Source of the DNA: a virus
Taxonomy: Duplodnaviria > Heunggongvirae > Uroviricota > Caudoviricetes
IMG/VR virus record: IMGVR_UViG_3300031576_000015
Coordinates: 1 to 29,995 of that record
DNA: 29,995 nucleotides
Strand: one strand, 5' to 3'
The notes beneath the pieces were generated by a model that worked only from the letters and a program-made list of their open reading frames with translations, was not told the DNA's origin and searched no databases. Of the stretch, positions 1 to 29,995 are shown piece after piece (position 1 is the stretch's first letter; every line of letters starts with the position of its first letter). The translations under genes were made by a program, and so were the position numbers.

Positions 1-133
1 AGGGAACCCAATCGTCCAACGGCTCGCGAAACTTCCTCGGCACTTGATCGACGTTGCAACCCTCACGTGTCGGCTGCTTGTGAATAACGCCAGTGCGCCG
101 ATTGCGGATATAGGGCTTCCGTGTCCGGTTCAC
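1..133 (-). CDS. Hypothetical protein, partial (runs off window start)
   Basis: Hand translation: GTG at 133 overlaps the TGA of the upstream gene (GTGA) and has SD GGGAGG 7 nt upstream. Open to base 1: MNRTRKPYIRNRRTGVIHKQPTREGCNVDQVPRKFREPLDDWVP. Confidence 0.6.
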   Translation of the reverse strand, partial: MNRTRKPYIRNRRTGVIHKQPTREGCNVDQVPRKFREPLDDWVP

Positions 134-420
134 CGCAACCCCTCCCGCACCGCCGCCTCCGCTGCCTCTGCGGCCTCGCGCGTTTCGAACACCTCCTGGC
201 AGATGAACATCCGGCCGCCAATGGTGAGCCAGAGGCCGTAGGAGCACGTCCCCTCCTCGGTGAGCGGCTGGAGCAGCCAGACGGTCGCGCTCTTCCACTC
301 GGGATCACGTTCGTGTAGCACTGCTCGCCCAATGAACTTATTCCCGTCTTCCTCGATAGTCCATAACCACGGACCAATCCAGCCCAAACGCTCTGAGGCT
401 AAGTGACTGATAATACCCAT
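130..420 (-). CDS. Hypothetical phage protein (96 aa)
   Basis: ORF tightly packed between neighbours (starts 3 nt after the upstream stop); Trp-rich globular-looking sequence; no motif recognised. Confidence 0.7.
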   Translation of the reverse strand: MGIISHLASERLGWIGPWLWTIEEDGNKFIGRAVLHERDPEWKSATVWLLQPLTEEGTCSYGLWLTIGGRMFICQEVFETREAAEAAEAAVREGLR

Positions 421-423
421 TTC

Positions 424-1203
424 CTAAAAGCCTCCGTCTGGATCTGGAGCGGGCTCATCACGGTTGGCAGTGTCAGCCTCGGCCTTCTCCGCAGCCTCGG
501 ACTGCTCTGCCATCTCGAACTTGCCCTGGAGTTGAAGCAGTCGCTGGCCAATGGCCTCAGTACGTTGGAGCAAGGCGTTCTGTTCCTGCTTCAACGCGTC
601 AAACTCCTTGGTTAGAGATTCCTTTGTCTTGGCCCAATCCATTGTGTACCTAACTCCTCTAAGGGACCCTAGTCCCGGGATTGATTCTGGCTCGCCTTTC
701 AGTATCGTCAGAGCTTCAGCGGTGAAACCAGCGACCCATACCTGGCGCCCGTCTATAAGCCACTGATTTAGAACGGGAGCAAATAGCTCGACGGACTTGC
801 TTGTGTCTCGTGGCCCATCGTCCAAGAAGAATGCTACCCGGTGTCCGGCGAGACCGCCGACGGCGAGTACCAGAACCGGGAACTTCCTGGTCCGCTCCGC
901 CAGCTTCTGGGTCTTCAACACCCAGAACGCGTCTATCCTTTGCTCGTCCCGCTCCGTCAGTTTGCATTCCGCCAGGTGGTATGGTGTTTCAACATCAGAG
1001 TACCGTCCCGGGCGGCCGCCCCGGACTATCCTACCTGCCAGAGGGCGGGCCACTTCTAGCTGGAGCTCGTACCAATCCTTTTTGTCGTCCCTCGAGGATT
1101 GGATATGCAGCTGCCGGCAGGCCGGAGAGCAATACGGGAAAGAACTGGTATACTCCTTCCCACACACAGGGCAAATCCTAATCCTCTTCTTTGTCCTGTT
1201 CAT
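424..1203 (-). CDS. Zn-finger + PD-(D/E)xK-type nuclease (HJ-resolvase-like) + C-terminal coiled coil
   Basis: N-terminal CPVC-x10-CSPAC; SDVETPYHLAECK fits a (P/S)D..ExK nuclease core; heptad-like tail after MDWAK. Confidence 0.65.
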   Translation of the reverse strand: MNRTKKRIRICPVCGKEYTSSFPYCSPACRQLHIQSSRDDKKDWYELQLEVARPLAGRIVRGGRPGRYSDVETPYHLAECKLTERDEQRIDAFWVLKTQKLAERTRKFPVLVLAVGGLAGHRVAFFLDDGPRDTSKSVELFAPVLNQWLIDGRQVWVAGFTAEALTILKGEPESIPGLGSLRGVRYTMDWAKTKESLTKEFDALKQEQNALLQRTEAIGQRLLQLQGKFEMAEQSEAAEKAEADTANRDEPAPDPDGGF

Positions 1204-1381
1204 AAAGCTCTCGCTCCTCGGGGAAGCCTTCCCAGATTACTACGTCCTGGCCGTACAGCTCCGACCGCAGGACAATCCTTCCATTACTTCCGATGAGCAG
1301 CCTTTCGTCCTCGTTCTCGCTGCTGACGATCTCGGCCAGCCAAACCCCTGATGGATCTTCTAGGAACCGTACGTCTACCAC
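1178..1381 (-). CDS. Small acidic hypothetical protein (about 67 aa)
   Basis: GTG at 1381 with AAGGAG 10 nt upstream; MVDVRFLEDPSGVWLAEIVSS...; overlaps the basic tail of RuvC. The ORF track extends it to 1447. Confidence 0.6.
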   Translation of the reverse strand: MVDVRFLEDPSGVWLAEIVSSENEDERLLIGSNGRIVLRSELYGQDVVIWEGFPEERELYEQDKEED

Positions 1382-1859
1382 GACGCTTTCTCTCCTTCCG
1401 GGAACCATACATGCCGAACTCCGCCAGACAGACGGCTTCCGCCTCATCCGTCTCCGGCTTGATCTTGTAACGCCGCCTCACATAGTCGACGGCATCCTCC
1501 TTCACTGCCTTTCCGCTACCAAGTACAGCCAGGCGCCAGTGCCCTGTATGGACCTCAACGATCTCCGCGCCGCGTCGTTGGGCTACCAACCCTATCGCTC
1601 CCGACAATCGGCCCAGGTCCCGGATTGCTGGCAGACTGATCCGACCATGATGGAACTGCCGAATCGCCTCGAAGACCACTTTGGTGACACCTTCATTTAG
1701 AATAAGGATGTCAATGTCGTTCACTATCTGCTCCTGACGAACCCAATAGGTAGCCTTCTCATCAGGACGTATTAGGCCGTGGGCGGTCAACTTGCCATTC
1801 TCATCCAGAACAGCGAACCCACAATGGAACCCAGATAGGTCGACTCCGAGCACAGCCAT
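1284..1859 (-). CDS. ruvC: RuvC-like Holliday junction resolvase
   Basis: VLGVDLS (catalytic D), VVFEA (E), WRLAVLGSGKAVKEDAV and TDEAEAVCLA. The second Met (1859) has SD GGGAG at 5 nt; alternative start 1871. Confidence 0.9.
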   Translation of the reverse strand: MAVLGVDLSGFHCGFAVLDENGKLTAHGLIRPDEKATYWVRQEQIVNDIDILILNEGVTKVVFEAIRQFHHGRISLPAIRDLGRLSGAIGLVAQRRGAEIVEVHTGHWRLAVLGSGKAVKEDAVDYVRRRYKIKPETDEAEAVCLAEFGMYGSRKERKRRGRRTVPRRSIRGLAGRDRQQRERGRKAAHRK

Positions 1860-1879
1860 CTTGACTCCCATCTACCTAC

Positions 1880-1907
1880 ATTATACCACAGGTTTGGTAT
1901 TTGTCAA
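1880..1907 (-). promoter_or_regulatory. sigma70/sigmaA-type promoter P1 driving ruvC and downstream genes
   Basis: TTGACA-16 nt-TATAAT with TG extended -10, in the gap upstream of ruvC. Confidence 0.9.
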
Positions 1908-1910
1908 GCC

Positions 1911-2072
1911 CTATCCACTACCCATAGTGGTATGAGTGGGCTTAATGGGCTTGTGCCCCCGACAACTGTCTCTTCGCTTCCCATGCTTGTGGAACTTCCC
2001 ACAGTAACTGCAGGGACCATGGCGGTGGCGTTTGCGCTCAGACCGCTTGGGGCGCTTGTACTTATTGGACAT
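1911..2072 (-). CDS. Small, very basic CxxC-H-C protein (53 aa; not in ORF track)
   Basis: Hand translation MSNKYKRPKRSERKRHRHGPCSYCGKFHKHGKRRDSCRGHKPIKPTHTTMGSG*. It fills the gap between ykuK and P1 and stops 3 nt before the -35 box. Confidence 0.65.
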   Translation of the reverse strand: MSNKYKRPKRSERKRHRHGPCSYCGKFHKHGKRRDSCRGHKPIKPTHTTMGSG

Positions 2073-2093
2073 ATTTGCGATGGGACAGCCTCC

Positions 2094-2594
2094 CTACTTG
2101 CTGTGTTTGTCGGCGACCTTGCTGGCGCCGTAGGAATCGGGCTTAGTCCGGGCCTCGAAGCCGGATCCCGTGACCATCCCCACAACCTCCTGGATGACCC
2201 GCCGGGTCTCCCCGACCTCTCCTACGTCCAGATGTATCTCCACTGGCAGATCGGACAGGCCCCGCCGCTCAAGCTCAGCCGTCACACGGTGAGCCAACTC
2301 CAGGGACATGGCAGTCTCATAGAAGATCCGCTGGCGCAGACTGTCCATCTTGCGCTCCAGCAGTTTCTTGTAGAAGTATCGACCGCCCTTCCCTAGCTTA
2401 TGAACTACCACAGCCGTGACAAAACTGGTCGTGTCCCCAGGCTGGGAGTCGGTCCCTACGATCAGTCTATACTTCCGCTCAGGGTCCTCCTCGACGAACC
2501 CAATAACCCGATCCATGAGCTGACCAAAGGTTAGCCGTCCCACTGTGGGGCTGACAAACTCCTTAAGTTCATCTATCGGAGGTCTAGTCTCCAT
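2094..2594 (-). CDS. RNase H-like YkuK (DUF458) family protein
   Basis: IVGTDSQ, FVTAVVVH..GKGGRYFY, QRIFYETAMSLELA, EIHLDVG and KPDSYGASKVADKHSK are hallmark YkuK motifs with the acidic residues intact. Confidence 0.92.
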   Translation of the reverse strand: METRPPIDELKEFVSPTVGRLTFGQLMDRVIGFVEEDPERKYRLIVGTDSQPGDTTSFVTAVVVHKLGKGGRYFYKKLLERKMDSLRQRIFYETAMSLELAHRVTAELERRGLSDLPVEIHLDVGEVGETRRVIQEVVGMVTGSGFEARTKPDSYGASKVADKHSK

Positions 2595-2596
2595 GA

Positions 2597-2743
2597 CTAA
2601 ATAACTCTCTCCGCCCCCGTGGGAAGATCATCCGGGCTGGGATTCGTACAACGGCACGGAAAGATGGCGTCGGCCTCCTGAACCCACCCGCGCCCACGAC
2701 AATACTGACAGTCAGGGCTGGGCGGACAGGAAACTTTATTCAT
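2597..2743 (-). CDS. Small Zn-binding protein, C-x2-C-x-G-x-G-W...C-x-C (48 aa; not in ORF track)
   Basis: Hand translation MNKVSCPPSPDCQYCRGRGWVQEADAIFPCRCTNPSPDDLPTGAERVI*; the stop is 2 nt before the ykuK ATG. Confidence 0.7.
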   Translation of the reverse strand: MNKVSCPPSPDCQYCRGRGWVQEADAIFPCRCTNPSPDDLPTGAERVI

Positions 2744-2753
2744 GGCCGCGGTC

Positions 2754-2957
2754 TCAGAGGTCGAGTCTCCACGACTGATATCCCCCTACTGGCAAAATGA
2801 TCTGGCCCATTCCTGCCACGGCCCCATTCTTGTAAATCAAATGCACTTGCATAGATACCGTCGATTCGTGCTTGTCGCCACCGCGTCCGTGGTTAAAGGC
2901 TGTTACTTGGATGGCTATCGGTGACCCCGGGCCCCCCGGTCCCGCCAGCCGACGCAT
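2754..2957 (-). CDS. Hypothetical protein (67 aa)
   Basis: ATG 2957 with GGAGG at 5 nt inside the recA 3' end; MRRLAGPGG...YQSWRLDL; fills the gap to the next gene. Confidence 0.5.
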   Translation of the reverse strand: MRRLAGPGGPGSPIAIQVTAFNHGRGGDKHESTVSMQVHLIYKNGAVAGMGQIILPVGGYQSWRLDL

Positions 2958-3789
2958 CGCTACCTCCGCTTCCAGATCCGTCAGATGGATAGAGGATGTC
3001 GAACGTGGCTTCAGCAAAGGGACGAGCGCCGTCGTATTTCGCCTTAGCCACTCGTGCCAGCGCGACATGTCCAACCTTTTGGTCCCCTTTCTTGATGAAC
3101 TCCTTGCGACGCACCTCCAACCGCAGGACCGACTCGTGCTTGGACTTATGGCCCATTGGTTCGGTTGTCGCAGGACCATACATGACCCCTATATTATCAC
3201 GAACCTGGTTAGTGAACACAAAGGCCGGTTTGCCCAGCGCCAGCGCAGACTTGATGCGCTTTAGGCCCGCATTCCATAGCCGGACCTCCGGCGAGAATCC
3301 ACTAATGTTTACCTGCTTCTCAAGGTCGTCCTTGCTGACAATGGACGCTGCTGAATCAAACACGACAAGGTCCACATCCTGTTTAATCAGAGAGATCGCA
3401 ATGTCCAGGGCCTCCTCCCCGAACTCCGGGGTACTTATGAGAAGCCGGTCCATGTCCACTCCCAATGTCCGGGCAAAACCTGGCGAGAACGAAACCTCAG
3501 TGTCTATGAAGGCTGCTACCCCACCATCTGCCTGGGTACGAGCGATAGCATTCAGGGCCAAGAAGGTCTTTCCCCCAGACCACGGGCCGAAAAATTCAGT
3601 GATGTGTCCTCTGGGTATTCCTCCCCCTAGGATCTCATCCACGGCCGGCAGGCCGGTGGGGAGGAAGGACACAGTGTAGAGCTCCTCAACGTCACCGGCC
3701 ACTGCCAGCGCACGGGTTCCGTGCTTCTTCTGGATGATGTCCAGCAGTTCCTGCAGTGTCTGCGGGCTGCGCTTCTTCGCCTTCGCCAT
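2893..3789 (-). CDS. recA: RecA-family recombinase (phage type)
   Basis: TG...VD.ILGGGIPRGHITEFFGPWSGGKT (Walker A), AAFIDTE, LVVFDS (Walker B), FTNQVRDNIGVMYG. Confidence 0.95.
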   Translation of the reverse strand: MAKAKKRSPQTLQELLDIIQKKHGTRALAVAGDVEELYTVSFLPTGLPAVDEILGGGIPRGHITEFFGPWSGGKTFLALNAIARTQADGGVAAFIDTEVSFSPGFARTLGVDMDRLLISTPEFGEEALDIAISLIKQDVDLVVFDSAASIVSKDDLEKQVNISGFSPEVRLWNAGLKRIKSALALGKPAFVFTNQVRDNIGVMYGPATTEPMGHKSKHESVLRLEVRRKEFIKKGDQKVGHVALARVAKAKYDGARPFAEATFDILYPSDGSGSGGSDASAGGTGGPGVTDSHPSNSL

Positions 3790-5786
3790 TATAGTCTTCT
3801 AACACTCGCATTCCAGAGAGGCTCATAATAGTCTCCCGGCTGATCCCAACGTTGTAGCATCAGGTGTCTTGAAGCGTCTTGAATGATCATACGGGAATTC
3901 GGGTGGCAGGTGTCGGTGAACCACGCCTCGTTCAGCCCGCCGAAGTCACAGTCGATGACTTCCCGTGCAGTCCATTCCGTCACCGTTGCTGGATCGTTGA
4001 AGAGAAACACCGCCCCGACCGGCCCGGTCACGCCACGCCCCAACGGCTGCCCTGGGATCGGCGTCTCCAGCGTCCCGGTAAACCGGCAGCGCAAGTACCG
4101 GGAGGGAATTTCTGGAGGGAAGACATGCTCCTTTACCCAGACCATGTACGGCCCGAACCCGTGAAACGTCGCGTCCTGTACGGTGATCGGCTCGGGCGGC
4201 GCGGAGGTGGCGACTTCAATTACTTGGGACCGGCACTCCCGCGTCTCAAACCCTTCATAGCGGTAGCGGTTCCCGTAGGCTCCGTGCTGGAGCGCACTCT
4301 CACAGCGATATATCCGGCTCCTCAATAAAACGACGTGGGGGTTTCCCGTGTTTTGCCATGTGTCCGTCCCGTTGCGGCAGTTGTGGACGACAAGACGACG
4401 CACTTCCCACACCCCAGCTCCCGAGGCTTCATGACTTTCACCCTCTGGCCACCGCAGGCCCGCAGAATTGCTGAGGCCCTGGATGCCTACGGCACGGCAC
4501 TCCACCGCACGGTTCCGAAACCCGCGCATGGTCATAAACCCGGCCATGCGGCCATCTGCATTCGGCCATGACAGTACGCGCGAGGCCACACACTGGTCCC
4601 ACGCGACATCATGGCTTTGGTTCTCTGGAAATCCCCCGGGGACGGCGGTAGAACCAGAGGCGTCCCACCAAAATGGCTCGCTCCGAAAGACGTTGTGCGC
4701 GACGGCGCCCATATAGGTCACCCCGTGCGAGGCGTGGCTCACGAAGGCGTGATTGCCGAGGTCTCGAAGCACCACTCGCTCAACCCGTGCCCCACGAGCG
4801 GCCTCCCCCAGCATGTGAAAGTGCAGTCCGTATCGCCCTAGTCGCCCAACAAACCGGCTGGCGCGGTTCGGGTCGGGGGCTACGGGTCCCAGGTACTGCC
4901 CTTCCATATCGGCTATGCGAATCTGCCTACTACCCCCAGCGTGGGCCATGCACAGGATATGCGATCGGCCGCCCGGGCGGCCGGTGATACGCACGTTCCT
5001 GGACAACAGCAACACCTCTGCGCCCTCCGCCGTCCCGTCTGCCCACGGCCCACACCGGGGGTGGGCGTAGCGGAGCGGCCGGTCGATCCGCACGGTCCGT
5101 CCCGAGGTGCTGATGACCACCGCGACATCATACGCATCGCGCCACAACTCGGTCTGCGATGCGGGCGCACCCGGGACGGGAAGCGTAAACCTCGACATCC
5201 CGGGCGTGGTAATTGGGAGCGTCGGCGTCACCGCGATCTCCGCGCCAGCGGGCCACGTCACATCACGGTCTAGTAGAATCTCCGTTTCGCCCGCTTGTGC
5301 ATCGCGGGCTAGGAGCGCCCAGGGCACCTCGTACTTTCCGGCGATCTCCACGTCACAGTCCATCAACCACAACCCGGGGTCCGTAGACAGCGGGATGTCG
5401 GTATGCCCCCCGACGAAGGTACTCTCGTTCACCAAGGGCCAGTGCATCTCGAACGGGTCCGGCGTGATGATCTCAAACCGCCCGTGGTGCTGGATGAAGT
5501 TAGTGCCCACCAGGAGCCTCCGTGCGGCTCCAGGAAGAACTTTGAACCCGGTATGGGTGGTCAGAGTCCCAATGGCCCCATCATCCACATCGTACAGTAG
5601 TGGGGGGAGTGTTGCGGGAAGAGTGACGGTATCAGCAATCGTCGGAAGACGAGCTGATCCTAGAAAGGGAGCCCAAAAGCCGGGGTCGCTCCATCGAGGG
5701 CCTGCTTGTGCAATTACTTCGGTAAGGACTCGCGCAGACGTAGAACGCCCACGCGAGTCCTGAACCGTAAGATCAATATTAGCCAT
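3789..5786 (-). CDS. G8-domain / right-handed beta-helix protein (TMEM2/CEMIP/fibrocystin-like), putative glycan-binding or depolymerising protein
   Basis: WSDPGFW...LP...LLYD G8-type start; AEVLLLSRNVRITG, GRLGRYGLHFHMLG and HAFVSHASHGVT are typical of G8-associated beta-helices; no signal peptide. Confidence 0.85.
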   Translation of the reverse strand: MANIDLTVQDSRGRSTSARVLTEVIAQAGPRWSDPGFWAPFLGSARLPTIADTVTLPATLPPLLYDVDDGAIGTLTTHTGFKVLPGAARRLLVGTNFIQHHGRFEIITPDPFEMHWPLVNESTFVGGHTDIPLSTDPGLWLMDCDVEIAGKYEVPWALLARDAQAGETEILLDRDVTWPAGAEIAVTPTLPITTPGMSRFTLPVPGAPASQTELWRDAYDVAVVISTSGRTVRIDRPLRYAHPRCGPWADGTAEGAEVLLLSRNVRITGRPGGRSHILCMAHAGGSRQIRIADMEGQYLGPVAPDPNRASRFVGRLGRYGLHFHMLGEAARGARVERVVLRDLGNHAFVSHASHGVTYMGAVAHNVFRSEPFWWDASGSTAVPGGFPENQSHDVAWDQCVASRVLSWPNADGRMAGFMTMRGFRNRAVECRAVGIQGLSNSAGLRWPEGESHEASGAGVWEVRRLVVHNCRNGTDTWQNTGNPHVVLLRSRIYRCESALQHGAYGNRYRYEGFETRECRSQVIEVATSAPPEPITVQDATFHGFGPYMVWVKEHVFPPEIPSRYLRCRFTGTLETPIPGQPLGRGVTGPVGAVFLFNDPATVTEWTAREVIDCDFGGLNEAWFTDTCHPNSRMIIQDASRHLMLQRWDQPGDYYEPLWNASVRRL

Positions 5787-5788
5787 AG

Positions 5789-6055
5789 TTAAGGCGCTGT
5801 CCAGCGAAATACATTCAGGTTTACAGTATCCCGAACGAGAGATCCGGAATCGGCGACAGCAGCATATGTCAGTGCATCGCCCTCTGGATCATGAGCAATT
5901 ACCGTAATAGTAACAACCCCACCAGGATTGACTCGGCCATCAACTGGGTTCATGAGAATACTGTCTATGATCGGGCCGAGATTTACGGATGTCGCAACTA
6001 TCTGCTGTGTTACTAACCCTCTTACATCTTGAACCGTAATAGTAATCTGTGCCAT
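5789..6055 (-). CDS. 88-aa Ig-like (PKD/Big-type) protein, out of register (N-terminal F-G hairpin + incomplete domain)
   Basis: NLGPIIDS...VNPGGVVTITVIAHDPEGDALTY...FRWTAP matches the first three quarters of a bacterial Ig-like repeat; strong SD AAGGAGGAG; TAATG coupling to the upstream gene. Confidence 0.85.
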   Translation of the reverse strand: MAQITITVQDVRGLVTQQIVATSVNLGPIIDSILMNPVDGRVNPGGVVTITVIAHDPEGDALTYAAVADSGSLVRDTVNLNVFRWTAP

Positions 6056-6618
6056 TAGTTCTCCTCCTTTAAATTGGCGAACTCTTTGACTTCGTCATAA
6101 CCCGCCTTGGACCTATCCGGTCCCCGATTAATTATCCTTTGCCAGAAGTCCGACGGCACACCCTCAAAACGGCCCGCCGACAGTTCGGAAAGAGTTTTAT
6201 TCAGAGACTCACTGATACGTCGTGCTAGGAAGACGGGAAGACTCATGCCACTTAGCCGGCCGGTGTAGTTCTGGAGATCTGACTCCAGATCCTCATAAAC
6301 GGGCACACCATCGAAGGAAAGCTCTACAGGGACGGCAGGTTCTACATTAACATAAATGCACTCCTGCCCTGGCTCTTCTCCCCCGGTGTAATAGGACATC
6401 ACTGCTGGTCTCTCAAGACTCTGCCCCCGCCTATACAGTTCCTGGATCAGGTCCGCTGACGTGAAATCGTTAAAATCCGGCTGTCTCTGTTCCATCTGGA
6501 CTAGCCCGGCTTCCTCCCGAATCTCCTGAGTCAGAAGCTGCTCCCGGCGCTGTACACTCTTCGAGACCCTGGCCCTCTTGACCGAACGCGAAGGTCTCTT
6601 TCTTGCTCTTTTCTTCAT
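6055..6618 (-). CDS. Hypothetical protein (187 aa) with basic N-terminus
   Basis: ATG 6618 with GGAGG at 7 nt (the track extends it to 6657); TAATG overlap with the next gene. Confidence 0.75.
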   Translation of the reverse strand: MKKRARKRPSRSVKRARVSKSVQRREQLLTQEIREEAGLVQMEQRQPDFNDFTSADLIQELYRRGQSLERPAVMSYYTGGEEPGQECIYVNVEPAVPVELSFDGVPVYEDLESDLQNYTGRLSGMSLPVFLARRISESLNKTLSELSAGRFEGVPSDFWQRIINRGPDRSKAGYDEVKEFANLKEEN

Positions 6619-6817
6619 GTTCCGACCTCCAGACACGAATCTTCCCCGGACGGCCATCAGGCGCTCGAGGAGCTAGTTCCCGTTCCTCCTGATCACGCAG
6701 TGCCAGCACACGCCAGCAATCAATCGAACAGACACGACGCCGGAAGGGCATCCCAGTTGGGATAGCCGGATCTGAGGTGCCACTTAGGGCCTTACGACAT
6801 ACGAGGCAGATGGCCAC
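6470..6817 (-). CDS. C-x2-C...C-x3-C Zn-finger protein
   Basis: GTG start with AGGCGG at 7 nt; CLVC-x22-CSIDC; the tail overlaps the next gene in another frame, so only the N-terminal part is convincing. Confidence 0.55.
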   Translation of the reverse strand: MAICLVCRKALSGTSDPAIPTGMPFRRRVCSIDCWRVLALRDQEERELAPRAPDGRPGKIRVWRSEHEEKSKKETFAFGQEGQGLEECTAPGAASDSGDSGGSRASPDGTETAGF

Positions 6818-6845
6818 TTGACAACCGCCTAACCCATGTTAGAAT
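6818..6845 (+). promoter_or_regulatory. sigma70-type promoter P4, facing P2
   Basis: TTGACA-16 nt-TAGAAT with TG extended -10, followed by GAAGGTGGAGG. Confidence 0.75.
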
Positions 6846-6863
6846 GAAGGTGGAGGTCAACCA

Positions 6864-6932
6864 GTGCCATTCCTTGTTCCCTCACCGATCCATCGAACAA
6901 CTGTTTGGTCGGCTTCGAAGTTGGTAATATAA
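6864..6932 (+). CDS. Candidate small ORF (22 aa) downstream of P4
   Basis: GGAGG-7 nt-GTG; MPFLVPSPIHRTTVWSASKLVI*; no homology evidence. Confidence 0.35.
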   Translation: MPFLVPSPIHRTTVWSASKLVI

Positions 6933-6962
6933 AAGCAATATTAGGTAATACATGTTAGTCAC
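6882..6962 (-). CDS. Candidate small ORF / leader peptide (26 aa) downstream of P2
   Basis: AAGGAGG-6 nt-GTG; MTNMYYLILLLYYQLRSRPNSCSMDR*. Confidence 0.45.
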   Translation of the reverse strand: MTNMYYLILLLYYQLRSRPNSCSMDR

Positions 6963-6990
6963 TACGTTCCTCCTTACCGGCTCTACCTAT

Positions 6991-7018
6991 ATTATACCAC
7001 AGGAATTGAGTTTGTCAA
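6991..7018 (-). promoter_or_regulatory. sigma70-type promoter P2 for the leftward operon
   Basis: TTGACA-16 nt-TATAAT with extended -10; near copy of P1. Confidence 0.9.
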
Positions 7019-7108
7019 GCCCGGGTTAGCCTTGAAGTTATCGATAGAACGGCCCATGGCAACCTTTAGAGAGGTTTGATGGGAGTGGAATGGTGGCCAA
7101 AGTGCCAC

Positions 7109-7136
7109 TTGACAAATGGGTTTTCCGTGGTATAAT
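7109..7136 (+). promoter_or_regulatory. sigma70-type promoter P3 for the replication operon
   Basis: TTGACA-16 nt-TATAAT with extended -10, divergent from P2. Confidence 0.9.
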
Positions 7137-7144
7137 GGTGGTAG

Positions 7145-7585
7145 ATGGAGGGAAATGAGCACATGGACAAGACGAAACCGCGAAAAGTTCATGCCCGAAC
7201 CGAGCCACTCCGTGTGTACTTGGCTGGCAATATGGAACTGCCCTGGCGCGCTCCCATAAAGAAGCGTCTCCAGGAGGCGGGAGCCGTAGTCTGGGAGCCC
7301 GCTGACAACCCCCAACAAAGCGCAGCTCTATACGTTCCCCTTGATCTAAAAATGGCTAAAGAGGCCGATGCCATCCTTGCATATGTCCCCAAAGGCCATA
7401 CGGCCCGGGGTACCCATGCCGAGATGGGGGTCGCTTTTGCCGAAGGCCACCCGATTTGGCTAGTCTGGCAGGACCTCCCCTGGGTCTACAGCTTCTCTGC
7501 CGTTATGGCCTACAAGGTCTACACAGAGCTGGAACCTGCTGTCGAGGATCTGCTGAAATTCGTGAAGCGGCGGGTGTTGGACTAA
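7145..7585 (+). CDS. Nucleoside 2-deoxyribosyltransferase / N-glycosidase family protein (Rcl/MilB-like)
   Basis: RVYLAG, DLKMAKEADAILA and GTHAEMGVAFAEGHP with the catalytic Glu; start 7145 or 7163. Confidence 0.85.
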   Translation: MEGNEHMDKTKPRKVHARTEPLRVYLAGNMELPWRAPIKKRLQEAGAVVWEPADNPQQSAALYVPLDLKMAKEADAILAYVPKGHTARGTHAEMGVAFAEGHPIWLVWQDLPWVYSFSAVMAYKVYTELEPAVEDLLKFVKRRVLD

Positions 7586-7679
7586 TGGCTGGCGAATCAC
7601 GCCGATCTTGGGCGGGAAAAAGGTCTTGGACAGGGTCGCCACAAAGGGACGCTCCGGACGCCCTGTGCCCCGCATGGGG

Positions 7680-8123
7680 ATGAACGCCGGTTGGGCAGGC
7701 AGGGGACCCGGTCGCGCGCAAGGTGGCGGCGGGTTAACCACAGGTTATGCGCCTCCAGCGCCTGATGAGACCAATCCTAAAGATCAGGTAGGCATCAAGA
7801 AACCCCGGCTGTACTTAGTGCCGCCGACCAGCATCATCTATCAGGCCCTGGCAATGCAGGACGGGGCGGCGAAATACGGCCCGTACAACTGGCGGGAGAA
7901 GAAGGTTGTTGCCTCCATCTACGTTGACGCGGCTATGCGGCATATCCTGGCCTGGGTAGATGGTGAGGAGGTGGCTCAGGATAGTGGCTATCCTCACCTG
8001 GCCCATGCCCTAGCCTGTCTCGGCATCATTGTCGATGCCCTAGAGACAGGCAATCTGGTTGACGACCGGCCCAAGCCAGGGGCGACGGCAGCTATCCTTG
8101 AGAGGTGGACTAAGAAGATATGA
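7680..8123 (+). CDS. DUF5664-type dATP/dGTP diphosphohydrolase domain protein
   Basis: NPKD..G.KKP.L.LVP, GAAKYGPYNWR, YVDAAMRH..AW.DGEE...DSG.PHLAHA motifs. The start is probably 7680 (ATGA coupling to a 32-aa ORF at 7585-7683); the track starts at 7608. Confidence 0.88.
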   Translation: MNAGWAGRGPGRAQGGGGLTTGYAPPAPDETNPKDQVGIKKPRLYLVPPTSIIYQALAMQDGAAKYGPYNWREKKVVASIYVDAAMRHILAWVDGEEVAQDSGYPHLAHALACLGIIVDALETGNLVDDRPKPGATAAILERWTKKI

Positions 8124-8193
8124 AGACAACAAGGACAGTAGCCAAGGGGCTGTCACAGGTATCGTTCCCATTTACCAGCCCGCAAACCTAAGA

Positions 8194-8505
8194 TTGGGGT
8201 GTGTCATCAGTAACATCTACGAAGTTGTGTGGAAAGAACATGAGGATCAGCCTTCGGTCACGGAATTGGTAGAGGCAGATCTTGTGGAGCATGCAGGTAA
8301 CATCTTAATCTTCGCCCAAATTGTGGAAGTGCCTACTGGTGAGCCAGAGGTGCATGTAGACCCCGATGAACTTGAGGGCGCTGACCCTCAGGAGATGTCG
8401 TTCTTCAAGAGAAAGAAGGTTGAACGATTACCACAGGTCGTATTCATGCTGCCTATCGCACGAATTGTGAGCGTGCGTAAGATAAAAAAGGTGATTGGCC
8501 ATTAG
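8194..8505 (+). CDS. Acidic hypothetical protein (start uncertain, 8059-8194)
   Basis: Open frame 8059-8505; TTG 8194 sits 2 nt after the stop of a 23-aa ORF coupled to the previous gene. Confidence 0.65.
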   Translation: MGCVISNIYEVVWKEHEDQPSVTELVEADLVEHAGNILIFAQIVEVPTGEPEVHVDPDELEGADPQEMSFFKRKKVERLPQVVFMLPIARIVSVRKIKKVIGH

Positions 8506-8523
8506 GCCCAACGGAGGAGACAC

Positions 8524-9117
8524 ATGAAAGCAACAGATGCTTTTGTCAAGGAGGACGAGCGCAAGGCCCGAGTGGTTGCTCAGGGAGACCGTCCACGGGT
8601 AAAGATTCCCTGGTTCAAGCTTGACGTAAATCAAAGTTCCAAGGTTCGGTTCCTGTGGGAGCTGACCGACGGTATTGGGCTGTTCCGGCACAGCCGTAAT
8701 GAGAAACCCTTTGCCGTGAGCTGTTTCCAGAACGAGGAGTATGTTGGCGACTCTGCTGGTGGGGACTGCCCGTTCTGTACTGAAGGTGCCCGCAAGTCTG
8801 TCGAGTTCTTCTGGATGGTGTACAACTACACCACCCAGCAGGTTGAGATCCTGTCGTTCCGAGACACAGCCTACACTCCAGTGGGTCTGCTTCGTTCCTT
8901 CTTCGAGGAGAACCAGACTGTGACCGACCGAGACTTCACGATCCGGCGCGTCCCGGCTGCTTCGCGTACCGGAGACGGCCGACAGGTATCGTCCTACATG
9001 GCCATCCCCAATGCCCCGTCCGGATTTCTGGTGACAAATCTCCAGGTGCCTGGGTCCGATGACCTGATCAACTACCTGCGGCCGTTTGAGCTTGGTCGTG
9101 GAGAGGGAAAGAACTAA
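8524..9117 (+). CDS. gp32-like single-stranded DNA-binding protein
   Basis: WFKL....KVRFL, H...C...DCPFC Zn motif, TVTDRDFTIRR and SY.AIP; SD GGAGGAG; lies upstream of the polymerase. Confidence 0.8.
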   Translation: MKATDAFVKEDERKARVVAQGDRPRVKIPWFKLDVNQSSKVRFLWELTDGIGLFRHSRNEKPFAVSCFQNEEYVGDSAGGDCPFCTEGARKSVEFFWMVYNYTTQQVEILSFRDTAYTPVGLLRSFFEENQTVTDRDFTIRRVPAASRTGDGRQVSSYMAIPNAPSGFLVTNLQVPGSDDLINYLRPFELGRGEGKN

Positions 9118-9120
9118 TAG

Positions 9121-9276
9121 ATGAAGGCTAGAACGTGCCGGGTCTGTGGGCAGTCTGTCCCGCGTAAGCGGAAGAACAAGAACTACATCCATCCTGCCTG
9201 TCGGCATGTCAAGAGGAGCAAGGTAGCATCCCGTGCTGAGAAGGCGGTAGCCTCGGGCAAGGTAACGAAGACATAA
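9121..9276 (+). CDS. Small basic Zn-finger protein (51 aa; not in ORF track)
   Basis: MKARTCRVCGQSVPRKRKNKNYIHPACRHVKRSKVASRAEKAVASGKVTKT*; CRVC-x14-HPAC; starts 3 nt after the SSB stop. Confidence 0.7.
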   Translation: MKARTCRVCGQSVPRKRKNKNYIHPACRHVKRSKVASRAEKAVASGKVTKT

Positions 9277-9281
9277 CTTAT

Positions 9282-9497
9282 ATGGTCACACCTGTTCAAT
9301 TTAACTTGTATCACGAGGCTGCCGCCGAAGCACGGCGGCGTACTGAGGCAGGTAACCCTTATCATGTCACTACTTTGCACTCGATAGATTCGTATTGGTA
9401 CGAACTGAAAGAGGGGCCAGATCCATATGCTTGGTCCTATCCAGATAAAGGTCGTCCGTTGGCCAAACAACGTCCGAAGGGAGGAAGTAATGTCTGA
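9282..9497 (+). CDS. Hypothetical protein (71 aa)
   Basis: Fills the operon gap on the co-directional strand. Confidence 0.6.
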   Translation: MVTPVQFNLYHEAAAEARRRTEAGNPYHVTTLHSIDSYWYELKEGPDPYAWSYPDKGRPLAKQRPKGGSNV

Positions 9498-9651
9498 TGC
9501 AGCGTCGGCTCATGAGTGGAGGGCCTTCATTGAAGGACGTTTCGGTAAGAAAAAGCCTATCCACATGACTGTGGAGGAAATCTCTCTAGTAGTCATGGTT
9601 GACATTCTTGAGGTGCTGGAAGGTATAGCGGCAGCACGTAAGGAGAACTAA
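9490..9651 (+). CDS. Hypothetical protein (53 aa)
   Basis: GGAGG SD, ATG 9490, MSDAASAHEW...RKEN*; TAATG overlap with the polymerase ORF. Confidence 0.7.
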   Translation: MSDAASAHEWRAFIEGRFGKKKPIHMTVEEISLVVMVDILEVLEGIAAARKEN

Positions 9652-12600
9652 TGGCTAGTTGCCCAATTCACCCTGGTTGCCATGCGTATGTGCCGTGGAA
9701 CGGGCCGGAGACAGCCCGTCTTGCCGTAATAGGCGAGGGCCCCGGGGCGCAGGAATTCCAGACCGGCCGACCGTTTGTCGGCCCTGCTGGGCATGTACTC
9801 GATACCGAGCTGGCCCGGGTAGGAATTCCTCGCTCCGAGGTCTTCGCCTACAATGCTGTGCCATGTTTTGGCAACACTATCCCGCGTACCCCTACGGAGA
9901 AAGATCTGAAGGTTTGGCGGCAACACCTCCTGGATAAGCTAATCGAGGTGAAGCCAGAGGTGATCCTCGCCGTTGGCGGGTGGGCGACGGGCGCCATTAT
10001 TGGCAAGCGTCGTATCACAACTGAGCAAGGGGCCGAGCGACGGGTACGACTGGCTCCCGACTACGAGCCTTGGGTCATGCCGTGCTTTCATCCGGCGGCA
10101 ACCCTCCACGACCCAAACAAGAAGCCCGACTTCATCAAGACAATTACCCGTACTGAACAGCTGCTCAATGGTAAGATCGTAGAGTGGTACGCGGGATACA
10201 AGATAGTTGATGATACCACCATTGCCGAGGCCGTGTCCGATCTGTCTGACACGGTTCTGTCCGTAGACATAGAGAGTGCTAAGAGCGAGGTTGTGGTAGT
10301 GGGTCTGGGTAATCCAGGCAGGCCTATTTGGGTCTTCCCAGTTGGGCACCCAGAAGTTGATCCTGCGGTCCAGGCACGGCTTCGTGCCGCTGTTCGTGGC
10401 ATTTTCGATGCTACCATGCGGGATGGAATCCGGGTGATGCACAATGGCAAATACGACACGCAGGCCCTAAAGGCAGAGGGCCTGATGTCTATGGCCGACC
10501 GGGGAGTTGATTGGGATGGGGTGTTGGTGGGCCATCTTCTGGATGAGACACGGGCGGACAAGGGGCGGTTGAAGCTGAAAGTCTTGGGGCAGGAGCTGTT
10601 CGGGATCCAACGGTATTGGACTGTCCCAATCTCGACCATGCACACCGTACAGCAGGGCAAGAAGACCGTTACGAAGCTCGTAGAGGTGCCATTGGATGCT
10701 ATGCTCCGCACTGGTCGGGCACGGGAAGTGCCTCTGGAGACCCTGGCGGAATACAATGCCCGAGATGTGGCCCTGACCCTCATGGTCAAGGATGCCTTTG
10801 ATAAGGACTTTCTGGCCGACCAAAAGTTGGTACGTCTGTACCAGAAGCTGGTTCTGCCGGCGTACCATGCCATGGAGCCTATCGAGAGGGCAGGCCTGCC
10901 TACGGATATGCCGACTTTGCAGAAGTTGGAAGTTGACTACGCTACTGATCTTGCCGGTATTGATGCCGAATTGAACCAGATGTTCTCTGGCGAGGTCAGC
11001 AATTGGAACTCCGACGCCCAGCTTCGCAAGCTGCTATTTGATAAGCTGGGGCTACCCGTTGTCCGGCGCACCACCATCGAAAACGAACCTTCGGTAGATG
11101 TGTCCTCTCTCATGCTACTGAAGGGGAATCACCCCGTCATCGACCTGTTGCTCCGTCGGTCAGAGGCGGACAAGCGGGTGACCACGGTCCAGACCTTGAA
11201 AGACCATATCGCGCCCGATGGTCGCATCCACCCTACCTTCGTAGTGGCCGGCCCTTCGACCGGGCGAACTTCGTCCCGTGACCCGAACGTACAGAATATA
11301 CCTCGGGGGAAGGGCATCCGGGACATCATCCGGGCGCGGCCAGGCTACAAGCTGGTGGAGCTGGACTTCAGTCTCATCGAGCTCCGGTGGGGAGCCCATG
11401 TTTACAATGAGCCGAAGCTGAAGTCCCTGCTCCAACAGGGCAAGGACTTGCACCGCTACACAGCATCGTTGGCCTATGGCAAGCCGATGGATGCCATTTC
11501 TTCTTCGGAGCGTACCCACGGAAAGACGGCCAACTTTCTTCTACTGTACGGTGGTGGCCCGGATAAGCTGTCCACCCATTTGCGGGATAACGGCGTTACC
11601 GAGCTGGAGGCACAGCAGGCTCTGGTGGCTATGGGTCAGATGGCTAATTCTGAAGACCCTATCTATTTCCTGGCCCTGGCGCTGTGGAAGGCGTTCCACC
11701 GGGCCTACCCGGCGCTGAAACCGGCACATGAGATGATCACAAGAGAGATCCGGCGCAACAAGACAGTGCGTACCCTGTTTGGACGGGTCCGTCGTCTACC
11801 TGGGATTGATTCAGCCAATCGCAAGGAAGCGATCCATGCTGCTCTGTCAGGTATCAACACCCTTGTACAGGGACCGGCCAGTGATACGATGCTATTGGCC
11901 TTACCCGGCCTAGTGGAGATGGCACCAAAGTATGGTGCCCTCATTGTGGACGTTGTACATGATGCCGTCCTAGCCGAAGTACCAGAGGACCAGGTCATAC
12001 CCTTCGCCAAGCACGCGAAGCAGATCCTGGAAACCCCCGACTTCGCCCAGTTCGATGTCACCTTTGACATCCCAATTCTGGTCGATGCCAAGGTTGGTCA
12101 TTCGTGGGGATCTCTGAAGGACTTAAGGGAGGAAAGTGAAGTGCCGCAAACATACGAAGTACAAGGCCCTACGGCCACCCCGGACCCGAAGGTTTTGCCA
12201 GAGGCGCCTGTGGAAGTAGAGCAAGCTCTCGAACCCTTCGCTGCGGCTCTGGCTTACCAGGCGCGTGGCTGGTCTGTCATCCAGCTCACGGCCCCAGGGC
12301 AGGGATTCCAGGCCGGAGGAAAGGCCCCGGCCATCAACTGGGAACCCTACCAGCATCGGCATGCCACCATACAGGAGATCCAAGCATGGTTCGGTAAGAG
12401 GGGTGATGGTGGTAATGCCGTACCCCATTCAAAGAATGGCAAGCACAACATTGGCATCGTTACGGGGTCCGTCTCGAAGCTAGTGGTCATTGACATCGAC
12501 CCGAAGAAGGGCGGACTGGACTGGTTGAAGGAGAAGAACCTCACGTCGCCTGCCACAGTACGAACTGGCGGCGACGGTCTGCATCTTTATTTCCACTATG

Positions 12601-13907
12601 AGGGGCCGCCCCTGACTAACCGAGCGGGAATGGCGCCGGGTGTGGACATAAGGGCCGAGGGCGGGCAAGTGGCCGCGCCGCCGAGCCTGCACCAGTCGGG
12701 CAAGCGGTACGTCTGGCTGACCCCGGATGGGCTATTGCCGGCAGAACTGCCGGAGCTGCCGGTGTGGTTGGCCGAGGAAATCAAGACTCGGGCCAACGTG
12801 CAGGCGGTCCCGATATCGGGCGAGGGCCGTAACATCCCGCCGGCGCGTATCGACGAGGTGGTGGATCAACTACTGCCCTACTACGTCGAAGGTCGGCGCC
12901 ACGACATGCAACTGGCCCTGGCCGGGTTTCTGGCCAAGCGCAACTACCAGATGGCCGACGTGGAGGATTTGGTGATTCGGCTGGCCAATGCGGCTGAGGA
13001 CACCGGTGAACTCAACGACCGTCTGATGGTTGTGCGGGATACCTATCGGAAGGTGACGGTTGGCGAGACCGTTGCTGGGAGTGACAAGCTGCGGGACTAC
13101 CTGCCAGCCGATGCACTGGACCGGCTCCTCGAGCTGTTTGGTTCTCTTAGGAAGGTGGGCGTTATCGAGGTTATGCACGGCCCAGATTTCGTTGCGAAGA
13201 AGCGGGAAGAGGTGAGCTGGCTCATTGATAAGCTGCTTCCAACGGCCGGTATTTGGATGATGTCAGGCCACCCTGGGGCCGGCAAGACGACCCTGGCTCT
13301 GCAGTTTGCCTTCAGTCTGGCCGCCGGTATGGACCTATGGGGATTGTACGCGGTCCCGAAGGCTGTGAAGGTGTTGTATCTCCAGGCCGACAACCCGCCC
13401 CACATGTTCGAGGACCTGGTTCGTCGGTTGTCACAGCGGATGCCAGGGGCCCTGGCCAACATGTACTTCTCCAATGTCACCAAGTCCATCAAAGTCAACA
13501 CTGAGCAGGGCTATGAAACTATGCGCCAGCTGGTTGAGCTGTATACCCCGGACATGATCCTTCTTGACACCATCCGGGATTTCCATAGTGCTAACGAAAA
13601 CGACCCCACGGCCGTGGCGGAAACATTGGATGCCTTGAAGTCGATCCGGGGTAACCGGTCGATCTCCGTCGGGTTCATCCATCACCACTCTAAGGGATCG
13701 GCTACTGAACGCATGCAGATAGAGAAGCACATGGGATCGATGCGGTTCGTCACCCCGGTGGACCTATCCATGTCCCTGACCTTCGATGAGAAGGAGATGG
13801 GCTATGTCATCCTACGGTTCACCAAGATTCGATGGGCGGCTGGGCAGCAGCCCGTAACTCTGCAACGGAGGGACAACTGGTACGAACACGTTGGCGGGGG
13901 TGTGTAA
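9651..13907 (+). CDS. Fused replication protein: family-4 UDG + 3'-5' exonuclease + family-A DNA polymerase + PrimPol + PriCT + AAA_25 helicase (1418 aa)
   Basis: UDG: GEGPG..E...G.PFVG.AG and HPAA. Exo I/II/III: SVDIES, HNGKYD, YNARD. PolA A/B/C: DFSLIELR, RTHGKTANF...YG, VHD. PrimPol: VVIDID, GLHLYF, DIRAEGGQVAAPPS. PriCT: EGRRHD..LALAG. Helicase: GHPGAGKT, ILLD. Confidence 0.93.
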   Translation: MASCPIHPGCHAYVPWNGPETARLAVIGEGPGAQEFQTGRPFVGPAGHVLDTELARVGIPRSEVFAYNAVPCFGNTIPRTPTEKDLKVWRQHLLDKLIEVKPEVILAVGGWATGAIIGKRRITTEQGAERRVRLAPDYEPWVMPCFHPAATLHDPNKKPDFIKTITRTEQLLNGKIVEWYAGYKIVDDTTIAEAVSDLSDTVLSVDIESAKSEVVVVGLGNPGRPIWVFPVGHPEVDPAVQARLRAAVRGIFDATMRDGIRVMHNGKYDTQALKAEGLMSMADRGVDWDGVLVGHLLDETRADKGRLKLKVLGQELFGIQRYWTVPISTMHTVQQGKKTVTKLVEVPLDAMLRTGRAREVPLETLAEYNARDVALTLMVKDAFDKDFLADQKLVRLYQKLVLPAYHAMEPIERAGLPTDMPTLQKLEVDYATDLAGIDAELNQMFSGEVSNWNSDAQLRKLLFDKLGLPVVRRTTIENEPSVDVSSLMLLKGNHPVIDLLLRRSEADKRVTTVQTLKDHIAPDGRIHPTFVVAGPSTGRTSSRDPNVQNIPRGKGIRDIIRARPGYKLVELDFSLIELRWGAHVYNEPKLKSLLQQGKDLHRYTASLAYGKPMDAISSSERTHGKTANFLLLYGGGPDKLSTHLRDNGVTELEAQQALVAMGQMANSEDPIYFLALALWKAFHRAYPALKPAHEMITREIRRNKTVRTLFGRVRRLPGIDSANRKEAIHAALSGINTLVQGPASDTMLLALPGLVEMAPKYGALIVDVVHDAVLAEVPEDQVIPFAKHAKQILETPDFAQFDVTFDIPILVDAKVGHSWGSLKDLREESEVPQTYEVQGPTATPDPKVLPEAPVEVEQALEPFAAALAYQARGWSVIQLTAPGQGFQAGGKAPAINWEPYQHRHATIQEIQAWFGKRGDGGNAVPHSKNGKHNIGIVTGSVSKLVVIDIDPKKGGLDWLKEKNLTSPATVRTGGDGLHLYFHYEGPPLTNRAGMAPGVDIRAEGGQVAAPPSLHQSGKRYVWLTPDGLLPAELPELPVWLAEEIKTRANVQAVPISGEGRNIPPARIDEVVDQLLPYYVEGRRHDMQLALAGFLAKRNYQMADVEDLVIRLANAAEDTGELNDRLMVVRDTYRKVTVGETVAGSDKLRDYLPADALDRLLELFGSLRKVGVIEVMHGPDFVAKKREEVSWLIDKLLPTAGIWMMSGHPGAGKTTLALQFAFSLAAGMDLWGLYAVPKAVKVLYLQADNPPHMFEDLVRRLSQRMPGALANMYFSNVTKSIKVNTEQGYETMRQLVELYTPDMILLDTIRDFHSANENDPTAVAETLDALKSIRGNRSISVGFIHHHSKGSATERMQIEKHMGSMRFVTPVDLSMSLTFDEKEMGYVILRFTKIRWAAGQQPVTLQRRDNWYEHVGGGV

Positions 13908-14131
13908 TGACGCCAACTAATAAGAGGTCATCCACTATACCGTCCTTCCCGAAGACGCGGGAGTACGCATGCAATAACTGTGGAAGGTCGCTGGCCCGGC
14001 GTCTTGGTTGGTTTGTGGTAGATTGGAACTCAAAGGACGATGCAGTAGAGTGTTTGTGCGAAGAGTGTTGGCAAGCATGGAAGACCATGCGGCGTATTGG
14101 CGGGCCGGAGGTTAATAGTGACACATCCTAA
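13907..14131 (+). CDS. Small Zn-finger protein (74 aa)
   Basis: TAATG coupling at 13907; CNNC-x23-CLCEEC. Confidence 0.75.
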   Translation: MTPTNKRSSTIPSFPKTREYACNNCGRSLARRLGWFVVDWNSKDDAVECLCEECWQAWKTMRRIGGPEVNSDTS

Positions 14132-14483
14132 ATTGATACGGCCTCCACTAGTGGAAGTAGAATGGATGGATGCGGTGGACCGTAAGTTCTCCGGTCCTGT
14201 GCCCGAGGCTATTCGGCGGGGCAGACTCTACCGTCGATTCCAGGCCGGGTACCTGATCCACCAAGATGAGGAAGTCACTCTGCTCACGCAGACCTGGGAT
14301 CCGCCCGACGTGACTGAACATGAGGAGGAGCCGCAGGTTGATGCCTTGACGGTGATCCCTACTAAGTGGATTGTGAAGATCAGGCATAGGATGAAGAAAC
14401 GTGAGCGACGAAAGGCCGAAGCGCCCAGTATGCTGCTCGAGTCGCTCGAAGGCCGGCGCCCGCCACTTCCAGTATCGGAGTAA
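14118..14483 (+). CDS. Hypothetical phage protein (121 aa)
   Basis: GGAGG-6 nt-GTG 14118; the VEVEWMDA...GYLIHQDEE...IP..WIVKI pattern is common in small phage proteins. Confidence 0.75.
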   Translation: MTHPKLIRPPLVEVEWMDAVDRKFSGPVPEAIRRGRLYRRFQAGYLIHQDEEVTLLTQTWDPPDVTEHEEEPQVDALTVIPTKWIVKIRHRMKKRERRKAEAPSMLLESLEGRRPPLPVSE

Positions 14484-14493
14484 TGTTACCTTG

Positions 14494-14575
14494 CGCCCAA
14501 GGGCGATCCCGCCAAGCTGGCGGGATTCCTGGCGGGATCCTCGATTTAAAAACAAAAGACTAGGCTTTCGCCTAG
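14494..14575. repeat. Cluster of inverted and direct repeats
   Basis: CGCCC-AA-GGGCG (14494-14505); GATCCCGCCA (14505-14514) complementary to both 14518-14527 and 14530-14539; CTAGGC-TTTC-GCCTAG (14560-14575). Confidence 0.7.
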
Positions 14576-14589
14576 CCATTTATGATTGC

Positions 14590-14617
14590 AGCCACTCGTG
14601 AGGGTGGCTTTTCTATT
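14590..14617 (+). terminator. Intrinsic terminator at the convergence of the replication and virion operons
   Basis: AGCCACTC-GTGA-GGGTGGCT stem (one G-U pair, GNRA loop) followed by TTTCTATT. Confidence 0.8.
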
Positions 14618-14939
14618 CCCCAAATAAGACTACGTTCAGCAACCTCATCAGGACCGCTTCCCGTAGTACACGCGATTTGAAGAACTCGGTTTCCATCTGA
14701 CGTACCGTCTTCTCGGCCAGGTCGTCGTCATGGGTGTGAATCAGCTCATGGATCGTGGTCACCACTAAGCTATCGGCCCGGGACCACTGCTTGGCTCCGA
14801 ACAGCCCGATGACTATGGTTCCATCCTCCCGACAGAAACCGTCCACAGCGCGCCCATCAACGATAGCCTTCTCCATAACCTCGATGGGAGTATCTGCGAG
14901 GAGCCGAATCAACCCCGGGACTGTGGGTTTCCTGGGCAT
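14613..14939 (-). CDS. Minimal HExxH zinc metallopeptidase (zincin-like)
   Basis: DGFC..DGTIVI beta strands, TTIHELIH and a downstream E (DLAEKTV). Confidence 0.75.
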   Translation of the reverse strand: MPRKPTVPGLIRLLADTPIEVMEKAIVDGRAVDGFCREDGTIVIGLFGAKQWSRADSLVVTTIHELIHTHDDDLAEKTVRQMETEFFKSRVLREAVLMRLLNVVLFGE

Positions 14940-14942
14940 GTC

Positions 14943-15806
14943 TTACTCTGTAAGGAAGGGCTGGTACTCTTTTGGTAGGGCCGCCTTTACCTGTGGACTC
15001 AGGAAGGGCAGCATCTTGATTAGCATTGCAATCCGATCGGCCTTGGGATCAGCTATCATCTGTGGTAGCAGGGAAGCCATGGAGACGGCCGGCATCTCTG
15101 TTTTGGGGAGTGGGAAGCTGGGTAGGCCTGGTGCCGGTGGGGCTTGCCCACCCGGGGCTGTCGTATTACCCCTGAGTTGGGGTGGCATGGTTGCCGGTGG
15201 CAAGTCTGCCGGTATGTTGGCCGGAGATCCCCATGGCGGCAGCCCGTATCGTTGCCGTGCTCCTCTGATTAGTTCTGCCTCTGTACGTGTTCTTCCAGTC
15301 AGCCCTTCGTTAGCCATACCTGCCATGCGCATTATGCCAGCAACATACTTTTGGGTCCCGGCGTACGGTGGGATGCCCTTGTACCGCTTCACAGTCGCAC
15401 CACCGGCGTTATATCCGGCTAGGGCCAATTCCCAGCTACCCAGGTTCTTGTATAGGGCGGCCATGTGTTGCGCGGCCCAATCTAGGGACTGCTCCGGGTT
15501 GGTCGGGTCCACTTCCCGGCGCCATAGGGGCATGATTTGAGCGATGCCCACTTCCCCATCCTTGCCACGGGCTGTCGGGTTGAAGCCGCTCTCCCACTGG
15601 ATCTGGGCGACAAACAGTTGCTCTGGTACGCCATAACGACGAGCGGCCTCACGGGCCTTTTGGGCGTAGTACGCTCGACCATCACGGCTGGGCGGAGCAC
15701 CAACATGCGTGGTCTGTGGGGCGTTTGGCACACGAGCCTGCGTCGATAGCTTGGGGCCCCCAAATGGGGCGGGGCTAGGGACCTGGGGTGGGGTGAGTGC
15801 GGCCAT
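14943..15806 (-). CDS. Lytic transglycosylase (SLT domain) with Pro-rich flanks, probably virion-associated
   Basis: AQIQWESGFNPTA, GIAQIMP, ALAGYNAGG and PPYAGTQKYV. Confidence 0.93.
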   Translation of the reverse strand: MAALTPPQVPSPAPFGGPKLSTQARVPNAPQTTHVGAPPSRDGRAYYAQKAREAARRYGVPEQLFVAQIQWESGFNPTARGKDGEVGIAQIMPLWRREVDPTNPEQSLDWAAQHMAALYKNLGSWELALAGYNAGGATVKRYKGIPPYAGTQKYVAGIMRMAGMANEGLTGRTRTEAELIRGARQRYGLPPWGSPANIPADLPPATMPPQLRGNTTAPGGQAPPAPGLPSFPLPKTEMPAVSMASLLPQMIADPKADRIAMLIKMLPFLSPQVKAALPKEYQPFLTE

Positions 15807-18800
15807 TAGTATAGTCTCGACTTTCTCCTCTTCTTTACTGGGAGCTCAAGACCCGGCTCAACCCGTTCCAACTCTGGGAAGACGCCCGGTCGTAGCTCGG
15901 TTGGTACCTGTCTAGCTGCTCTCTCAAGTAGGGTTCGTTCCCATTGCTCCTGCTCGCGAGCAAAGTCCTTGGCATCAAGTCCAAGCTCCGCTCCCTGGGC
16001 GGCGATGTCCATAGCCTTTTCGTAATCGCCCTTGTTCCAGGCTTGCAGGTAGTCCAACCGAAGTTTATTGGCCTTGCGTGTGTACCAGCTGATAACCTGG
16101 CCCCGTGGTCCGTAGCGTTCATATGTCTCCCCGGCCAATGACTCTTCCGGCAATCGGCCACCGATAGCCTTCAGGATGGTTTTGTAGCCCCTGAAGGGAT
16201 CCTCAGACAGGTCTATGGTCATAGCTCCTTCCTTAGTGGGGGAGCGAAGCTGGCCTGGCTCGACATAGCCACTTTCCTCTATGATGGGTAGGGGTATGGG
16301 TAGCTGTTCGCCACCAATCTGTAGCAGCTGTGGGGTCTTACCGGTGTGGCTCTTGACGGAGTAGTAAATGGACCACAGCTGCACTGGGGCCAGGGCCTTC
16401 CAGAGGGCATCGGCGTGGATTTCGTCTCGGTGGTAGAAGAAGTCTGATATGGCCACCCGCAGATCGTTGAATAGGCCGGCCCACACGCTGAAAGCACGGG
16501 CTGCCTTGCCGACTGCTACATCAGGCTGCAAAGCCACCATGGCAGCATTTTCGAAATCCACGGTTAGACCGATGCGCTGGGACAAATCTAGGCCGAGTAC
16601 CGAGCCGATACCACGTAATGGCACATCTCCAAAGCGGCCCAGCTCTGGCTTGAGGCGCTTGAGCTCGTCTAGGAACGAGAAACCCAGGCCGGTTTGTGGA
16701 TCCTTCTTCCAGTGCTCGAAGACGAACTTGTCCATCATTTCGACGGCCGGGATGCCGAGTAGGCCGGTGAAGGCGGTGCTGACAATCAGAAAGCGGGATA
16801 GCTCTTTCCAGTATGGATCGTACCTCTGTACAGCTGATCGTGGCTGTACCAGGTCTGTGATGAAGTTGACCTCGTGGAGGAAATACGGCTTAAACTGTAA
16901 CAAGAACCGGACGAATGGGTTGCGAAACATGGCGGGCAGGGCCTCTATACCATAACGGAACTGGGTGCGGTCAACAGCCCACTTCTTGGCGAACTCTATG
17001 GACTTTTCGTGGGACCACCCGCGATCCAGGCCCTTAGCATAGCCACCGAAGGCGGCTGTGGCTCGGTTGATCTTCTCTGCAGTGTTGAACATCGATAGAA
17101 TGAACATACTGACTTTGCGGCCCTTATAGTACCCGTCAATGGCCCACTTGGGTATATATAGATCGACATCCATGGCCTTGGCCAAAGTATCCAGACGCAC
17201 ACCCTTGTAGGTAGCATGTGGATTCATCATAGATTCCGTGGTTAGCTTTATGCCCGTGAAGGTATGGTTGCCTAGGACTGGGTAGGTGTTGATGGCAGTC
17301 TGAGTCAGATTGACCAGGGCGGACATGGGGTTGCCCAGCTTCCATAGACTCATCAAGCGGGAAGCCTGTTGCAATACCTTGCGCGTGTACCAGCCATGGG
17401 ACCCGCCATAGAAGTAGACCAGATTGTCGATGGACTGCTCAGTAGCAGATGGCCGGCTTGTATCGATAGCACCGGCCCACTCTTCCATATACTTATAGGC
17501 CTGGTAGAGACGGCGGTTGTGCTGTGGACCGGGTTTTAGCTCGGGCAGGGCCCGAACCTGGTCCAAAATGAGATTGGCATCCTTGCGGAAGGAGTTCCCT
17601 TCGATACCAACTGTGAGGGCACGAATGTAGGTATTCAGAGCGTCTACCGGATTCTTGACGTAGCTGCTCAGGAACAGCTTGCGGGGCTGCAATGGACCGA
17701 TGAATCTTTTCTTGGGTGCAATGCCCAGTTCCCCGGACTCTAGTAGAGCCTTCCATACTGTAGCTGAGGATAGGCGGAGCCCAGGGCCGGCAGTGAAACC
17801 CCAGGCCGCGTAGTGTGACTGGGCAGCGGCTGTGACTTCCTTGGATAATGCCTTGGATAGGTGACCCAGGGCCTTGGCCGATAGCCAGTGTTGTATCTCG
17901 CCCGGCAGGTTGGTACGTGGGAAGATGGTGATACCATCATCTGCTAGGATCTTTTGGACGGCCGCCGGTCCTTGGGTTCTGTAGATCTCCCGTAGGGACA
18001 CGGGGCCCCAGTTGGCATTATTCATGATATGCTGCAGGGCCTCCTGGAAGGTGTCGAAGAACTCCATAGAGGTTCGGTCCTGTGCGGTGGCTAGTCTGTG
18101 GTTATAAGCTGCCCACTCCCCACGGAAGTTGTGTGGGAAATAGTCCGGACGATAGTTGGGATTGACCTTGTTGAATGGCTGATGGAAGGTCTGATTGCTG
18201 ACCCAATTGGTCTTGCCCGGAACCGGGATCATACCTTCCAGCTCTACCATGCCATTGGATAGATAACGCTTGACTAGATACTTTTCGGTACGTCCGAAGA
18301 AGTCACGGGAAATGACTGAGTTCTGGGTGGCCTTGGTGCCGTTATATTCCGCTGCCCAATCCAATAGCCGACGTATATCGTTAGCTACTATCTGTAGGGT
18401 CGGCGGCAGCGTAGGAATGGCTAGACGTCCCTCGGAGGCAGCCACGATCTGTTGCTGCTGGGCATCCGGTAGATGGCCGATGAGTCGGTTCACCTGCTCG
18501 CGGAAATCGATGGAGTGCCGCATCTTCTCGTTGGTGAAGACAACTCCACGGTCCAACAAAGCAGGTAATAAGTCCTTAGCGAATTGGATGATATTCCCTG
18601 TTGTCAGGGTAATCGGCTTGGGAAGCTGGCCGGTTGTGGTTTCGGCCGGACCAACACGGGACCAATGTTCGGGTAGACGAGTCCACCAGGCTGTAACATC
18701 GCTGATCGCATCAGCCAAACTGATCCGTGGGCGTCCGATAGACTTCTCCACCAATTCGGCGGCAGGATCATCGGGGCCGCTGAAGCGTATGAAACCGCCC

Positions 18801-21800
18801 TGGTTTTTGAGTATATCCCGTATCCGCTGCGCCAACTCATCGAAGAACTGGGAACGCTCGGGATCGCGGACTGGGCCGAAGATCGGATCCTTCAGAGCCT
18901 CGGCTATTTCCACAGCCTCACCTGTGAGCTTGGCGGTCTCTCCGACTCCCTTATCGGCTATTGTCTCGTAGACGCCCCGGCGGAGTAGGGAGGCCTCTTT
19001 CTCAAGGACACGAACAGCATGGTCCATCATTCGTAGGGCAGTTTTGTTGTCTAGTTCGGATCGAACCGACGACATAGCGCCCATAAGCTGGTCCATTCGG
19101 TGGAGTAACCAGTCGCGCCGGTCGTCGCCAAATTTGGCAACGTTGGCCTTCTCGCGCTCAATGAAGTTGGTCAGCCCGCGCTCGAAGTATTGGGCGGACC
19201 CTGCGATCAGGCGTTCCACCTGTGGGGAGGCCGCCGCTTCCCGTAGTGCAGGACTAGTCAGGCTACCCCCGACAGCCCGGAGGTGTGCTTCCTGGCCAGG
19301 CACGGTATACCAGCGGTTGAACAGGCCCTGTATGTGCTTGAACAGGCCCTGTATGTGCTTGGCCAGACCGGCCTCAGTGGGCTCGATTGGGGAGAAGACG
19401 AAGTCAATGGCGGCTCGTGCCCTCTCGCTTTCGCGTTCTAGCATGACGACCACAGGATTTCTGGTCGGTGTAGTCTGGGACATGGCCTGCTTCAAGAATG
19501 CAATGGAGGCATTAATCTCCTCCTCCATCATTTGCAGACGTCCCTTATCTGGAGTTTTCTTGATGGCTGCACGAACTTGAGATAGGCGCCTCTGGGCATC
19601 TGCCAGAGCCTTAGCTATAACGTCAATTTTGATTTCTGGAGCTGTGTATTCCAGTAAGGGACCAATCTTCTCTAATCTGGCGGCTAGGGATGGGAAGATT
19701 TCCTGCAGGCTGCGCTTCTCGAAGTCGGCAGCCTTCATTTCCACAGCCTCGGTCAGGGCGGCTTCTAGCTGTGCCACGAGTGCTTGGTTGCCCTCCGCTC
19801 GGGCCTGGGTGAGTTGCTTGTTGAATTCCTTCAGAACCCGCTCGCGGACGAAGGCTCCCTTTTCAGCCTGGAATGGGGCACCAAGTAGGGTCTTGGCCTG
19901 CGCCTCGAATTCTGTGGGTGAGAGGGTCCGTAGTTGTTCCATCCTCTCTACGGTACCAACCACGGTTCGGCCGATGCGACGGGGCTCCCCAATGATCAGT
20001 CTGGTGTCCTGGGCTACCCGACGGATTTGGTGTAGCAGGTCAATGGGGTCACCGCCATATTCGGTACCGGCTCGCTGTGCCAGGATACCTAGTGCTCGTC
20101 GGCGGTAGCCGGTTACTCCAGCACCGCCTGGGTAGAAGTAGGCCAGCCCCTTCTCAGCAGCTGCGAAGATTTCCTCTAGCATCTGTCGCGCTTCGGCGGC
20201 CACTTCTGTCTCTCGAACGCGGGCCTTAGCCGGGTCCTTGAGGAGAGCGACTTCTTTCTTGTGTGGGTAGGTGTGTAGATTATCTATGGCATGTCGCTGT
20301 ACAGCCTGGATCATGGCTTCGCGATCAGGACGCAGAGCCTCCAGGGCAGACCGGTTATCATAGACAACCTCCCCCTCGCCAATCAGGGATGGTCGTGCAG
20401 TTCTATAACCCTCCGGGAATAGACGCTTTTCGAGACCGGCCCCCATGCGTTGGTTGAGGATGTAGTTGGGCTGACGACGGGCGATGTCCCATACCTCTCC
20501 ACGGGGTGGATCGTCGAAGCGATTCTCTGCGTTGCGTATAAAGCCTAGAATAGAGTTATGAAGTCGTTCGCGGGTGAGTGGGCCTTTTGGACCAGGCAGG
20601 CCAGACAGATTGATGTAGAAGGAAGACAGGCCACGTTGTGGGGAGTAATAGGGCACAGTGACCCGTACTGGCAATCGGCCACCCTGCTGGATGATCTTCT
20701 CCACAACTCGGTTGGCTACTGTACGGTAGAGTCTATCAATTTCCAGTAATGTCTTAGCCCCTTCCTTGTAGTACACCAGATCTACTATCTGGCTCTTCAT
20801 GCCGGCAGCAGCCTCTGGTGTTCGCTCGAGCAGCTTGGCCAGGGCATTGCTAAGCTCCTCCCCTATGATCTCGGGGTTGGCGGCGGCCCGCTCGGAAATG
20901 TCGTCCAGGGTGGCTAAGAATGCTTCGGCTTGTGGTTTGTTATACTGCTCGAACACCATCTTGCGGATTTCGCGTTGCTGGCCGGCCCTCAACACGAATG
21001 GGCCCTCTGGGGATGCGGATTGACGCAGGAAGCCGGCGCGGCCCAATAGATCATCAATGCGTCGAATACCTACTCCTTCGATCCCGGTTAGCGGGATGCG
21101 CTTGCGCCGTAGGACTTCTAGGAAACGAATGTAATCCGGGTAACGGGTATTCTGCCACAAATGGGCCATGTCCTCGAACTTCATTCGCCCACGCAGTTCC
21201 TTGGTGAGCTGGGCGGCAATGCCGTTGATGCCGGCCTCCTCGGCCATACGGTAGTCATCGAGCCCGATGCCACCTAGCAGGTTGTAGAAGTAGTTGGTCT
21301 CGTTTGCCAAGCGAGCCGCTGGTGCGTTAGGATCCAATCCGCGTAGTCGGGAGAAAATGTCTCGGCCTACATCGCCCGTGTGTGTCAGTAGCTTGGCGAC
21401 CTCGGCATCCCCAATAGTCTTGTCAGGAGAGACTAATTGGAATTGCTCAGGAACGGAAACGCGGATAGCTGGCAGGGTCACCTGTAGTGGGAAGTAGCCA
21501 CGTACCTCACCTGGCGTGAAGGTCTTCTCACGTACGAGACCTGTCTTGGTGCGACGGGAGCCAAAGTCCCATCTGATGCGACCAAACTCCGACCGCAGCT
21601 TGCTCTTGTTAAATTGGCCAGATGTGTCCACGATCTTGATGTATGATTGGCCACGCTCCGGACTGATCCAGTCGAACTCGATCTTGGGAGAGATGGCTGC
21701 CGGGCCCTGCTCCAGCTCGAGCTTGTTCTTCTGCTCGGACAGACTGCCCAGGATGCGCTGCTGCTTCTTGATGTAAGCCTGTAGCTTGGCACGCTCGTCC

Positions 21801-22699
21801 GCGTCCACCTTGGTCAGCACGCCTGGCTGCTTAACGCTGGTATATTGGCCGGCCTTAAGGGCCCGCTCGGCCCATGTGCGTAGGCCGACAGCCTTCTGGA
21901 TCTTGGCGTTGATGGCAGCCACAGCGGTGTTGTAGGCTTCTGTACCGCCGCCTACAGATGCGGTAGCCTGCTGTCTGGCTTGGGCGGCCTCGATTTCGGT
22001 TGATAGACGTGCAAACTGCTCCTTCAGCTCGGAATCGGCCATGGGTGGGGGCGATACCTTCTTGGGCGGAGCCACGCGTTCCTGTACCGTGGCAACTGCC
22101 TTCTCAAGAGCCATGGTCACTGGCTCTTTCTCGGCAGCAATGGCTGGGATGGCGGCCGCCTCAACCTCACGGGCAACGAGTCTGGTAGCTGTCTCCTTAT
22201 CGGGGTGGACAATGGCAACGTCACGTCCGCCCAGTACCTCCTCGACAACGCGCTTGGAGACTGGCCACTTCAGTCCACCTTGACCGGTGCCGATGCGGGG
22301 CAGCACAATTCTCTTGATGCTACCGGCGTCCATGCGATCACGAATGGCCAGCAATCCCTTCTTCATGAGATCCGGATCGGCTACTTCCTTTCCGACGGGC
22401 ACGGTTGGGAAGAGTACGATGCGTTCCTCGTTAGCAAAGGCTATTTCTGGGGCGCCTGGCTTAGTGTATCGCTCGTGCAAGGATGGCGCCCTCTCGATGG
22501 CCTGCTTATAAACACCAGTACCCACACGCCGGTCTTGGTGTGTGGGTACGCCGATCCAAGTGTCTGGTTCCTTCCAACGGGCCCAAAGATCCCCTACATA
22601 TTTTTGGAGGATCTCCGGTACTTCCCGTATCTTAAGGAGACGTGGGCGGATTTGGGCCAACTTTGCGAGCTGGCTGGATGGGATCTTGAAGCTAGGCAT
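15806..22699 (-). CDS. Giant internal virion / ejection protein (2297 aa) with N-terminal macrodomain
   Basis: Macrodomain: YVGDLW...LFPT...IVLPRIGTGQGGLKW.V...V. The C-terminal third (DYFPH, SALVNLTQ, AEKINR, AKKWAVDRTQFRYG, QFKPY) resembles large podoviral ejection / polyvalent proteins. Position fits. Confidence 0.8.
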   Translation of the reverse strand: MPSFKIPSSQLAKLAQIRPRLLKIREVPEILQKYVGDLWARWKEPDTWIGVPTHQDRRVGTGVYKQAIERAPSLHERYTKPGAPEIAFANEERIVLFPTVPVGKEVADPDLMKKGLLAIRDRMDAGSIKRIVLPRIGTGQGGLKWPVSKRVVEEVLGGRDVAIVHPDKETATRLVAREVEAAAIPAIAAEKEPVTMALEKAVATVQERVAPPKKVSPPPMADSELKEQFARLSTEIEAAQARQQATASVGGGTEAYNTAVAAINAKIQKAVGLRTWAERALKAGQYTSVKQPGVLTKVDADERAKLQAYIKKQQRILGSLSEQKNKLELEQGPAAISPKIEFDWISPERGQSYIKIVDTSGQFNKSKLRSEFGRIRWDFGSRRTKTGLVREKTFTPGEVRGYFPLQVTLPAIRVSVPEQFQLVSPDKTIGDAEVAKLLTHTGDVGRDIFSRLRGLDPNAPAARLANETNYFYNLLGGIGLDDYRMAEEAGINGIAAQLTKELRGRMKFEDMAHLWQNTRYPDYIRFLEVLRRKRIPLTGIEGVGIRRIDDLLGRAGFLRQSASPEGPFVLRAGQQREIRKMVFEQYNKPQAEAFLATLDDISERAAANPEIIGEELSNALAKLLERTPEAAAGMKSQIVDLVYYKEGAKTLLEIDRLYRTVANRVVEKIIQQGGRLPVRVTVPYYSPQRGLSSFYINLSGLPGPKGPLTRERLHNSILGFIRNAENRFDDPPRGEVWDIARRQPNYILNQRMGAGLEKRLFPEGYRTARPSLIGEGEVVYDNRSALEALRPDREAMIQAVQRHAIDNLHTYPHKKEVALLKDPAKARVRETEVAAEARQMLEEIFAAAEKGLAYFYPGGAGVTGYRRRALGILAQRAGTEYGGDPIDLLHQIRRVAQDTRLIIGEPRRIGRTVVGTVERMEQLRTLSPTEFEAQAKTLLGAPFQAEKGAFVRERVLKEFNKQLTQARAEGNQALVAQLEAALTEAVEMKAADFEKRSLQEIFPSLAARLEKIGPLLEYTAPEIKIDVIAKALADAQRRLSQVRAAIKKTPDKGRLQMMEEEINASIAFLKQAMSQTTPTRNPVVVMLERESERARAAIDFVFSPIEPTEAGLAKHIQGLFKHIQGLFNRWYTVPGQEAHLRAVGGSLTSPALREAAASPQVERLIAGSAQYFERGLTNFIEREKANVAKFGDDRRDWLLHRMDQLMGAMSSVRSELDNKTALRMMDHAVRVLEKEASLLRRGVYETIADKGVGETAKLTGEAVEIAEALKDPIFGPVRDPERSQFFDELAQRIRDILKNQGGFIRFSGPDDPAAELVEKSIGRPRISLADAISDVTAWWTRLPEHWSRVGPAETTTGQLPKPITLTTGNIIQFAKDLLPALLDRGVVFTNEKMRHSIDFREQVNRLIGHLPDAQQQQIVAASEGRLAIPTLPPTLQIVANDIRRLLDWAAEYNGTKATQNSVISRDFFGRTEKYLVKRYLSNGMVELEGMIPVPGKTNWVSNQTFHQPFNKVNPNYRPDYFPHNFRGEWAAYNHRLATAQDRTSMEFFDTFQEALQHIMNNANWGPVSLREIYRTQGPAAVQKILADDGITIFPRTNLPGEIQHWLSAKALGHLSKALSKEVTAAAQSHYAAWGFTAGPGLRLSSATVWKALLESGELGIAPKKRFIGPLQPRKLFLSSYVKNPVDALNTYIRALTVGIEGNSFRKDANLILDQVRALPELKPGPQHNRRLYQAYKYMEEWAGAIDTSRPSATEQSIDNLVYFYGGSHGWYTRKVLQQASRLMSLWKLGNPMSALVNLTQTAINTYPVLGNHTFTGIKLTTESMMNPHATYKGVRLDTLAKAMDVDLYIPKWAIDGYYKGRKVSMFILSMFNTAEKINRATAAFGGYAKGLDRGWSHEKSIEFAKKWAVDRTQFRYGIEALPAMFRNPFVRFLLQFKPYFLHEVNFITDLVQPRSAVQRYDPYWKELSRFLIVSTAFTGLLGIPAVEMMDKFVFEHWKKDPQTGLGFSFLDELKRLKPELGRFGDVPLRGIGSVLGLDLSQRIGLTVDFENAAMVALQPDVAVGKAARAFSVWAGLFNDLRVAISDFFYHRDEIHADALWKALAPVQLWSIYYSVKSHTGKTPQLLQIGGEQLPIPLPIIEESGYVEPGQLRSPTKEGAMTIDLSEDPFRGYKTILKAIGGRLPEESLAGETYERYGPRGQVISWYTRKANKLRLDYLQAWNKGDYEKAMDIAAQGAELGLDAKDFAREQEQWERTLLERAARQVPTELRPGVFPELERVEPGLELPVKKRRKSRLY
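19317..19361. repeat. Perfect 21-nt tandem duplication in the giant ORF
   Basis: TTGAACAGGCCCTGTATGTGC x2, giving KHIQGLF-KHIQGLF. Confidence 0.95.
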
Positions 22700-22702
22700 C
22701 GA

Positions 22703-25036
22703 TTAGATGTCGCCTACTGTAGGTGGGGGTGTCGGGGGCGGCGTAGCCGGTTTGTGCGGCTTAGATGCAACACCACCTCCCTGGTGTTGCAACGTGTAGA
22801 TAGGTTCACCCTTGATTTGGCCGGTTCGGATGTTCTTTACGCGGGCAAATTCCGCGCTTCCATGACGTGCTTTCAGCGCACGTTGAACACCCTTAGACGG
22901 AGGATAGAAGAAGCCCAGGATCTGATACTCATCAGCCTGCGGCTGCTTGGTGCGTATATTCAGGATTTTTACCAGGTCGCCGGCGAGCCAAATGCGCCCC
23001 TCTCGTGTTTCGGCGCTTCGGTCTCGTAGATTCTCGGCCACAACGGACTTGGCGTGTTGCTTACGGACCTTCTCGGCCCCACCAGTGTACTTGCGGCGCA
23101 GGATTCCCTGTGCCCCGCCCTCGATTTCTTGCCAGTCCATGCCTGGGAACTTAGACTTCAGTTCCGATGCACTTGGGCCACCCATGACCTGTATACGGTT
23201 GCCAATGATATTGGCGACTGGGTAGGCAGCACGGACGGCGCCTAGCTGTTCCTGTTCGGCTTTCATCAGCTTCTTAAAGCCCTCGGGGATCGGGAACTCA
23301 GCCGGGGCTGTGCTGCCTGGTTGGGTGGCTGGAGCTGTAGCCGCACCTGCTTTGGGCCTAAACTCTTTGACCTTAGCTTTAGCGATGCTGGCTGGCTTGC
23401 CCTTATACAGGATGCTGTATCGGTTCGGTCCTATACCTACGACATCGTACTTGACCCCACCAAGACTGGTGAGCTGACCTATGATTTCCCTGGCGCGACG
23501 TGGGACAGCTGGTGGGCGCTCAGGCGGGGCTATGGACGGAGCCTGTGGAGCCGGGGCCCGTGGGGCCTCTGGAGCTGCTACAGGAGCTTCTGGGGCTGCT
23601 GCCGGGGCTGTAGGGGCCTTCCGGCCAGCCTTGGGAGCCTGAGGGGGTTTGACGCCCAGGGAAGCCATTACCTGATCGACCAACTTCTTCAGCTCTACGT
23701 CAGAGATCTGTGCGGCAGTTGCTTTAGCCGGGGCCTCTGGGGCGGCCTTTGGCACAGCTGTTTGTGCCTTGGATCGCTCTAGGTGTCGAGTGATACGGGC
23801 CTGCTGTGCGGCCTGGCGTCTTTCAGCCGGGATGCGCTCTGCTGTTTCTTGGATGGCCCTCAGACCCTTAGAGGGTTTGCCTTCTATCTGAGCGGGACGC
23901 CCGAAGTACTTCTGGGATAGCTCTTGAAGATGGGCCTTGCTCGGCCTCTTGCCACCACCGGCTTGGGCAATCTGGGCCACAGCTGCCTGGGTGGCTGCTT
24001 GGACCGCTGGGGCTACGCCTTCTGCGGCTGCGTGGGCTGCTGCGATGGCCTCCGGGGTGGCCTCTCGAGACGCACGTATCAAGTCACCCAGCTTGCCACC
24101 TGCTAGTTCCTGGGGCAAATCGCGAGACCAAACTGTCGGGGTGAGACGGATGGTGCGTGGGACTCGCTTAGCTGTCTCCAGCATCTCCAGCACCTTGGTG
24201 GCCGTGGCTGGGTCCCGTAGGGCATGTGGGTAGCCCGGGCCGGCGACACCTTCAGACAGAGATCGGAGACTTGATAGCACCTGCTTGCCGCCTACGTTGA
24301 CGGCTTGGCCGGTACGCAGCTCGTTCAGGATCTGGTTGACGGTCTTACCAACGGCTGCTCGTCCAGCCACAATACCAAATGGGGCGAACATAGCTGCCTC
24401 GGTGCCTATGGTCTTGGCGGCTCGGCCTAGAGAGGGCATGCCTATAAGCTGACCCTGTTCCTCTCCGGCTTCAGCTGCGGCCCGACCGGCTCCGTAGAGG
24501 GCACCAGTGCCTGCCTCTCGTAGACCAAACTCTAGGGCTGGAGCCATGGCCCGGCCACCTCTTCCAGCACGGATGAGACGAAGTAGGCGGGCGCCCAGGC
24601 CCACCTTGCCGGCTATACCAATTGGTACAATGGCACTAGCCAGTTCGCCAGCGAATTCTGCTGTGCGTCCGGCTTGAGTTGTGGGCTCATCTCCCGGCTT
24701 CCAGCGGCCGAAGGTCAGTCCCTTAGCTCCACCTCGTAGGAATGGTTGTAGGAGACCGCCCTGCTGACTGGCAAGTGCGGCCAATGAATCTGCGGGCCCA
24801 CCCCGCTCTGCACGCTGGTCACGACGGGCAACGCGGCCTAATCGCTTCTCCCAATCCTCAACAGATGGCAGGTCTAGTTCGGTTCGCTGGTCCGGGTCCT
24901 TAATGTTATGAACCAGCCAACTGTAGACTAGGACCTGCTCGTCCTTGCCGAGCTTGGAGTAGTCTAGGCGGCCCTGATAGATGTCATTGACCAGTTGTAT
25001 GGCGCGTTGTTCCTGCGCGCCGACGGGCTTGGGCAT
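22703..25036 (-). CDS. Internal virion / ejection protein (777 aa), Gly/Ala-rich N-terminus, Pro/Ala linker
   Basis: GGAKGLTFG, AGELASAIVPIGIAGKVGLG and AGTGALYGAG segments typical of ejected proteins; position. Confidence 0.7.
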   Translation of the reverse strand: MPKPVGAQEQRAIQLVNDIYQGRLDYSKLGKDEQVLVYSWLVHNIKDPDQRTELDLPSVEDWEKRLGRVARRDQRAERGGPADSLAALASQQGGLLQPFLRGGAKGLTFGRWKPGDEPTTQAGRTAEFAGELASAIVPIGIAGKVGLGARLLRLIRAGRGGRAMAPALEFGLREAGTGALYGAGRAAAEAGEEQGQLIGMPSLGRAAKTIGTEAAMFAPFGIVAGRAAVGKTVNQILNELRTGQAVNVGGKQVLSSLRSLSEGVAGPGYPHALRDPATATKVLEMLETAKRVPRTIRLTPTVWSRDLPQELAGGKLGDLIRASREATPEAIAAAHAAAEGVAPAVQAATQAAVAQIAQAGGGKRPSKAHLQELSQKYFGRPAQIEGKPSKGLRAIQETAERIPAERRQAAQQARITRHLERSKAQTAVPKAAPEAPAKATAAQISDVELKKLVDQVMASLGVKPPQAPKAGRKAPTAPAAAPEAPVAAPEAPRAPAPQAPSIAPPERPPAVPRRAREIIGQLTSLGGVKYDVVGIGPNRYSILYKGKPASIAKAKVKEFRPKAGAATAPATQPGSTAPAEFPIPEGFKKLMKAEQEQLGAVRAAYPVANIIGNRIQVMGGPSASELKSKFPGMDWQEIEGGAQGILRRKYTGGAEKVRKQHAKSVVAENLRDRSAETREGRIWLAGDLVKILNIRTKQPQADEYQILGFFYPPSKGVQRALKARHGSAEFARVKNIRTGQIKGEPIYTLQHQGGGVASKPHKPATPPPTPPPTVGDI

Positions 25037-25039
25037 GAG

Positions 25040-26581
25040 TTACCTCTTGTAGTACTTGTCGGTCTGGGGATCGTAGAAGTAGCCTGGCCGTGCCTGCTTG
25101 TGCCCCTTTACGATCTTCGCTCGAGATCCTGGTGTGCCAACTATGGACTCGTAGACCTTCTTGATCCCACTAAGGTCTAATGGCTTCGCTGGTGCCACTG
25201 GCTTCACCGGTATACGCTGTGATCCCTGTGGGGTCTTCATATAAGCATAGCGTTGTGCAGGCTGTTGAGGCTGCCGAGGTACGCCTGGTGGTCTGGCCGT
25301 TACAGGCTGGGCCCCTGGTGCTTGGGGTGTGGACGGGGCCTTGCCACCCTGTGGCTTGTTGCGCTGGTCAATCGTTGGCGCAAGTGGGTCCGAGATGCGA
25401 GGCCGTTGTCGACCGGTTGCTGGCGGGCGAACCCCTCCCGGGGTTTGTACTCCGCCACCGGTGTCTTCGACTGGGGGTGCGAACTTGGGTGTGGGAGCTG
25501 CTGGGACCTCAGGCTGTATGTTGGAATAGCGCTGTAGCTCCGGGTAGGTCTTCAGCAAGTCTGCATGTCGGGCCCTGGCCCCACGGAGCTTTTCCTGCGC
25601 AGTGAACAGCTCTGTGGTCATTTCCGACACCCGGGTCGGGAGGTCCTTTGGGTTGATCCTTGGAAGGTTTTCTGCCAGTGCCCTCAGGACTGGATCTTTG
25701 GACATCCTCCAAGTCTGAACTAGGCTTTCCTTTTCTTTGGATCTGATGAACTCATTGATGTGGGTTATCTGTGTTCGGTAGGCTTGTACTGCCCCTCCAA
25801 AGCTCTGAATGTCCCCGCCGATTTTGATGAAGTTGTTCAGGGCGTTTCGGAAGCCGGGTTCTAATGTGCCAACACCTTCGGCCTCGGCTTGTGCCTTTGC
25901 GGCTTGGGCTACACTCAACTGCCGTTCTTCGATGTCCCGAGATTGCATTTTGGGTCCGATCCAGGGTTGTAGGACGGACATGTGGCGGTTGACGAACGCT
26001 TGTGCCTCATCAGCATCCATGCCCTTGGCAACCATAGCGTCAATGAGCTGCTTAGCCTGTACTTCGTATTTGCGCCGCCAAGCCTCTTCGTAAGTGACCG
26101 GTTCAGAGGCTAGGGCCAAGTCTAATGGATCCTGACCCTGAACAATTCCTCGGTCAGTCTTGATGTTCAATTCAGGATAATTTTTCTCTGCGTTGGAGAT
26201 CCACTGCAGGGCCTGCCGGCGTATCATGGGGTCCGGGGAGCCCTTGACCAATTCCATCATCTTTAAGTGATCGCGGCGGACCTGGCCGAGTTCGGCCCTC
26301 CTGCGGATCTGTGTTACATCTACGTCCCCAATGTTGATGCCCAGATCCTTCATGCGTAGAGTGAGCCCAGCGATGACCTCCGGGAAGTCCTGCATGTCCT
26401 TGAGGTGAGGTAGAGCCGAGAGGATCTTCTGCAGCTCCTCGGCCTGTGCTGTTTGCTTAGCTATGGCTTGCTTGGCCTGTAACGCCCGATTGGCCTGCAT
26501 GATCTGAAACATAATTTCAAACATGCCACGCCCGCCTCGGGCTAGGGCACTGCCGAACTGAGCTCCGTATGCGTCAGCCAT
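25040..26581 (-). CDS. Probable internal virion / ejection protein (513 aa)
   Basis: N-terminal YGAQFGSALARGG helix, helical body and Pro/Gln-rich tail; operon context. Confidence 0.65.
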   Translation of the reverse strand: MADAYGAQFGSALARGGRGMFEIMFQIMQANRALQAKQAIAKQTAQAEELQKILSALPHLKDMQDFPEVIAGLTLRMKDLGINIGDVDVTQIRRRAELGQVRRDHLKMMELVKGSPDPMIRRQALQWISNAEKNYPELNIKTDRGIVQGQDPLDLALASEPVTYEEAWRRKYEVQAKQLIDAMVAKGMDADEAQAFVNRHMSVLQPWIGPKMQSRDIEERQLSVAQAAKAQAEAEGVGTLEPGFRNALNNFIKIGGDIQSFGGAVQAYRTQITHINEFIRSKEKESLVQTWRMSKDPVLRALAENLPRINPKDLPTRVSEMTTELFTAQEKLRGARARHADLLKTYPELQRYSNIQPEVPAAPTPKFAPPVEDTGGGVQTPGGVRPPATGRQRPRISDPLAPTIDQRNKPQGGKAPSTPQAPGAQPVTARPPGVPRQPQQPAQRYAYMKTPQGSQRIPVKPVAPAKPLDLSGIKKVYESIVGTPGSRAKIVKGHKQARPGYFYDPQTDKYYKR

Positions 26582-26584
26582 TGG

Positions 26585-28024
26585 TTATCTTGTTGGTGCT
26601 GGGGGTGGAAACATACCCGGGAAGGCCTCCGGGTTGCGCATCATAGCGTAATACAGTAGAGATTGGGCAGTGTCACCCAGGGCTCCACCGAAAGCCCCAC
26701 CGGCTGCACCTGCGCCCTGTTGGGCGTAGATGTTGGCCTGGGTGGCTAGGCTGGCCGGCTGGCCGGATGGCTGAGCGCCTTGTAGGTAACCCAGAAGATC
26801 CATCAGACGCTGGCGTTCCATAGCTTCCAGTTGTCCTTCAATGCCACGGGCAGCTCCCCGTCGCTGTTGCTCTAGGGCGTCCATCTCTCGGAAGATACCA
26901 GTCTCCATGCCTCGGCGCCCAAGTATGGCATTCTCCATGGCTTCGGATAGACCGATTGCTCGACCACGACGGCCAGTGCGTAGGTCCTCGAGCTGTTGTG
27001 CGACGCCCCGTGCTTCACCGCGTCGAGAGCGAGACTCGCCCATTCTCCACATGGCTAGTTGGCGGTCGGCGTCAGACTTCTCTCTGAACTTGGTTTCTTC
27101 GATCTTACGTAGCTCTGACTGAATGACACCGGACGACGGCTCAATGCCACGGCGGGACGCGTCACGGATAACGTTCTGTTTCATGGCCTCATAGCGCCGG
27201 TCGATATTTTGGGCGGCTGTGGTTAGGAATGCCTGCTCGAACTCACCCTCGCCTGGAGTGGCGCGGAGGTAATCAACATCCCCCTGGAACCGGCCCCAGG
27301 ACGATGGATCTACATTGAGTCGTTCGATCTCGGCCTGTGTCATACCGGCGAAGCGCGGATCCTGTTGTACCTGACCAATATATCGTTGGTAGGCGTCTAC
27401 CAGCCCTTCTGGCATGGAACGGAGGGATGCGATATCAGATAGGTACGGGGGCTGGCTGGGCTGGGTATCATCGATGATGCGCGGAAGCCGTGGCGGCCCA
27501 ACAGGTGGCACGGGTCCGCCCGGCGGTAAGTAGGGCTGTGGTTGCCCGGCTGGGCCGCCTGGTGCAGTTATACCGTACTGTGCATAATCCTCTGCGGACC
27601 ATGGGATTAGGGCTTGTGTATAGAAGTACCCAGGCTGTGGGTTCCCCCTTGAGCTATCTGACCAGCTATATGACCCGTCGGGGTTGCGAATGGCCCCCCT
27701 CGGTACCGAGCCGGGCGGTTGTGGGAACACAGGCTGGCCGGTTACGTGTAGCCTTCTCGCCCATTCGTCTGGCCCGGCTGAGGGCGGGACAGGTTGTGGA
27801 ATAGGATATGAAACTGCGCCCCCCGGCGCTGTTGCGACGGGACCTGGTGCTGTTATGATCTGGGGCAGGCGCGGTGGTGGCACGACGGAACCTGGTTGTG
27901 GGGCAGGCTGTGGTTGTGGGGCAGGCTGTGGTACCGCCTGCCCAAAAGGAAGCCTACGTAGATGCGGCGGTAGGTTTGACAGTGTCTGCTGGTTATACTC
28001 TTCGTAGTCCCGGTTCGCTGCCAT
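26585..28024 (-). CDS. Probable DNA ejection / pilot protein (479 aa)
   Basis: Start 28024 by TAATG coupling; Pro-rich N-half, coiled-coil C-half and terminal GAGAAGGAFGGALG motif. Confidence 0.7.
   Translation of the reverse strand: MAANRDYEEYNQQTLSNLPPHLRRLPFGQAVPQPAPQPQPAPQPGSVVPPPRLPQIITAPGPVATAPGGAVSYPIPQPVPPSAGPDEWARRLHVTGQPVFPQPPGSVPRGAIRNPDGSYSWSDSSRGNPQPGYFYTQALIPWSAEDYAQYGITAPGGPAGQPQPYLPPGGPVPPVGPPRLPRIIDDTQPSQPPYLSDIASLRSMPEGLVDAYQRYIGQVQQDPRFAGMTQAEIERLNVDPSSWGRFQGDVDYLRATPGEGEFEQAFLTTAAQNIDRRYEAMKQNVIRDASRRGIEPSSGVIQSELRKIEETKFREKSDADRQLAMWRMGESRSRRGEARGVAQQLEDLRTGRRGRAIGLSEAMENAILGRRGMETGIFREMDALEQQRRGAARGIEGQLEAMERQRLMDLLGYLQGAQPSGQPASLATQANIYAQQGAGAAGGAFGGALGDTAQSLLYYAMMRNPEAFPGMFPPPAPTR
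27893..27932. repeat. 18-nt tandem repeat encoding PQPAPQ units
   Basis: TGGTTGTGGGGCAGGCTG x2 plus a partial copy. Confidence 0.85.
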
Positions 28025-28737
28025 TACTGTTTCCCCATGAGATAGCGCCACCACCACGGTTTTGGTGGTGTAGCGCGAGGCTTTCTAGTTGTGACACCCA
28101 GACGAGGATCATATATCCATTCGTACCGTGGATCCATAAAGTCTGCCACTTGTGGGTCAGATGGTCCTGGGAAGGGCGGCAGTACCGGTTCACCTGGAAC
28201 ACCGGGCAATCCCGGCTGTCCTGGTACACCAGGCTGCCCTGGCTTCGTCTGACCCGGTGGAAGGGGCTGTTGGAAGCCGAGGCCGGCTCTGTCTAATATA
28301 TCTCTACCCTGTTGCTCGTTAGGGTCCCTCTGTTCTGCTCGTGGTCCCGGATAACGGCCTACGCCCTCTTTCCATATATCTACGAGGCCACGGAAGTTAC
28401 CCTTCAGGAGTTCGCCAAACATGTTCTTGTTGTAATCCCAAGCACTCCAGCCCTGTCGTGGGCCGTATTGAGGCCCAGATGGTGTGGCAGGACCTCCCAT
28501 AGGCGCCCGAGCACCGGGGCCATTCGCAGATGTAACCCCACCTGCAGGCGCCGGCCCTACTGTACGGTCGTATGCCCTTTGGCCAAGGATCTCTTGGGCA
28601 GATGTTCCGCCGACACTCGAGTACACGTCGCGGCCCGCTGCAATGTTCTCGGACATCCGGTCGATGCGTCCCCGGGCGGCATCAACAGCGTCTCGGAATT
28701 CTTGGTCGTTTAGAACACCAGTTGGATCGAGTGGCAT
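28024..28737 (-). CDS. Pro/Gly-rich hypothetical protein in the virion module (237 aa)
   Basis: Tight packing with both neighbours; PGQPG repeats. Confidence 0.7.
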   Translation of the reverse strand: MPLDPTGVLNDQEFRDAVDAARGRIDRMSENIAAGRDVYSSVGGTSAQEILGQRAYDRTVGPAPAGGVTSANGPGARAPMGGPATPSGPQYGPRQGWSAWDYNKNMFGELLKGNFRGLVDIWKEGVGRYPGPRAEQRDPNEQQGRDILDRAGLGFQQPLPPGQTKPGQPGVPGQPGLPGVPGEPVLPPFPGPSDPQVADFMDPRYEWIYDPRLGVTTRKPRATPPKPWWWRYLMGKQ

Positions 28738-28741
28738 TGGT

Positions 28742-29194
28742 TTACCCCGTTATCTTATTTAAGTAATTAGGAAGTCTGGAACGTACGAAATCTGGTAGCC
28801 GGTCTATATCGCGAACCGGACCGGGCAATCCAGGTAGACTGGGATCCTGTGTTGGCGGGGCTTCTGGGGATCCTTGCGTGGTCTTCCACTCCTCGAAGGA
28901 AGGGAAATCCGGCTGACCGTAGAAATCACCGCCACCACCCCACGCCCGTGTAAATCGGCTGGGCTTGCCGGCACGTCCGGAGAGAGCCGTACCCAAGTAT
29001 TGTCGGTATGGTCTCATTTCCTTGTAGTCCTTCAGGTATTCCTTCAGGGTTTCTTCCTGCATGGCACTGGATCTCTCGGCGGCGGCTGCCTGTGTGCCAG
29101 CTGCTTGGCCAGCCTTGAGAGTGCCATAGATCTGCAGGCCGAGACCGATAAGTGGCAGTAGAGCGGCTAGAGAGGCAAGTGGTTGGAATTTCAT
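28742..29194 (-). CDS. P22 gp7-like small DNA ejection protein (150 aa)
   Basis: SD AAGGGAG before ATG 29194; hydrophobic N-helix, then KAGQAAGTQAAAA...Q...PYRQYLGTALS pattern. Confidence 0.7.
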   Translation of the reverse strand: MKFQPLASLAALLPLIGLGLQIYGTLKAGQAAGTQAAAAERSSAMQEETLKEYLKDYKEMRPYRQYLGTALSGRAGKPSRFTRAWGGGGDFYGQPDFPSFEEWKTTQGSPEAPPTQDPSLPGLPGPVRDIDRLPDFVRSRLPNYLNKITG

Positions 29195-29204
29195 TTGTGC
29201 TCCC

Positions 29205-29627
29205 TTAAGCGTAGCTTCCATATCGAGTTATCTGTAAGAGGCGCTTTAGACGCTCCTCCTCAGGATCTTGTCCGGCGGCATAGGCTTGTACTTCTGATTG
29301 CATTCGAGCTATGTTAGCTTGTGATGGGAATATAGCTCCACGAGGCTGCTCTGGGATATCCAGTGGGCGCCGCTGCAGTTGCTGTTGTGGACGTTGATAT
29401 GCGGCGTATGCCTGATCCGGGCGGATTTTTGGCATCATAGCCCGTTCCTGGACTCGAGGCGATGGTTGCTGTTGTGCTCGTTCGTACGGCCTATAGAAGC
29501 TGTCCTGCTGAGCGGGTTTCATGCGGCCCGCAAGCAGCTCTTTACGCTTCATCTTTAGGTAGTCTTCAGGTGTTGGCATTAGTATAGGATCTCCAATACT
29601 TGACTGGAAGCGAGGATCGGTGACCAT
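29205..29627 (-). CDS. Gln/Pro-rich hypothetical protein (140 aa)
   Basis: TAATG coupling with the upstream ORF; co-directional. Confidence 0.65.
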   Translation of the reverse strand: MVTDPRFQSSIGDPILMPTPEDYLKMKRKELLAGRMKPAQQDSFYRPYERAQQQPSPRVQERAMMPKIRPDQAYAAYQRPQQQLQRRPLDIPEQPRGAIFPSQANIARMQSEVQAYAAGQDPEEERLKRLLQITRYGSYA

Positions 29628-29995
29628 TACCAGATTAGCAGCTGCACCGTTCGTGCCTCATCGCACTTCAGGTAGATGTAGAGGATGGTTGGGTCCTTTG
29701 TTGGCTCGATCCGGAGACCGATGGGATTGCCCACCAACAAGTCGCTGACCTGGAGCATGCCTACTGGCTTGCGGGATAGACCGTGGGCGATCTTCTTCTC
29801 CACATTTGCGGTGGCGAAGGTGATCTCTAGGTGCTTGGCGTCAAAGTTACCAGCTTTGGTGTCCGCTCGGACCGCACCGACGCTCTGACGCCTACCCAGC
29901 TCTCGGAAGACTTCCTTTAGGGCGGGGTCTTTGACTATGACTTCATAGAGTTCGTTTCCGATGAGCTTACTCCTCGGGCTTACGCAGGGCCGAGT
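29627..29995 (-). CDS. Probable small tail/virion protein, partial (start outside window or uncertain)
   Basis: Frame open from 29995 to TAA 29627: ...FDAKHLEITFATANVEKKIAHGLSRKPVGMLQV...ILYIYLKCDEARTVQLLIW*. The H.L.R.P.G motif is seen in phage tail-region proteins. Confidence 0.7.
   Translation of the reverse strand, partial: TRPCVSPRSKLIGNELYEVIVKDPALKEVFRELGRRQSVGAVRADTKAGNFDAKHLEITFATANVEKKIAHGLSRKPVGMLQVSDLLVGNPIGLRIEPTKDPTILYIYLKCDEARTVQLLIW

Follow-up and report, generated by a model that had tools for sequence, protein, structure and literature searches.

A candidate split-Ig joint between an 88-residue protein and a G8/beta-helix enzyme encoded by coupled genes of a tailed phage

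Two adjacent genes of a tailed phage (Caudoviricetes) probably encode the parts of a plug-and-socket joint, in which a glycan-degrading enzyme would be mounted on an Ig stalk by non-covalent completion of a split Ig domain; we favor this reading while holding it well short of certain. The genes lie in positions 1–29,995 of the IMG/VR record IMGVR_UViG_3300031576_000015, the stretch analyzed here and called the window, and all features given below are on its minus strand. We refer to the smaller product, of 88 residues, as the extender or 88-mer and to the larger, of 665 residues, as the cap.

The ORF of the 88-mer (5789–6055) encodes an N-terminal F–G beta-hairpin followed by strands A–E of a Big_9/PKD-like Ig domain, and it stops in the E–F loop, where the protein ends in a WTAP motif. 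The hairpin, or plug, comprises codons 1–24 (5984–6055), with strands at residues 2–9 and 15–22 in the AF2 model; the incomplete domain, or socket, which lacks strands F and G, comprises codons 25–88 (5792–5983). An exhaustive phmmer search with the 88-mer returned 2070 matches, with contiguous alignments (for example, of residues 2–88 or 4–86) within tandem Ig proteins of 1000–4000 residues. The repeats of these arrays, which carry Big_9, K319L-like_PKD and PKD domains, align with the 88-mer over its whole length at 30–44% identity. Residues 1–24 correspond to the end of one repeat (F–G) and residues 25–88 to the start of the next (A–E), giving the strand order F–G then A–E instead of the complete seven-strand A to G sandwich in one chain. 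The 88-mer corresponds to a single period of such an array, put out of register by a cut in the E–F loop, as a sequence-only reading of this DNA had described it. Its Pfam Big_9 score falls just short of the cut-off (22.0 versus 23.6 bits). The AF2 model of the 88-mer has a pLDDT of 95, and in fold comparisons its residues 25–88 cover Ig domains over their first two thirds and no further, for example residues 0–66 of the 97 of PKD 4xed (rmsd 1.8); likewise, VIA alignments of the socket covered only the first 60–70 residues of Ig domains of 92–98 residues. In the monomer model the hairpin is extended as in two-domain chains and is not folded back, a pose toward which the alignment, built from tandem arrays, biases the prediction.

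The cap gene (3789–5786) encodes a second copy of the donor hairpin (codons 1–24, 5715–5786; strands at residues 2–9 and 15–22, pLDDT 70–78), a short linker of low confidence (residues 23–30), and a G8-like domain with a right-handed beta-helix, predicted to be a glycan hydrolase or lyase. Its AF2 model (pLDDT 89, pTM 0.90) has, on comparison with the PDB, the fold of G8 followed by a right-handed beta-helix. The top PDB match of residues 31–665 is the TMEM2 ectodomain, 8c6i (E 8e-12, TMq 0.56), and the next are beta-helix depolymerases and phage tailspikes. Many of the 118 homologues of the cap, including many that are 30–36% identical to it, have both PF10162 (G8) and PF24606 (CEMIP_beta-hel). 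The window protein itself matches only PF24606 in Pfam, at 18.6 bits with a cut-off of 27.3, and has no G8 match, so that the name G8 rests on its homologues and fold and the protein itself is below the Pfam G8 threshold. Related caps do pass: that of locus L008 scores 25.8 bits for G8 (threshold 22.9) and that of L011 scores 56.9 bits for PF24606. Across 49 homologues, the window protein included, 31 alignment columns are invariant. The G8 body begins at RWSDP (residues 31–35), which in cellular homologues comes after a Tat signal and a linker; the Tat signals occupy the place that the hairpin has in the phage proteins. One further candidate, P0027, was considered as a possible G8 protein of phage origin whose start had been called wrongly; it is cellular and lies within a polysaccharide-synthesis cluster. 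Neither the 88-mer nor the cap has a signal peptide, as had also been noted earlier.

The two hairpins are unusually similar. Their N-terminal 24-mers are identical at 13 of 24 positions, the count given in the sequence-only reading, and such a similarity was reached in none of 200,000 shuffles; with F–G hairpins from 31 tandem arrays, neither has more than 10 of 24 residues in common. The 88-mer hairpin aligns with the final strand pair of array repeats, and in all eight cap proteins (8/8) the part that fits the array HMM best is the hairpin at the extreme N-terminus. A model of the G8 hairpin with the 88-mer, the pair that was scored, had an ipSAE of 0.74 in three runs, with 0.00 for the best of three controls, contact agreement of at least 94% and a partner pLDDT of 71–72. 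With this tool, 58 of 80 solved complexes and 2 of 110 mismatched pairs attain the set mark, a calibration that is rough here because our own alignment was used. In the model the G8 hairpin sits in the canonical F–G site and touches residues 28–33, 48–54, 60–71 and 83–88 of the 88-mer: G8 residues 4, 6 and 8 face the C strand (62–69) and core residues 50, 52, 54, 83 and 85, and residues 18, 20 and 22 face the A strand (30 and 33). The core-facing residues are identical or conservatively replaced between the two plugs. Because the score may only echo intact Ig domains that the model has learned, it speaks for compatible folds and not for binding or specificity. Donation of the hairpin in trans, proposed in the sequence-only reading, is structurally plausible on this modeling.

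Are these two genes, or one gene that has been broken? The ORFs are separated by only 2 nt (TAA-CT-ATG), and joining them in frame would give a hairpin, a complete Ig domain and G8, an architecture that is not unusual. The arrangement might come from an error of sequencing or assembly, from a pseudogene in decay, or from a fused product of programmed frameshifting or of readthrough. However, eight independent contigs all have the break at the same loop, with reading-frame relations that differ among them: the junctions include TAGTG, ATGA-type, an 8-nt overlap, a 13-nt spacer with its own Shine–Dalgarno sequence, and TAAATG. There is no slippery site, and the stretch 5500–6300, which includes the junction, is identical in an independent Logan assembly of the run from which it probably derives, at a k-mer depth of 37. 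Comparison of the 88-mer with an 81%-identical orthologue gave pN 0.117 and pS 0.89, with synonymous sites saturated, and pN 0.10 for the hairpin; purifying selection is strong and spans the start, hairpin and end, and the 88-mer is a real gene. We consider a broken or recoded single gene highly improbable, and the two ORFs, which had been read as separate from the outset, are separate genes because the eight contigs keep the loop break in different frames. The 88-mer has a strong Shine–Dalgarno sequence, read directly from the DNA (AAAGGAGGAG, 6061–6070), 7 nt upstream of its ATG; the cap gene has none of its own.

At least seven further phage contigs show this cut, again between separate genes that are translationally coupled, and in most of them tail genes lie alongside. 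Gene fission is found at L002, L004, L008, L010, L013 and L014, and in a variant form at L005 and L011. The Ig domain is truncated as in the 88-mer in 11 class 1 and five class 2 relatives, and the socket is incomplete in every protein of these two classes, always ending at the same loop. Five relatives have a third gene, between the other two, that encodes an N-terminal helix and Ig strands A–E with no hairpin, that is, an acceptor-only protein. These three-gene relatives have two sockets and two plugs, and their extender and cap hairpins are dissimilar (4–9 of 23 residues identical, as counted by eye). In relatives of class 3 (L005 and L011, as well as more than 20 others) the hairpin lies within the small protein, which may be self-complete; the enzyme hairpin would then be left without an obvious socket, an observation that speaks against the joint. 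The cap at L010 has a cargo unrelated to the G8 glycanase. The cassette adjoins Gp80 fiber, tape-measure, tail-tube or portal genes, such tail-gene context being seen at L004, L005, L008, L010, L011 and L014, and at L004 a Gp80 (fiber I) homologue lies directly upstream. The only genes common to the window genome and the loci of the relatives are the two of the cassette. A blastn search of phage GenBank records with the cassette gave no match, and back-translated patterns of the G8 protein or its alignment found nothing in IMG/VR and JGI metagenomes; the pattern of the small-protein alignment found only two loci, both already in the set of relatives.

In the window, upstream of the 88-mer and translationally coupled to it, is a gene for a 200-residue protein of unknown function (6055–6657), which ends in TAATG, overlapping the ATG of the 88-mer. 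This protein has no match in Pfam, PHROG or the ESM Atlas and is not common to the loci of the relatives; neither it nor the 88-mer nor the G8 protein belongs to a PHROGs family. The G8 gene has an unknown gene on one side and recA on the other, and the position of the pair beside recA, not among tail genes, also weighs against the joint. An acceptor-only base protein had been predicted elsewhere in the genome. Such a protein is present in the five three-gene relatives and was not found in the window: regular expressions and a repeat HMM in six frames gave no other ORF with a hairpin start or with a WTAP-type or incomplete-Ig end, and Big_9, Big_2 and PKD profiles no other Ig domain. With no recognizable anchor or other Ig domain in this genome, one plug per chain is without a known socket, a further point against the joint. 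Searches of the window genome for a Gp80 fiber homologue and for PapD_N and Usher were also negative, and no RNA runs holding the window stretch were found.

We propose that the plug-and-socket joint would work as follows. The socket of the 88-mer would be strands A–E with an exposed core, and its plug the F–G hairpin belonging to the preceding domain; in the G8/beta-helix enzyme the Tat signal of cellular homologues would have been swapped for the same plug. The enzyme hairpin would complete the Ig domain of the 88-mer in the cytoplasm, probably co-translationally, given that the genes are coupled, and non-covalently, given that the 88-mer and G8 residues 1–24 contain no lysine. The hairpin of the 88-mer itself would stay free for a further socket. 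In the relatives this would be the helix-anchored Ig A–E protein, giving a chain of anchor, extender and cap; in the window phage it may be another 88-mer or an unrecognized virion protein. The product would be an Ig stalk tipped with a polysaccharide-degrading enzyme, most likely an appendage of the tail or of another part of the virion, and the appendage role suggested in the sequence-only reading agrees with the tail-module context of the relatives.

How long would such a chain be? As a special case of the joint, the 88-mers might link head to tail by hairpin donation into an open-ended homopolymer, with the G8 enzyme capping the acceptor end. The window genome has one kind of socket and two plugs, and the plugs are so alike, with the same core-facing residues, that the hairpin of one 88-mer would be expected to fit the socket of another. 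The link of 3–4 residues from strand G to strand A would, from Ig topology, be too short to span an Ig domain in cis, and the strong Shine–Dalgarno sequence on the 88-mer, with none on the G8 gene, suggests an excess of extender over cap. Against these points stand the dissimilar hairpins and the equal numbers of plugs and sockets in the three-gene relatives, which point to a finite ordered chain; the two sockets and two plugs are just as compatible with a finite chain of 1:1:1 composition. On geometric grounds a closed antiparallel dimer is also conceivable, and no anchor is known in the window genome. We find the homopolymer doubtful. A wider and likewise unlikely proposal is that phages own a chaperone-free, cytoplasmic analogue of pilus donor-strand assembly, with an anchor (an amphipathic or hydrophobic helix and a socket), an extender (plug and socket) and interchangeable caps (a plug with a G8 glycanase or other cargo), the length of the fiber being set by the supply of extender. 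The window phage would have lost its anchor, its two plugs would have grown alike, and its 88-mer would polymerize open-endedly. The Trp-rich helix of the anchor might at first cover its own socket and then be displaced by a hairpin, which would be donor-strand exchange.

A different reading dispenses with completion in trans. The 88-mer would fold by itself, either into a six-strand domain with permuted order or into a closed dimer formed by swapping, and serve as a small carbohydrate-binding or decoration protein, and the hairpins would be peptides docking onto another tail component by beta-augmentation. Shared N-terminal anchors on interchangeable phage tail proteins are common, and the enzyme hairpin of class 3 loci has no vacant Ig socket. 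The chain-like fibers of the podophages GP4, VP1 and A1002, in which jelly-roll-like dimers are bound to a separate "rope" protein, use beta-sheet augmentation onto that protein (PMC13730344), and the Gp80 gene of L004 adjoins the cassette. This reading must, however, accommodate sockets that are all incomplete at the same end loop in classes 1 and 2, a plug homologous to exactly the missing strands, a complex model that, with high confidence and unlike its null controls, puts the plug in the canonical site, and a monomer model in which the hairpin is not folded back. We think it rather improbable, and return to the plug-and-socket joint in comparing the system with known ones.

Fibers built by donor-strand complementation or exchange include chaperone-usher pili (Fim, Pap, Caf1), type V pili, TasA, archaeal threads and bundling pili, in which Ig-like subunits without their C-terminal strand or strands are completed by the N-terminal extension of a neighbor. 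The 88-mer likewise has an Ig domain without its C-terminal strands, and the acceptor-only, donor-and-acceptor and donor-only proteins of the three-gene relatives resemble base, rod and tip. Unlike those fibers, the phage system would donate two strands, as an F–G hairpin, and not one. Unlike the chaperone-usher system, it has no signal peptides, PapD-like chaperone or usher; it is encoded by a phage, would be assembled in the cytoplasm and would have an enzyme of 640 residues as its tip. The window system is not a chaperone-usher system, and the likeness is one of working only. With the Big_9, PKD-like and K319L-like arrays of bacterial surface proteins (PF17963, PF22352, PF00801) the 88-mer shares its sequence family, but array domains are covalently joined and each complete, whereas the 88-mer is a single period in a separate gene, cut in the E–F loop. 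SpyTag/SpyCatcher and the hairpin-based DogTag/DogCatcher are engineered split Ig-like domains locked by an isopeptide bond. In them, too, an Ig-derived peptide or hairpin docks into the remainder of a domain and joins two proteins; the window joint would be natural and non-covalent, isopeptide locking being rejected on the same absence of lysine. Among the G8/beta-helix proteins (TMEM2, CEMIP and bacterial Tat-secreted homologues) and the phage tailspike depolymerases, the TMEM2 ectodomain is the best match to the fold of cap residues 31–665. Unlike the Tat-exported cellular G8 proteins, the cap has a hairpin and no Tat signal, and unlike classical tailspikes, which are trimers with a globular N-terminal anchor domain, it has only the 24-residue hairpin. 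The GP4, VP1 and A1002 fibers are similar in their many small phage subunits and in beta-sheet augmentation, and L004 carries the Gp80 homologue; they differ in having no split Ig domain or enzyme cap, and the window genome has no such homologue. Our literature searches found no description of donor-strand or strand complementation in phage tail fibers or tailspikes, nor of G8 domains in bacteriophages. The probable joint, by completion of a split Ig domain, is of a type familiar from bacterial pili, and no description of it in phages was found.

If the joint is real, it would be a natural and genetically encoded means of fastening one protein to another non-covalently, through completion of a broken Ig fold, and its 24-residue hairpin tag and 64-residue socket would be a compact pair for protein engineering or for swapping the receptor-binding enzymes of phages. 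It would also be a case of gene fission within a domain that is maintained by selection, and would explain the recurring tiny, unannotated ORFs beside tail-fiber and depolymerase genes. Phages would then use a split Ig domain to mount enzymes on their tails, a new assembly principle in tail architecture.

The 88-aa protein encoded at 6055..5789 on the minus strand is an Ig repeat whose cut point lies in the E-F loop, an out-of-register anatomy that the sequence-only reading had proposed and that array alignment, AF2 model and structural search all bear out. An exhaustive phmmer search of 1.8 billion representatives gave 2070 matches, the best of them proteins of 1000-4000 aa with up to 25 repeats (Big_9, K319L-like PKD or PKD domains), in which the 88-mer is contiguous over residues 2-88 or 4-86. 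In an alignment with 31 array segments, residues 1-24 are the last two strands of a repeat, the F-G hairpin, and residues 25-88 are the start of the next repeat up to the conserved W-T-A-P, beyond which a short loop leads the tandem arrays into their next hairpin. The AF2 model (pLDDT 95, pTM 0.69), built on an alignment taken from tandem arrays, has hairpin strands at 2-9 and 15-22, followed by strands A, B, D and E. An all-against-all structural search fitted the part from residue 25 to 88 to Ig domains of 92-98 residues, and only over their first 60-70 positions, as in PKD 4xed (residues 0-66 of 97, rmsd 1.8) and titin I1 (residues 2-69 of 98); the lambda tail tube protein is also among the partners, through its Ig domain. 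Matches over the full length of the 88-mer (residues 1-88) come from chains of two domains, SbsC domains 4-5 and SraP, so the hairpin projects as from a preceding domain.

The same type of hairpin opens the adjoining 665-aa protein (5786..3789, minus strand). The N-terminal 24-mers are identical at 13 positions, which none of 200,000 shuffles reached, confirming the shared hairpin that had been claimed; either one compared with the F-G hairpins of 31 unrelated tandem arrays has at most 10 of 24 identities (mean about 6.7). The AF2 model of the 665-aa protein (pLDDT 89, pTM 0.90) starts with the hairpin (2-9 and 15-22, pLDDT 70-78); residues 23-30 form a linker modelled with low confidence, and from 31 onwards the body is compact. 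Its closest solved structure is the TMEM2 ectodomain (8c6i, E 8e-12, TMq 0.56), with Klebsiella K1 capsule lyase and numerous tailspikes and depolymerases of phages coming next; a viral structure library agrees, with Gordonia phage minor tail and tailspike proteins among the matches. The protein lies below Pfam thresholds, so the name G8 rests on its 118 sequence homologues and on the fold. Cellular homologues (Kitasatospora, Streptomyces, actinobacterial MAGs) mostly have a twin-arginine signal and a linker before RWSDP, the opening of the G8 domain, and in phage-type proteins the hairpin replaces both. These sequences are consistent with a folded, exported glycan-processing enzyme re-used by phages without its signal. 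Twin-arginine signals are mostly present across the cellular set P0006-P0120, and one cellular homologue (locus L006, 6001-7812) lies inside a polysaccharide-biosynthesis cluster.

The two ORFs could have been a single gene split by a sequencing error, but the break is kept in independent contigs with a different phase relation each time (a TAGTG overlap, one of ATGA type and one of 8 nt, a spacer of 13 nt that carries its own GGAG, and an in-frame TAAATG), which rules out both a sequencing frameshift and a conserved recoding signal. Logan's independent assembly of the run from which the window probably comes shows no difference from it over 5500-6300 (k-mer depth 37). The orthologue of the 88-mer in L002, a locus on an ENA contig, is 81% identical as protein and only 68% as DNA (pS 0.89, with synonymous sites saturated; pN 0.117, or 0.10 for the hairpin alone), which marks the 88-mer as a genuine gene under purifying selection.

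The source genome, from a cave metagenome, is complete at 94 kb with direct terminal repeats, and the window is its first 30 kb. Here the cassette (small Ig gene plus enzyme gene) lies among recombination genes, in a tightly packed minus-strand string that runs from a 200-aa protein of unassigned function (6657..6055) through the 88-aa and 665-aa genes to RecA/UvsX (3789..2893), a Zn-ribbon-like small ORF, an RNase H-like protein and RuvC. A strong Shine-Dalgarno sequence, AAAGGAGGAG, precedes the 88-aa gene, whose ATG shares bases with the stop codon of the 200-aa gene (TAATG); the 665-aa gene lacks a Shine-Dalgarno of its own and begins 2 nt past the 88-mer TAA, and the three genes are thus translationally coupled. 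Third-position GC of the 88-aa gene (0.37) is the lowest of 140 genome ORFs (median 0.62, sd 0.08), with 0.69 in the coupled G8 gene and 0.81 in the L002 orthologue; separate acquisition or selection on expression could account for it. Elsewhere in the window, adjoining plus-strand genes at 7145-8123 encode a nucleoside 2-deoxyribosyltransferase-like protein and one with a dATP/dGTP diphosphohydrolase N-terminal domain, which may be linked to nucleotide-pool editing or modified DNA, and a 1418-aa ORF (9651-13907) fuses UDG-like, family A DNA polymerase, Prim-Pol and AAA_25/KaiC-like helicase domains.

In the Ig fold the end of strand G and the start of strand A lie at opposite poles. The V24-P28 link of the 88-mer (3-4 residues) is too short for its hairpin to reach its own F-G site unless strand A is given up, and from this topology we infer that the site is not occupied in cis. 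One complex prediction, of two 88-mer copies with G8 residues 1-34 and with the G8 piece as the only scored partner, gave an ipSAE of 0.74 in three of three runs (best of three controls, 0.00); the runs agreed in at least 94% of their contacts, with partner pLDDT at 71-72. Of solved complexes, 58 of 80 attain the mark set for the tool, as do 2 of 110 mismatched pairs, counts that apply only roughly here because of the custom alignment and three chains. In the model, G8 residues I4, L6 and V8 lie against strand C (62-69), over the core formed by I50, V52, A54, F83 and W85, and A18, V20 and T22 face I30 and I33 of strand A; the modelled contact list is that of a canonical Ig. At the core-facing positions the hairpin of the 88-mer itself has the same residue or a conservative replacement, and it should thus fit the same kind of socket. 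Such a score speaks for fold compatibility, not for affinity or specificity, and may stem simply from intact Ig domains that the model has learned. As neither the 88-mer nor the G8 hairpin has a lysine, a SpyTag-like isopeptide is ruled out. The joint is proposed from sequence comparison and modelling only, and to this extent the earlier interpretation is partly supported.

This genome and the loci of its relatives have no genes in common beyond the two cassette genes. A profile search restricted to small proteins gave three classes. Class 1 (hairpin plus Ig strands A-E) has 11 members including the 88-mer. Class 2 has a hydrophobic or Trp-rich amphipathic N-terminal helix plus strands A-E and no hairpin, and occurs at five loci (L002, 583-843; L004, 2754-2987; L008, 8272-8508; L013, 5275-5502; L014, 5269-5502), in all of which the order is extender (the class 1 gene), helix-Ig, cap (the enzyme). 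An acceptor-only base protein had been predicted in this genome; such a protein is present in the relatives as class 2 and absent here, where pattern, HMM and Big_9, Big_2 and PKD profile searches for another ORF with a hairpin start or an incomplete-Ig end found none. The class 2 helix is about as long as the Ig domain, TM-like in L002 and conserved Trp-rich amphipathic in the other four, and is followed by an Arg/Pro-rich linker; it might cover its own socket, or anchor the chain to tail or membrane.

In all eight cap proteins examined, the best repeat-HMM match falls at the extreme N-terminus, on the hairpin positions; the matches are individually weak (E 8e-5 to 0.13 per sequence) and consistent in position. 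At locus L010 an 87-aa hairpin-Ig gene precedes a 625-aa protein (701-2578) that is not homologous to the G8 enzyme and in which an F-G-like hairpin seemingly starts near residue 25 of the called ORF (a weak match), a tentative hint from sequence that the plug is portable to different cargo. Class 3, of more than 20 proteins of about 93 aa, has the hairpin as an insert that separates strand B from strand C and interrupts the DPD/DPLTF motif, and may be a third wiring of the same fold. Its members (L005, 3022-3306; L011, 3559-3858; P0277-P0304) immediately precede beta-helix enzymes that begin with a hairpin. With the hairpin inside the chain they may be self-complete, in which case no socket would be evident for the plug of the enzyme; this is the main unexplained point.

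The relatives' cassettes lie directly after a homologue of podophage GP4 fibre I protein Gp80 in L004 (E 1.7e-45); directly after a tail-tube gene and a 1106-aa gene, read as tape-measure-like from its position and C-terminus, in L008 (a 63-kb IMG/VR viral contig); after a PhageMin_Tail tape-measure gene and two glycosyltransferase genes in L014; near a tail-terminator gene in L010; near portal and prohead-protease genes in L011; and after a repeat-rich, fibre-like protein in L005. In most phages, then, the cassette belongs to the tail module. Glycosyltransferase genes lie just upstream of it in two tail modules (L004, 216-1031, GT2; L014, 2508-4279, GT2 and GT1-like). In L005 a direct repeat of about 34 nt (2935-3020, two copies, GGTAGCCTTTCGCATTGACGGACA.GTAGGC.TATG) just upstream of the 94-aa gene holds TTGAC and may be promoter-like.

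The sequence-only reading had the 88-mers chain by hairpin donation into a fibre of open-ended length, terminated by the G8 protein. Each three-gene locus has two plugs for two sockets; within it the hairpins of extender and cap resemble each other little (9 of 23 identical in L002, 4 of 23 in L004 and 5 of 23 in L008, counted by eye), and each type is conserved between loci. Judged by sequence, this fits orthogonal pairs in an ordered, finite 1:1:1 anchor-extender-cap chain. This phage, however, has one socket type and two plugs with 12 of 23 identities (without Met), the G8 plug having only 9 of 23 with its L002 orthologue. Such closer likeness is expected if both plugs serve the 88-mer socket, so that self-chaining is possible, and the strong Shine-Dalgarno on the extender alone would fit an excess of extender. 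On balance, we consider an open polymer of 88-mers unlikely.

Chaperone-usher pili are assembled by donor-strand complementation, in which one strand is donated. The logic here is the same as in those pili and related fibres; however, two strands would be donated, the proteins of the joint lack signal peptides, as had been stated, and a profile search found no PapD or usher in the genome, so the system is not a member of that class. A looser parallel is provided by the chain-like fibres of podophages GP4, VP1 and A1002, which form by beta-augmentation onto a rope protein (PMC13730344). Full-text searches, of incomplete coverage, found no paper that links phage tail fibres or tailspikes to donor-strand or strand complementation, and none on G8 domains in phages. 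The proposed joint would be a variation on a known assembly principle, and it can be tested directly using two small recombinant proteins.

Follow-up and report, generated by a model that had tools for sequence, protein, structure and literature searches.

UDG-PolAs with a catalytically intact uracil-DNA glycosylase (UDG) are known as SPO1-like and SP15-like enzymes, such as those of YerA41 and phiLo (Czernecki et al. 2023, PMC10201439; Missoury et al. 2026, PMC13697223; PDB 9QHS), and in the YerA41 and phiLo enzymes the UDG domain scans the template ahead of the polymerase site (PMC13697223). They stop at the PolA C-terminus or a short C-terminal domain, with the primase-helicase supplied in trans. 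AEP-PriCT-RepA/DnaB architectures occur in phages, plasmids, and integrated elements (Kazlauskas et al. 2018, PMC5862659). Single chains that combine primase, helicase, and polymerase have also been described: apicoplast PREX is Toprim-helicase-exonuclease-PolA, AEP-PolA proteins form PolA cluster #8, and hot-spring phages encode PolA polyproteins (PMC10201439). The lactococcal phage 1706 protein GP55, a "four-in-one replicase," is the only replication protein that its genome encodes; its helicase, AEP primase, polymerase, and 3'-5' exonuclease activities were shown experimentally, and it is dimeric by SEC-MALS, with no hexamer (PMC12205980).

The window analysed here (the whole 29,995-nucleotide stretch) comes from a complete 94-kb genome of an uncultured phage and contains a gene for a 1418-residue protein, P0001, with the domain order UDG-exonuclease-PolA-linker-Prim-Pol-PriCT-1-like bundle-RepA-like SF4 helicase. 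We think it likely that this replicase gene joins two common phage modules, a UDG-exonuclease-PolA and a PrimPol-PriCT-RepA-like primase-helicase, through a tether of some 35 disordered residues, and that its product works in a T7-like manner. The gene and its parts are as follows:

9639-9645, + strand: Shine-Dalgarno (SD) sequence TAAGGAG, 5 nt before the ATG of the replicase ORF
9651-13907, + strand: replicase ORF (P0001), 1418 codons in one frame
9651-10160, + strand: family-4 uracil-DNA glycosylase domain, aa 1-170 (PF03167 at aa 17-164, E 4e-21)
10218-10850, + strand: 3'-5' proofreading exonuclease, aa ~190-400, by DEDDy sequence motifs
10848-12119, + strand: family A polymerase domain, aa ~400-823 (PF00476, DNA_pol_A, at aa 422-~830, E 3e-69)
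12126-12230, + strand: Pro/Glu-rich linker, aa 826-860, about 35 residues, predicted to be disordered
12231-12791, + strand: Prim-Pol (AEP) catalytic domain, aa 861-1047 (PF09250 at aa 866-1039, E 9e-30)
12840-13139, + strand: PriCT-1-like helical bundle, aa 1064-1163, confidently all-helical in both predicted models
13179-13907, + strand: RepA-like SF4 (RecA-fold) helicase domain, aa ~1177-1418, and stop codon (PF13481, AAA_25, at aa 1180-1350, E 4e-28)

The single uninterrupted frame reported in the initial annotation was borne out, being open for all 1418 codons, and its start at 9651 is backed by the SD sequence in front of it and by the N-termini of relatives, which align to P0001 from residue 1. 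Every domain on that annotation's list could be placed, with two qualifications: the exonuclease Pfam match in P0001 (PF01612) is sub-threshold at E 0.0098, while it is called in relatives, and PriCT_1 (PF08708) reaches only E 0.17, or 11.9 bits vs. a cut-off of 21.1.

By its sequence, the polymerase half would class as a UDG-PolA, with a family-4 UDG, a DEDDy exonuclease between UDG and polymerase, and PolA motifs A, B, and C. The UDG domain matches Thermus UDGA (1UI0, E 2e-20) with GEGPG, PFVG, N68, and HPA aligned, and its catalytic residues G28-E-G-P-G32, F42, N68, and H147 are conserved across relatives. Motifs A (GE[AG]PG; G28-E-G-P-G32) and B (HPx; F146-H147-P-A) are also retained in the full-length fused relatives, which suggests that the domain belongs to the "active" UDG-PolA subgroup. 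The exonuclease residues D206/E208, N265/D269, and Y368/D372 are present and kept in relatives. In the polymerase, D572, K625/F629/Y633, and H770-D771 align to Taq Pol I, and motif C reads HDA vs. HDE, a variation seen as HD[AS] in 51 of 157 related phage PolA sequences. The domain ends where Taq Pol I, the PolA of the distant relative L015, and the split relative P0063 have their last residues, and a PHROG 17 "DNA polymerase" match spans aa 19-830.

In the primase-helicase half, the Prim-Pol motifs D948-x-D950, H978, and D999 are present; across 27 aligned sequences D950 and D999 are invariant, D948 is conserved, and H978 occurs in at least 90%. The AF2 model of this domain (pLDDT 91) found pRN1 ORF904 (8e-9), NrS-1, and CAPP Prim-Pols in Foldseek, the pRN1 alignments covering about 350 columns, helix-bundle domain included. 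The resemblance of aa 1064-1163 to PriCT-1 is indirectly supported by the predicted fold and by homologues, as significant PF08708 matches in P0065, P0205, P0206, and P0212 map onto aa 1074-1136 in the alignment. The helicase domain carries G1209-x-G-K1212-T, D1247, D1306, and H1344-H1345, that is, the Walker A, Walker B, and H/K sensor motifs that would mark an SF4 core of the RepA/DnaB/gp4 type; RSF1010 RepA (1G8Y) matches it at E 2e-12 with GAGKT, LDT.R.FH, and HH.SKG aligned, and Foldseek gives the model a TM of 0.75-0.78 to RepA. A three-copy prediction of this domain gave an ipSAE of 0.50 vs. 0.00 for the best control, at least 60% of contacts common between runs and a partner pLDDT of at least 74; among proteins of solved structure, 20 of 30 homo-pairs and 1 of 23 single chains attain this ipSAE mark. 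RepA hexamers have already been solved structurally, so this result may reflect likeness only. The likeness to RSF1010 RepA and the predicted model point to a ring that the helicase domain may form.

Compared with the known systems, the N-terminal 825 residues of P0001 are like a UDG-PolA in domains and order, and the chain then runs 593 residues further; the match to 9QHS itself is weak (E 2e-4, UDG part). The C-terminal 560 residues align with stand-alone Prim-Pol-PriCT_1-AAA_25 proteins over 84-97% of their length (identity 49% to P0061, 32% to P0065, and 26-30% to P0205-P0212), except that here the module lacks its own gene-level start, follows a polymerase in frame, and has a PriCT-1 signature diverged below the Pfam threshold. 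PREX, the hot-spring polyproteins, cluster #8, and the metagenomic protein P0163 likewise have primase, helicase, proofreading exonuclease, and PolA in one chain, but with the polymerase C-terminal and no UDG, and their PolAs, about 30-33% identical to that of P0001, belong to other PolA groups. The primase-helicase-PolA polyprotein class, with N-terminal primase and helicase, has the opposite order to P0001. The nearest sequences are UDG-exonuclease-PolA phage enzymes, which argues against membership of the Aquificae-like "Hot Spring 1" PolA cluster. GP55 starts with an SF3 helicase, followed by AEP and a family B polymerase, lacks a UDG, and is non-homologous to P0001 in its polymerase and helicase classes. 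The functional logic is that of T7, where gp4, an SF4 ring helicase that carries a primase at its N-terminus, feeds a PolA-family polymerase (gp5), but T7 uses a non-covalent contact and a DnaG/Toprim primase, whereas P0001 has a peptide tether and an AEP Prim-Pol. The initial annotation did not recognise this architecture, and PolA N-terminal to PrimPol-helicase with an added UDG is indeed not described in the PolA reclassification (PMC10201439), the UDG-PolA structural paper (PMC13697223), or the AEP survey (PMC5862659); nevertheless, P0163 fuses the same Pfam families in the opposite order (Prim-Pol, PriCT_1, AAA_25, exonuclease, PolA).

The replicase gene ends a rightward operon with the following further features:

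7109-7136, + strand: sigma-70-like promoter (TTGACA-16-TATAAT, with TG; 12/12 matches), heading the operon
8524-9117, + strand: SSB-like gene, 197 aa (PHROG 14578 "single strand DNA binding protein," E 7e-7)
14558-14609, no strand assigned: back-to-back terminator-like hairpins, closing the operon

The promoter has a mirror-image counterpart on the - strand at 7018-6991, and the replicase ORF itself contains no promoter-like site on the + strand. A homologue of the SSB-like gene stands directly upstream of the replicase gene in six related loci (L013, L003, L004, L095, L002, and L093; tblastn). Genome-wide, there was no DnaB_C, Helicase_C, PolB, or Toprim match and no other AAA_25 above the cut-off, and the remaining large ORFs are non-replicative; as judged from sequence, P0001 is the sole recognisable polymerase, primase, and replicative helicase of this complete genome. 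The term "single-chain replisome" given to it earlier goes too far, as the SSB-like protein, RecA, RuvC, and ATP-dependent ligase have separate genes; Ku is also encoded. Thymidylate-synthase-like and dUTPase genes, which are linked to T-modified genomes, were not found in this genome.

Rather than being a one-off, the fusion defines a small conserved family of about nine genes including P0001, the eight others being 37-65% identical and from independent metagenomes: P0002, P0003, P0004, P0005, P0058, P0059, P0060, and L013 (62-65% identical). All five activities retain their catalytic motifs across these relatives. Among 1.84 billion cluster representatives, searched exhaustively, only about six span both halves, and the fusion was found in none of 50,697 GenBank phage records. 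The nearest non-fused sequences are UDG-exonuclease-PolA proteins at 25-30% identity. In the split relative L093, a UDG-PolA (915 aa) is followed by three ORFs that lack homologues in the remaining loci and then by a PrimPol-AAA_25 (577 aa). L093 nests within the fused clade (UFboot/SH-aLRT 97/97), and an AU test on the PolA half rejects a fused-only clade (p 0.006), so the separate genes there reflect a secondary split. In the distant UDG-PolA phages L015, L016, L019, and L020, PolA is followed by a Zn-ribbon-Toprim-AAA_25 gene whose start overlaps the PolA stop (TAATG), an arrangement similar in L033; the gene order of these adjacent genes is that of the fusion, but the primase is Toprim, and the neighbour of PolA resembles T7 gp4. 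We infer that the fusion arose by the joining of two adjacent genes and that one relative later re-split.

The linker between the halves has an AF2 pLDDT below 50 for model residues 1-33 (aa 826-858), and its length (15-61 aa) and sequence vary among relatives to the point of being non-alignable; past it, the free primase-helicase P0061 begins at a position matching about aa 838. The linker also contains a site that bears on how the gene is expressed:

12124-12143, + strand: candidate internal start by SD duplex energy, TAAGGGAGG, 8 nt, then in-frame GTG (codon 831)

Initiation there would yield a free primase-helicase of 588 aa. Calculated with a generic anti-SD, the host's being assumed, the duplex energy is -11.3 kcal/mol. 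None of the ORF's other in-frame start-like codons, 101 in all with this one, has a better value, and the gene's own SD (-9.2 kcal/mol) is weaker, as are about 95% of the genome's gene starts. Such a start is among the strongest of the whole ORF in six of eight fused genes examined, at differing positions in linkers of 16-62 codons: it ranks top in the window, L013, and L094 and second to fourth in L002, L003, and L095, with codon-shuffle P values of 0.004-0.10 across these six, whose lineages are not independent. No linker start signal was found in the other two, L004 and L007. The signal could instead come from purine-rich linker codons or be a relic ribosome-binding site.

These observations make a second, free primase-helicase product plausible, and they could be taken further, to mean that the ORF mainly co-expresses two separate enzymes by internal initiation at GTG831 and/or proteolysis, the full-length form being minor or transient. 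The rank of the linker start, its strength relative to the gene's own, and the fact that L093 gets by with separate genes would fit, and T7 gene 4 offers a parallel in that it yields two in-frame products. However, internal initiation would release primase-helicase and never a stand-alone PolA, so that full-length protein would still be made; neither a protease site nor a dedicated protease is evident; and nine diverged genes have all kept the frame open through a linker that is not itself conserved, which speaks for selection on the joined product. Given also the two genes without the signal, the non-independent lineages, and the assumed anti-SD, we consider predominant co-expression unlikely. 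Alongside the tethered replicase that we favour, some polymerase-free primase-helicase is probably also made from the linker start, and rings would perhaps be mixed.

One might also suppose that the PrimPol-helicase is a damage-tolerance module that re-primes at or bypasses UDG-made abasic sites while host DnaB unwinds the fork. Prim-Pol enzymes, human PrimPol among them, prime anew after lesions, and the phage's ligase, Ku, and RecA would suit such a role. Active UDG-PolAs create abasic sites ahead of the polymerase that require downstream repair (PMC13697223). Nevertheless, the helicase belongs to the replicative RepA/DnaB/gp4 class, no other primase or helicase was found in the genome, related UDG-PolA phages have a classical Toprim primase-helicase at the same position, and Prim-Pol-PriCT-RepA proteins usually serve mobile elements as replication initiators and primases (PMC5862659), which together leave this reading highly improbable. 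Finally, the loss of a stop codon between two genes by sequencing or assembly error, conceivable for a window from a metagenome assembly compared on contigs when the sample's second run leaves 12082-12227 uncovered, can be dismissed, as nine fused genes from different samples, studies, and assemblers each have an open, non-alignable linker, P0004, present on at least 4 contigs, was assembled identically in three runs, and a second assembly of the probable source sample, a 53.9-kb Logan contig at a depth of ~31, carries the ORF from end to end without a single difference or gap. The fusion is a genuine conserved phage gene and no assembly artefact.

For the T7-like replicase, we speculate that the C-terminal RecA-fold domains would form a ring moving 5'->3' on the lagging-strand template, with the PrimPol and helical bundle on its trailing face making primers that the tethered PolA would take over directly, while the leading strand would be served by the PolA of another subunit; the UDG domain would scan the template before the polymerase site, by analogy with the YerA41 and phiLo UDG-PolAs. 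Up to six polymerases might then be tethered per fork, as proposed earlier, but GP55 is dimeric, and ring stoichiometry cannot be assumed for P0001. Since the split relative L093 exists, the fusion is dispensable and its benefit may be small. The one-gene replisome idea was already known, and the fusion is a rare version of it with the order reversed, in which the covalent link would stand in for the non-covalent gp4-gp5 contacts of T7 and keep spare polymerases at the fork.

The fused replicase P0001 is encoded by a phage genome that is complete according to its IMG/VR record (93,995 nt with direct terminal repeats) and of which the window is the first 29,995 nt, and the phage DNA is present in a cave metagenome. 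The initial annotation placed all catalytic motifs in one open frame, and this was borne out: the frame of 1418 codons is uninterrupted, TAAGGAG lies 5 nt upstream of its ATG, and the catalytic residues of every module are legible in the sequence and kept among relatives. The proposed domain list (UDG-exonuclease-PolA-PrimPol-PriCT-helicase) stood for the four domains with a Pfam match and, by its catalytic residues, for the exonuclease; PriCT_1 stayed below threshold (E 0.17). PHROG 17 ('DNA polymerase') spans aa 19-830. The modules and their residues are as follows.

Modules and catalytic residues of the fused replicase
9651-13907, plus strand: replicase open reading frame, 1418 codons, no interruption
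aa 17-164: UDG (Pfam); GEGPG (28-32), F42, N68, H147
exonuclease: D206/E208, N265/D269, Y368/D372
aa 422-~830: DNA_pol_A (Pfam); D572, K625/F629/Y633, H770-D771
aa 866-1039: Prim-Pol (Pfam); D948-x-D950, H978, D999
aa 1180-1350: AAA_25 helicase (Pfam); GAGKT (K1212), D1247, D1306, HH(1344-1345)-x-SK

Motif C of the polymerase reads HDA, not HDE, and because HD[AS] occupies this position in 51 of the 157 related sequences scanned, it is a clade trait and not decay. In the UDG domain of P0001, a CPxHxxxC motif and one later Cys (C4, H7, C10, C72; window 9660-9680, 9864-9866) are kept in all relatives, and the fourth Cys position of Thermus UDGA is missing; thus, a Cys3-His site may have taken the place of the usual 4Fe-4S site.

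In the C-terminal half, the model of the Prim-Pol and the adjoining bundle (pLDDT 91) matches the pRN1 ORF904 primase (E 8e-9, about 350 aligned columns including the helix-bundle domain), followed in order by NrS-1, CAPP and RepB', and a PDB sequence search with the PrimPol/PriCT part gave no match. Significant PriCT_1 matches in aligned stand-alone homologues map exactly to aa 1074-1136 of P0001, and a PriCT-1-like identity of this bundle is suggested but not proven. The protein ends in an SF4 helicase domain of RepA type (RSF1010 RepA 1G8Y, E 2e-12; Foldseek TM 0.75-0.78 against RepA). When three copies of the helicase domain were predicted together they associated, with an ipSAE of 0.50 against 0.00 for the best control. 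Of 30 proteins whose solved structures are one-chain pairs, 20 reached this mark, as did 1 of 23 whose structures are single chains. The runs share at least 60% of contacts with a partner pLDDT of at least 74, and the predicted interface lays the N-terminal segment (aa ~1167-1186) on the RecA core of the neighbour. Because RepA hexamers have already been solved, this association speaks for likeness to RepA and is not proof.

The possibility that the fusion is an artefact of assembly is made very unlikely by independent fused relatives and by a second, identical assembly. A word-indexed search found four relatives of the same architecture (P0002, P0003, P0004 and the 5'-truncated P0005; 41-47% identity), whose contigs belong to samples of NCBI, Logan and JGI, and P0004 was assembled identically in three runs. 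The IMG/VR locus L013 is also fused, with 62-65% identity to P0001 and a 1411-codon frame that exits the contig end. At the Pol/PrimPol junction, where the initial annotation had proposed to check the reads, support is at contig level: an independent Logan assembly of the probable source run gave a 53.9-kb contig (depth about 31x) that is identical over the ORF. This comparison covers the contigs of one cave-metagenome sample, in which those of run X2 omit 12082-12227. In this second run, X2, a single contig of low depth (2.7) has G>A at window 11463, a minor variant or else an error. With fused relatives from separate samples and an identical second assembly, a spurious fusion is excluded for practical purposes. 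An exhaustive HMMER pass with aa 400-1418 against 1.84 billion cluster representatives added P0058, P0059 and P0060; about six representatives have a match that takes in polymerase, primase and helicase together, and the remaining strong matches are polymerase-only or primase-helicase-only. Together, these searches brought the total to about nine fused genes. Among GenBank phage records none covers at least 80% of P0001, and the best match to the C-terminal half has 23.6% identity over 92% of the query. The fused replicase family is real but rare.

The two halves meet in a linker. The alignment of the polymerase part extends to the very C-termini of Taq Pol I, of the free UDG-PolA of L015 (a distant phage locus) and of the free UDG-PolA P0063, which places the end of the PolA module at about aa 823-825; P0061, a free primase-helicase, starts at the equivalent of about aa 838. 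Between them, relatives carry 15-61 Pro/Glu-rich residues that cannot be aligned, and pLDDT is below 50 over aa 826-858 against a mean of 85 for the same model, so that the linker is predicted to be disordered. A replication origin in the linker DNA was rejected, as the region 11600-12700 has neither iterons nor an AT-rich dip (GC 0.50-0.65) and only repeats of chance size.

A candidate internal start lies in the linker, where TAAGGGAGG is followed by 8 nt and an in-frame GTG, codon 831 of the replicase ORF. Every in-frame ATG, GTG and TTG was scored by the duplex energy with which the 15 nt before it pair with a generic anti-SD, that of the host being assumed. Over the entire ORF, the linker site ranks first in the window (-11.3 kcal/mol, 101 candidates), in L013 (93 candidates) and in L094 (92 candidates), and it ranks 2-4 in L002, L095 and L003; by the same scoring, the linkers of L004 and L007 hold no notable SD-plus-start site. 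In these six genes (window, L013, L094, L002, L095, L003), equal-sized windows elsewhere in the same ORFs match the linker site in 0-9% of cases, and shuffling of the linker codons gave P 0.004 to 0.10. The internal SD of the window is stronger than that of the replicase itself (-9.2 kcal/mol), and about 95% of the gene starts in the phage genome have a weaker one. The sites lie at differing positions among genes, so they are not simply inherited; however, the lineages are related to one another, the linkers are rich in purines, and the anti-SD of the host is an assumption. Val831 is invariant in five sequences, but its conservation was rejected as evidence for an internal start, since the codon is GTG in the window only and GTA or GTC elsewhere. 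From these sequence features, a free 588-aa primase-helicase made from an internal start appears plausible, at a little less than an even chance.

The replicase gene closes a rightward operon, whose neighbourhood is listed here.

Features around the replicase gene and in L011, a later stretch of the same genome
6991-7136, both strands: twin divergent perfect promoters (TTGACA-16-TATAAT with TG)
7109-7136, plus strand: perfect sigma-70 consensus promoter (TTGACA-16-TATAAT with TG), heading the rightward operon
7145-8123, plus strand: nucleoside 2-deoxyribosyltransferase-like and MazZ-like dATP/dGTP diphosphohydrolase genes, upstream of the replicase
8524-9117, plus strand: SSB-like gene, 197 aa (PHROG 14578, E 7e-7)
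L011 622-1464 and 13657-14541 (genome 70622-71464, 83657-84541): ATP-dependent DNA ligase and Ku genes

The divergent promoters sit in the 490 nt that separate the recA operon, which runs leftward, from the rightward replicase operon, and the minimum of the cumulative GC skew falls in the same promoter gap. The rightward operon runs from the nucleoside deoxyribosyltransferase-like gene through the MazZ-like and SSB-like genes to the replicase, and two hairpins placed back to back near 14.58 kb close it. In all relatives checked, the gene that immediately precedes the replicase is the SSB-like one. A longer minus-strand ORF (8428-9207) that overlaps the SSB-like gene has no family match and is probably spurious. 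The MazZ-like gene suggested a Z-genome (2-aminoadenine) phage, which was rejected because the genome has no PurZ; a T-hypermodified genome, suggested by the active-type UDG, was rejected for want of a thymidylate-synthase-like gene and of a dUTPase gene. Genome-wide, no DnaB_C, SF2 helicase, PolB or Toprim match and no second AAA_25 above the cut-off was found, and the other large ORFs encode RecA, RuvC, an RNase H-like protein, the ATP-dependent ligase, Ku, nucleases and unrelated functions; thus, no polymerase, primase or replicative helicase other than P0001 is recognisable. The description of a single-chain replisome holds to this extent, but P0001 is not the whole replisome. The phage ligase could close base-excision repair begun by the UDG domain. 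L011 also has a gene for a protein of 317 aa whose domain is that of an inner-membrane permease of ABC transporters (BPD_transp_1, E 1.5e-24; L011 10418-11371, genome 80418-81371, plus strand), which is unusual as an auxiliary gene of a phage.

The order of the two halves is older than the fusion, because distant UDG-PolA phages (28% identity: L015, L016, L019, L020, L033) keep a polymerase gene directly followed by a Zn-ribbon-Toprim-AAA_25 primase-helicase gene. At L015 8428-8432, and likewise in L016, L019 and L020, the stop codon of the polymerase gene overlaps the primase-helicase start (TAATG). The primase class has been exchanged, with a DnaG-type Toprim primase in the distant phages and Prim-Pol in the fusion. 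In locus L093, the halves are separate genes, P0063 (915 aa, 43% identical to its half of P0001) and P0061 (577 aa, 49-51%), between which lie three small ORFs (65, 70 and 190 aa; L093 4541-5526) with no Pfam match on record and no homologue in other loci. In the maximum-likelihood tree of the polymerase half, L093 is nested in the fused clade (support 97/97), P0059 and P0058+P0060 branch before the group that contains it, and a fused-only clade without L093 is rejected by the AU test (p 0.006). The tree of the primase-helicase half places L093 in the same clade (100/100) with its branching order unsettled (p 0.15). One fusion followed by one insertion-mediated fission is the most parsimonious history, and the split shows that the halves can work in trans. 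Two metagenomic proteins have the opposite order in one chain, P0163 (Prim-Pol, PriCT_1, AAA_25, exo, PolA) and P0093 (RepB-primase, AAA_25, exo, PolA), and are independent fusions of the same module kinds. In four IMG/VR loci (L021, L022, L027, L029), the polymerase match extends over about 4.6 kb and two successive ORFs, each of about 760 aa. These may represent polymerase-like genes in tandem, or a polymerase that is split or carries an intein; intein domains occur in the UDG-PolAs P0140 and P0048.

UDG-PolAs (PMC10201439, PMC13697223) and Prim-Pol-PriCT-RepA/DnaB proteins (PMC5862659) were already known, as were one-chain replicases, namely PREX, hot-spring polyproteins and AEP-PolA (PMC10201439), in relation to which the order in P0001 is reversed, and the dimeric GP55 (PMC12205980), which joins an SF3 helicase, an AEP and a PolB, whereas P0001 joins an SF4 helicase, a Prim-Pol and a PolA. 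The initial annotation did not recognise the order of PolA followed by primase-helicase, and no account of it was found in papers on PolAs, UDG-PolAs, AEPs and one-chain replicases (PMC10201439, PMC13697223, PMC5862659, PMC12205980). What is new is that the order is reversed, that a UDG-PolA is attached to an AEP/SF4 module, and that adjacent, fused and re-split forms are documented as a series.

The sequence data show the architecture of P0001, its motifs, their conservation, its status as sole replicase and its operon context, whereas its mechanism is inferred. By analogy with RepA, T7 gp4 and DnaB, and with the UDG-PolAs of PMC13697223, the helicase domains would form a ring on the lagging-strand template, and the Prim-Pol and bundle on its trailing face would make primers. 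The tethered PolA would take these primers directly while the PolA of another subunit extends the leading strand, the UDG domain would scan the template ahead of the polymerase site, and the ligase would finish repair and join Okazaki fragments. Mixed rings with internally initiated subunits would limit the polymerase load. We put forward tentatively, and regard as rather unlikely, a covalent replisome of natural origin: up to six UDG-proofreading PolAs would be tethered to one SF4 ring, and internal initiation in the linker would tune how many subunits bear a polymerase. It would have the first PolA-primase-helicase order, with the polymerase on the primase face for direct primer hand-off, and one gene product would suffice for primer-independent, uracil-scanning, strand-displacement synthesis.

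If its activities are confirmed, P0001 would be an attractive single-gene enzyme for primer-free, helicase-driven isothermal amplification. P0001 also unites, in a single chain, a UDG that appears active with a proofreading PolA and a Prim-Pol, which bears on replication-coupled uracil repair, recently shown for UDG-PolAs (PMC13697223). One protein lineage exists here in three states, namely fused (about nine genes), secondarily split (L093) and ancestral-like adjacent (L015 type), and this set allows a test of what tethering gains in processivity, primer hand-off and polymerase exchange. Replisomes are normally joined by weak, exchangeable contacts, and natural fusions reveal which of these contacts can become permanent.
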